DNA of 63,852 nt, filler included, from Polymyxa betae A26-41 (lineage: Eukaryota; Protista; Endomyxa: Phytomyxea): NCBI GenBank assembly GCA_003693705.1. It is 4 parts of 4 records of this genome, joined end to end, with 100 filler letters (N's around TTAATTAATTAA, not from the genome) between each part and the next. Parts side by side here need not be neighbours in the genome. Positions count along the whole stretch, not along the records: positions 1 to 27,739 come from RBZT01000353.1; 3 more parts are not named here. The stretch is one strand, 5' to 3'. Below the pieces are notes generated by a model. The model did not search any database and was not told the DNA's origin. It saw only the letters and a list, made by a program, of their open reading frames with translations. Of this stretch, positions 1 through 63,852 are shown one piece after another. Made by a program: the position numbers and the translations under genes. How positions within the stretch are numbered: the first letter of the stretch is position 1; each line of letters starts with the position of its first letter.

Positions 1-225
1 CGAGCGTCACGCAGTAACAGATGATGAGCGGATGACCAATTGAGTCCTCGAGTTGGATTATCCGAATATTTCAAGATTCTGTTCTTCTGTAACAACCTCG
101 TTTATAAATCGGTCAGAAAGCGTGCATAGCTGGGGAATCTACTTCAAGGGATTTCACCACGGCAATCATCGGCAGGGCGCGTGCCGGGAGCGCGCTCTGA
201 AATTTACGACAGCAGACATTTAGCG

Positions 226-1511
226 ATGATGCAGTCGATCCCAGCGTCCTTCATCTGCCCGATCACGGGATCTCTGATGAAGGACCCGGTCATCGATACC
301 AACGAGAAACACATACGAGCGATGGGCTATCGAGAACTGGATCGAAGAAAAGGGAACATCTCCGACGACACGCAAGGCGCTGACACGGTCCGATCTACGA
401 CCGAATCGGGGCCTCCAGGACGCCATACTGGCCCAGTGTCCACCATTCCATCCGCAGCTGTATGATCGCGACCTGCAGAGATTTCTGGTGCCGCAGGACG
501 ACTGGAAGTCCGACTTTGCCGTCCTTCGGTCACGTTTGTAATACACGGATTGACAAAGGCGAGCTTACAGAGTTCCATGACAGGGGGAGCAGTCAACCCT
601 AGCGCAACCCTCCTGCATAGATGTAACGGCAAGGAAATGCGCGTCAAGATCGTCGATACGTTGAACTCCGAACTGAGTGACAGCTGTCCGCAGGAGGACT
701 TCCTCCGCAGTCTCTACGATGTTCATGATGCGGCCTGCAAAGAGTCCGATGGAATCCAGGCGATCTTCTACTGCCTGAGCAACCCTGCTGTTGAAAGCAG
801 CAAACTAAAATGCTTGGCGAAGGTCTACGGCAAAGAGGTCGCCAGCCAGTACACGATCTTCGTCATGAATGTGAACGATCGTCTGTACCTGACGATGAAA
901 GATTGCGTGGATTGGGACAGCAGTATCATGAAGACCTATCAGGAATGCTTCCAGGAAAAGCTTCCGGAGGATCGCGTCTGCTTCGTTTCGCTCTCCAGCA
1001 ATGACAAGATTCGGTGTCTGAGACAGTTTGGCGATGCGCTCGTGACAATATCCTCCCGGGATCCGATCTACCTAAATCCGTGCACGCCGCCCACGCATTT
1101 GGTCGACGCTGTTGTTCGGGCTCGTTCCAATTTGATGCAAGGAATGGACGTGTTCAAGGAGGAGTTCGAGTTCCCGCCGTCTCCGAAATCGATGGCGCAA
1201 CTGCTACATGCAGTAACCGTATTCCGAAAGCATTGCAGCTAAAATTGGATCAGGACGAAAAGACGAAGGAAACGGTTGATTCACACAGGTTTCTGTGGAC
1301 GATCGGGAAAGTCATTTACGAGCCTTTACAGAAGACCGAGAAAAAATTCGAACTTGTCGAGGAATTCCGTGAACGTGTCGAAGTATTCCGTGAGCAATGC
1401 GAACATATCCGATTGGAATCGTTGGCGTTCTCTGATAAGATTTCCATTCCTGCTAAATCGTCAGCAGTCTCGGTCTGCTACAATATTTCCCACACGATTT
1501 CAACCCTTTGA
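226..1511 (+). pseudogene. U-box E3 ligase domain fused to a degenerate AIG1/GIMAP-like GTPase domain (copy 1), frameshifted
   Basis: IPASFICPITGSLMKDPVIDT continues after a frameshift near 310 as YERWAIENWIEEKGTSPTTRKALTRSDLRPN (U-box). Further frameshifts near 520 and 1215. GTPase-like part: VIHGLTKASL...KIVDTL...GIQAIFYCL...KVYGKEVASQYTIFV. Colinear with copy 2. Confidence 0.75.
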
Positions 1512-1515
1512 AAAC

Positions 1516-2898
1516 ATGGCATTCAGGGCCGCGGACTCTTCAATCGCGACGAATTCCAATCGGGCGGATTTATCGTTACAGGCAGCGGTTTCAATCGATT
1601 CGTCGAATACGGCTCCAGCAGCTGCAGATCCCGATTCTGCGCAACTTCCAGTCTCGGTGCAGCCCATTACGACACGTGCTACCGGACTACAGCCGGCGAT
1701 TCCAACGGAGTTCCTATGACCGATATCGAACCGGGTCATGCAGGACCCCGTCACCGCACCGGACGGCCGCAACTACGATCGCGACGCGATCCTGCTCTCA
1801 ATACACCGTGGCGAATTCTCGTTCCCGATCCCGGACTTGGTTCCGAATCCGGACTTGAAAGCACGGATTGGCGCGGCCCCTTTCCAGCCTCAAGTCTACA
1901 ACAAAGATCTGAGTACCTATCTTGGGCCGGATTACGACTAGAAGGCCGAAGTGATTCCACGGCAACAGCGTCGATCTGCCATGATTATTTTACACGGACT
2001 TTGCAATTCCGGAAAGTCGACGTTAACCCAACACCTGACCGGAGGCCGCCGGAACCCTAGCGGGACGGTCACTCCCAGACTGCATAGAATTCATACGAAT
2101 GGATTCGATCTGAAGGTGATCGATACGATCGGGATGGGCGGAGGCCACCGTGCCGCGGACATGGTCACGGGTCTCTTTGAAGCCCGAGATCTGGCCTACA
2201 GACAGCAGGAACCGCTGCAGGCCGTCTTCTTCATGATCGACAAAGACATTGATCAGGATCGCCTGGTGAAATACATGGCGCCATTAACATCGGTGTATGA
2301 GATGGACGTCCTCGTTCGTTCTACGTTCTTGTTAATCAATGGCGGCGAACGATAGCCATCGACCAGGCAACAGGTCCGGGATATCAGCTCCAAATGGGAC
2401 ACATTCATTGACGGATCCATTGTTGCTGGTTTTGTCCGTTACATCTCTCTCTCTAACGACGACTTGAATCGGTTGCCTGAGACAGTTCGGTGATGTGTTG
2501 ACGGAGACGGGCGCGCGGGATGGTTTTGTCTTGAAGCCGCGTCCTCCGCCGTTACCGGAGAAATTAGCATTGAGATTCCGGGAAGCGTTCGACTTGTTTC
2601 TGCAGCGGTCCGACCTGTCCAGAGACTGTTTCGAGGTCCCGCAACCAAAGACGATTCCGGAATTGCTGCAAGTCTTGGTGGTTTATCCCAAAGAAATCCT
2701 GGAACCGAACGATCAGAGAAAGAATGTCACTGGTGCTTTGATGAAAAAGGCCGAAGGAAAAAAATCGTTCAAATCTGGGGAATTTCGAAATTCCCAATTT
2801 TAATGCTCTCAGAATTTACTCAAGCTCTTGATGCTGCAAAGAAATTCGAAGAGCGGTGTAACGAAATGCGGATGAACATCCTGAAATTGCTCACGTAA
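1516..2898 (+). pseudogene. U-box + AIG1/GIMAP-like P-loop GTPase (copy 2), with in-frame stops and frameshifts
   Basis: One frame runs from ATG 1516 through IPTEFL*PISNRVMQDPVTAPDGRNYDR (U-box), the P-loop IILHGLCNSGKST and G3-like KVIDTIG. Stops at 1717 (TGA), 1939 (TAG) and 2353 (TAG); frameshift near 2470. The C-terminus matches copy 1 (CLRQFGD in both; PKTIPELL vs PKSMAQLL). Confidence 0.8.
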
Positions 2899-4187
2899 CA
2901 AGTCCCAGGGCCGTGCAGATTCTATTCATAAAAACACTTTGGCACCGAGTATATCATTGCCTCGCTCCGATATCCTCCCACAAAACAGAGGAATCTTTGC
3001 CCAGCCTTGATGGCGTCGTCTTGCTGAAGAGGAGGCATTCGATTGCCAAGGAAGATTCGGTCTTTTTTGCAATTGACGTAGTCACGGAGATCCTCAAGAT
3101 CGAGAACGGAATCAGGGGCAGTACGATTAGCGTGGCAGATTATCAACGCGACGACCTGCGGGCCCAACGAACCCAGTAGAGCGGACAGGACAGGGACCAG
3201 TACGTTCGGGTTGCCCAACTGATGGTTGGACACGACTAAAAGCCATCGCAAAACACCAAAGTGATCAGCTGATAGCAATATTGCCAGATATAGCTCTATG
3301 GACAGATGGCAGTCTCTGATGCAGCCTCTCAGACGAACGTGCAGCCGCCATTTATCCAAATATCGGGACAAGATACTCACAGACTCCGATGTCAGCTCAG
3401 GCCATCTTGTTCGTATCTGAGACTCCATTTCGCTTTGATTCTTGTTCTTGTGACATCAATTCCAGAAGCGATCCTAATCGACACCTTCAACCGATTAAAT
3501 CGGTTTCTCCAATTTTTTATCAAAATCCAAAGCGGCTTTTTACTCTGCCCTAACAGCTAACAACTTAACGATTGATTTAAATTAGAAACAATTGCAACAG
3601 AAGAAACTTTGAAAAAAGTTGCTGAAAGAACTGTCTGATATTGATATTTGATGAAGGAATGGTTCTGGGTTTTGTGTTCAAATCGCAGTGTCTCAAATAA
3701 ATCAAAAGGTCAGATAATCACAGCTGGTGTCACTGTAGCAAACTAGCAGAGTCGGCCTTGCTGTTGGATGTGACCGCCAAACCCTAACCCTATTAGGAAA
3801 GGGCAAACCATTCGCTGCCAATATCGACTTCAGTCTGCCCCTCTCACTCCATCAGTGCCACGTCAGTATCACAGCGAGCCGATCCTGCCGTGACGGAGTC
3901 CACAGCCCGCTCACGCGTCCAGCTGTCAATTTGAATTTTCCTTTAACCCATCTTCCAGATATTCGCTTGAAATTGAATCTATCAGATCTAACGTAGCGAA
4001 AGTTCTTGGTGATGACACATTGGTTAGGGTTTAGGTTTTGTAGTCACGTATCTGCCAACGAATCTGTATTGGAATCTTTTAATTTTGTCGCTTCGTTTTC
4101 CCACCGATTAAGCAATGTTTTTGATCGATTTTGTTCAACTGGTCGCCCCCATATAGGCGGATGAAATTGGACGCCTGAAAGGTCGAC

Positions 4188-5076
4188 TCACGCCAGAATC
4201 CGTTCATTTGTTAGCGGACAAAGCTTATTCAGAGACCTTTCTAGAGTGCGGAAATAAGTGCAGCCCGGCTCACAAGCCGTATTGCAGAGTCCGCGCCATT
4301 CGGGGTTCGACACCGCCTCTACAATCGCCGATTTGCAGCGTTTACAGAACGCCCGCTCATACAGCGTCGTCAGCTGAAAGATGTAGAGTTTCCAGGGCTG
4401 CTGCGCCCTATCCAGCATACTATATAGAGAGATCAGATAGAGCGGGATAGATAGCCCAGATAGTGTGCTCATACAATGGTTCGGACTTGAACCAAGGCTG
4501 TTGTATAGCCCAGGAGGCCAAGCGGCAGCACAATTCCAGATCGAGGCGATTCTCGAACGCGATCCGCAGCAACAGCACGTCATAGGGTAACAGCAGCGCC
4601 AGGTTACGGCACGTTTCACGCATCCCGTCGCATTTATAGCGCTCGCAGATCACCAGCATGTCGTACAGGACCTCGGTGCTGAATCGCCGCCCACGGACTT
4701 CGTACACCCAATCGAGAAAGAGCCGAAACCGCCCGGCGTCGTCGTCGATCACGATCTTCGACGTGACTTCGGTCTCGAGGTCGGGCGGGCTGGCACGACG
4801 CCGACCCTCCCGGAACAGCTGGCGAAAGAACGCCGATCGCGTGGCCAGCACGACCTTGTGGACGCGGAATCGATCGGGGTCGTCGCGACCGACGTTCACC
4901 TCGATGAGGACGTCGCCGTCGTCGTACCAGTGCTGCGGGCCCAGGTCGGGATCCGAACCCACGGAATGCATATGGTTGGGGGGTGGGGCCAACACGACCC
5001 TGAACGAGATTGATGTCGAATGAATGGCTTCGGAGGGTGGAATTTCGTCTGGAGGCCACGCACACGCCCGATCCAT
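4188..5076 (-). pseudogene. BTB/POZ-domain protein, one frameshift near 4425
   Basis: WYDDGDVLIEV...FRVHKVVLATRSAFFRQLF...FRLFLDWVY is a BTB signature. The C-terminus (QPWKLYIFQL...CKRCK...NPEW) continues in another frame and aligns with the paralog at 13333-13641. Confidence 0.8.
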
Positions 5077-6877
5077 GGATGGCGTGTTGTTTCATCCAGG
5101 TTGAAAAGTTTTGGGAAATTTCAGATTGTAGAAATGAGAAATGATGTGCACCAGCAGAACTTGCATTTCAGCCTTTTGTTTCCGTGGGCAACTTTTCTAG
5201 GGTTAGGGTTTGCTGGAAGTGCAGAGAGTCGATATCAAGGGGCAAAATAGGATATCCAAATCTCAAATACAGAGCAGAGCTGTCCTCACAAAATCTGAAT
5301 ATATGTTAATATCGTCGTTAAACACGGGCCGTACTAGATCATCGATGATCGCATAGACTCTGGAGGGACTTAGGGTTTCGCAGCCTTTGCAGGGTGCAAA
5401 CCGAGTAGTAGCCTTAGAACTGGAACAGCGCGTCTCGGAAGCACTGAGCATGGCCGTCATCATCGCATCGCCTTTGCAGCATTCCGGAATCCCTGACAGC
5501 AACACCCGAGGTGTCAATACGATGGCAGGAAACTTCAAGCAGAGAGAGAATCTGCAAATGACAAAGACGGCGCTGCGCAGCCTGTCGGGTTGCGCTGACA
5601 GGCAGCAGCATCCTCCAGTCGAAAGAATTTGCCCAAAAACCGCGCATGTGTTTTTGCGCAAAAAACTCCCTTTCCTTGAAAAAGTTGAATTTCCTAGAAA
5701 TGCGCAACGTCAGAGCCTGCGCAGTCTTTTGTGCTCACGCCCAGCGAATATCAACGGCAACTTGTTTCTCAAGCCCGAAATCTTCAAATTTGGAGCGCAT
5801 CGGTCAGATTCCATAAATGCCGGACGTGTTATCATAAAAATTTTTGAGTATCGGTCGAAAGTGCGCCAATTTTCTCTGACGTGACTCCCCACTGTTCGGA
5901 TATTCAAACTGTTTTGCAATTGTCGCAACTGCGGCAAGTATCAAGTGGCGCAGTTTTATATCATATTTAGTGCTGGAGCCACCCGACAATCTCGCCCTCG
6001 CTTAGATTTCTTAGATTTTGTCAAGAGAGGGAAGGTCAGTGTGCTCCTACCTGTAATGGGGCCTCGCTGGGTTTCCAGCCGACAATCAAGGATCAGCTCG
6101 AGAAGCAGAAGCAAGCGAAGACGGTTGCTGGGAATAGTCGCCATGGCAACGGAGGCTCGCGAACCCGAAGTTGGCCATTCTAGTCTATAAAAAGTGACTG
6201 CTATAGCGTATCCAGCTATTAAAAGGTCTGATTATGTCATTTTTTCATTATTTTTTTAAGATGGTAAAGAATATCGGGAATGGTGATTCCGCTCTTGATC
6301 ATTGACATTATGTCATCTATCCAGTGAATGCTGCGCGTTTGTTCTGTTATTCGAGAGATCGTCTTTAACCCATTGCTGCAACGTTCTTCGGGGGATATTT
6401 ATCCCTAGCTCTTCCGCGACTGCCAAATGCTTTCGTAATCTCGATGGCTTGAGGAAGGTTTGCACAAAATCCAAAACGTCCTTGTCAGGCATTGCAGCCG
6501 TGAAACCTCAGGGTAACTCTTCATGCGAAACTACGAAAATTCGACTCAAAATCACTCTCTATAGTGTATAGGGTTGCGCCACTCTGTAAGTTGTCACAAA
6601 CAGCGTCACAACATTCATAGTTCCTGTCACCCTATTGTGACTCCTCTACTAGCGCATGTCGTATTCCGAAAATGCCTGAATTAGGGTTTCATTATATGCG
6701 ACCCACCCAATCAATCGTTTTGCTGGAACCCAAAGTGAAACCCTAAGCCAGTGGTCGAAGGCCCCGTCACACTTGGCTCGGGCGCAGCCCTTGGGTGGAC
6801 GGAAACGAATCTCCAGCTCGTCCCCCCCTTCTCATACTTCTTCGCCAGCTGATGAGATCGGGCGCTCTCCCTTCTCC

Positions 6878-7765
6878 ATGATCGCCTCGACGCACGAGCT
6901 CCTGATCACCGCCCTGTTAACGATCCTCTCCATCACGATCCTCATCTTCAGCGGTCTCCAATACCACAGCTACAATCCGAAAGCCACGAAATGGAACCTG
7001 CTGAACCTGTTCTCCGCCTTCATCATGCTGTTAACGGCCGGCTCTCTCATCCCGCAATACTTCCTCTTGGGGCGTACTGCCCACGAATGCTGCCTGCTCC
7101 ATCACTTCGCCGGCACCATCACCATCGTCACCGTCGTCCTCACCAAAGTCTTCTTCCTGGCTCGCTCCAGCCAGGTCCTATCGTCGGGTCGCGCCCTCAA
7201 TCGCCTCGACCTGATTCTCTACTCGCTCTTGCTCTTTCACATCTGCTATTGCATCGTTTTCTTCAACCTGAACGTGAAAACGGCGGTCGTACCGCCCCAG
7301 AACCTATGTCTGGTCGAGCTCGATACGGATATGTTCGCGGCCTTGGGCGTCCTTGTCCCGAAGGTGTTGGAATGCGTGATAAACGTGAGGTTTATTTCGC
7401 ATATTTTCGTGACGACGCAGACGGCGTCGAAGGCGACGGGCGGGAATCATTCGCGAGCGCCGCGACGCCTGATCATCGTGACGTGCGCGATCAGCGCGAT
7501 CAGCATGATCGTGTCGTTGACGTTGCTGCTGTGGATTACGGAGACGTTGCGGATTCCGGATCGATCGTTGATGACGCCTTTGATCGCCTTCTGGCAGGTG
7601 TTCGAAGTTTGTGCGACGGCTTGGCCCACGATCATCATTCGAGTGTTGAAGATGGTCAGCGCGGAAGCCGATCCGAATCCAGCCACACGACGACGAACCC
7701 TAACCCGGGTTCACGATGTCCTTGTCAATGCTTTTGTGGTTTCTCATTCCACAGCTATATCTTGA
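6878..7765 (+). CDS. Intronless 7-transmembrane GPCR-like protein (paralog 1)
   Basis: Seven hydrophobic segments, Cys at the top of TM3 (HECCLLHHFAG), Cys in ECL2 (NLCLVELD) and Arg at the end of TM3. Clear paralog of 10538-11365. First ATG is at 6878. Confidence 0.8.
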   Translation: MIASTHELLITALLTILSITILIFSGLQYHSYNPKATKWNLLNLFSAFIMLLTAGSLIPQYFLLGRTAHECCLLHHFAGTITIVTVVLTKVFFLARSSQVLSSGRALNRLDLILYSLLLFHICYCIVFFNLNVKTAVVPPQNLCLVELDTDMFAALGVLVPKVLECVINVRFISHIFVTTQTASKATGGNHSRAPRRLIIVTCAISAISMIVSLTLLLWITETLRIPDRSLMTPLIAFWQVFEVCATAWPTIIIRVLKMVSAEADPNPATRRRTLTRVHDVLVNAFVVSHSTAIS

Positions 7766-10537
7766 CATCAGGCCAGATTCGGATGCAAAACGATACGAGA
7801 AATGGTGAATAAATTGTATAAAACGCAGTGGTCGGGAAAGAATAATTTCTGGTCAGGAATTATTTTTATTCCCTCCTGAGAATGATGTATTTTTGAGTTT
7901 ACCAATGGTGATTTAATCCGGGAAGGTTGTTCAATAAAAGGAGCTAGTCATGGATATGGATGGAATAATTTTCAGATCTATTCGTAATCGGACACTGTTA
8001 GATCGGAGTGGAAATATATAGGTAGAGACAGGTTGAGCGGAAGGAGATAGATGTGTGATTCCACGGCAAAATTTCGTCCTTCAAAGTGTCAAAGACACAG
8101 AAAGGTGAATCGAATGAGACGTTCCAAGTGTATTCGACAATTAGAATGAATAAACAAAAGGAGAAAGAGTCACAGGAGCGCAATCAAATTTGTAGCTGCT
8201 GGTTGTACTGGGCGTCGTATCCCCGACACGTCATTCATGACGCCGATCTTGGCTTTCGACCTGGAATTCGAAGCGTTTTGCGCCCATTATTCGGTTCCTG
8301 AAACAGCGTAGGTCGAGCGACGGGTGAAGGCAGTACGACCGACGCATGGAGGAGCTATCACTGGCGGCGGACAGATCGATGTGGAGAAGACTCCGGGTGG
8401 CGGCTGGGAGGGATAGATACCAGCGATATTGAACTACAGAAGATTGGAGATTGTTGAAAACCCTAAACCCTATCATGTTTGACGCTCTGTTATTCAACAG
8501 AAGCTTGAATGCAATCGCACAATAAAATCTTTGCTTCGATACAACTCTCGTTCTTCCGGACTTGACTGATTGATAGAAATGAAATCGATTTTGCTTGATG
8601 TAAATCACAATCAGACCTTTTCAGTTATTCGAACCCGAAATTCAGTTACGTTGGATTCGTATTTCGGTCAAGTTCTTCGATATTGTTCTGTAGCACGCTT
8701 ATAAGAAGGACTTTAGAACCAAATCGGATCCATAGGGTTTCATAGACATTGCTGTATCAACGAACCCTGTATATGGAAACACCGTGCTGATCCATGAAGC
8801 TGCCGAGAGCATCTCCTTAGAAAGACCCAACCAGGGCTCTATCGTGAAACGATTGTGGTGAGCGATTCATTTCTTTCGCACGGTTTGAGAGTCTTCCGTA
8901 GGCATGTAACGGAAAACTAGGTAACGCTACGTCAGATTTTCAATGGAGCAGTAGACGCCTGAAAAAGTTTGCAATGTTACCGAATCCTTCGATTGCTGTT
9001 ACAGAATTCGTGTTACATCGAGTCATCAAGACGACAGCGGGGACTTAAGGTTAGGGTTAGGGTTTAATCTGTTACAGTCGCCTGTCCAACTCGCTTCGAA
9101 AAGCGTATTCGGAAAAGCTCTTAACAATACTCCTCCTCGCAACAGCATTCAGTGTCGTACTAGCCCAGCATCACACTTGTAGGGTTTAAGTGATCTCTTC
9201 TAACAAATTTTGTATTGCCGAGTTGAACCCGCTTGCAGCGTCCACGCTCGGGTTTTCGATGCCAGGAATTTTGTGATTCTGTAATCAGTATTGGATTTAT
9301 ATGGAGTTATGTTACGTCGACAAGCATGACAGGGAATTTTTATGTTACCTCGACCAGCAAGACAGGGAATTGATGACGGAGTTCGACGTCTCCATATCGT
9401 TACCAGCATCATGTACGAGGCTTTGTTTCTTTTGTGCGTCGTACAGCATACAGATTTGATTTACGAAAACAATGATCTCGTTCTCGCAGGTCTTCTACGC
9501 TTGTTCGGCAGCTTGGCCAGGCATTGAACACTGTAAGTGATGAGCATCGTAGAAATTAACCATTCCGCCGCTGTGACAGCGCAGCTGTTCGTGAGTCAAA
9601 TCATGACTCGGGGATGCTTCCTCTGACGATAATACGGTTGAAATGTGAAAAGAGATACTTTAGAAAAATCAATATTTGGTCTAAAAGTGATCTAAAACCC
9701 TCGCCAGCCCAGTAGCCCTTGTCAGATCGGTATAGAGAACTTGATTGGATGAACTGTATGTCTAAAATGTTACGGTTTGTTGAATAAACAGCCAAATTCT
9801 ATCTGAATTAGAGTTTGAAGAATCAATCGCCGGCCTTCTACTCAATTTCAAGCTGAAATATATTCAGGTCCTCGTTTCGCAGTCCAGTATTGGCTGCAAC
9901 GGAAATATTCTATCCCATTTGACCCCGGCAGAATTATAGTTTTTTATCCATGGCAGATGATGCAGCGCTTATTGTCACTGTTGCTGGTCATGATCAAGCT
10001 TTAAGAAATAGTCCGACACAGCTGAGCTCACGCTATCCGGAACAGAGTCGCTCACCATACAAATATTCGGGGCTTTCTTACACACGCTCCGGACCCAGAA
10101 ACCGAGACAGTGATAACACCATATAAAAACAGTTCGTTCAGTAAACAGGCGATCCGCTGAAAGCAAAACCAATAGCAAAATAATGGATTGGTTTGATAGA
10201 ATATCATGAGAGAGGACATCAGGTCCAAGATCTGTACCGATCGACGGCACAGCTGTCAGAATCGCCTTACAATGCTCCAGCCGTAGGAGGCCGCAATCAA
10301 TTCGAAACGTTTGACTGTTCCATGGACCAGTACGGACGATGAATCCAGCTACACATTTCTATCAATATGAAGAAGCAGATTTTAGATCGATTTCTCTCAA
10401 GATTCTTCCTTTGGCCTCACAATTTTTCGAAAAAAAAAAATATTTTTTTTTGGACGAAGGACGTACTCGAAGATATTCAAACGTAAGAGGCGGTGATCCA
10501 TTGATATCAGTAAGCTATAGACGGCCTGTACCCAGCG

Positions 10538-11365
10538 ATGTCCGAAGCCGGGAACGAGATCGTCATCATCCACGCACTCATCGTGGTCGTACTCGCCACG
10601 CTGATCGCCTTCCTCTCGATTCAATATCAGCAGTATAATCCGAAGGCCACGGCCTGGAACGCCTTGAACGCCTTCGCGGTTTTCACGATCGTGTTGACAT
10701 TGGGCGCGCTGATTCCGCAATATTTCATTATCGGCCGCTCTCCTACAGAATGCAGCCTTCTCCATCACTTCGCCGGATCGTTCGCCGTCCTCACCGAAGC
10801 CCTCTCCCAGACCTTCTTCCTCTGCCGATCGAATCAGGTCGGATCGCACAATCGCCTCGGAAAAGCGTTCGGAAACGCGATTCTCATCACGATCGTTATC
10901 AGCACCGTTCTCAGCCTGATCTTCCTCAATCTCACCATGAAAACTTCCGTGATTCCGACCTCTCAAATCTGCGTCGTCGAGCTCGACATCGTCGTCCTGG
11001 GCCTGTTCGGGATCCTGATTCCGAAGACCTGCAAAATCCTAATCAACATTCGGTTCGCGTGGAACATCGTGGCGACGACGAAATCGACGGAGAGCGGCCA
11101 CGATTCGCATTGGAAGGGTCCGAGACGTCTGCTGATCGTCACGTTCGTGATGTGTTTCGCGACGTTGATCGTGTCGTTGACGGAAGTGGTGCTACTGAGC
11201 GGAGCGATGATCAAGTTGGATCCGTGGATGATGACAACGTTGATCGCGTTCACGCAGGTCTTTGAGACGTGTTCGATGGCGTGGCCCGCCATTATTATTC
11301 GAGTGTTAAAGTGCGTGAGAAGCAGACCGCGGACTTTAACAACACCGTCACCGGCAACATTCTGA
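10538..11365 (+). CDS. Intronless 7-transmembrane GPCR-like protein (paralog 2)
   Basis: 275-aa open ORF with 7 hydrophobic helices. Shares YNPKATxWN, LIPQYF, LLHHFAG, CxVELD, PRRL, QVFE and AWPxIIIRVLK with paralog 1. Confidence 0.8.
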   Translation: MSEAGNEIVIIHALIVVVLATLIAFLSIQYQQYNPKATAWNALNAFAVFTIVLTLGALIPQYFIIGRSPTECSLLHHFAGSFAVLTEALSQTFFLCRSNQVGSHNRLGKAFGNAILITIVISTVLSLIFLNLTMKTSVIPTSQICVVELDIVVLGLFGILIPKTCKILINIRFAWNIVATTKSTESGHDSHWKGPRRLLIVTFVMCFATLIVSLTEVVLLSGAMIKLDPWMMTTLIAFTQVFETCSMAWPAIIIRVLKCVRSRPRTLTTPSPATF

Positions 11366-11406
11366 ATCGTCACGTTCCAGACGTAACATCATTTGAAACA
11401 TAATTT

Positions 11407-11832
11407 CTAATTATAATCGAAAAACCATAAAGAGATGTAACACAAAGTCGTTTTGAAATGCAGAGGGGTTAGGGTTTTAGGTTTGTGATAGATCCAATCA
11501 AGAAGGAATCGAAAGTAATCAGGATCCTCATCTCCAATGTTAACATTACAGACACCATCTTCTGCTATGTTTTCGGCCCATTTCGAGTCCTCTTTGAACA
11601 TGTTCTTGAAAAATTGCGAGCATAATGATAGCATAAATTTATGGAATCGAAATCGCTGCCCGGGTTTATCTTTATCCTTACTGGGAACTTCGACAATAAC
11701 ATCCCCATCTTCATACCAATAATCTTCAGATGGAATCATGTCAAGCTTCATTCTTTTCCTTGGATTCTCGGCTGTCTCTTCGTTCGAGGTTCGATCAGGA
11801 GATTCGTCTTGGTCTTCGCTTGAAACTGTCAT
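11407..11832 (-). pseudogene. 3'-truncated BTB/POZ gene, inverted duplicate of 12745-13641
   Basis: Near-identical N-terminus (ENPRKRMKLD...YWYEDGDVIVEVPSK...FRFLLDWIYHKP). Homology ends abruptly at about 11481, at a telomere-like repeat. Confidence 0.85.
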
Positions 11833-12204
11833 TGGAGTGCTTCAGGCCACCAGCGGAGATGATGAGCGGTCGATGCTTCAGGAAGCTGGCGGGAGTCGCT
11901 GTTCGTATCAAGGAAGTGAGATCGCTGATTCGACCGAGCAAGAAACGCAGTCTTGACTGAGATGAGTGAGCAGAAAAAGTTGCGCACGTGCGCAAAATAT
12001 GATTTTTTCGCTATTTGATGTAGTTTTTTAAAATGTTGGTCAGGTTCAACCTTTGCCTCGTTTTCTTGGATTCGATTACAGTTCACCAAGATCGCCCGAG
12101 CCAACGAATCTGTGTATGATCGAACACAAAATATTTGTGTTGAAGAAGATGCTGAGTCCGAATTAGCCTGCCCATCATCGTTTATTAAGGCCATAGGATA
12201 TAGT

Positions 12205-12575
12205 ATCACATTTTGGAATCGAAAAATCCGATTCCGGTTTCTTCGGGATTTGACATGTGTGGGAGCTAAGCAATCATCAAAGCTTCTTTCCGAAGATGGC
12301 TGAAAAAACGACGTTGCATGGCAACGGATGGATGTCGCTAGCCTGCTGTGGCGGCCCGTCAACGAGGCGATGGAGAAGGTGAACGGATGGGGGAAGCTGA
12401 GGGTAAAGAGCGTCGGACATCACCAATAAAAACGACAGCCTTAGAACGCAGAATAGGACGAAGCAGCGATGGGTATAATGGAATATGACAGACAATGCGC
12501 GATGGCAATCACTTTCAAACCATCAACTTTCGTTTCGGGAATCAACCTGTCCATGATGAAATGCGAGCCGTAGAC
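12205..12575 (+). repeat. Upstream segment duplicated at about 14345-14620 (tandem duplication unit of the BTB family)
   Basis: Shared blocks ttggaatcgaaaaa, tttcttcgggatttga, aaagcttctttccgaagatggctg, gtcaacgaggcgatggaga and atcaacctgtccatgatgaaatg. Each copy lies upstream of a + strand BTB gene or remnant. Confidence 0.85.
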
Positions 12576-12744
12576 TTTTGACAGGTTGAATCAGACGGAC
12601 GGAGCTTTTTGAAAAAAACTCAAACAGTGCGTAAGTGCGCAAAGTTTTGTCAGCACGCACATATCAGGCAGGGCTGCACGGTCGAATCAGCTGTCTCTCC
12701 TTCGATACGAAGAGGGACGTCCCTCCGCTGTTTCGTGACCCTTA

Positions 12745-13641
12745 ATGACAAATTCTCGCGAAGACCAACACGATTCTCCGGATCGAAACTCCATTGAAAA
12801 AACAGCCGAGAATCCAAGGAAGAGAATGAAGCTTGACATTATTCAATCTGAAGAATACTGGTATGAAGACGGGGATGTTATTGTTGAAGTTCCCAGTAAG
12901 AAGGACGATAAACCCGGACAGCGATTTCGAGTCCATAAATTCATGCTGTCATTATCCTCCAAATTCTTCAAAAACATGCTCAAAGAGGACTCGAAATGGG
13001 CCGAAAACATAGCAGAAGATGGTGTCTGTAAAGTGAATATTGGAGACGAAGATCCGGATCGTTTCCGATTCCTTCTTGATTGGATCTATCACAAACCAAT
13101 GGAATTCGATACCTGGAATCTGGGCAGGATATTGGCATTGAGCGACCGATACATTTGTGATGGATTTCGACAGACCTGCAAGAATGCTGTTCAAGATCGA
13201 AGTTACAATTTCAATCTGCTCTCTATCGTATTCGAACATCGTCTTGATGTCGATCTTTGCAGGAAAATGGCATTATGGGCTGTTCAACAGAGAGATTTCG
13301 CTCTTCATTCCGTGTGAGAGACCAGCTCCGTATTGTTTGCTGTTTTAAAATCCTACTTTTACAGAATTGTTCATGGATATCAACCCTGGAAGATGTATCT
13401 GCTTAGGATTCATCAACTGCTGCAAGCGGTTCGTGCTACGAATTGCAAGCCCTGTCTCCGATTAACGAAAGAAGCTCTCGATAACCCAGATTGGGATGAT
13501 GAATACGATCGCGAGAAGTTCTTCGGACACGATTGTGACTATTGGGATCGTAAGTTAAACCTAAGCCAAACCTTTGAAAATGACTTCCTCGACCTCCTCG
13601 ACACGCTTGTCCCATTTCGGTTTGAGCTGTTCGATGAGTGA
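12745..13641 (+). pseudogene. BTB/POZ-domain protein with a single in-frame TGA (13315-13317)
   Basis: ORFs 12745-13317 and 13333-13641 are in the same frame. BTB motif FRVHKFMLSLSSKFFKNML. C-terminal QPWKMY...CKPC...NPDW matches the paralogs. Confidence 0.85.
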
Positions 13642-14689
13642 CAGAAAGGATTTGATTGTTTTGCCGATTATACATCAATACATGTTGAGATGGTTTGATG
13701 CCTTCGTCTGAGACATTCAAACAGTCTCTGGCTTGACTTTTTACGTCAAGGCGATCATCCAGTATTCACGAGCTTTCCAGAATTTTATCCTCTCAGATAC
13801 GATTGACTTGGTTGGGCTCGTGTATTGGAAGACAAATCCGGCAAATGAAATGGACAGGATGGGGATCAATCAGGTTTCTTCCAGTATATCCATTTCAAGT
13901 TGAGGGAAAGAATCAGCTCAATCAACTGCTGAATGAAACAAATCATTGAATTGTGCGGAGTTCTAATTGCTCTCTAAGTTAAAGAGCATCTAGAACTCCG
14001 CACAATAAGCGTGCATCCTTTTCAAAATCAGTTACATTTCAGCATTTTCGGGCAGTAACCGCATGCGGTTATCCATCAAGATGAGGTTAGAAAGGCTGAA
14101 CGAACAGGCGCTCTCATATTTGGCGTGTTGGGCGTATAAAATACAATGTTTAAATATCAGGAATAATTTATTCGTTTTTGTTATCCAAGGGAAAATATAT
14201 AAAAAGTAATAATTACGCCGCTCTCGTCCATCCTGCCCATATTGTCAGGTAGTCCAGAACTTAACACAAAATGGCTACTAATATTGCTTGCATTGTCATA
14301 CTGGAATGAGCATGATTACAATGAGCGTGAGAACATAAAAGTCCTGCCACAATTTGGAATCGAAAAACCCGTTGCCAGTTTCTTCGGGATTTGAAACAGA
14401 GACTTTACATGTATAAGAGCTAAGCATTCAGCAAAGCTTCTTTCCGAAGATGGCTGTAAATGCGACGGTGCGAGGCTACGGATGGATGTAGTTAGCCTGC
14501 AGTGGCGGTCTGTCAACGAGGCGATGGAGACAGTGAGCAGCGGATGGGCGAAGCGGCGGGTTAAGAGCGTTGGACATGGGGATGGCGTTTCGGGTATCAA
14601 CCTGTCCATGATGAAATGAGCTGCTCCGTACTGTCTTCGACTTCCGACTTAAAGAGACATCGTGCCTCAAACTTGGGTCATGGCCTTTG

Positions 14690-15004
14690 AAACAGCCTGG
14701 GCTGAACGTGCAACTTTTGTAAGCGATCTAATATGCTCGCGCTTTTGATCGCTGCTTTCTGATTTCTAATAGGAAGTTAAAACAGGATCGGCGATGGATG
14801 CTCTTTATCTATCGGTTATTTGCTATCCTCCAGACCACCCAATGCAAAGATTTCTTGGCCAAGCAGGTGTCAATCCCCAACTGGGATGGGATTTTGAGAC
14901 GTGAGTATTGTCGCGGTTGCGGCTACATGACCTTGCGATTTCCCAGTTCCCAAGATGAACTCAGACTTTTATTCCCTTTCAACCTTGACCTCATAACTGA
15001 CTGA
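14690..15004 (+). pseudogene. C-terminal remnant of a BTB-family paralog
   Basis: WMLFIYRL...TQCKDFLAKQVSIPNWDG...CRGC...LFPF resembles the C-termini of the other copies (WLLFIYQL...DPTWNG...CNSC...LFPL). Confidence 0.6.
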
Positions 15005-15863
15005 TTCTGTCACTAAAACACTGAAATTTCAAACTATATTCTAAAAAAGAAATATGCATCATAAGTAACAATGGATCTTCCACTTAATGCAAAAATGAGA
15101 AGCGACGAGCCTCTGTTGAAAAAGACAGAGTCCCTCTTTGTGTGGACGAGAGCAGCTGTTCATGAAATTAACATCACAATCATAATGAAATCGCTGGCCA
15201 TTCGAGCGATGACAGAAAGTACAGACATAACCTCTGCTTGTTGGTTGGAGGCTGATCTGCTTGATCCGTCTCTCTCGTCGGTCATGTCTCCCAAACGATG
15301 GACACAGACAATTAGAGCACAATATAAGAGTAGACTATATATATTAGGTCGCAAAACATCACGACAGGTAAACATGAACTCTCCTAGCCTTCAACAACTG
15401 ACTCGCTATCGCGATACTGGTGGCACAGGAAGACGAGTCGGACCCCAAACCATTCGCACATTCAACACTGCTCTCACAATGAAAAACTTTTGCATCTAGG
15501 ATTGTGCTGCCTCTCATTTTGTTATGAACTCATCAAACAGAAATAGATAGCAAACTGAGTGAGTGGCCTTCGCACAATTAGCGAACTTCCAAAAGTCACT
15601 CCGGGAGACATGAAGTAGTATCCAGATACTATCCAAAGTCGGAATCGTCTGAAATCGCAGAGCTTTGGATGAGATATGTCATCCGTTTCATTCGCATAGT
15701 TGCTGTCTCTCTCTCACACACAATGAGCACTGCTGTATGATCGCAAAGTCTGATAAGGACAATCTTGAGCGACATTTGCATGAAGATGGTGATGTTTCAA
15801 TGGAAGTTTTATAGAGCTGATGATAGCAGCAAATCGCAATGCTTTCGTGTCCATAAATCATTG

Positions 15864-16160
15864 TGTGATGATCACTCTAATGGAAGTCTGCAGACGGCGG
15901 TCAAGCGGAATTGAACCACACTTTTATTTCCAAAAGAATAATAAACAAGGATACATAAACAGGACAGGTCAGGACAGGACAGGACAGGGGCTGCGCGAAC
16001 GACGCTTAATAGAAGCGGCACTTGCGTACAGGACGTGCTGGACCGCTGCTGGTCAAGGCAGCTGTCTTGGAAGGAGCGGCCTCCCGGGCGGGTTGCGCCG
16101 GAGTAGCATCTTCATCCGACTTCGTCAGGTAGGGTTTTAGGGTTTTGATGTGTCACGACA
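15864..16160 (-). repeat. 3' LTR of the gypsy element
   Basis: Direct repeat of 21331-21661 with small indels. Contains (GACAG)n, AATAAA on the - strand at 15923-15928, and TAGGGTTTTAGGG. Confidence 0.95.
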
Positions 16161-18704
16161 TTGCCCTCCCCCAAAGAGGACTGTGGCTGGGAAGAGATAC
16201 GACGCCAGTAACCACGAATGACTTGTTCATCATTGAAGTTGACGCTGGGTTCCCAACTGTCTTCGGCTGCAGGTTGGCCTTTCCATCGAACCAGATTTTC
16301 GCGCTTGGTTTCCGGGCCACGATGACGAACGATGTGGTCGATAACAAAGGAGAGCGGGTCTTGCGACGGATCTTTTGAAACGAGCTTCATCTGAACCGGT
16401 ACGACAGCGCGCTGGTAGAGCTGCAGATCATGATCCAGAAGCTGGTAACTGCCGCCACGAGTATGGCGAAGGACTTTATATCTACCTTCATAGACCGGCT
16501 GGGTCTTGCTTGAACGGGTGGGGTCCACAACCATGACATACGAACCAGCAGGAAAAGGATCTTTTAAAATACGTTTCGAGCGAGCGAACATATTGATGGC
16601 ACGTGACGCGTGGCCGAGAAGACGATCTTCAACGGCCGGGAACAGGATGTCGGTCATAATTGCATTCTTTCACGAACACGAAGGTAAGCTTGCTGAAGTT
16701 CAGCTTCTGGGTACACAGGTTCATTGGAATAATCCTCCAGCAGGTTCAGAAGACGACCGAACAAAACGCTAAAGGGTGCCGATCCGTCAGTAGCAGCGAT
16801 CTTTGCATTCAAGAACATCTGTACCACAGGGACAAAGCGGTCCCATAGACGATCTTCGCCGTCGAGTAACTTATGAATGGCGCGGCATGAAGTCTGCACA
16901 AATCTTTCGGCGAGACCATTGGCTCTGGGGTGATACTTTGTGACTAACCGGTGATCGATGCCTGAGTGCTGCGTCAAATAATTCATCAGCTGGTTGACGA
17001 ATTCTGTGCCATTATCTGACTGGATGATACGAGAAAAACCAAAATCACAAAAGATAAGGAAAATAGCCTCTGCTACGGACGATGCTGACTTATCTTGCAA
17101 CGCCCGAAGTAAAACGAAGCGTATGTGAACGCAGACGACCACCAACAAGACGCTCTTGCCGGCTGTTGAGACAGGGAAGGAAAGAGCGGTGTCTATCGTC
17201 ACATGGTCCATTGGACGAGCGGCTGTTATCGAAGTCAGAGGGTGGAACCCCTGGCGTACAATCGAAAATCTTTGGCAGGGAATACTACGCTTGACAGCTT
17301 CTTCCACGTCACGTCTCATCGACGGCCATCTCTGACCTTGTTGGATAAGGTGTGCCATGGTGGCGGCGACACCGAAGTGTCCTCGCAGATGGGCAGCTTC
17401 AATGGCCTCAGATCGACGATCTTCTGGTAAAGGATCTAGCACACGCGGTTGTAATTCACCATGATGAACCGAAGCGGATGATGTCCAAGCGGATCGCTGA
17501 GGAAAAAGCCTTGAAAGCGTATCCGGTAGAATGTTCAGAATTCCCGGGCGATGAATAATTACGAAATTATAAGAGAGGATCGACTCCATCCAATTCGCCA
17601 ATAAGGGTGAAACGTCCTTTTGCGTGAACAAAAACGACAGAGCTCGATGATCTGAAAACAGTTTGAAATGACGTCCCCATAGATAAAAATGAAAAAGTTT
17701 CAGAGCAAAAACTACCGCCAGTAATTCCTTCTTCGATGCCGAATAGTTGCGCTCGGATGCATGCAACGCTCGAGCTGCGAACATAATGTACAAACGATTC
17801 TCGGTACAGTCGTCCTTTGCTTCATCGCGAAGCTGATAAAGAGCTGCGCCAATTCCGACATCGGATGCGTCAGTGCAACAGAGAAGGTGCGGTCGAAGTT
17901 CGGGAAATGCAGAAACATTCCCTATTGTAAGACGGCCTTGAGGGCTTCGAAAGCTCGGAGTCGATCTTGGGTCCACGACGATTCGTCTAGGTGCGATACT
18001 TTGCGTAAGGACTCCAGCGGTGCCGCGAGCGTCGAATAGCAGGGGATGAAATCCCTGAAATAATTAATCAGTCCCAGATACTTCTCTAGTTCATTGCCAG
18101 ATTGTGGCAGAGCTAACTTGCGACGGTCAATGGTGATGCCGGCCGCGGAGAATGTATGCCCCAGAAGGTGTAATGAGGTCTTGCAGAAGTGAGACTTCTT
18201 GATGTTGACGCGCAGGTTCACCGCCGTTAGACGATCGACGGTATCAATGAGGTCTTCCAGGTGCTCGTCATGCGAATGCGAGCCCACGGGGATATCGTCG
18301 AAAAAGGCGACAGCGCCTAGCGAACCGTCCAGCACACGCCGCATCGTCCGCTGTAGAACCGAAGACGTCGGAATGAAGCCGAAAGGCGTGCCGGCAAACA
18401 TGAGATGACGGCCTGACCAAGTGAAAGCCAACTTCGGTCGATCAGATTCGCTTACGGGCAGCTGAAGAAAGGATTGCTCGAGATCGATAGCGCTGAATAC
18501 TGACTTTCCGGCCAGGAACTGGAAAATCTCTGAGACCAGAGGAAGCGGGTAGCAGTCAGGCTTGAGAAGCCAATTGAGAGCACGGGGATCTATACAGACC
18601 CGTCCGGGTTTCTTCTCGCCTGTTTCCGGGTCTTTTTTGAGAGCCACCAATAGAGGAAGGTTCCATCTGCAGCTTCGCGGGGCATCAACGACCTTGCCGT
18701 TATC
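16112..18704 (-). pseudogene. RT-RNase H-integrase-chromodomain of the gypsy element, frameshifted
   Basis: ORF pieces 17922-18917, 16654-17976 and 16112-16657 carry the pol motifs in gypsy order. Confidence 0.9.
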
Positions 18705-18709
18705 ACTCC

Positions 18710-19159
18710 TGTCATGCCAGGCCATGACAGTAGTACAGGCATGGACACCTCCCACTGTACAGACGCAGCCTTCCGCCGCGCCACCACGACCCCACTGTAC
18801 GCCACCACCACCTGACTGTACAGGCATGGACACCTCCCACTGTACAGGCGCAGCCTCCGCCGCGCCACCACGACCCCACTGTACGCCACCACCACCTGAC
18901 TGTACAGGCGCAGTCACCGCCGCGCCACCAACTCGGTCATTCTGACCAACACCCTCCTATCGGACGGTCATCGTCTTCGTCTCCGCCGCCTCCGTTGTAT
19001 CCGTCTCACCCGTCTTCTCCGCCGTCTCTGTCGTCTCCGCCTCCTCTGACGTCTCCGTTCTCTCCGTCGCCCCCACCACCGCTGCCATCTCCGTCTCTCT
19101 CCGTCGTCCCTATCGTCTACCGCTCTACAATAAACAGAATTACTTGACCGTTCGTAACA
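18710..19159 (+). mobile_element. Solo LTR of an unrelated element, inserted in the gypsy RT
   Basis: TGTCATG...CGTAACA ends; TSD ACTCC/ACGCC (1 mismatch). Removing it restores QGWRDNGKVVDAP. It contains an internal tandem duplication, a (CGTCTC)-rich tract and AATAAA near the right end. Confidence 0.85.
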
Positions 19160-21298
19160 ACGCCACCCTTGGACTTGCTGATCTACAACGGGTTGGATGG
19201 CCTGGGCGATGGGATACTGGCGACGGTACACTGGTTCATGGTCACCTGTATTGAGCTCGAAGACAGCTTCAGGTAGCGTGCAAAGGCTATTCTTGGGGAT
19301 GGCTTGATTGCGGTCGAGAGCGGCCTGCAAGCTTGGATCGCTGATCAGAGGATTCGGAGTGCCACTATCAACATCGAATCGCGGAAGGTGAGAGTCTTCC
19401 TCGGCATCGGGCGGCAGCTGCAATGCAGCTGGCAGACAGAGACCAGTTATAGCGATCCCGAGCACGCGCTGCAAATCCCGGCCAATGATGACGGAGATCC
19501 GAGACGGCGGTTCCCCGATGTCGAACATATAGCTGAACGACTTGTCTCCATATCGGGCCGGTACAACTGCCTTGCCCGGCCGCCGCACGAACCGGCCTTT
19601 AGCGCCCAACGAGATCATTTCGCCCGGGGCTGCATCTTGGTAAGAGCTTCGCACAGAATCCGAGAATTGCTGAAAGAGAGCTTTGTCAATAGTCGAATGG
19701 GAAGCACCAGTATCCACATATCCATCAACTTCGATACCGTCGAGGAGTATAGGCGTAAAGATGGCGGTTGAGTAGTCGACGCGAGCCGTACTGGTCACGG
19801 GCAGCGACGAGCTCCGTCCACCAGTCGAGGCAGATTCGTTGCTGTGAGTGCAGGCCGACGATGAGAAGAGCTGATCATAGCCTTCGACAGTCTTGACCTC
19901 CGCGGGCCAATCAGAGCTCGGATCCATCTGATCGACGTGATGGTTGGCTGCAGCCGCGGTCGTCCGATTTTGGGCCGCTGCTGGTAGTGGATTTGGGCAG
20001 AGCGACGCTATGTGGCCCATTGCATGGCAGCGATGGCACTTAACATTGGCTAACATAGATCTGGAAGCATTCGTACCTTTTGACTGAGTCATGGAGGTTG
20101 CAGAAGTCGTGGATGAGGATGGTTGAGCTTTTGAAGACGTGTTATCAGCCGTCTTGGGAGCCAAGGCTCGGCATTCGGCGGTAGAATGGCCACCCTGACC
20201 ATAAAGTTCGCACTGCTTCTGTTCGCGGCGCTTGATTTGAGACGCTTTGGAGGATAAGGAAGTTTGGTTAGTCGCAGACGACCCCGCCTGCGGTTGGCGT
20301 GAACGAGCAGATCGTTCAGCGGAACAGTACAACATGAGCTGTGATATGATCTTTCGGACAGTGTCAACACGATCCGGAGAACTGGCCTTAATACAGTTCA
20401 ACCAGTGTACAGCCATCTTGGGAAGATGCGACGTAAACAGGGCTGTAAACTCGCCGACCTTGTCTGGCTTACGACGAGCCCGCCTCATAGCCGTTAGATA
20501 TCGGTCACCGAAGGCCAGAAGATCTTCGCCCTGATTACGATGGCATTGAACAAGAGCTTGTTCATAAAGGTGCGGCACGTCGTCATCGACGAAGTGTTGG
20601 ATGAAACTGGTGCGGATCTCCTCCCACGGAAGACCCCTCCCAACCAGGTTTTCGCTGACCCAATCTCCCTCGGCCGTATCGCAGCAGGCCGCGAGAGCTT
20701 CCGGATACATTGAAACCGGATAGTTGTCAGCTCGAAGTCGTCGAACGAACTCTGAAAATAAATCGTCGACAGCGCCAGGCTCCTGAGCACTGGGGCGCTT
20801 GAATCGTGGCAGACCCGACGGGAGCCTTGCCGAGTACGACGGCGTCGACGGCGCCGCCGTCGTCATAACGGTGACAGGCTGAGGAACGACAGGAGAAGTC
20901 GATATCGCTTGCGGTTCCGGCAAGTGGGAAAGTACGGCTTCCTGCGATGGACGTGGCCGTTTCAGAAACGCCAACGACCGTTCAGTTGCTGTAATTCGCT
21001 CTTGAGCGGCAGCGACTCGTTCAGCCAGCGCCCGAACCTGGGTGTCGAATGCAGTCTTGGCTGTTCTTGACATCGATTCCGTGTCCGTCTGGAGCAGCTC
21101 GTCTTGTTCAGCCTCCAAACTCAGCAGAGCGTCTTCTTCGCGCTCGAGACGACTCTCGATCTGGGCGATGAGTTGAGATCTGCGATGCGATCGTTCCACA
21201 GGGGCGGGTATGTCGATGCCTGCCTGATCCTGGGACCCAGATTGACGGCGTTCGTTTTCAGGCGGGGCCTGTGTGCCGTCTTCTCCCGAATTGCTCAT
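19160..21298 (-). CDS. Gag-protease-start of RT of the gypsy element
   Basis: Long open frame from ATG 21298 with coiled coil, two Zn-knuckle-like motifs and DTG protease, up to VDQQVQGW where the solo LTR interrupts it. Confidence 0.9.
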
Positions 21299-21330
21299 AG
21301 CAAGCGTGGATCGGGACTCGCTTGAAAAAA

Positions 21331-21661
21331 TGTGATGATAACTCTAATGGAAATCTGCAGACGGCGGTCAATCGGAATTGAACCACACTTTTATTTCCAA
21401 AAGAATAATAAACAAGGACACATAAACAGGACAGGTCAGGACAGGACAGGACAGGGGCTGCGCGAACGACGCTTAATAGAAGCGGCACTTGCGTACAGGA
21501 CGTGCTGGACCGCTGCTGGTCAAAGCAGCTGTCTTGGAAGGAGCGGCCTCCGGGCGGGTTGCGCCGGAGTAGCATCTTCATCTGTTTTGAGAGGCTGCGC
21601 CTCTCCGACTTCGTCAGGTAGGGTTTTAGGGATTAGGGTTTTGATGTCGTGTGTCACGACA
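21331..21661 (-). repeat. 5' LTR of the gypsy element
   Basis: TGTGATG...CACGACA. On the - strand it is followed by TTTTTTCAAGCG and then the gag ATG at 21298. Confidence 0.95.
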
Positions 21662-22177
21662 CATTGGTAACTGTACATTCACTGTTTTTCAAGAATATGT
21701 TCAAGAATGGCTCAGAGTGGGCCGAAACCCATCCTGGGCATAGTAGCCTCCAGAAGGTCATCATCAAAGACGAAAATCTCGATTTCGTCTGATTCTCGAC
21801 TAGATTTATGAAGATCGTGGTCGAGATTTCAGTGTCAATGCTTTAATGCAGATATTGATAACTTGCGATCGGTATCAGTGTCCAGGGCATCGTATCAGTT
21901 GCCAAAGTCTTGCTCAGATGCATCCCAATAGTTTTGATCTTCTCCGAGTTGTCTTTGAATCTCGTCTTCACGTAGCATTTTGCTGTAAGTTTGCCGCTTG
22001 GGCCATTCGTCAACCTAATTTTTATGAATCAATGATGTACGGGACAGCTATAGCTTCTCGGTGATACTGGAATTCTGACTATGGTCCTTAGAAATCTGAA
22101 TGGGGAATGCAAATGGTTGCTTTTTATCTATCAGCTGCGATCTATCTATCAATCAAGCGATTGCAATGGCTGTAGGG

Positions 22178-24702
22178 TACGGAATGCGAGAACCGCCATA
22201 TTGCGACACGCATTATTTTTTTTTTGCGTGTCAATTTTTTTTCGTCTGATTATCTCGTCGTCGTTGTGCTTAGCGATACACTTGCATCTGAATATCTCAC
22301 CGTCTCGGGAGACGCCATCTGCCCCTTAGCTCTCAATGCCGACACAGCAGCTCTTTGGCTTCGTCCAGCATCAACTTGAAGCTGGTCAGAGCAACGAAGA
22401 GATCGTGGAAAGCCTTAGAATACACTATAGCACAGATATCTCTATCCGAACCCTACAGCGATGGATAAAAACGCATGGATTTGATCGACCAATTTATTGT
22501 TCGGCTTTTGGGAGAAGCTCTGTGAGAACTTTAAGATTCAAACTGAAGTTTATTGATATTGTTAGGGTTTTTTGTTAAATTAAATTTTGTTTTTCTGGCT
22601 TTGATCTTTGCGTGCGTCTCTAGCCATCGCACGTTTACGGCGCTTCGATAATGGATTGTTAAGTGTGTTGTCGTAGCGAGAGGCTCAGAGCGTTTGCGTT
22701 TGCGTTTAACTGAGGAGGACTGATCCTGAATATTGGATTTCAAACTGGCAGCAATGTCAACTGTGACACCTGGCGGTCCGTCTGGCTGTCCTGGTTTCAT
22801 AATATCGTTTGCTGCGTCAATTTCATCGCTCTCAGATCCATTCCCCTTTGAGAGTGAGTCTTCCTCCTCATAACATTGCCGGGGTTGGGATAACTGATTG
22901 AATTGAATGTGAACTTCTTCCTATCAAGACGACCGACACCTTTTGTGAACTTCTGTCACATAAATATATGCAAGCAGATTAGTGTATTGCAAATCGCGTA
23001 CATCTTCGCTGCCACAAACGTTGTTCTGGTTTTGATCCGAAAAAGTGATATGAGCACTGATGGCCGGTTTGACGAGATACTCAGCAGTTGGCAGATCAGA
23101 TTGCATTGATGCTGTTGAAAGAATTTCGTAATCGATGAGGCCCCCAGGTTGCCGCATCCGAATCTGGTGTCAGGATCCTCAACTGTTACAATTTCCACAT
23201 CAGTGAACTGACCCCATATAAGACCATGCATTTCTGATTGGATCGAACATACGTTCAATGAGCAAATGCAATGGCTGTCAAACGGTCCTTTTTCATTCGT
23301 TCCCCTGTGCACAGCTCGATGGGGACGATTTCTCCGGTATTTCCAACATATTTGTCGAAGCGTCGGCTTTTGATCTGTTTCTCCACCAACCAGATCAAAC
23401 CTTTCTGCGCCATCATGCTGAGCTGTGAGCTAGTCGAATGGAGAATGTCGATCGTTTCAGGAAGAAGCTCAACAATTACACACTCGCAGAATGAAATGTG
23501 GTAATCTTTGGGAAGATTTGAATTGAATTCCTCGGAAACAGCGCTGCAGAGTGCAGCCATTTGGACGGCCCTGCAATTTAAAGCCAATCGATCATCAGGA
23601 GAATCCGTTGCGACTTTAAAAAACCACAGAGGATTGTTTGAAAACATATGGAAACAATGCATTTCTGTAAACAGTTTTGAATTGTCCATCAGATATCGAA
23701 TCCTCCATATTTGGAACATCAAAGTCTTTCAGAAAACATTCGGTCCAATGCTTAGCAACCAGATCAAATCGGTGGAGTATCGCCACTGATTGATGAGTGA
23801 CCGCCACATCGGCTTTCGCCAGATCATAAATTTCCTGGAATTTCAGAGAAGTCGTATCACCGAATGCTGGGCATGATAAAAGCGAAAATGAGAATTCGTT
23901 CCCTTTATTTGATTGCGTAATTGGAAGAAGGTTAGTGATAGTGTTTCCCTCTGTAGTATCAGCGTAGACGTCAGTTCTTGAGACATCGTTAAAGTCATTT
24001 TCTGATAAATAATGATTATCTGATGCAGATTCGTCTCTCTCTTGCCGGACAAGCCATAAACTTTTCTTGCCGCCCTTGCCAAGGTTAAAAGGAAACTCGG
24101 CAAAAGGAATCCCTTCGACGATTAAAGCACGTCAGCAGTTGCAAGCAAATAATCAGCAATCTTGTATTTTGGGTATGGAAACAGCAATTTTTGTAGGCCT
24201 ATCACTACAGTATCATACGACGAGTCTAGCATAAAGACGACATTAACCGGGGCTCCTTTAGGAAGTTTCATCGGTTTAAGGTCAACAGGGTGCATCCCGC
24301 TGGGAATGCAGTGACGATAATTTTGGACAGAGCTGGATTGATCGTCGTAGCAGGGTGTCCGAAACCTCGGCGTTTTTCTGCATCGATCTTGGAACCAGCC
24401 AGTTGTATCAGCTGTTCTTTGATCGTCTGCTGGATCAAAGATTGGCTGGAGGGGCAATCGGTCCCACACTGCCCGTCCGGCTTCCCAGATCGTAGACATT
24501 ACATCGCAATGTCGACGCCGAATTGATAAGACGTGATATGGTGCGGGGTAAAGCTCGGCGCGAGCAAAATAGCCTCCTGTAGGGTCTACTACGACGACGA
24601 AATCACCCTAACGACGACGAGATAATCAGACGATAAAAAATTAAGTGACACGCAAAAAAAAAAATAATGCGTGTCGCAATATGGTGGTTCTCGCATTCCC
24701 TA
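22178..24702. mobile_element. IS3EU-like DNA transposon with internally deleted transposase and a decayed convergent second gene
   Basis: About 90-bp TIRs (TACGGAATGCGAGAACC.../...GGTTCTCGCATTCCCTA) and 6-bp TSD GTAGGG (22172-77, 24703-08). TAY termini with a 6-bp TSD match IS3EU. + strand HTH fragment at 22336 (GQSNEEIVESLRIHYSTDISIRTLQRWIK). - strand ORF fragments from 24499 to 22531. Confidence 0.8.
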
Positions 24703-25537
24703 GTAGGGAGTACTTTGCCCAAAGTGTGGGAGATCCCACGTGGAATGGAACTATTGGAGCCGGGCTTTGCAATTCCTGCTGGACCGAGCGGCCTACTTAT
24801 CATGTTTACCAACCAGCACTCACCGCTTTATTCCCTCTCAAATTTTCAGTCTAAAGACATATTGTTTCACATTTTTTGTATAAATCTCGACGTTTCCATC
24901 TGTCAAGGTGGTAAAATTTGCTGGACGAGGCCCCGCGGTTGGTGCAGGAGGCTCCGCATTAAAACAATACATCTTTAGGAAGTGATTCGGCCATCCTCTG
25001 TACTTGGCTAATAGCGCACAGGCTCGCAGAGCGGAGAAACCCTATACCCTATAGGCCAATACTAGACACTATAGAATGTGATTTTGTGTTGAACTTTCTT
25101 AATTGGTAATTGGGCATGAATCGGTATTCTGAAGTTTTGCTGCTGCTATGCCTGACAAGGACCTTTGCGGACGCCACCACGGTGTAGTACCGTCGAAGAA
25201 CTTGTCGGAGACGAAGTTAACGGACCATGAAGTTTTGGTGGCGTCGACAGGCAGTCTACATCCAACATTCACATTATTAATCATTCATGTATTACACCCT
25301 GAAGGCTGAAAACGCCAAAACTCAAGAAAAAAATCAAAAACCTGATTAGCATTAGCATATTCTTATCACCCAGAAGTACTGTAGAAAAATTGTATTTCGA
25401 ATAATCTCGAGCTAAGGGCTAAAGATCCCGCATGCGTTGTATTCGAATCACGCATCAAAATCACGAAGCCGCTGTGGTTGCTCTAAGGCAGCTTCCCAGC
25501 ACGGAGTTACACTGCATCCGAGACATTCCGGACCTCT

Positions 25538-25789
25538 GTGTTATTATCTATCAAATTGCATTGGAATCATCTGCTCCCAGCATTACTGCATCTCCCAGCC
25601 GATCTTGTGATGAAAATTAGTCGAACGTTTGTCACGCAGCTTCTATCCCTTCAATCAGTTCGTCATCTGTATAATCGTGTTGTCAGAATGAAGCCCAGTA
25701 CGACGGTGTTTGAATGTGAACAATCACTACGCAACCCTAATCTTTGGCGCAGCCTCAAAGTACTCTTCTCAATGATTCATTTCCAGTAA
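25538..25789 (+). pseudogene. Possible F-box-like gene relic
   Basis: LLHLPADLVMKI resembles the start of an F-box. No clear continuation. Confidence 0.25.
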
Positions 25790-26605
25790 CGAAATGTGTA
25801 TAGAGTTCGCTGTCGAAGGACGAAGCCGATCACGCGAGCGTCGTTGGGATGGGTGCCGGTTGGTTGGCAGGGACGCCTTTGGCGGGGTCATACCTGGGCC
25901 AATACGTGGACGTGTAGTGGTCGGGCGTGAAACGGTTCGGGTGGTTCGCGGAAACAGACGGTGGTGTATGATGGAGTAAAGGACGCGACTATGGACCCAT
26001 TGACAGATTCGGATTCCAGATGGCCGCAAATATGGAAATGCTGAACGGGAGAGGGTCCGGTAATGATCATCACAACGGAGATGCATTAATGAATGTCACC
26101 GTGAAAAAAGAGGCGAAAATGGTCAACAAACTGCTGCCAAGTGCCGATATTCATCGAATATTTTGAGACTCTGCGTATTATCGCTTGGCTTGTTTTCCAA
26201 CATTATTTTTGTGGTAGCCGCAATCGGCTATCGCTAATTTTAGACAGCAAAAAGTTGAAAAATTTTCAACGTGTTTTCTTTTTTGTTCGTATTTGAGATC
26301 TCTAATAAGTTTTAACTTTCATTTTTAGAGCATTTGATCGACATCAGCTAATGACGACATGTGATGAGTTACGGCGACAATATTATAGTAGATTGTGAGC
26401 GATCCAATCCCGCATTCTTTGTTTCGATTCCATTTTATTGATGTCTCCATTGTAAAGAAGCCAGAACAATGTTCAGCCGAAGCATCGAGTATATGGGGTA
26501 TGCGATTCTTGGCTGGATTTTTTCTTCGAATAAACGCAATCGCGAGTTTGTCTCATTGAAATTGATGGACTGGTGATAATATCAGAGAATTGGTAAAAAG
26601 GGGAA

Positions 26606-27223
26606 CTAAAATCCTCCACGTCCCCAATGTGGTGGGAGAAAATACATCAGAAACTTCTCAATACTTTTCGATCCAAATCTGATTAGATGATCTCGTAGGC
26701 CGCTTTTCGATTTGATCTGCCTGATCTGCAATCGCTGAATCCTCGCCAATGTTCTTCCGAGATGATATCTCTGACAAAACTGCGAAACCTCCTCGAGATC
26801 GACGCTCTTCAGCGACGCGATACAAAGGCGATCATCGCATCGACGAACGACGGACGGCGTCAGCAGGAAATCCGCAATCACGGCAACCGCACACAGATCA
26901 TCGGGCCGGTACGCCGTCAGGTGACGGCGGTCGTGCAGGACCTCGAGGAACATCTCGAACCAGAACGCATCGGATCCATCGGTGACGAACCCCGCCGGAA
27001 TTCGTATCGACGGCAGGTCGACGCCGACGCAGCCGTCGCTCGTCGACCACTGCAAAGCGGCCGCGAAATAGGCGCTGGCCGGGACCAGTACGTCCCGTTG
27101 GCAATGGTAACGTTTCTGGTAGGCGATGACGTTGACGTCGTTGATGGTAGATTTGTGGAATTTTTTCATAGTGTGACAATCGTTCGTGGGGAAGGAGAGG
27201 GAGTATGACGGAAGGTGACTCAT
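26606..27223 (-). CDS. Divergent BTB/POZ-domain protein, apparently intact
   Basis: DVNVIAYQKRYHCQRDVLVPASAYFAAAL...FEMFLEVLH...VAVIADFLLTPSVVRRC is a BTB pattern; 205-aa open ORF. Confidence 0.75.
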   Translation of the reverse strand: MSHLPSYSLSFPTNDCHTMKKFHKSTINDVNVIAYQKRYHCQRDVLVPASAYFAAALQWSTSDGCVGVDLPSIRIPAGFVTDGSDAFWFEMFLEVLHDRRHLTAYRPDDLCAVAVIADFLLTPSVVRRCDDRLCIASLKSVDLEEVSQFCQRYHLGRTLARIQRLQIRQIKSKSGLRDHLIRFGSKSIEKFLMYFLPPHWGRGGF

Positions 27224-27739
27224 TGGGGACCCAGGGGTCCGATATCACCCCATCGGGCTGTCCGTGGATGGAATCATTCCTCCAGAATAAACGAGAACGA
27301 TGTTGATGGAAAGCCAGCGCACGGAAATGGGGCCGATTTCGCTGTGGTGAAGACTTCAGATTCAGGATTGTGTTTATAATGCGCACTTTTGATGTGCGAG
27401 ACTGACAATTTTCCGCATTTTCGAGTTCCATCAACTTTCTGTTAAAAAACGGTTTGCGGTCTCATATTCCAATTGCCCAACCGTGTTGGATTCACTTACC
27501 AACACTCACAAATAGGCATAACTTAGATTGCTGTTTAACAATCTTACTTTGAAAAACTTCTTATTCCGCTGGCTCTTGAGGTCATTCACTCAGCATTGAG
27601 TTAGAAAAGAGGCGATTAACTGCCTGCACTGACATTGTCCACCATGACTTTCTGTCAAACAGAGCACTCTGCAGCTTTATTGGGGTAGAAACCATTCAGA
27701 TATTTGGGGGCGTGTTCATCATTGCGAAAGTGCGTGGTT

Positions 27740-27839
27740 NNNNNNNNNNNNNNNNNNNNNNNNNNNNNNNNNNNNNNNNNNNNTTAATTAATTAANNNNN
27801 NNNNNNNNNNNNNNNNNNNNNNNNNNNNNNNNNNNNNNN
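27740..27839. other. Assembly gap with artificial TTAATTAATTAA linker
   Basis: N-run with a six-frame stop linker. Identical structures at 58353-58452 and 61606-61705. Confidence 0.99.
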
Positions 27840-27844
27840 AAAAG

Positions 27845-27971
27845 TGGGAGTCATGCGCAATTATGTCATTGATGTTGTTATAGAGAATCTATACAAAATA
27901 TCCGTACAATGTAACATTATCGGGCTTCTATGGAGATGTCGTTATAAAGAGTGTCGTTAGAGGGAGGACTG
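27845..27971 (-). mobile_element. Terminal fragment of a pogo/Tigger-like element
   Basis: Reverse complement CAGTCCTCCCTCTAACGACACTCTTTATAACGACAT...catcaatgacat matches 52608-52725. Confidence 0.7.
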
Positions 27972-29135
27972 CATCAAGGCCTGGAAGCTGAATGTCATCA
28001 TAATCCTGCCAAAATTGGAGAAACCCTTGGAAAATCTGCGTGACTCATCTGTTGCTCAAAATCTGAGAAAGATTTATGTGATCGTGAATTATGGGAGATC
28101 CACTCAATAACGACACTGGCATCAATCAAAGCAGAAAATCCAGCACGCAATAGATTTGAGCTGAACGTGCTACAATAACGTACAAACTAAGAAGGCAAAT
28201 GGCGAATCATATCCCGGTGGCCAAAGAACTGGAGCTCAATCAAATGAAATGCGAAATTTAGCACTAAAATTTCATTTCTATCGCCATACTCCGACAAACT
28301 CAGGTTTTCAGAAAAAATTCTCGAAATTGAAACAGCTTAAGGTAGATCTGTTTGAAGAATGTAGCCAAACTTGTCCCAGTCATACTCAGAATTTCGATGA
28401 TGATGAAAATATTATTAATACAATCTCAATGATTTCTGGCTGACTTTAAAAATGTAAATGTAGTCTCAAACAGCCGATATTTTGTTCCAAATGTGAAATC
28501 TGCAACATCATTTAATCTCTTTCGGTTCTGTTGAGCTCAAGCAGTTGCTAATTGTCTAGCATCCTCTTTTCTCATATCAAACGTGATAGGGGGAATCGAT
28601 ATTGTTGAAATCCCTCTTGCAAAGTGACAGGAGAATATACATATACGGTAATGACATTCTGAAGAACTATGCGTCTATGTCCGAGAAAATTAAAGCAAAA
28701 GATTTGTGAGATGTCTTCGATTTGATTTTATGGTGGTTGGTGCCATATGCACCAGCGACGCTCTGCTGTAGTGCAAAACAGAGGTCACTTGCGACCACCG
28801 GGGATGGCAAGCCAGAGCCCCGACGATCCGGCAACAAAAATAATCGTGAACAGTGTCCCCAGTGGAGACAAGAACTTTGTCACGAGTTCTAGAACAGATA
28901 CTACACTTGATCTTAGCCAAAAGGCCGAGAAGGTTGACGATGGAGATTCCAGGCCGCCATTCAGATAGTCGACCATGACGACGACGACGTTATGGGACCT
29001 GAAAACTAAGGAGAGGTTGCGCGCACTCTGCAGCCACTCTCGGACTTTTTCGTGTGCGTTACCGTTCTATGCCGGCTCATCTAACAGTCGTCGAGGTTAC
29101 CCTCCAACCTCCTCGCCGTCATTCTTACATCGACC

Positions 29136-30121
29136 ATGAAATTGCTGTCCATCTCTCTGCTTCTGCTGCTGGCGTCGGTGTCTGTCCAGGCAGCTTGCGG
29201 GTCCGGCAGTTGCTGCCCTTGTCCATCAGGTCAAGCTGAGCAGTCCGCTGTCGAGACCAGTGGCGCCGTCCCAGAGTCGAGGGCTGCTGTTGAAACGATG
29301 GCTGCAAATGATCCTGTTAATCCCGCTCCGAAGAAGACTGGAGGCTGTGGAATGCCCACCGCATTCTTCGCTTGGGCTCCTGGTCACAAGATGGAAGTAC
29401 TGTTCTCTTTCTGGGTTGTCAATTCTTATACAAGTAAGCTTCTTTTTGTTTGGATTTTGCAGGTTTTCACAGATTTTATGTGGGATTTTCTGGCTCGGTG
29501 TATTTTTGTTCGCATTATATGAAAATCCCAAACTTTCTTGTTAGCAATATGCTATTTTTTTCGGTTTGATTATGGGGCTGCTGTTTCTATATTTCATTAC
29601 CACACATGATGCTCGTTCCAGCTAACCTAACTGTTTCCAGGCTATATTCTGACTTGTCTTGTTATTTTCATGCTCGGATTCTTATTCGAAGGCTTTCAAA
29701 CTCTTCAACAGGTACAGACTGTTTTAATACTATTTGCAATGAGAGTTTTCGTTTTTGTTAACATCGATTATTTTCCATCGTTGGTTTCTGTTCATTCGAT
29801 GCATCCTTTTCCCCTATCTGACCTTTTAATCTGAGCGATTTTTAGTTGGCAGATGAGCGGCTCAAACAATTCAATGCCAATATGAAACTCGGCGATAGTT
29901 GCTGCAAGGCTAACAAGTTTTCGAAATCGCAGGAGGCCCTGAGAGCATTCCTTCACGCTTGCCGCGTCTTTCTGAGTCTGATGTTAATGTTGATTTTTAT
30001 GCTTTTCGAATGGGGAACGGCTATGTCGTTAGTCGCCGGTGCTGGCTTGGGCTTTTTCGTGTTCCACGTCTGGTCGCCGCTCAAAGATTCTTCTGCTCCG
30101 CGTCAAGCTGGCTGTCATTAA
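29136..30121 (+). CDS. CTR: Ctr-family copper uptake transporter, 3 exons (29136-29433, 29641-29711, 29846-30121)
   Basis: Signal peptide, CGMPTAF...VLFSFW, TM1 YILTCLVIFMLGFLFE, TM2 MxxxM (MLIFM), TM3 GAGLG, C-terminal CH. GT-AG introns keep the frame. Confidence 0.9.
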
Positions 30122-30998
30122 CCACAAGTGTAGTATTGTTCGACTAAACACAATCGTAACTTTTAATCTGATATTTTCGTTGAATTTCGTTCTGACCTCT
30201 GGCTTAATGATTTCGTGATTTGCTCGACTCCGAACCTAGGAGACAATTCGGTGGCATCTATCGCTGTCCTGGTTTACGAGAGGGCAGTTTTGGTAATCTG
30301 CTTTTCTTGAAAAGGGAAATTTTGAAATTTGTTCCCACGACGAAATGGCGTTCGAATGGACTTATATTTCGCTTCCACAATATCCACTCTGGAATTATTT
30401 GAATATATATGTATATGAAGCGGGAATTCCTGTGACAGCTCGTCAGGATGACTCGAAAAACACATTGGTTTTCAATCTGGTAATTTTTCTAGCGCAGTAA
30501 TCTTGATCAAAATGTCTGGCTAAACTTTGTTTCGAACAGCTATCAGACCTCTCTCGGTAGTTTAATTACGCTTTCACTCAAATCAAAACGACACTTGAAT
30601 TCATGAGCTCATTTCTTAGTGAAATTTGATGCAGTTAAAAGAATCGAATGTCAAAATGAGTTTTCTTGGTGCACATTCGTGTTGGTAAGGCTCAACTTGG
30701 TTAAGAGCACAAGAATGCTTGCGACATTTGTTGTGGTATATCTGATCAACTTTGAGGAAGTTCTAAAAAGCCGTCTCATTTGCACAAAAATCTTTTTGTT
30801 TAGTTCACACGGTCGCGTTTTTGTCATTGTCTTTCTTGGCAAGAAAATGAATCTTTCTTACGACTTGAAAGGAACGGCCTCCGTGACACTTAACCATAGG
30901 TAACGTAGATCACGTGGTTGGGCGTCGAGCCTTTCCTTTACCTTTAGTTAGTCCCTGCTTTATTGCTTCCATTTCGATCGTCGTCGTCTTCAGTACTC

Positions 30999-33232
30999 AT
31001 GAGTCAGCGGCTGGGCCGTATAGTGGGTCAGATCGAGCCTGAAGGGGTATCTGCGGAAGGCCAACCTAAGTTGGTCATTGTTTTGCTGCGGTCGGACCGC
31101 TCTTAATGCTGCTTTAGAAGCAATTCAGTGACCATCACTGACAATCGGACTGGAAAAAAGTTCGAGCTGCCGATCTATTATAACACCATTAAAGCTGAAC
31201 ATTTGTCTAAGATTAAAGGTGACCCCAATGATCCTGCAGGGTTAAGGTATGCTTATCATGCCCCACTGAATTCGCTTATAATCTGTTTCAAGAGCTTATG
31301 ATCCTGGGTATACCAATACAGCTTCTGCAACTTCCAGAATCTGCTATATTGATGGTCTATATTTTCTTTTTTGTGTGTGTTTGTTTTAGATTCATGCATA
31401 TAAACAATAGTCAATAGATTTGATTAACAATCATGTGACATTTTTACTTTATGAAATCCCAAAAACATCATTTTGACCTCCATTTTAGGTGATAAGGGCG
31501 TTCTGACCTATCGTGGGTATCCCATTGAGCAGTTGGCCGAGAAGTCGACCTTCCTTGAAGTCTCATACCTGTATGATGTCACCCTTATTGTTTAGAACTT
31601 TTAATAAGTCGTACAAAGGCTTATATATGGCTCATTGCCCACACCAGACCAGTTAAAGTACTGGACCTCTCGTATTATGCGTCATACCTGCATCCATGAA
31701 GATCTCGCCGATATGATGAAGTCGTTTCGTTACAATGCCCATCCTATGGGAATGCTGATCTCAACGGTAAGAAATATGTATACTTCGAGCTCAATCTTAA
31801 GATTATCCAGATCAGTGCTATGTCTACTCTGCATCCTGAAGTAAGAACGATTTCATTTTCGCTTTCCCATCTCTTATCAATGATAGGCCAATCCGGCATT
31901 GGCTGGCCAAAACGTATATGATTCTATTCAACTTCGAAACAAGCAGATCCATCGGATTGTCGGGACAATGCCGACTATTGCTGCTGCTGCTTATCGACAC
32001 CGAATTGGACGGTTGGTGATCATCGTTATACCTTCGAACCAGGCTAACCGTATTCATAGTTCTTATGTTCAGCCAACCAATTCTGGGTTGAACTATACTG
32101 AGAACTTTATGTATATGCTTGACATGTTAAGCAACCCGAACTATAAGCCACATCCCCGTCTAGCACGCGCCTTGGATGTTCTTTTCATTCTGCATGCTGA
32201 TCATGAACTAAACTGCTCCACTTCTGCAATGCGGCATTTGGCTTCTGGAGGCGTCGACGTATACACTTGTATCGCCGGTGCCGCTGGCGCTCTTTGTAAG
32301 TTATATTCTCATGTTTTGATGGGCTGTTGACCTTGTTTAGATGGGCCGAAACATGGAGGTAGCCTGAATTTGTGTTTCTGAGTAAGAATTTGGTTTTCTA
32401 ATGCAATGTCTTTAAGGAGCGAATGAAGCTGTGTTGCGAATGTTGGAATCTATCGGATCTGTTGATAAAATCCCAGAATTCATTGCTGACGTGAAAGCTC
32501 GAAAAGTTCGTCTAATGGGATTCGTGAGTTTCTTCAATCGCTATATTCATCTTTTCTTATGTGGTTCTAGGGTCATCGTGTCTAGTAAGTGTTATGCCGC
32601 ATTGTGTGGCTGCTGCTATTAACAGAGTCGTGTAGTAAAAACTATGACCCTCGTGCGCGTATTATTCGACAGGTTGAAAGGACATTTTTTGAAATCATTC
32701 TTGTATGAACGCTGCATAGGTCGCTGAGGAAGTGTTCGAAATTCTTGGTCGCGAGCCTCTTATTGAAGTTGCAATTGCTTTGGAGAAAGTCGCGCTTGCA
32801 GATCCATTTTTTGTCAAACGCAAGCTATATCCCAATGTTGATTTCTACTCTGGATTGATTTACAAGGTAGGATACATTGTTTTCTCGTCACATTCTCGAT
32901 ACTCAATTATATTGGTTTTTCATATATCTGAGTATTATCGTTTTCATCAAAGAACTGATTATTCCACGCAGGCTATGGGGTTCCCGACTGACTTTTTCCC
33001 GGTTTTGTTCGCGATCCCTCGTACTGTAGGCTGGCTTGCGCATTGGTTCGAGTTCATGGATGATAAAGAAAATAAGATCATTCGTCCTCGTCAAGTTTAT
33101 CTTGGGGAACCGCCACGTGATTATGCTCCGATCGATAAGCGTCCCCCGTCGAAAAGCAAAGACAAAACTCTAATTGCCAGCGAGATGTCGGCCGAATCCA
33201 AGCGCCGATTTGCTTCGAAATCGGTGCCGTAG
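30999..33232 (+). CDS. CSY: Citrate synthase, peroxisomal/glyoxysomal type, many short introns
   Basis: Motifs [80 protein letters not shown]-terminal RLGRIVGQI fits PTS2 (RLx5[HQ][LI]). Confidence 0.95.
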
Positions 33233-34689
33233 AGGATTGCCTATCAGTTAGTCATTCTCTTTTCAATCCGTATCAAATTACAGTAAGCAATTTTCGTCAC
33301 TATCGCCAGAGAATGCAGAATTCTGTTTTCTCCAGTTAACTGATTCCAATCCAGTACAAATGGTAGTCAAATGCTCTTATGGACGGGTACCGTAGTTCAG
33401 ATTTGTTCACGCCCTGGTCGCGCGACTTGCAGCAAATGTGGCGCGAACTTTACCTCCATACGTAGTGAGATCATTAGCAAGCGGAACCTTGTAATATCGA
33501 TGATGATTTGTGTGAGTGGTTTTAACCAGCGTTGAAGAATTGATTCTGGACGTCGAACGCAATGCTGATGGACATACTGCTCGCGATATGTTTAATTATG
33601 AATTGACGTTGGAGTTCCAGTAAGAGCACGAACACAAAATAGGGTCCTGAGAACTCATAATTCATTATACGGCCCTGGAACCGTGGTAGATTGAGCAGCT
33701 CGCACTGCCTCTGCACAGACGGACTGCTCTTAATAAATATCCATGCTCGACCTTCGCTAGTGTTCTCTGTTCTCGAAAAGCTACGGTATTTGAATTGATT
33801 GCTTCATTGCGCGCATGAACAGTAGAAGGCCCCAAATGCCCAGTGGCCTGGTACAAATTCGGACGCTTCATAAACTCTCTATCAATCCCATCCGCAGATA
33901 GGATTGGGAAGCAGCATTGCCATTCATATGTCAGATAAGCCAATAGCAGGAATGAATGATGTAGCAGGTTTTCAATCTCCAGAGATATTCATTATCTGCT
34001 GTCGCATTATCTCATGATAGCAACGCCAACTCCCTCCAAAGTTGAAATCAGTCCCCGGGCGTTATGGGCGACTCTTGCCATGATATCAACGCCGACATTG
34101 CCGAAGGTATTGCCCGAGTTTCTTGCATCAACGATTGATGAATCTCGCTTTCCTGTCAAAGGTGTGATATAGAGCATCAATCGTCAGCTTATGCTGTCTT
34201 TTGATATGTAAATGTCGGGCGGTTAAACTCAATGATCGGAAGGTCGAAGTCAATGTTGTTTTTGCTATCGACATTGGAAGTCGAAAGGCATTAGAAGATG
34301 CCCGCATACCGTGATTGCTGAGTTTGCACATTCACTCGGACGAACAAGATAATCACTATTGGCGTTCACCTTTTGATAAGCATCTTCCGGATGTGAACGT
34401 CCTGGGCAAGAAGTTCATGTGCATGCACAATGCATCAGCGGTCTTAAATCGCTATTACAATGCCATTCGTTAAACGTCAGTAGCAATGAGCAAATATTAT
34501 CTCAATTTGGCCTTTTTACTGAAGTTCGATTGGGATTATGTTCTCATCAAAGATTCTTAAGAAAATATCGTTGCTGCGTTGCCTTGAAATCGCTTTGCCG
34601 AGAAATAAAACCTGGCATATTGTCATCTTAGTTACTTAAATATGCAAAAAATACCAAAAAGAAAAAAACACTATTAAAAAACGAGAGCA

Positions 34690-34912
34690 AATAGGAAATC
34701 TGCTTTCATCATGACTCATGAAAGACAAAACAAAACAAAAAATCAATAATTCCAGAAGCGAGAGCAAAAATGGGAAATCTGTGAACATGACTCACGGAAT
34801 GGAAAAAAAACACAAAAAAAGAAAAAATCACTTATCACAATCAGAAAAATGACCGCAAAATTTGAAAATGTGCATTGGACATGACTCACGGAAATGTTCT
34901 ACTTAGTCACGG
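34690..34912 (+). promoter_or_regulatory. Three CATGACTCA (AP-1/GCN4-like) motifs upstream of the Cu-ATPase
   Basis: catgactca at about 34709, 34787 and 34880, plus ttagtca at about 34902, within 350 bp of the ATG. Confidence 0.4.
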
Positions 34913-35028
34913 TCCGTTATCATCCGTCTTCCAAAGATCCAATCGGCGATTGATCGTATCTGGGGGCGGTCCATCGCCCGCCATCCCATCTGTGCCGAGA
35001 ATCTCGTCTACCGGCAATCGCGGTCGTC

Positions 35029-38000
35029 ATGGCGCCGGTCGTGCTCTCCATCCGGGGCATGTACTGCCCGAACTGTGCCGCCCGGGTTCGTCTCGCCCTC
35101 GAATCGTCCGGCTTCTGCCATCGTATCAGCGTCTCTGTTAACGAAGGTCTGGCGACCATCGACGCCAAACCAGGCGCGAAGATTGACGCTCTCGTCGTCG
35201 CCGTTATCGAAGCCGGCTTCCATTGCGCCCTGAAAGGCGATGTCCTCCATACAAGGCCGCCTTCGCCCGGCGCTTCTTACACCGTTTCTGTCAATGAAAT
35301 CCCTCATGGGATCGAAGATCATCTTCGGGCGCTCTCGGGCGTCATCAACGTCGCTCTGTGTCCCGTCAGCGGCCAGATCGTGCTGCGTTTCGACCCCGAA
35401 CATACTGGCCCGGATCGGCTCCAGGCCGGATTGCAACGCCTCGGGTTGGAACCGGAATCGGGCGAGCTGATCAAGGCGCCATCGCAGCAATTAATCTCTC
35501 TTCGTATCTCGGGCATGACATGTGCCACCTGCGTCGGTAAGTTCCATTCTCGATTGTTTCTTGAAAAAAAAAACGCTTCAATTTTTTCATTTTTTTTTGC
35601 TCGAAATAATCATGCTGAGTTTGTTCACTTTTCTCTATTTCATTCATGCCTGATCTAGTAGTCATGCAGTTCTTTGCAATTTTCAATTCTTCATCCAGTC
35701 ACATTCTCAAACTTTTGTGCCAAAAAACGCTTCATTTTCTTAAATTTTTTGATTGAAATAATCATGCTGAGTTTGTTCACTTTTCTCTATTTCATGCCTG
35801 ATCTAGTAGTTATGCAGTTCCTTGCATTTTTCAATTGTTCATCCAGTCACATTCTCGAACTTTTTGTGCCAAAAAACGCTTCATTTTCTTAAATTTTTTG
35901 ATTGAAATAATCATGCTGAGTTGGTTCACTTTTCGCTATTTCATGCCTGATCTATTAGTTTTGCAGCAACTTTCAATTTTTCATCCGTCAATTGCGGGTG
36001 GATGAATCGCTCAATGTCGTCGAGTTTGCGTTTGTTTTCGGTATTTGCGAAGTGCATTTGTTTTTCTCAAAGCGAGAGGCTGTGGACTCGATCATTGATG
36101 TTTTTGGTTTAGGGACGATCGAACGAGCGTTGAACGCGCTGCCTTATGTGATCTTCGTGTCGGTGAATCTGGCGACCGAAAGCGCCACCGTCATCATCGA
36201 CGATCGCTCCGGAGCCAGCTACAAAGACCTGATTTCGGAGATCGAAGATATCGGCTTCGAGGCCGAATTCATTGCTGAACCTGAAGATCAGGTTCGTAGC
36301 GCTCTTCTCCTATTCATTATGCGAATATCGTGCTCAACACAAACCTGTTAATTCGCTTCGTTTTTTCATGATTTTTGCTTCTGTTTTCGTCCATCTAAGC
36401 AGCATGTTTCAGGTTGCGGTTTTGCGCTCCCATCAAGAGAAGAGGCAACGAATTTGGCGCCGGCGCCTGATTGCCAGCTCGGCATTTACCCTTCCCATCT
36501 TTATTCTGGGCATGATCATTCCTATGATAATCGGTACTTTGATTCTGAGATCATGGCTGCAATCATGATTTCGATTTCTCGTCGCTTTCTTGAATTTAGC
36601 TGCCTCCAAAAATCCTTTTCTGTATCTGTGTTTTTCTATCGTGCTTTTGTTGGGATCTTTCGTGAAGGTTTTCAAATAATCGTTGAAGTCTCATTGCGTC
36701 TGAATTTTACTTACTGCATTGTGTCCAGATATATCGAGATGGAATCAGGTGATGCATTTCGTGATCTGGGCGCTCTGTACACCGGTCCAGTTCGGTATTG
36801 GTGCTGTGTTCTATCGAGACGCCTATTACTCCTTAAGAAATCGGTCACACCATATAGCATTCTGCCTTCCTTCATTTCCGATCATTTCTACCGCTATTCA
36901 GTCTTCTTCCTTTCATTAACCACGATTTTGTGTTCTTTTTTTGTCTTTTTATGGCAATTTATTTGCTCGTTGCGATCATTATTCTATTTCCTTTCAATTG
37001 TTTTTTTTTGTTTTTTTTTTATAACGGGTTTTAACTTTCGAATGATTTCGGTTGGCGTTCATTGTTTTCGTATTCAATCTGATGCAGAGCTCCTGACATG
37101 AACGTCCTGATCGTTCTTGGAACGACGACGGCCTATGTAGCGAGTGTTGTCGCTATCCTGGTGCCTCTGCGCGAGCAGTATTTCGAGACGGCCGCCGTCC
37201 TGATCACGTTCGTCGTCCTCGGCAAGTACCTGGAAGTTCGCGCCAAAGTAATCGTCCTCGGTTCTGAGCGATCTCCATCTCCTAATCATGAATCAGGGCA
37301 AGACCAGCGAATCGCTCATGCAATTACAAGATCTACAACCGAAAACGGCGCTCGTTGTCGAATTCGACGGCGACGAAATTCGTCGCGAATCCGAGGTTAT
37401 GTCGAGGACGCTGCTACCCGGGCAGACTGTTAAAGTAAAACGTTCTGAATGCGATTCTTTCGATCTCTTTCTGATAGATGTCGATCAGGTTCTGTCTGGG
37501 GCCAGTTTTCCCTGTGATGGATGGATTCGTTCCGGTGATTGTGAGGCCGATGAATCCATGCTAACTGGAGAATCGCGACCTGTCTCGAAACTGCCCGGTG
37601 ATAATGTCAGACCGAATTCATTTTTTTTTATTCGTGTTGATTTCCTCGCTATTGCTTTATCTTCGATTTTCTCCAATTTTTTTAGATGTTTTCGCTTGCT
37701 TTTCGATCAGTTTTGTTGCATTCTTCTGTTAACTTTATTTGCAGTTTGTACTGTATTTTTTCGGCATAATTTTGTTGCATTTTTCGGTTAACTTTATCTG
37801 CAGTTTGTGCTGTATATTCTGGCTTGGCTTTTAATGCTCGTTTAAGCACTTTTCTGCTCTGTCGTTCTACTAAGGCGTCATGCTGGCTTCCAACCGAGTT
37901 CTGCGTCTGCAGGTCTATGCAGCGACGATCAACATCGGCGGCCTGGTCTACGTAACGGTGACGGCGGCCGCGACGGATTCCGCCCTGGCCAAGATCGTCC

Positions 38001-40395
38001 GTCTCGTGCAGCAGGCGCAGACCTCGGTAATACTGGTCGCTTGCCGATCGTGATCGCTGGCGCTCAACCCGCTAATAGAAACCCGAGATTCAGAAGCTCG
38101 TCCATCGCGTCTCGGGCTCGTTCGTCCCTGTCGTACTGGTGCTGGCGTTCGTCGCGTTCCTCGTCTGGATCTGCGTCACGTCGTTCACCGGCCTTGGTAC
38201 GCTGATGGCGTGTTGTCGCCTTCGCCGTTCGTTCTGATCGTCGTACAGTCCCGGTAGCATGGATGGAGTCGCAATCGCGCGTCCTGTTCTCGGCCTTGTT
38301 CGCCGTCAGCGTCCTCGTGATCGCCTGTCCGTGTGCGCTGGGGCTCGCCACCCCGACGGCCGTCATGGTCGCCACCGGGGTACGTACTCGCCCATCGCCC
38401 GATCGGCAACTGTTTGTTATCTCTCGTTTCGTTTTTTCAGCTGATTTGCGCGAGCGCTTCGCTGATTTGTGAAGGCTTTTGTCGTTGACGCTACAATATA
38501 AATTTTAATTTTTATAAATTAAAAAAAATGAGGGTTGCTGATCTTTCTGAATCGTGCAGGTTGGGGCGAAGAACGGTGTCTTGATTAAAGGCGGGCAGGT
38601 GCTAGAACAGGCGTCTGCCATCGACACGATCGTGTTCGACAAGACGGGGACGTTAACTGTCGGGAAGCCGACCGTGGTCGGGATCTTGACCAATGGGACC
38701 GTCCCGGCTGGCAGATTGGCCTGGCTTGCTGCTTCTTCCGGTAAAATCCATTTCTCCAATTTGTTTCTTTCCATACCTCAATAATGCTGGAACTTGGTGT
38801 CACTGTTTCTTACCCGTTCTGCTTTTCACGTTGGTGCTCTTTCTTCTTTTCACGTTTGTCTTTTTGCTATTCACGTTTGTGCTCTTTTTAACAGCTTCTT
38901 TCGTTGGTTTTGAGCTCTTCACTATTTCATATTCGATCTTTCTTTGAAGAAATTCACAGCTTACAGCGTTTTTCTTTGCTTTTCGGGCAATTAATCATTA
39001 TCACTGTAGAAACGGGCTCCGAGCACGTCCTAGGGCAGGCCATTGTACGATATGCAGAAGATCAAGGCCCCGACCTTGACGAATGGCCCGGCCCGGTCTC
39101 TGGCAACATCTCCGATTTCGTGATTCAGGCCGGTCATGGTATTAAATGCATCGTGGACGATTGCGAAGTCGTGATTGGCACTCAACGCTGGCTTCTGCAA
39201 CAGCAAGTCGAATTCAACGACAAGATCGACGTTTCCGCTTTCCCGAAGTCGGCAACGTTGGTGTTCGTTGGCGTCGATGGCCGGTATGCGGGCTGCTTCG
39301 GCATCGTTGATGCAATCCGCGATGAATCCGCCTCTGTCATTGAAGCGTTACGTGAACGTGGCGTTGAGGTCTGGATGGTGACAGGCGATTCCGAAGTCGT
39401 GGCGTTGGAGGCAGGCGCCCGTCTTGGTATCAAGAACATCGTGGCTGGCGCTTTACCTGCCGCCAAACATGCGAAAATCATCGAACTGCAGCAACAAGGC
39501 CGAAAGGTAATGCTGCCTATCAGTGCTTTTTCATTTCTGCATCATTTCACCATGTTAACTCAATCGATTTGTTTCCATTTCAGTTTCTGACAACTTTTTT
39601 CTCAGTTTTCTGACAATTTTTTCTGAGAATTTTTTATATTTTGATGCTTTCAATAGCTCTTCAATTCTTGATCCTGATTTCGTTATCAGGTCGCCGTCGT
39701 TGGCGATGGGATCAACGATTCTCCTGCCCTAGCGCAAGCCGACTGCGGTATCGCCATCGGTGCCGGTACAGGTTCGAATCGTTTCTCGTGTCCGTTTCCT
39801 GCTCGCTCACCACGCTCTGCAGATATCGCCATCGAAGCTGCCGATCTGGTTCTAATGCGTGATGACCTCACCGGCGTCGTCACCGCTTTAGACCTCTCTC
39901 GACGAACACTCCGAAAAATCAAACTCAATCTCCTGTACGTTTCTTTATCGAAATCTGCCTGGGCCTGTACGGGTCTATTTCATTTTTCTGCGATTTTCAG
40001 TTGGTTTTGCTCCTTACAGTTTACGACTGCCATGCTGGCCCAGGTTTCTGATCGATTTCTAATCATTGGTGCTTTATAGATGGGCGTTCCTATATAATGT
40101 ATTGGGCGTTCCTATAGCGGCCGGCGTTCTATATCCCCTGTTCCATGTTCGGTTTCCGCCCGAGCTTGCCGGCCTCGTCATGGCATTGTCGTCGGTCTGT
40201 GTCGTGACGTCGTCGTTGTTGCTGAACCGGTATAAACCGCCGGTATTGCCGTCAACAGAACTGAAGCCGGCTGCTGACGCCGACGACGACGTCCGTCTGG
40301 AAATTTTGGCCCAAGATCGGTGCTGCTCGTGCGTATCATGCAAATGTGGCGATCAATGTCAATGCAACATGAATTCCTGCTTCTGCGAAGCTTAA
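35029..40395 (+). CDS. ATP7: P1B-type copper-transporting ATPase (ATP7/CCC2/HMA5-like), multi-exon
   Basis: HMA motifs GMYCPNC and GMTCATC; [48 protein letters not shown] and MALSS motifs; Cys-rich C-terminal tail. Confidence 0.95.
35565..35990 (+). repeat. About 150-bp tandem repeat (about 3 copies) in intron 1 of the Cu-ATPase
   Basis: aaaaaacgcttca...gaaataatcatgctgagt...tcatgcctgatcta recurs at about 35568, 35721 and 35871. Confidence 0.9.
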
Positions 40396-41019
40396 TTATC
40401 AACTTGCTATCTATAATCTCCTCTTGATATCAAGATCATCAAATACAAATTCGCTTTAGACCATAAACTTTCTGGTCTCGTGGAACAGCGCTGGCCCTAA
40501 ACTTCACCACTTCAGAATTTAGAGCTATCGGATTCTGCTGGAAATGATAGGCTTTCAGCATACAAAGCGAATTGAGAACGGACTGAGTTAGCACTACTGG
40601 TTGCGATTTCCCCCAATAACAGATAGATCGTGAAACTGTTCAACCTTTCGTTAACATTGTTACGTCACTCGGCGTAGAATTGGATTATTAATTCTGTGAT
40701 CCTTCCATGAGTTACAAGTTGCATAGTATTGGATTGGATCAATCTTAAGCTGCAATCTCTGTTCATTATGTAATATCAAGTAAATTTCTTTCGAATGCAT
40801 TTCTGATCAGCAGATTTCCTGGAGCCTTACAGATCTGAACCGCACTAGACGCGGTTGAGAGAAAGTAAATGACATATTGCATGTCTGGTCGCATCGAACG
40901 GGTGCGGACACCGTCACGCATCAGGGTGAGGGTATGACGGTCACGCGGACCTTCGAAGTTCATGCGCTTTATCAGCTTGTGCCAAATCAGTTTGTGACAA
41001 TTGCTAAACAGTGGTCCGA

Positions 41020-41688
41020 ATGACAATGGCTTCAACCCAACTGATAGCCGATGCTATCGCGAGCGACCCCCAAGTCTGCCGTCTAACCCTCGAGCTCGAT
41101 CGTTTACGGGAGAAACGTCTTCAATATGTAGCCGCATTGAGCAGCCGTATCTCACAAATCCGAAACGGATTCCCTAATCAAGATCTACGGGAAGACCAAC
41201 AAACAGATTCCTTCAAAAAGCATCTTAGCAGCTTTCAGGCTCTAAATCGCGAGGAACGACAGAATCTTGTCATGGAGTGCTATGAGATTGACGAAGACGA
41301 CCAACTGGATATAATCCCGGATTTAAAGGCCCCGTTTCGTTCGATGTTGTCGGAGTTCGAGACAAAGATGGGCGATGAATTTCCCAAGGTGATGCTGATG
41401 CGATTAATCCAAATGTACCGTTGGATGAACACGTTCCGAAAGCGGTTCCAGAAGCCTGGAGCAGTTCCCAACTTCAAAGAAGCCCTACATATTGTGGGGA
41501 AATTCCTTGGCAAATCGGCCAGGATAATAGAAGACGACATCAGCTACGTGATGGAGACCAGGTCGAGAGGGTTGGGATTCAAGCTTGCACAGGTTATCGC
41601 TAAGAGGCAAAGCAGCCTTCAACGATCTCAGATTAGCATTGATAAGCCATCGGCATTTCGACCGATCCCTTCAGAAAAGTGTATTTAG
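41020..41688 (+). CDS. Hypothetical helical protein (222 aa), intronless
   Basis: Open ORF with protein-like composition between conserved genes. No recognisable domain. Confidence 0.65.
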
Positions 41689-44385
41689 AAAGCATCAACG
41701 CTGACAATTAAAGGCGGCTCGAATGGCTTGTTGGTCTTCCTGTCAACCTTGAGGTTCTCAATTGTCGTGACGATATCCATTCCTTTAACAACACGACCAA
41801 ATACAGTATGCTTGTTGTCCAGCCAAGGGCATGCGACCGTTGTAATAAAGAACTATATAAAAACTGATTAAAAACATGGTCTGACGCGGCAAAGCATTTA
41901 CAAACCTGCGATCCATTCGTATTAGGGCCAGCGTTTGCTGAAGATAGAATGCCCGGGCGATCATGACGAAGCGAACGATGGAATTCATCCTATTGGCCAA
42001 ATAAGCCAAAACATAAAACGAAACGATGCTGAGTGGTTACTTCAAAATCGTGACCCCAAATCGATTCTCCACCTGTGCCATCCCCAAGAGGATCTCCAGT
42101 CTGAACCATGAAACTATAAAAGCCATGGTTAGATTGAAAGACTGACGACAAAGGCTTCATACTTCTTTATGACACGATGGAATATGACGCTGTTGTAGTA
42201 CCCGTTTTTAGCATGAGTCTGAAACAGAGAAATAAGCAACGATCTTAAAGCTAAGCAATTGACTAACGGTGAAGTTCTCGACAGTTTTGGGACATTCTCT
42301 TGGGAAAAGTTTCACGTGGATATCACCAATGTTCGTGTGAATAACTGCATTCTGAGGCAGAGCGTCGTGCAAAGAGCTAATCGGTTTGTGCACGTCGTGA
42401 AGCTTCGGCTTTTCGCAGAGGATGTCGCGAATCCCGAAGTCAGAGGGTTCACGATTCGAAAATACACAGAATTTTGCCTAAACAATGCCATGCGTTAGAT
42501 CAAGAAGAGAAAGCCCGATGTTTTACAACCTGCTTGAAAACAGTGGCAATAATGACAGGATCTTCAGTCTCCTCAGCGATCGCACTGTGTGAAACGACTT
42601 TGGCTGCAGAAAGAGCTGCAACTGCAGAGACATCGGCACGCATTGGAACACCTTGAAATAAGGCGAGGCCTACGAAGCGATTCCCAGATTCCGATTTTCC
42701 AAGAACCCTCAAAAGATCCCCCTAATAGAGCCAAAAGATATTAAACAGCAATTATAATGAGCAACAGCGAGTTTATACCGATTCCACAGAGCGAATTAGG
42801 ATGCCAAACATTGTGGCATAAAGCAGCAATTCGCCAGTTTCATCAAAAACAGGATTAGGATGGGGGTTCGATTCTCCAATTAAATCGTTGCCAAGGGTTT
42901 TCTGAAACTCGCGTTCGGATGCCGCTCGTTTACCGAACTCCATCATATCCACTCTGATACGTTCATCAATAGGCATGACGAAAAGAATGAAGATCGAGGA
43001 AGTTAAAAATTAGCGGTGAAAATAGCGACTGATAAACTATCAAAAGGGCAATTAGCAAGCTTGAAAAAAGCAAATACTTGAAGGCCTCTGGATCAGCTTT
43101 GTCTAAGGATTCGTCCCATGATCGAATCAATTTGCCAGTAACAAAGTCAAAGAGCGAAATGATTTGGTCCTAAGAATCTCGTCATGAATATCCAGACAGA
43201 TATGAAGGACAAATCGGATACCTGAGCTGAAACAGCCATCATTTTGCCGTTCCTGGAAAACCCGATTCCGAGGGGGACTGTCTTACGAATCTGGAATTCG
43301 TAGTAGCTTGTCATTGCCTTCATTTGCCATTGCAAAGAGGAAGGTACTGGAGGAATCTCGTCTTCTCCACAGTTTAAAGATAAATCGTCGCAAGACCAAA
43401 CTTCAAGAGCACCAGAATCATCGACACTAACGCAGCAGTTGAAAACCTGGTAAATTATGAGTAAAGCGTTCGTGCAGATAATTCAAGGACGCTGGAAAGC
43501 TAAGAGTTTCACATACCGAATTATATTCCATCAGAATAACAGGAGTTTGATGGAGGGATTTGAAAATCCTGACTGGTTTATAAGATTCGGCATCAGCGCG
43601 AAGAATGACAATCTGCGATGAGCCTTTGTCTGCAACAGCCAAAAGCTGTCCAGCAGAGCTCGAGCTAGATCCAAAACGTACTGTTGTCGGAAAGAAGGGC
43701 AATCTGCAGAAAAGTTTCAGCCTCAACAATAAACAAAAGTAGTAGCGGCATACTTAATCACGTTAATCATGTCGAAGTTCACAACATCAAACACTTTGAT
43801 GGTTTCGTCTCCAGCAGAAGCAGCCAGAGTCCCATCGTGTGAAACACAAAGGCCAGTGATTGGGCGAGTATGGGCAAGGAATCTCTTGATAAACTCGATA
43901 CCATTATTTGTTTTCTAAAAAACAAGAGTTAATCATTGTCAAGTAAAAGGTAAGGAATTTAGCTTAAACCGAGAATCATTAAAAGCATAAAGCAGGGAAA
44001 AAGCTCTATACGCGTTGAAAGATTCTATATGTGGTTAGGAAACTAAAAAAGATGATGTTGGCAAAGGCGACTATACTGCAAACGAAGAGATTTTCAGATT
44101 TACCTTCCAAAATTTGATCTGGCCAAGTTTATCAGCTGTAACCAAAAAATCGTTCTGCGTAAACAGCGCTTTCGTGACGACATCCACATGAGAGAACGAC
44201 TTTTCATATCGTGAAGCAGCAGGCAACCGCTGAGCCGACAAGGGCAGAGCTGACGCCTCCTGTCTCACATCGTTCTCTTCGTGCTCATCATCAATACGAG
44301 CCCTCTTTGCTACTGGCGACTGGCCTTGCTCCTCACTAGCCGATGACAGCGACCGCTCGTCAGAATCGTCGTCCGACGCCGACAT
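41685..44385 (-). CDS. PPWD1: WD40-repeat cyclophilin (peptidylprolyl isomerase domain and WD repeat protein 1 / CYP71), multi-exon
   Basis: [17 protein letters not shown]...[84 protein letters not shown]. Confidence 0.95.
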
Positions 44386-44830
44386 CGCTGACGAAGAATG
44401 AGCTCCGTGAGCGCAATCACCTCACTTCTTTTGTAAAGCAATTAAGCAACATCTCTATAACGACAATAATAGTGAGCGCAATCATTTCACTTCTCTTTGT
44501 TTTCTTTAGCTATCAAGCAACATCTCTATAACGACAATAATACTGAGCGTTTCATTTCTCTTTTTGCTTAGATAGCAACCAGTATCGCTATAGCCTCAAC
44601 TGTCATCGGAGGCGATTTCTCACCTGTTATGCATCGGCGTCTGAGCAATCACTCTTACACTTGAAACTGGGCTAATGCGATTTTGTTTTTTTTTTCATCA
44701 GACACCGAATCAATGTGGCCGACCTCTCTTCAGATTCAGTTAAGGCGTACAGATTGTATTTTTTGGATTAGTTGTTGTTTTGTTTTCTGATCTGATTCAA
44801 TTATGACTGGGGTTTACAGTAATAGATCAT

Positions 44831-45601
44831 CTATTGGATTATGGATTCCATTTTGTCGATGGCGCTCTTAGCTCGTCTTAAATGCTTGGCGAACTCATTC
44901 CGATTCGGCAAGGTGTCGGTGTCAAATTCATGCAAGAGAAGATGCCGATATTCGCAGATGTATTCAAAGCTTTCTCTTGCTGGAAGATCGTCCACCTGCA
45001 GCCACTTCTTCAGCGATCGTCTCTCTCGCGCTTTCGGCGCTAGATCGTTTTCTAGGCCTTTGATGGATCTAACGACATAGACGATATCGTTATCTCGTTT
45101 CGCTCGAAGACGAACTATTTCGGCATAGAATTCGTCAACCTGAACTCGTAATTCTTCTAGCTGCGAAAACCTGCATTTCTGTCGTAATTCCTCAAGTTGT
45201 TCCGAAGATGTGACCGCCTCTGTTTTCAGCTTGCGAAGCTTCTCCCGAAACGTCCTGACGCGAGCTTTCTCTTGCGATAGTTTTGCAAAAATCGGCGATT
45301 TCTCTTGAAGAGCCGCTTCGACTTCCAGATCCTTCTTGCATAATTTAGCATCTCGAAAGCTAACTGCGTTTTGTAGCTGGCGATTCAGCTTCTGTGCTCG
45401 AACCAATTGCTTCTTGAGTCGGCGAATTTCATTCAAGCTGCTATCGTCTCCTGTGAAGGACTTTGGTCGGACGCCTGGGATTGAAGGGATTTTCTTCAGT
45501 AATGGAGCCGAAGCTGTCACAGGCGATTGTCGAAGCGTTTTGGACGTCTTTGGCCGCTTCGGTAGTGTCCGAAGAACGGCGTCAAGTTCGGAAAGGTTCA
45601 T
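44831..45601 (-). CDS. Coiled-coil protein, possibly IQCE/lebercilin-like
   Basis: Long heptad region. SQLEELRVQVDEFYAEIVRLR resembles, from memory, the IQCE-type motif (LEEMRI..ETYYEEVHRL). Confidence 0.6.
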   Translation of the reverse strand: MNLSELDAVLRTLPKRPKTSKTLRQSPVTASAPLLKKIPSIPGVRPKSFTGDDSSLNEIRRLKKQLVRAQKLNRQLQNAVSFRDAKLCKKDLEVEAALQEKSPIFAKLSQEKARVRTFREKLRKLKTEAVTSSEQLEELRQKCRFSQLEELRVQVDEFYAEIVRLRAKRDNDIVYVVRSIKGLENDLAPKARERRSLKKWLQVDDLPARESFEYICEYRHLLLHEFDTDTLPNRNEFAKHLRRAKSAIDKMESIIQ

Positions 45602-45979
45602 CTCTGAGCAAACGCAATCACTGCACGCGACCAAGATATTTCAAAAAAAAAATCGAAATCTCATTTCACTTTAAACCTAATCGAATGGAAACCATGCAGA
45701 GCCCCCTTCGTTAAGGCATCAAACAAATATTCGAGAAGCTCGATTTCCTGTTGCTGACTGAAAGCGAATTTGGGGTGGTATAGAGGCTAGTACTACCACC
45801 CATTCGCTAAGGATAACTGACGCGCCTCTTGACAACGATTCGCAAACTAACCGGTAGGAGCGATCTTCGAGGCGAACTCTGCATTTCCATTTGCTACTTG
45901 ACGGAACAGCTCAGGTAATGTACTTTATTAAGGCTCTATCCATTTTCTTCATTTTGAGATTCTTTCAGCATCGTGCTGG

Positions 45980-46050
45980 CTTCCTGATTATGCACAATCT
46001 GATGGTTTCATGATTATGCACAATTTGATGGTTTCCTGATTATGCACAGT
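45980..46050 (+). repeat. Three short tandem copies of TGATTATGCACAAT.TGATGGTTTC
   Basis: Directly visible, just after a GT-AG intron-like segment (45915-45969). Confidence 0.8.
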
Positions 46051-46949
46051 CTTTACAGGCTAGTGCTGTTTGCTATTCTTCAATGCCGTGTTTTCCAGCT
46101 CTGTGACCCTTGAGATCGTTGTTTCCGAGCTTCTCATATGGCTTTCTATTAAACTCCGTATCAAGGCCGTGGTTCTCTCCCAGATGATGCTTGATGAAGA
46201 TGGGACTCGCTAGTCTACAGCGCCTCTTTGCTGATCTATTGCAGTAATGGAAGAATCGCTTTCTTGTTTCCATCAGGGTCTTGAGAACTCAGGACAATCA
46301 ATGGGTTTAATGCGCTCTCTCCTTGTTTATGATTCTGCTTATCGTCATATCATGGCCGTGTATTTCGAAAACTGTTGACAAAGTTGAGTTGCTTTCTGGC
46401 GGGTCGCTAGTCGTTGTTATGCTACTGAATGTAGAGATGTGAGCTTGGTGAGATCAATAGCACAATGGTTTTGTTATTGATATTTAAGGACATGACAAAG
46501 AGGAGAACAGGAGATCGCAATCGAGGGCACACTGACTAGGTGGTCATGCGCCACCATCACGAAATGCATCCATCAAGTTACATCAACAGTCGTCACCTTA
46601 GTTCTAGGTCTAAAGGAGCCTTGTCGTCAGTGTTGGCGACGTTCGGCAGCATATTCGACGCTAATTATGTAATTTTTGCTTGTTAAAAAGGCTGTCTTTC
46701 AACTACTCTATCTGAGTGCCGAAAACCTTTTCGCACAACACATCAAACCTAATGCAACTGTTGGCCATCTTATCGGCCAGCCTATTGCAATCTTAATTGC
46801 TAATTTGGCGTGCGTCAAGGTTACAAACTCATGTATCAGTTTATCATTTGAAAATATTCGAGTCTCAATGTGTATAGTGGATTTAAATTGATATCTCTTC
46901 TCATACACAACAATATCTAGATATGAGTTTCCTGCTTTTTCAACTTTCT

Positions 46950-47400
46950 GAATTCGTTCAACAATCTCCCGTTTGGGCTTCCCACTCAGCTATTTCTGTC
47001 CTGCATAACGATCCCAGCAAACGTTCCTGCATTTAATAAACTCTGCTAATGCGCATAGCGAGGCTTAAGCGACCGAACGCACCACCTGCGTCTGAATCCT
47101 CATCGGACGTCACAATACTCCCTCAAGAAAAAACAATCCAAGTTGGATCAAAACGAATGAATGCAAGCCTCCTTTTCATCTATCAACGACTGCTGCCTCG
47201 ATCTTGTCGTTACAAGTTTCAACCATGATTGATGGATGACGATCAACGAAATCCGGATGAATGGGTGCGTAGATGGAGAGACCCATCGGTCTTTTCACGG
47301 TCGAAGTGAAGCGATTCCCCAGATGCGAGAATCTGAACATCTCGTTTGCATATTTGCTATAAACAAAAGCCTGCACTTTCTAAGTGTTTTTAATTCTCTC
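46950..47400 (-). pseudogene. Probable MULE transposase relic
   Basis: YANEMFRFSHLGNRFTSTV resembles the MULE HxGNxTTSRVE region. Heavily disrupted. Confidence 0.35.
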
Positions 47401-47888
47401 TTCCCTTATCTATTGTGCATTCATCCTGCATCAAATAGGGTCGTCCACAAATAAACCCTAACCCTAATTCATTTCCGGTGGCTGTCTATTTCTGCCAGAA
47501 GCGCCGGAACCGAAATTCCTCTGACAAATTCAGGCAGGGAAAACCTACCCTCGAATTAAATAGGGTTTAGGGTTTGTGGCAGTCGCATTATTTCACAGTA
47601 TCCAACCAAATGGTTAGCAGCTAGTCAGATTGTAAAGGCTAAAGAAACTATTGATGGTCCATACAAGAGGCTCTGGAGAGCAGTATCAATCAACGACTCA
47701 CATTGGAATCTATGAGGATATGACGACCTCACTGTCTCTAAGAGCTATCACGGAATTATTGAATAAACAATGTTATGGATATCGATTGAAAGCATGTAAA
47801 AACATGGTAGCAGACAGGGAATTGTGTATTTGAATTGAAAGCTTATGAGGATCATAGAGTAAGCTTGAAGACTGAATTTAGTGTTGGA

Positions 47889-48313
47889 TCATTTGTGGCC
47901 GTGCGCTGGAGCAGCTCCTTTCTTCTCTTTAGAGCTTGAATCTTTCCAACATAAGAAATAGCCAACGACTAAAAAGACCGCAAAAATAATGCCCACAACA
48001 ACAACAACAACAAGTCTTGTCGGGTCAAAGAAGACCGCACTAGAAGCCGAATCCTGGGTAGCAGGCCAATCTTGAGGTCCTTGAGGAGTTCCAAAAGGGA
48101 AATTCATATTTGGAATAGGTGATGGAAAACATGAAGGATCTACACACCTTTGATTCGGATCAAATTGCTGTAACAAACGTCCCCTGGAAACAAACACCGA
48201 TCAAAGGTCCGTGAGACAGGCCAGAATCACCCAGCTTACAGAGCAGGGACAGATCCGTGGTTCATGGTCAGAGCCAGTATGGAGATCAGCAAGGAGACAG
48301 AGGTGGGATCCAT
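47889..48313 (-). CDS. Small secreted type I membrane protein, 2 exons (48313-48240, 48183-47889), RxLxQ motif
   Basis: Spliced product MDPTSVSLLISILALTMNHGSVPALGRLLQQ...VVVVVVGIIFAVFLVVGYFLCWK (122 aa), with a 56-nt phase-2 GT-AG intron. Paralog at 54479-54858. Confidence 0.75.
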
Positions 48314-48579
48314 TGATGATGATGAAATCAGAATGACGGCGGCAGGGTGGGAGGCGGCCGGTACCGGCGTCCGCGGACTCTCAGCTCACCTAGTATACGG
48401 ATGAGCCAGTCGCGCTCATTGTTCTTCAGTAGTCGCAGACACGCACTGTGACACTGAGTGGGGGTGTTAAAAATAGCGCCATTCAGCTCATCCGTTCTCC
48501 TCACATCGTTATGGATTTCAATGTGAAAAATATTCGAGTGATACAGATCACTCTGAAAAGTGCGTGAAACCCTAACGTC

Positions 48580-51500
48580 TCTTTGTCGGGAGGGTGGTCG
48601 TGAGCGACGATCCGATCTGGGCGACGACGCATACACGCGCTGGGGTCCACCGTTTGGAGATGGCATGTTAGCTACAGTCTCTCTACTGATCCCGCTGACG
48701 ATAGTCGAGCGGGCATAGAGAGGCCCCGCCCTGACGCTATCAGGCCCGACCTTCATGGTAATGCCCAGAAGGCGGCCTCTTTAGCGGCGGTGATCAGGAC
48801 TGGACGAATCTCGGCTCGGCTCCAGTTCAGTTTATATGGCCCATTGATTTGCTCAGCAAATCATGGTCATGGACTCGCTAAAAAGCTACCCTTCCACTCA
48901 TACACTCAATAGTTTCAAAAATCACGAATTTCAACACCTCATATAGATTGGATGAAACGTCCGAGAACACCGCGATATTTTACAACAAATTTACTAGTAG
49001 CACAGATCCCAAATAGTAATTCCATTCACAGATACGGAAAAGCACAACCAGGTAAATCATTCATCAAAAATTCTAATAAAATTAAACCAGCAAGAAATCA
49101 AGATCGCCATAAATTAGATCCAGACAAAGAAGAGTCGCGAGTTCAATCTGTACAGACAGCATCAAAAACGGACCACAGTCCCAGCTACATGTGGACAAAT
49201 CCAAGAGCGGAAGAAGCTAAAGATACAATATTTCGGCTACCACCGCCCGGTAATGGAAACCACCGACAGACAAATATAACGGACTATTTCACGAGACCGA
49301 ATAGATCAACTGAAAACAGCAGTATTGAAGATCCCCATTGCTCAAATGAATTCGATCAAAATGCTGATAAAACTCAGAGTAGCACCAATTGTACACTGAA
49401 GATCCTACAATGGAATGCATGCTCCCTCAACGCAGAGAACAGATTGCAGCTCGGACTACTGGTCATAGCAGAAGCACGAAAGGCCTTCAGGAAAACTTTT
49501 AAGAAATGCAAAAAAGAGTACAATATTAATCAGGTCAAAATAGCATGCGAAGATCCAACTGGCGCAGAATTCTACAAACTAATTAAGCAAATAGAACCAC
49601 AGCTCAACCAAAAAAGGAGGCAAAATGTCGTCCACCATGAACAGGCCAACGCAGAAGCTGAAACCATCGCACAGAAATTCGAAATAATCTTTGGACAAAA
49701 TGACGTTAAACCCTCACCACCGGAACAAAATTAGCTAGAAATCAACCTCGAAGCAATTAAAACTGAAATTTTAAGCGAAGAAAACCCGAATTCATCATGC
49801 GAGAATTAGAACAGGCAATCCGTAGAGCCAACGTAAAATCCTCAAAAGGCCCCGATGGAATATCTAATAAGCTCATCAAACTAGCATGCGAAGAAACTGA
49901 ATTCGCAGAGTTCATTTTGCAAGCTATAAACAACCAAATTTTTGAGCAAAAAAGATACCCAAAAAGGCTCAAAGCAGCGCCCATTGTACCGCTGCCCAAG
50001 CCGAAACCAGGGGAATACCGACCCATCCGTTTGTTACCGAACTATCCAAATTAGTCGAATACATGATACAAATACGAATGAGAGAAATCGTAGAAAAGAA
50101 ACTTCCACCTCAGCAGTTCGGATGCTGACAGGACATTCAACATCGCAAGCATTGAAGCGGCTGTTACACTATTCAGGAATTGCAACAGGATCTGATAATC
50201 AATTCGGCGCAATCCTCTACGACTTCACGAACGCATTTGACAGGGTACCGAAACACATCTTTTTAAAAAAAATGATCAAATTACGGATCCCAGCATACCT
50301 TATCAACATTGTTTACGACTGGTTGACAGATCGAACTTTTACTGTAACATATAGAGGACACGAAATACAGCCCAGACAACAAGAAAATGGCATTCCACAG
50401 GGATCCAGCCTCAGCGTCCTTTTATGGCTGATCTTTGTCTACGACATCCCCCTAAACAAAATGAGCTTAAACTCATACGTAGATGGTACGATTGGCAGGG
50501 CCATCAAATCCGAGAAAGATCATGTACAAAGAACTTTGCGTTACCAATTAGCCAGGATGGTCCGTTGGTGTGCCAAAAATAGAATCAAAATCAATGCATA
50601 CCAAACCCATGTCAAATTTAATGAAAACCATCCTAAAGACTGCATTAGATTCAATGGTATGAAGATAAAAACCGCGAAATCAGAAAATATCTGGGAGCGG
50701 AAATTGTCGCAAACAAAGCCAAAAACAACTCAACATTTTTAATACGAACAGACAAAGTCGCTAAAGAGATCATTAAAAGATGTAAAATCATCAAGCGAAT
50801 TCGTTGATACAGAATTCCTGACAATGTCTTTCAACAAGCCAGCCATGCTTTCATAGGAGGCATGTTTAATTACTATATTTCTTCGTTGGGAGGTGAAACT
50901 GCCATCAAAACAACGATAAAGCCTCTTGAGCTCGCATATAAAGAATACATGAGAACATTTCCAGGATGTATGAGATCAACTCCAATCCCTCTACTTCACG
51001 CAATCTCAAAATTTCCCCTTCTTTTGGATACGATACTCACAGATTCTGCCCTCACAGTAATAAAAGCCGAAGCACAAGGAAACTTGTTAGGAAAAGACTA
51101 CCGCGAATGGGACAAACAAGGGTGCAAAGTCGATGGTTGGGCGCCTTTTGGACGAGTCAGATACGCACTGGAACGAACAATAGCAAAGAAATTCGACTCT
51201 AGAATTCACACACAGCAAATCATTAAGTCGCAAACCCTGGAATCGTTAAATAAGTGTAAATTTTATATGCATACACGTGAATCTGCCCTCGAATTACATC
51301 GAAATGGACTCCTAATCCCAGAACATACAGATATTGAGATATGGACAGATGGAAGCCTAACCCGACATAGACGCGGGAATGGCGAAGAAGTCGTTCTAAC
51401 CGGAGCAGCTGCGATAGTTCACATTTCAAATTGGGAAGACCATGATGAGATCTTGGAGCACTCCATCAAAAAAACTTTACAAATAGAAAACGCTGTATCG

Positions 51501-52605
51501 AGTTATGAAGCTGAAATTATAGCCATACAAGCAGGCCTGGATATATTACTTCCACTTAAATTAGAACAATGTCAGATCCACCTTTCACAGACTCACTTTC
51601 ATGCATACAGCAGTTAGCCACGCTCTCTTTTAAATATAAATATACAAATGTAGTGGTGAAAGATGTCGCGAAACAGTTAGCTGAACTAACAAATCTGAAC
51701 GAAGTAGAATACACTTTGTCCCGTCTCAAACAGAAGAAGAAATTGCACAAAGTGAGGAAATCGACCAACTGGCAAAAGAGGCCGCCGAGTCTGGGGATTG
51801 GGATGTTGATCATGACCCATTCAAATCCTCATACAAGTTAATGTTTAAGAAACGCGGAAGATTCCGACTGCAGGATTATCTGAAAGCGAATATTCAACGT
51901 AGCAAATCAATGGCTACCCAGATAGAAAACTTCTAATAGAAGGTAAAATACAGATCAACAACGACGATGGGGAGGAGGATACAGTCGTCCCCATTAACAA
52001 CAATCATGCACTACTAAACAGAGTCCGAACAGGTCATACACGGGCTAGAGCACATCTAAAGAGCATTGGAATAGAATCTGTAAATACATGCCGACATTGC
52101 AACAGATACACAGAAACAATCGAACATCAATTAATTCGATGCAAAAAGTATAAGAAACGATAGAAAAAATTCCGAGACAAATACTCAGAGCACGAAATTA
52201 ACAGCTTCAACGATGCACTGTACACACACAGCACATTTATGGCCGACTTCCTCACATACGCTTACCAGAAAGGCTGCTACATATAACACTTAAGATTAAA
52301 AGCTGGGAAACCAGTAGGGGAGTATCTGTGTGGTATGAGTACATGGGTTCGAGTCCCTGTAGGATTGGGCGGGTGCCTACTCTACCTCATCAGTACTCTC
52401 CTAGGTCCTACAAACAAGGCCGTACGGGATAGAAGCGAACATAAATGGGTGTAATAATGAACGGCTTCGAAATTGGAAGTAGAACCACTGATAGATATTA
52501 TGGCCAGATGCCTGAGTACTATCAGCCTTGCGTTTCGGATAGAGCGCCGCCTGTTGACCAAAATCAACGAACTGGAATAACCCAATCCAATCCAATCCAT
52601 CCATC
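48580..52605 (+). mobile_element. Non-LTR retrotransposon (LINE) with RT, RNase H and CCHC; decayed; (CCAAT)n tail
   Basis: APE start LKILQWNACSL (rest deleted); RT KGPDGI, YRPIRLL, GIPQGSSLS, YVDG; RNase H IWTDGS...SSYEAEIIAI; RTGH...CRHC...ETIEHQLIRC; tail cccaatccaatccaatcc. The 5' boundary is approximate. Confidence 0.9.
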
Positions 52606-52607
52606 TA

Positions 52608-53885
52608 CAGTCGTCCCTCTCTATAACGACATTCTTTATAACGACATTTCCAGATAAGCTTGATAATTTTTCATTTACGGATATTGTTCTATGGATTCTC
52701 TACAACCACATCAATGACATGGCGGCGCGGCCCCATATCTGTCAGATGAGATTCTTATGGGGCTCTTTGATTCTCATCTCTCTCATTAACAACAATACAA
52801 ACTTGATTTTCTACCACCGCCTCGTCCCCCTTAGACAAGCCAGCTGGGAGGGCTACCATTGCGTCTACCGACCACCCCTTTAAATATGGTCCCTACTCCT
52901 TCGAGAAAGAGAGAATCGTTCGTGATAGCCGAGAAACAGCTGATTTGCCGAGTTACCAATGATAACATTACAGAATCGCAGAGCTGGATTCTGAAAGAAT
53001 GGCTATTAGGTATAGCCGCTACGCGGCTGGTGTAGTTGGTTCATATGAGCGTAGCCACCGTGAGGTGCTGGGTTCGAATCAAAGTCAAGAATGGGTTTTT
53101 TGATCATATACGTCATCCCAAAGCGGTACCAATTTGTGAAGTTAGCGGGGTACGGGGTGCGACTCCCCCTGTATTGATTGGTCCAGTGACTACCCTATTC
53201 ACATTGGCAGGTCTATACTCACTTCTATAAGTGCTCTTAGAGGCCGTTGGACATTGGCAAACCCTTCATAAAAAGTTGCCTGGATTTGGGTGAAAAGCAA
53301 GCTGTGAGCAAGCTCCCCTGATGGCTGAACTGCATTTCGACATGGTCAGGCGCCCCAGTGACTGAGTCCCATCAAGGTCACAGTATCCAAGAAAGGCGTA
53401 ATCTCTATGTTATGTTACTGCAAAAACATATGAACTCGACAATTCCGTGAGGGGTCGGGCCCTGCGCAAGGGTTAATGCGTCGCCTACCTCACTAAGATT
53501 TATATATGGGTGTAACAAATAGATAAATCCAAATCAATCCAATCCAATGGCTATTAGGTCAGCCGCGCTCGACTGTTTCTGGCATTATAAGAGACCTTAC
53601 GAAGTACGAGAATAGACAAATCGAAAAGTATCGAAAATTTGATAAGCGGTTTTCGGGATAACCTCCAAGAACTGAAAGAAAAACTTAATAAAAGTTTGTA
53701 AAGCTTGGATTTTGTATACCTATTCGAGAAATAAACCTTAAAACAAAAAACGATTCCAATTACTGCTGCGAGTTAATAGGGACATATAAATGGTCCATAG
53801 CCCGTTAGGAACCCCATATACTTTTATAACGGCAATGTCGTCATCATGAAAACCCCACCAGTGTCTTTATAGTGTGGGAGGACTG
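52608..53885. mobile_element. Non-autonomous pogo/Tigger-like element carrying a SINE
   Basis: TA|CAGTCGTCCCTCTCTATAACGACA ... TGTCTTTATAGTGTGGGAGGACTG|TA: imperfect 24-bp TIRs with TA TSD. Confidence 0.75.
53012..53545 (+). mobile_element. tRNA-derived SINE
   Basis: 14-bp TSD AATGGCTATTAGGT (52998-53011, 53546-53559); A box TGGTGTAGTTGG and B box GGTTCGAATC; (AATCC)n tail like the adjacent LINE. Confidence 0.85.
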
Positions 53886-54478
53886 TAGATACAGAGAAGA
53901 TCATGATAGGCTCTGAGCTTGGTATCAACTTCTGCATTCTGAATAGAGATCTTGAATGATGATATGATCTAGCTGGACTTGAGCATAGAGCACTACACCA
54001 TTAATCATGATCAGCCATGCGTTATGTATTCGCTTATGGTCTTCGAAGATCTGAACGCCGCCACATCAAAGGAAGTTCCTAAGAGTATTGTCTAGATTCT
54101 TCTTGATGTTGTCATTCCCATTTACCGTGAATGCATTCACCCCATTGAGTTGATACAATCTCGAAATTAGTACATAATATCATCGCCGTCGCTATTCATG
54201 AAGTGGGATAAAAACTTCAAAAAAGATGCCGAACGGCTCTGATTTAGAGGTACACCACGAACAATACCGTCAAAAGGCAGCAAATTTATGAAAACAGCAG
54301 GAAGGGATCAAGAGCTATCAATATTACCGATCTGGAACTCCAGATCTGTCTGAGTTTGATTATATTGGAAAGTGTTTGTTTGACAATGAGAATATGACAT
54401 TCTGTTTTAGATGTTACAATACTCGTTGGAGTTTCACAATTTTGCAGCAGCGTGATCTTTGGGTTTTGCAGATGCATC

Positions 54479-54858
54479 TTACTGTTCGGGAACTTTTGGG
54501 CGTGGGCCTATGTCGTTTAATTTCTTTAGCAGGGAGAGAGTACCAAAGTAGAGGCAAGTCAACAAGAGAATTCCAAGGATGAGGGCCGCAAAACCACCCA
54601 CTATCCAGCTCACTAATTGACCTGCGGGAAGATGATGAGATGGGACATCTGCAGTTATGGTAAAGTAGCCGCTCGCGGGAATTGTGTTGAACTCATTCGG
54701 TTGAGGCATCTGCTGCTGTAACATACGTCCACTGTAACAGCAAGTCAGTGGGCGGGGGGTCAGTAAGGCCACGATACATACAAAGCAGGCATGGAGCTGG
54801 ATTGCATCAGCAGAGCCAGTACGGCCAGAATCAAGGACAGAGCCGGGGCGGAATCCAT
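54479..54858 (-). CDS. Small secreted type I membrane protein, 2 exons (54858-54782, 54731-54479), RxLxQ motif
   Basis: Spliced product MDSAPALSLILAVLALLMQSSSMPAFGRMLQQQ...WIVGGFAALILGILLLTCLYF (109 aa), with a 50-nt phase-2 intron at the same position as in the paralog. Confidence 0.75.
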
Positions 54859-55374
54859 AGTAGTTGATGGAATGGATCTGAGATGTGTAATGAAATGGAG
54901 AATGGAGGTCCGTGAGGAGACTCCGTGTGTGTTTGTAGACGGACGGATGAGCAACGGATGAGTCACGCAGATAGCGGACCTGCTACTGTAGGTGTGCATC
55001 TGTATGAGTTCGGCACGGGGATTAAAGCAGGCCTCTTTAATAGTGGGGTTTACCAATTCAAAGCAAAATAAGCTAAAATTGGTGACGAAGCGCTGCATGT
55101 TCGGACTCCAATTTGGAGATATAAGATTGACCCCAGCATTGTTCGACTCGATCACGATGATTCAGTAAAATTTTTCCAAAATCACGCCCTCTCATTCTGC
55201 AATAAAGGTGCGGTAATACTGGTGGGACGTCATCATCTCTCGATCTGTTTTCAGAATCCCTCAAGACTTGAATACCACCCATACCACAATGATATTATTG
55301 AAATTTTTTCCAAAAATGTCACGTTATAAGACCATTTAACGTGATATTTTTGAAACTTTATTGATTTTGTAATA

Positions 55375-57588
55375 CCGTAGACTCTCTAATAGTTTATATC
55401 GCCCGTAGACGCAGTTTATATGAAATATCAGAGATTATTAAATAATAGAATGTTCTTGGAATGTCTAAAAGTAGACGCTTCCAGTCGCGCTGTTTTTTCC
55501 TGGATATCTTGGTGCTCGAAATGGCCTCAGTTTCAACTCTGGCATTGTCTCTGCAGTCTCGATTCTATAACATGGAAGCTTCGGACGAATCGTCCTCATC
55601 GTATAGCGACGATCTCTGGCTGTCTGACTCCTCCGACAGTGATGAAGCACCTGATATACCTCAAAACTGTTCTGTACCACGAATGAGTGAAGAAATTGTT
55701 CCTGATCGTCGGTTATCCAAAAAACTGACGAATGATCAACGCAATCAAATTTCATCATATTTTCGCGACAATCCTAAAATGAAGCAAGGCGAGCTCATCG
55801 CATGGACAAGAGTCCAATTCGGAGTTTCTGTCAGCCAAGGGACAATTTCCAAAATTTTAACGGCAACCCAGCCAAGAAAGCCCGGAATTCTGACCCATAG
55901 GGAGAAAAAGAAAATATGCGAAAAGAGTTTAAATCAAAAATGACTCAGAAAGATTTGGCAACCTGGGCGCAGACTGAGTTTAATCTTGCAAAAAAGCCAA
56001 CCCAGCCGACATTTCCAACATTCTGAAACGTCGATATGAGTTCTTGGAATCCACTAATGGTGATCTGAAAAGAAAAAGGACCGTGAAGCACCCTCATCTG
56101 GAACATGCTCTTGCTAACTGGGTTCTCCAGTGTCTACACAAAAAGATATGTGTTTCTGGCGATCTTATCAAGGAAAAGGCCAGGGACTTCGCTCAACGAC
56201 TACAAATTCCAGAATCAGATTGTCCATCATTTTCTGACGGTTGGTTAGAAAAATTTCAGAAACGAAACAACTAAAAATGCTACAAAACGCACGGAGAATC
56301 TGGATCGGCCGATGTTGATGCTATCAATAACTGTCTTCCGAATATCCGAAATATTATGCCACATTACGAGCCATTCGACGTTTACAATATGGATGAGACA
56401 GGATTGTTTTGGAAAATGTGTCCGGATCGAACAATCGCCGTTCGTCAGATGGTAGGTCGAAAAAAAGATAAGACCAGGTTCACAGTTGCATTGACATGTA
56501 ATGCTGACGGGTCCGACAAACTGGAGCCCTTCATTATTGCACATGCGGAAAGGCCGAGGTGTTTCATGAAAAAGTCCGGGAAGGATCTGGGCTTGTACTA
56601 CAGAAACAACAAAAAGGCGTGGATGACCGGAGTTCTTTTCCAGGAATGGTTGACAGCTCTGGACAAGAAAATGCGGGAATTAGACCGTAAGATCTTACTG
56701 CTTCTTGATAATGCACCCTCCCATGTCATTGAAAATCTGGAGTTAACAAATGTCACAGTTCATTTTTTACCGCCGAATACTACAAGCAAACTCCAGCCGA
56801 TGGATGCCGGAATAATTGCAGCATTCAAGCGCCGTTATCGTCGCTTTCAACTTTTGAATGCGTTATCAAAAGATGAAACTGGAGAGCGAGACATTTATAA
56901 GATCGACCAGCTTCAGGCTATGAGATGGGTCAAACTAGCTTGGAATGATATCTCATCTGAAACTATAGCAAACTGCTGGAGGCATTCCGGAATTGTTGCA
57001 AATGAGGCGCCCGTACATATGCAGCCAGACTCTGAACAAGAGCGTGATATTGATGCGGAGTTGCTGGGTGTGATTGACCGTCTGCGAATCTCCGATCCCA
57101 TTGATCTTCCTAGTTTTCTATCCCCTTCTGTCGAAGAGGACGTTCATGAGGAGTTTACTGATCAAGACTTCCTGGATATGTGTGAAACCATAGCTGAGGT
57201 CAGTGATGAAGAAGAGTTTGTCTGCGAAGTCGACAATGAGAAGCTCTTACATTGTCTTCCGATCGTAATTACAAAATTAGAAGATCCCATCGAAAACTCC
57301 GCGGCTCTTAAGTGTCTTCACCGTTTGCAGTGGGATACACGTCGCGCAATCATCGAAAAGAAGCAGTCTCAGCTCGTTCAGGCCGATATCAGATCGTTTT
57401 TTTAAATTTCAAATAAACTGCTGGTTTTTCGGAAATCTCCAATAATCTAATTTCTTTCCTGAAGGTATAAAATAAAAAATATGAGAGGTATAAGATATTC
57501 GTCATAGGAACGGATTTGGTTCCAGCGATATCAATAAAATATAAGAGATTATAAAGGTTTAGAGAATAAAGTATTCGAGAGTCTACGG
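55375..57588 (+). mobile_element. Full-length pogo/Tigger (Tc1/mariner) transposon with disrupted transposase
   Basis: TA|CCGTAGACTCTC...GAGAGTCTACGG|TA TIRs; CENP-B-type HTH (FSDGWLEKF); catalytic motifs NMDETG, LLLDNAPSH and LQPMDAGII; frameshifts near 55940-56010 and a stop at 56272. Confidence 0.95.
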
Positions 57589-58352
57589 TACAAGATAATA
57601 TCACTTATATAAATTGGGAAGATGGTTTTGATTATGATGATTTAAATGATGGTCATTGTCCGATATATGAATTTAAAAATATTGTTATAAATCCATTGAA
57701 TAAAGAAATTCATTTTAATATTTCGAAATGAAAACATAAATAAATTGGGGAAAATATTGAAAATTATAATAGGGGGTTAATTGTAATGGAAGAAGAATAT
57801 ATGATAAATTACAGAATTGCCAGAAAAATTGTATATGAAGATGGTTATGGAGGATTTAAAAGTCCTGCTATGGGAATTAGTTTAAGTAGGGGAACAAAAG
57901 CACTATTAGAAATGGAAAATTTACAAATAATTTTAAAGTATTGTGATTATACAGGTTATGAAAGTTATGGAGTAGATGATAAAGTTAAGCATTTGTTTTA
58001 TCCTAAAATCAAGAAAAAAGAAATTGATTAATTTATACTTCAATCAATTAAAGAATTCAACGAAAAAAACAATATCCCGACACAGAATTGAAACCGAGAC
58101 CTTCATAGTAATATCGCATAGGTCTCCCACATGACCTATATATACATATATGTCTATCGTTAGGATTACCAAGTCCTAACGAAATATACATGTTTTGATT
58201 TATTTAAAAAACCGACAGAGGTTTCCCCATCTAAAAAAGTAAAAAATGTAAAACGGGCACCTATTCGCAGTGCCCATTGATATTCTTGACCTTGGTGACC
58301 ATAAACACTAACATTTTCGCCTAAAAATCATAAATGAGCGGATTAATAAAAA
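57589..58352. other. AT-rich foreign-looking segment with a short ORF (57786-58031) and a degenerate tRNA-like/hairpin end
   Basis: Abrupt composition shift; GGTTTCAATTC B-box-like motif on the - strand near 58085; CGTTAGGA...TCCTAACG hairpin at about 58158-58181. Confidence 0.45.
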
Positions 58353-58454
58353 NNNNNNNNNNNNNNNNNNNNNNNNNNNNNNNNNNNNNNNNNNNNTTAA
58401 TTAATTAANNNNNNNNNNNNNNNNNNNNNNNNNNNNNNNNNNNNNNNNNNNNAG

Positions 58455-58530
58455 GAGCTAATCACAAATGGACTGGTAGAGCAGAATCTTAACTCACAAT
58501 GGGCGTCTCCTGTAGTGGTGGTGAAGAAAT
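58455..58530 (+). pseudogene. Ty3/gypsy RT fragment
   Basis: ELITNGLVEQNLNSQWASPVVVVKK. Confidence 0.6.
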
Positions 58531-58924
58531 GGATGGCGGGGTTGGCAGCTTTCGTCATGACGAGAAAACGGAATGGATACATGATGATGAGACTCCAGGA
58601 CCCTAGACACCAATATCAAGAGCTGCAGAGCCCGTGGCGGAATTTTTATTGACAGTCGATTTAAATTTGGAAGGAGTGTCTGATTCTTCCGAATGCCGTT
58701 TCAAGAAAACGAATTTGCAGGTGTCATCTATATTGTGCTGTTGTTTGAACGCTTTCAAAGTACATGCAATCCGTGCCTTAAAAATACTTGAAAAATTCAT
58801 AACATGGATAATAAACAAACGCGACAGCGCCTGATAACAATGAAAGTAGTCGAGCCTGTGAAATCCAATCCAAAATTGAAAAATTCATTTAAAAAATCTA
58901 TCTGCAAATTAGTTCATGGAAGCG

Positions 58925-59102
58925 GTAGGTTTTAGGGTTTGTAGGTCAATTTGTAGGTCAAAATCGTGAGTGTATGTCAATGTGTAGGACGCAGTAAAAT
59001 GTCCGGAATGTTGGTCAAAATTAGGTCATTTTCAAGAAAGTAGGTCAAGTTGTAGGTCAAACAATCTGAGTCAACCGGTTTTTAACTCATTCTCAGGTCA
59101 AA
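58925..59102 (+). repeat. Cluster of TAGGTCAA-like motifs
   Basis: About seven (T)AGGTCA(A) or GGTCAA copies, following TAGGTTTTAGGGTTT. Confidence 0.7.
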
Positions 59103-59125
59103 GTTCCAGCTCTCAGACTGTCCCA

Positions 59126-61605
59126 ATGGTTATTGACGCAGTCTCCGGTTCGTCGGGTTGCCTTCAAAAACTATCACCGGAAGAAAAGAATCGAAGGAGC
59201 CTTTTAGGTCTGTGCATGTATTGCGGGGTCGAAGGCCATGTCTGCCGATCATGTCCGCAATTAACTGCGTCAAAACAGATCCAACTGCACAATACATCAT
59301 CTGACCAATCCAGTTACACTGCTTTTTGTTTCCAAAGTTGCCCTATCAAATCAACCATTACCATTTCTGATCCGTGACGCTCGCACCCAGATCCAAGACG
59401 CTCATATCCTTTTAAAGTCTTACTTGACTCGGGCGCTGCTGCAGCGTCCGTGGATATAAATTTTGCAAAAAGGAACAAAATTCCGTATTCTGCAATATAT
59501 CCGGAGAATCCCCTCGAGGTCATTGACGGACGTCGATTTCAGCCAATTAGCACTCAAACCGAAAGTTACAGCCTGCAAATCGATAGGATTGTGTGTAATG
59601 TGCATTTTCTGTTAATTCAGTCTATACAACATGAAGTGGTTTTGGGCCTCAACTGGTTGCAGCTACATCAGCCGAGAATTGATTGGATTTCTGGGGCTGT
59701 AGAAGTCTCGTCCTTAAACTCTGTTAATGACTACGAGCCGGAGCATTCGTTGAAGAAAAACCCAAGTGTTGCGGCGACTCTTTCGCAGTCTCTACACCAA
59801 CATTTCCCTAACCTTCAAATTGAAAATTCCAACCAATCGTGTTCTTCCGCGACAGACTTACCTGAAAAATACAGTCAGTTCGCCAAGGTGTTTGCAAAGT
59901 CGGAAGCTGATAAACTGCTACCGCATCGACCAACTGATTGTGCTACCAATTTAAATGAAGAACTTACACTACCAAACAAGCGCATTTATAGTTTATCGGT
60001 GAAAGAGGAGCAAGCACTTGAAGAGTACTTGGTTGAAAACTTATCGAAAGGGTTCATTCGACATTCACAATTTCCAGTTGGATCACCGATTCTCTTTGCT
60101 AATAAGCAGGATGGAGGACTTAGACTCTGTGTTGACTACCGCGAGTTTAACAAGATTGCCAAGCGTGAGCCATATCCATTGCCTCCCATTGCCGATCTTA
60201 TTCGCCAGCTCGGACGAGCCCGGATTTTTACAAAGATCGACCTACGAGGCTCTTACAACCGGGTGCGAATCTAACCTGGAGATGAATGGAAGACTGCATT
60301 CAACTGCAAATATGGACATTTTGAGTATCTTGTCATGTCTTTTGGTTTATAGAACGCCACTGCCTTTGTCCAGCGACTGAGAGCGAAACGTTTAGCGGAT
60401 ATATTGACCGCTTCCTGGTGGTGTATCTGGATGACTTACTGATATATTTTACTGACGCTGAGGAACACGAAGAACATGTCCGTCTGGTTTTACAAAAATT
60501 ACAAAAAGCCGGATTACACGCAAAGTTCGAGAAATGCGTGTTTGACCCAAAACAAGTCGAATTTCTGGGTTATGTCGTCTCTGATCGTGGTATACAGATG
60601 GCAGAAAGCAAAGTTGATTCAATCTGGTTATGGGCAGCACCCAAGGACGTCCAGGGCGTACAATGTTTTTTAGGTTTGTCAGTTTTTATCGCGACGTCAT
60701 TGTGGATTTATCTGAAATCACAAAACCGTTGAATGAATTCACAAGACAAGGCGTGAAATTCGTGTGTGTCTGATGAAGCTCAGCATGCGCTACAAACATT
60801 GAAGCAGGCTTTTTCTACAGCACCCCTGCTTGCTCATTTCGACCCTGTATATCACTTTCTACTAAAGAGACAGACTTTTGTAACAGTGCTGTAAATGGAA
60901 CCTGTATTTCGACAGCTAGTCAGGGCCAGGGTAATCTCGGTATCTCGCAGTCCGTGACGCAGCTTCCGTCGGAACGTGAATCTGGCCTTTCCAGCTTGTA
61001 GTCCAGGGCTTTTGACAATGGAGACATTCTTCTAGATACTGCGCGAGTTGCGCACTTCCTTCTATTAGCGCACTTTTTATTCTACTTAGAGAGAAAATAT
61101 ATATTGATACACCTGCAAGATCATGTATCGTTGAAACCGATGCTTCCGACTAGGCATTATGGTTCTCTCTCAGCTCCAAGATGATGAGCGACATCACCCA
61201 ATCGCGTTCTATTTTCGTAAACTGTCACCATCAGAGATAAATTATGATACTCATGACAAATCCTCGCAATTGTCGTTGCATTCACACATTGGCGGCAGTA
61301 TCTTGAGGGCAGTCAACACAAAATTCATGTCTACAGCGACCACAAAAATCTTATTCACTTCATGTCATCTAAGATTCTCAATCGACGACAAGCGCGATGG
61401 TCTATTGTGCTCTCGGAGTTTGACTTCGAGATCGTGTACCGCCCTGGAAGCCTCTCTGGCAAACCAGACGCAATATCAAGACGACCTGAATACTGTATTA
61501 CACCTGATGATCCTGTTAGGCAGCAAAGAAAGCCGTCGCTATTGCGACCGGAAAACGTTTGTGAACCGGCGGTATTGTCTAATGTGTATCAACTTATATT
61601 TTCTC
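59126..61605 (+). mobile_element. Decayed Tf2-like Ty3/gypsy internal region (gag knuckle-PR-RT-RNase H)
   Basis: [63 protein letters not shown]. Many stops and frameshifts; runs into a gap. Confidence 0.9.
60848..61111. mobile_element. 264-bp solo-LTR-like insertion in the gypsy RNase H
   Basis: TATATCA...TGATACA ends and 4-bp TSD CCTG. Removing it restores HFDPARSCIVETDASD. Confidence 0.75.
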
Positions 61606-61899
61606 NNNNNNNNNNNNNNNNNNNNNNNNNNNNNNNNNNNNNNNNNNNNTTAATTAATTAANNNNNNNNNNNNNNNNNNNNNNNNNNNNNNNNNNNNNNN
61701 NNNNNGAACTAGTCGAATCCAATCCATCCTTCATTTGCAAGCCAGACCCTTTGACAATATGAGGAAGGATCAATCGGTTCTTGGATTGATCTCATGCTCG
61801 GAGGGATCTGTAGCCCCAGATCGGTCTATGGGTCACATTCCTATTTAATATCCAGACATGATCAGCTCTCCTGATTCGATAATGGTCATCCCTAAGAAG

Positions 61900-62460
61900 G
61901 AATATCACCCGACCGGCGAACCGGGAACAAATCCGAAAAAAATCGAATACAACACGATCTGGCATTACTCCATCGGGTTCGTTCATACAAGAGCCAGAGC
62001 CCTCCTAAAGCGACTTTAATGGAGAAGGCTTCAATTAATGCATGGAATCTATAGTGCATCAACTGATCAGATGCAAGATTAGTCCGAGGGGTCGCACAAG
62101 TAGCAGGGTCGTTCATGGCCGATTTCCTAACGGAAGCACAAAAGCATGGATGGTATATATAACAAAAAAGATAGTTAGCGGAGATAGCCAGTAAGGGAGT
62201 CTTGAGAGGGATAGAATACAGGGTTCGAGTCCCTAATGGGTTGGGCGGGTGCCAATTCTACCTTCTCGAAACTCTCCTAGGTCCTTCTGAGAGGGCCGAG
62301 CAAGAGAATAGCTTTATTGATGGGTGAAATACTGTTAGGTCCTAAGTATTATAACTATTAATAGGAGTTCCTGAGGATCTAAACGTTGAGCAATCGGCAT
62401 ACCTTGGGCATTGTGCTATCGATACAGCAGCGCCCGTTATTAACGAATCCAATCCAATCT
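61900..62460 (+). mobile_element. 3' end of a second, diverged copy of the LINE family
   Basis: HTRARALLK...ESIVHQLIRCK matches the LINE C-terminus at about 52030-52145. Same 3' UTR motif and aatccaatccaatc tail. Confidence 0.8.
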
Positions 62461-63226
62461 TAACCAACCTTCCAGCAACAACTAAACTGTCAATGTTACA
62501 GTCAAACATCTGATACCGCCTCATGACATTAAAAATATGATTAATATCAGCCTACACTGAGAGGACATCTCGAGAAATTGTCAAAGTTCACCTTTCTTCA
62601 AAACAGAAACAGCAAAGAAAAAGCGAGAATGAAAATTAGGTGATCTAATATAGATTTTGGTTCAATCACAATCAACATGTTGAGAAATACTCCCGATTAT
62701 AGCCAAGACATTCGCAAGAATTATTACTCCCCATGAAATGAGGAGTTTGTATATCAAACAGGCGTTGGGGTTTGGCGACCTCTGCTCGACGCTGCCTTGA
62801 ATAGCCAATTCGATGCTGCTCCGAACAGGAAGTCGAGCCAACCTTCGACACCCATGAGACAGTCCAACACCATCCTAATCATCCATTGTGACCAGAGGGC
62901 AAACGCATGCAAAATCAATACTCCAGTACCATTAAGATTGTAGAGAAAATTGGGACAAAAAAAAACAAACTGCGTAAACGTTTGCGGAACAAAAATGAAA
63001 ATCCATCAAAAACTCTGCGAAAGTGCTGCCCAGTTCTTCGATGGAATCTTGATTGTGGTCGTGGGAAATAGCTGGACAAAATCGCCATCGAACGCCCAGA
63101 CCAGAACATTCTAACAGCTGCTTACGCTCGTTGCTGTTGACCTGCTTGCGTCACTCGCTTGGATCTGGCTGTTGCTGGTGAGCCCGGCCTGTAGCTTTCG
63201 CCTCCTATACGACATACGAGAAGAGC

Positions 63227-63622
63227 TTGGTTGTAAGCCTGCCATACTATTGTTTGACTTTCAAACCTGAATACCTATTTCAAATACTGCCTGTTATGCC
63301 AACGCCGAAATGTGAGCTGATTGGGCTCCAAATCATGGCCTGGATCTTGCTCATCATCGGTTCTGCTTTTCTTGTTTTCTTGACGATTGGGATCATCATA
63401 ATGTCCTTACATCCCCAACGTTTCAAACCCTACCTAATATTCGTCTTTCTCTATGTGCTGGTTTATGGATGCGATTGTGTTTACTACTTCGTGCAGGCCC
63501 GCCGCGCATGGACGCTTGGATCGCCGGAATACGCCGAGCAAGCCAAGAATGCTGCCTACTTTATATGCTTTTTATCGATAGGAACTCACATTATTTGTGG
63601 TTGCCTGCTGCTCATACGCTAA
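63227..63622 (+). CDS. Hypothetical small multi-pass membrane protein
   Basis: Three hydrophobic helices in an open frame. The start is uncertain. Confidence 0.4.
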   Translation: MVVSLPYYCLTFKPEYLFQILPVMPTPKCELIGLQIMAWILLIIGSAFLVFLTIGIIIMSLHPQRFKPYLIFVFLYVLVYGCDCVYYFVQARRAWTLGSPEYAEQAKNAAYFICFLSIGTHIICGCLLLIR

Positions 63623-63852
63623 AGAGGCGAGTTGGAAATTGCCCTTCCCGCCTCCTCGACCGGATTGGCAGAACCTGCTGAACCGTCAGTTTCATAACAA
63701 CAGCCAGAACGTGATCATGGATCAGAATCTGGTCATTATGATGCAAGGGGCGACCGCCGCATTCCCCATAAGCACGGACCCATAATTCAAAGACAACTAC
63801 CCGGGTCTGCCATCTCCGGCCACAAAGACCTGATTCTACTTGAGGAGATGTT

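Follow-up and report, generated by a model that had tools for sequence, protein, structure and literature searches.

A Polymyxa betae chromovirus with a candidate primer-binding site complementary to its own predicted polyadenylated RNA end

Introduction

The mode of minus-strand priming is a defining trait of LTR elements, and the textbook primers are tRNAs, half-tRNAs, and 5′ self-primers of the Tf1 type. Tf1 of S. pombe and, by prediction, the Tcn1-like chromoviruses use no tRNA, and the sequence just past the 5′ LTR instead complements the element's own LTR-derived RNA; Tf1 primes with the 11 nt at the 5′ end of its RNA (the start of R), there is no T tract, and RNase H cutting of an RNA:RNA duplex is the known route to the primer end. 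Such 5′ self-priming has been reported or predicted for the Tf1/sushi and Tcn1 groups (PMC6317226, PMC7175516, bioRxiv 10.1101/2022.12.06.519325), and an element of Batrachochytrium dendrobatidis has been placed in the Tcn1 clade (PMC2864245). T-rich tracts following chromovirus 5′ LTRs have been noted for 10–15 years and left unexplained: in SM-Tcn1 of Selaginella and Skipper of Dictyostelium a conserved T-rich or polypyrimidine tract replaces the primer-binding site, and no complementary LTR sequence was found in either (PMC2864245, PMC5006619). The Skipper authors judged simple poly(A) priming to be unlikely for that element (PMC5006619). In L1-type target-primed reverse transcription, pairing of a poly(A) tail with a T tract does start cDNA synthesis, with the T-rich strand being the nicked target DNA that acts as the primer, and the RNA being the template.

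We describe here an element of Polymyxa betae A26-41 (assembly GCA_003693705.1) contained in a 63,852-nucleotide stretch of DNA, referred to as the window. It shares its genome plan and the position of its candidate site beside U5 with tRNA-primed Ty3/gypsy elements but has neither a TGG nor a tRNA complement. Like Tf1/sushi elements it is a chromovirus lacking a tRNA primer, with LTR complementarity just past the 5′ LTR, although the complement here is to the 5–10 nt predicted to end R, extended by non-templated A residues, at poly(A)-cleavage distance from AATAAA. Like SM-Tcn1 and Skipper it has a T-rich tract directly after the 5′ LTR and no tRNA match, but a core beside the tract covaries with the LTR, which sets it apart from those elements as they have been described. 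The roles would also be the reverse of those in L1-type elements: priming would fall to the A tail of the RNA, and the T (U) tract would belong to the template, itself RNA.

Results

The element occupies the minus strand from 15864 to 21661 and is flanked by a target-site duplication, CAATG, read directly at 21662–21666 (upstream copy) and 15859–15863 (downstream copy). The 5′ LTR (21331–21661, 331 nt) and 3′ LTR (15864–16160, 297 nt) both have TG…CA ends and are 88% identical overall, with indels; a polypurine tract, GGGGGAGGG, lies at 16164–16172, also by direct reading, 3 nt before the 3′ LTR. The first long ORF (18968–21298, ATG at 21298, 776 aa) corresponds to the gag region and has no Pfam match. 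It is followed by a broken pol (16112–18917) with Pfam domains in the order RVT_1, RT_RNaseH, Integrase_H2C2, rve, and Chromo, in which the reverse transcriptase part (17922–18917), the RNase H and integrase part (16654–17976), and the chromodomain part (16112–16657) are spread over four separate ORFs in different frames. The LTR pair, the 5-bp target duplication, and the C-terminal chromodomain are those of a Ty3/gypsy chromovirus; the copy is decayed, and is merely a relic of the priming system proposed below.

The leader after the 5′ LTR reads TTTTTTCAAGCG. There is no TGG start, and a run of six T residues (TTTTTT, 21330–21325) abuts the LTR-terminal CA and is followed by the core CAAGCG (21324–21319), the two together forming the candidate primer-binding site (21319–21330, minus strand). 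The T run is outside the LTR, and the target duplication directly follows the 3′ LTR. Within the 3′ LTR, a candidate poly(A) signal, AATAAA (15923–15928), precedes CGCTTGA (15901–15907), the predicted last templated RNA bases (end of R), with cleavage predicted after the A at 15901, which direct reading places 22 nt past AATAAA. The 5′ LTR has AATAAA at 21390–21395, and the counterpart of CGCTTGA reads CGATTGA (21368–21374) owing to a C-to-A change at 21372 that is private to this LTR (present in 0/25 other LTR copies in the genome). CGCTTGA is intact in 20 of the 26 LTR copies, and the block containing it, GGTTCAATTCCGCTTGACC, is kept in 26 LTRs of the genome versus 0 in the control. All of the coordinates of these motifs given in a preliminary description of this locus hold on the minus strand, as do the lack of a TGG, the 22-nt distance, and the single 5′ LTR mismatch that it reported. 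Its further proposal of a hairpin-versus-primer switch, in which the core would pair with a second CGCTTG just before the gag ATG (21301–21306), is not supported, nor is the second CGCTTG as part of a conserved structure: the lowest-energy fold of the window leader does not use this hairpin, and the core is sequestered in just 5 of 25 leaders in predicted folds.

A cellular RNA matching the site would, as previously noted, speak against self-priming, and none was found: ARAGORN reports no tRNA in the window, no Rfam family matches across the element, and a genome search with the leader gave no match apart from element copies. The arrangement expected of a tRNA-primed element, a TGG 0–5 nt from the LTR complementary to a tRNA 3′ end, is absent from the window element. 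One LTR sequence, GGTTCAATTCC, resembles a tRNA T-arm, and we treat this as coincidence because ARAGORN and Rfam are negative and other families do not have it. A second helix between GYGTGG in the LTR and CCACGC in the leader was also considered and dropped, as it fails by eye in the C390 copy and in locus L094.

There are only three leader copies in this genome; two of these, both decayed, have an interrupted T tract (TTATTTT and TTGTT), and in the sister copy C854 the T run has decayed to T4. No retrocopy in which the R end is followed by a run of A residues turned up in this genome, and the only two runs containing the element, both low-coverage contigs, show scattered DNA-like pieces without ends or tails.

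The preliminary description had suggested testing whether the bases after the T tract covary with the LTR bases about 20 nt past AATAAA, and they clearly do so among 25 related elements. In these, the LTR-terminal CA is followed by 0–2 nt and then T5–T8 (T4 in C854), after which 4–9 bases match exactly, as the reverse complement, an LTR site whose last base is A (25/25). There are 21 different site sequences, each perfectly complementary to its own core. Compensatory pairs occur between close relatives on the pol tree, with CGTTGA/CAACG versus CCTTGA/CAAGG in one case and TGCTTA/AAGCA versus CGCTTA/AAGCG in another. The T-run relatives include elements of Batrachochytrium salamandrivorans and Rhizopus delemar, whose proteins are the nearest named relatives of the window element, as well as contigs from soil metagenomes; their pol proteins share 31–54% identity with the query from the window, and U5 is mostly 36–58 nt. 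A locus in Rhizopus delemar RA 99-880 (L183; CH476733.1, about 3.416–3.423 Mb) has the LTR site TAACAGTA, and that of L099 is CGCTTA. Where both LTR ends are seen (the window, C854, L099, L100, L112, L183, and L184) the T tract is outside the LTR. We define a poly(A)-junction group by T5–T8 no more than 2 nt from the LTR-terminal CA and outside the LTR, a core reverse-complementary to an LTR site whose last base is A, and a poly(A)-signal hexamer 10–30 nt before that site; for the window element the corresponding features are T6, CAAGCG against CGCTTGA with one private 5′ LTR mismatch, and AATAAA 22 nt before.

Although a lone 7-nt match could be due to chance, the same anchored match across related elements is not. 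Sense-strand CA+T6 sites in the fetched loci were scored for an anchored complement of at least 6 nt in the 110 nt upstream, and this is present at 18/74 sense sites, compared with 0/74 using the reversed core and 3/67 on the antisense strand; because the elements are related, counts across them are not fully independent events. A poly(A)-signal hexamer (AATAAA, AATACA, or AATATA) ends 14–26 nt before the last A of the site in 20 of the 25 elements, against a background of 12% (binomial P ~2e-14), and the other five have no recognisable hexamer. The LTR bases just past the site are never an A run, so that only a non-templated tail could pair with the T tract. The computed duplex with A8 is 12–17 bp with a mean of −14.8 kcal/mol, versus −10.0 kcal/mol with the genomic continuation in place of A8. 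Among metagenome contigs, none resembling a transcript was found to end in poly(A) at the site.

Of the T-run elements, 19 were placed on the pol tree, where they group as a single clade (SH-aLRT 99%), and the outgroup elements have normal TGG tRNA sites (TGGCGCC… or TGGTGACC…). Copies carrying the feature with LTRs that are 99.85–100% identical are present in Rhizopus delemar and in a JGI genome, and such near-identity is, on sequence grounds, a sign of recent activity.

Discussion

The architecture, the covariation, the signal spacing, the location of the T tract outside the LTR, and the lack of a tRNA match are direct observations. The T tract and core probably constitute the minus-strand primer-binding site, with the element's own polyadenylated RNA 3′ end as the primer. 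On comparative grounds, self-priming by the R end plus oligo(A) is well supported, because the covariation, the signal spacing, the controls, the phylogeny, and the failure to find a matching cellular RNA all point to it; the earlier proposal of priming from the junction of genome and poly(A) thus finds support, notably from the covariation and from the hexamer spacing seen in 20/25 elements. Against it speak the interrupted T tract of two of the three copies in this genome, the five elements lacking a hexamer, and the opinion of the Skipper authors on simple poly(A) priming.

In the mechanism we propose, cleavage of the transcript would follow the final A of CGCTTGA, 22 nt beyond the AAUAAA of the LTR, and an A tail would be added. 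The last 5–10 templated bases and the first 5–8 A residues would pair with U(5–8) and the core beside U5 over 12–17 bp; the partner could be the same RNA molecule, another that is packaged with it, or a short R-poly(A) transcript from an LTR. Were the poly(A) tail of ordinary length, its 3′ end would overhang unpaired, so that an additional trimming step has to be assumed. The tail could be a short oligo(A), or the element's RNase H could make a cut, as in Tf1, and either would provide a 3′-OH adjoining U5. Reverse transcriptase would then copy U5 and R, and the plus strand would later copy the primer, rewriting the T tract and core so that the LTR site and the binding site stay complementary. 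We infer the cleavage at this site, the tail trimming, and the strand transfers.

The pairing could alternatively reflect 5′ self-priming as in Tf1. Transcription would then start at the LTR site, the initial RNA bases would fold back onto the core, the AATAAA-like hexamer would serve as a TATA box, and the T tract would be a spacer that has another role. The window family consists of chromoviruses, as do the Tf1/sushi and Tcn1 groups, and complementarity between LTR and leader is a hallmark of this type of priming; we nonetheless consider it unlikely. The duplex would be just 5–10 bp if the T tract is left out (7 genomic nt in the window), compared with the 11 bp that Tf1 uses and the at least 10 bp that published screens demand, and the window element does not have the 10–11 nt or more of complementarity to the R start directly after the LTR that characterizes Tf1/sushi elements. 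It would leave a T5–8 tract kept across the clade with no LTR partner. The poly(A)-signal spacing argues against the complementary LTR site being the transcript 5′ end. The 13–26 nt between the first base of the hexamer and that of the site are few for TATA-to-start, and AATAAA, AATACA, and AATATA are, unlike TATAAA, classic variants of the poly(A) signal. In L116 and L118, a distinct TATA box lies farther upstream. Were the hexamer a poly(A) signal, the RNA would start where it is cleaved and would have no R. A core-only primer would moreover copy the T tract into both LTRs, but the 3′ LTRs lack it.

Covariation demonstrates pairing, not priming, and the poly(A) junction might instead bind the leader so as to circularise or dimerise the RNA, with a role in packaging or in helping the first strand transfer and with some unknown primer. 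Bridging of 5′ and 3′ ends is known in Ty3, through a bipartite tRNA site. It is also known for HIV-1 (PMC1976439). A role in pairing without priming we regard as improbable, since the paired tract is 0–2 nt from the LTR-terminal CA, which is where a primer 3′ end is required to be, and the leader has no other candidate site, with neither a TGG nor a tRNA complement. That the resemblance is due to chance, or that the primer is a host RNA whose 3′ end is A-rich, might be entertained for the window alone, with its 7 matching genomic bases and 5′ LTR mismatch, but is very improbable and already contradicted by the covariation, with 21 different site/core pairs each complementary to its own LTR, 0/74 in the reversed-core control, and leader matches in the genome that are element copies only.

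Returning to priming by the polyadenylated RNA end, we lean slightly towards the view that a clade of fungal chromoviruses, whole and old and ranging through chytrids, Mucoromycota, and many uncultured soil forms, primes reverse transcription in this way. We found no paper describing priming from a poly(A) junction. T-rich sites in Skipper-like elements had been described, as the preliminary description suspected, and those papers call them unexplained (PMC2864245, PMC5006619). If priming from the polyadenylated end is real, LTR elements would have a third priming mode in addition to the tRNA and 5′ self-priming modes, one that may account for T-rich sites in those Tcn1-like and Skipper elements in which no primer-binding site is recognisable. 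Annotation tools that seek tRNA sites or LTR complements of at least 10 bp miss such elements, and, if the mechanism is confirmed, LTR-element annotation could add a rule of a T run plus the complement of the R end. Confirmation would also mean that the choice of poly(A) site is tied directly to replication, and that the binding site is rewritten from the tail in every cycle.

An old chromovirus copy in the window

The LTR retrotransposon on the minus strand at 15864–21661 is an old, decayed Ty3/gypsy chromovirus. Its 5′ LTR (21331–21661) and 3′ LTR (15864–16160) have TG...CA ends, and the pair is flanked by a 5 bp target duplication, CAATG. The interior encodes, in order, reverse transcriptase (RT), RNase H, integrase, and a chromodomain (Pfam), and the coding region is split over four ORFs in differing frames, the first of which (776 aa) has no Pfam match. 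The LTRs share 97% identity across their final 224 nt and 88% over the full length, where indels occur; this copy is a dead relic. Since insertion, indels have set the two LTRs apart: small ones lie in the telomere-like repeats (AACCCTAATCCCTAAAACCCTA) at the U3 start (minus strand; 21619–21640 in the 5′ LTR, about 16127–16149 in the 3′ LTR), and about 34 nt in the 5′ LTR U3 (21585–21610, including GAGAGGCGCAGCCTCTCAAAACA) are lacking from the 3′ LTR. Close to where the first long ORF meets the RT ORF, a 66-nt direct repeat (18772–18837 and 18856–18921; 92% identity, 84 nt apart) adds a proline/threonine-rich duplication. The host assembly (27 Mb, 1001 contigs) yields at least 100 scored matches to the RNase H-integrase region of the window element (from 296 candidates at first look); many of them contain stop codons, and the gypsy load is large for such a genome and mostly decayed.

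A candidate primer-binding site and its LTR complement

Directly after the terminal CA of the 5′ LTR the minus strand reads T6 followed by the core CAAGCG (21330–21319), a candidate primer-binding site. The minus strand of the 3′ LTR contains AATAAA (15928–15923) and CGCTTGA (15907–15901), the latter ending 22 nt past the hexamer. The preliminary description had placed these features correctly, and a direct reading bears out its observation that no TGG primer-site start follows the 5′ LTR. The single 5′ LTR mismatch of which it warned is also present: the counterpart reads CGATTGA, with the A at 21372 a private change seen in none of the 25 other LTR copies found in the genome, and CGCTTGA is intact in 20 of the 26 copies. 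Searches for a cellular RNA matching the site found no tRNA gene in the window, no other genomic place that matches the leader's reverse complement beyond control level, and no Rfam match across the element.

Only three copies in this genome retain the leader, with junctions ACA followed by TTTTTTCAAGCG in the window, ACA followed by TTATTTTCAAGCG in sister copy C854, and ATA followed by TTGTTCAAGCG in C390, whose LTR site is TGCTTGA. Three copies so alike are too small a set for a covariation test within the host genome.

The LTR block GGTTCAATTCCGCTTGACC (15899–15917 and 21366–21384, minus strand) is kept in 26 LTRs, some merely about 70–80% identical overall, with no control matches. It resembles a tRNA T arm and acceptor strand, but neither ARAGORN nor Rfam detects a tRNA, the block is absent from other families, and the likeness is probably coincidence or cleavage-signal context. 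A proposed hairpin between the core and a second CGCTTG (21306–21301), rivalling primer binding, is absent from the lowest-energy fold of the window leader, and only 5 of 25 folded leaders have the core mostly in internal pairs; such a switch is not supported.

Covariation among related elements

Relatives were gathered by querying proteins with the open pol of C854 and looking up the contigs that encode matches, and by one metagenome-contig scan using a pol alignment; the nearest named pol relatives are in Batrachochytrium salamandrivorans and Rhizopus delemar, so an early-diverging fungus is the probable host. In the resulting 25 elements, where C854 represents the family of the window element, 0–2 nt separate the LTR-terminal CA from a T run (T5–T8; T4 in the decayed C854), after which come 4–9 core bases. 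In all 25, the core matches exactly the reverse complement of a site in the same LTR; this site always ends in A, lies 21–104 nt (mostly 36–58 nt) from the LTR end, and has 21 distinct sequences. Examples are CGCTTGA with T-run CAAGCG, CGACTGA with T7 CAGTCG, CGATA with T8 ATCG, TGCTTA with T8 AAGCA, CGCTTA with T7 AAGCG (B. salamandrivorans), AATCCA with T7 GGATT, GAATAGA with T6 CTATTC, TCCAGCTTGA with T7 CAAGCTGGA, TAACAGTA with T6 ACTGTTA (R. delemar RA 99-880, LTRs 99.85% identical), and TCGTTA with T8 AACGA (a JGI genome, LTRs 100% identical). Compensatory changes distinguish neighbours in the pol tree, as in L110 (CGTTGA/CAACG) and L116 (CCTTGA/CAAGG), and in L098 (TGCTTA/AAGCA) and L099 (CGCTTA/AAGCG). 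Two loci, L183 (R. delemar CH476733.1) and L184 (JGI 3300066330), combine a T-run site with LTRs 99.85–100% identical and long open polyprotein frames, so the system appears to have been recently active in these genomes.

Of the 74 sense-strand CA+T6 places in the fetched loci, 18 are preceded within 110 nt by an anchored complement of at least 6 nt, against 0 of 74 with reversed cores and 3 of 67 on the antisense strand. Elements whose pol is 25–31% identical to the query carry normal tRNA sites past the LTR (e.g. TGGCGCCGTTGCCGGGG, TGGTGACCC, TGGCGTAGCC). Among more distant relatives, four metagenome elements (L138, L139, L141, L151; about 25% pol identity) share TGGCGCCGTTGCCGGGG 3 nt past the LTR, and L156–L182 share TGGTGACC; these served as positive controls for boundary calling. 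In a maximum-likelihood tree built on the RT-to-integrase core (25 rows, omitting elements with an incomplete 5′ boundary or pol core), a branch with 99% SH-aLRT separates 19 T-run elements from six tRNA-site elements. On sequence comparison, the T run and core, complementary to the predicted R-end/poly(A) junction, are a clade-wide covarying feature of a fungal chromovirus group. The covariation expected from the main proposal of the preliminary description, that the element's own poly(A) junction is the primer, is present across the relatives and supports that interpretation.

The LTR site as a probable RNA 3′ end

Sequence evidence of five kinds favours the LTR site being an RNA 3′ end rather than a 5′ end, and it bears on the alternative of Tf1-like priming from the 5′ end, which we consider unlikely. 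No element has an A run after the site within the LTR, so the T tract has no genomic partner and could pair only with a non-templated tail. AATAAA is the canonical poly(A) signal, and AATACA and AATATA are common variants; one of these ends 14–26 nt before the last A of the site in 20 of 25 elements, compared with 12% at other A positions in the same LTR stretches (binomial P about 2e-14, generous as the elements are related). The 13–26 nt from hexamer start to site start is short for a TATA box to start distance, and L116 and L118 have separate TATA-type boxes further upstream (TATATAAG and TATAAATA). In seven elements (window, C854, L099, L100, L112, L183, L184) the 3′ LTR terminates in the same CA, beyond which lies flanking DNA, whereas with a primer annealing to the core only, both LTRs would acquire a copy of the T tract; the primer 3′ end should thus sit on the T tract, a point weakened by possible trimming, since Tf1 integrase may trim longer tails. 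With the A tail the computed duplex is 12–17 continuous bp (mean −14.8 kcal/mol), similar in length to the 11 bp of Tf1 or to a tRNA site, and without it 5–10 bp (mean −10.0 kcal/mol). No transcript-like sequence ending in poly(A) at the site was found in metagenome contigs, nor a retrocopy with an R end and A run in the host genome. The two sequencing runs found to carry the element are contig sets of low coverage that resemble genomic DNA. A 5′–3′ RNA bridge without a priming role is similarly unlikely.

Relation to known priming systems

In the self-priming of Tf1 and related elements, the first 11 nt of the RNA act as primer within a structure of three helices (bioRxiv 10.1101/2022.12.06.519325; PMC7175516), whereas the elements here are complementary to the predicted R end plus an A tail. 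Self-priming has been predicted for plant Tcn1-clade elements by the rule of an LTR complement of at least 10 bp (PMC6317226). Novikova et al. assigned a B. dendrobatidis element to the Tcn1 clade, and reported that Selaginella SM-Tcn1 has neither a tRNA nor a self-priming site, calling its mechanism unclear, and that a thymine-rich stretch separating its LTR from gag is conserved (PMC2864245). Spaller et al. described a polypyrimidine tract in place of a primer site in Skipper elements and proposed novel self-priming, judging a simple poly(A) stretch unlikely (PMC5006619); they found no complementary LTR region, in contrast to the cores here. Full-text searches yielded no description of a site complementary to a poly(A) junction, although one may exist in the older subscription literature.

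A proposed model: priming from the poly(A) junction

Self-priming from the poly(A) junction is the best explanation, and we hold it with moderate confidence. The primer would be a polyadenylated R end, its tail pairing with the T tract and its templated end with the core. A full-length tail would overhang this duplex, and the model therefore assumes either a short oligo(A) tail or cleavage of the RNase H type. Candidates for the primer are the genomic RNA itself, its packaged partner, and a short R-poly(A) transcript made from an LTR, all compatible with the data. The fifth argument for a 3′ end concerns upkeep of the site. In retroviruses the plus strand copies the tRNA end; if the primer were copied likewise, each cycle would renew the T tract and core from the RNA 3′ end, and the complementarity would maintain itself. 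Such rewriting would explain both the perfect complementarity and the ready covariation across these elements.
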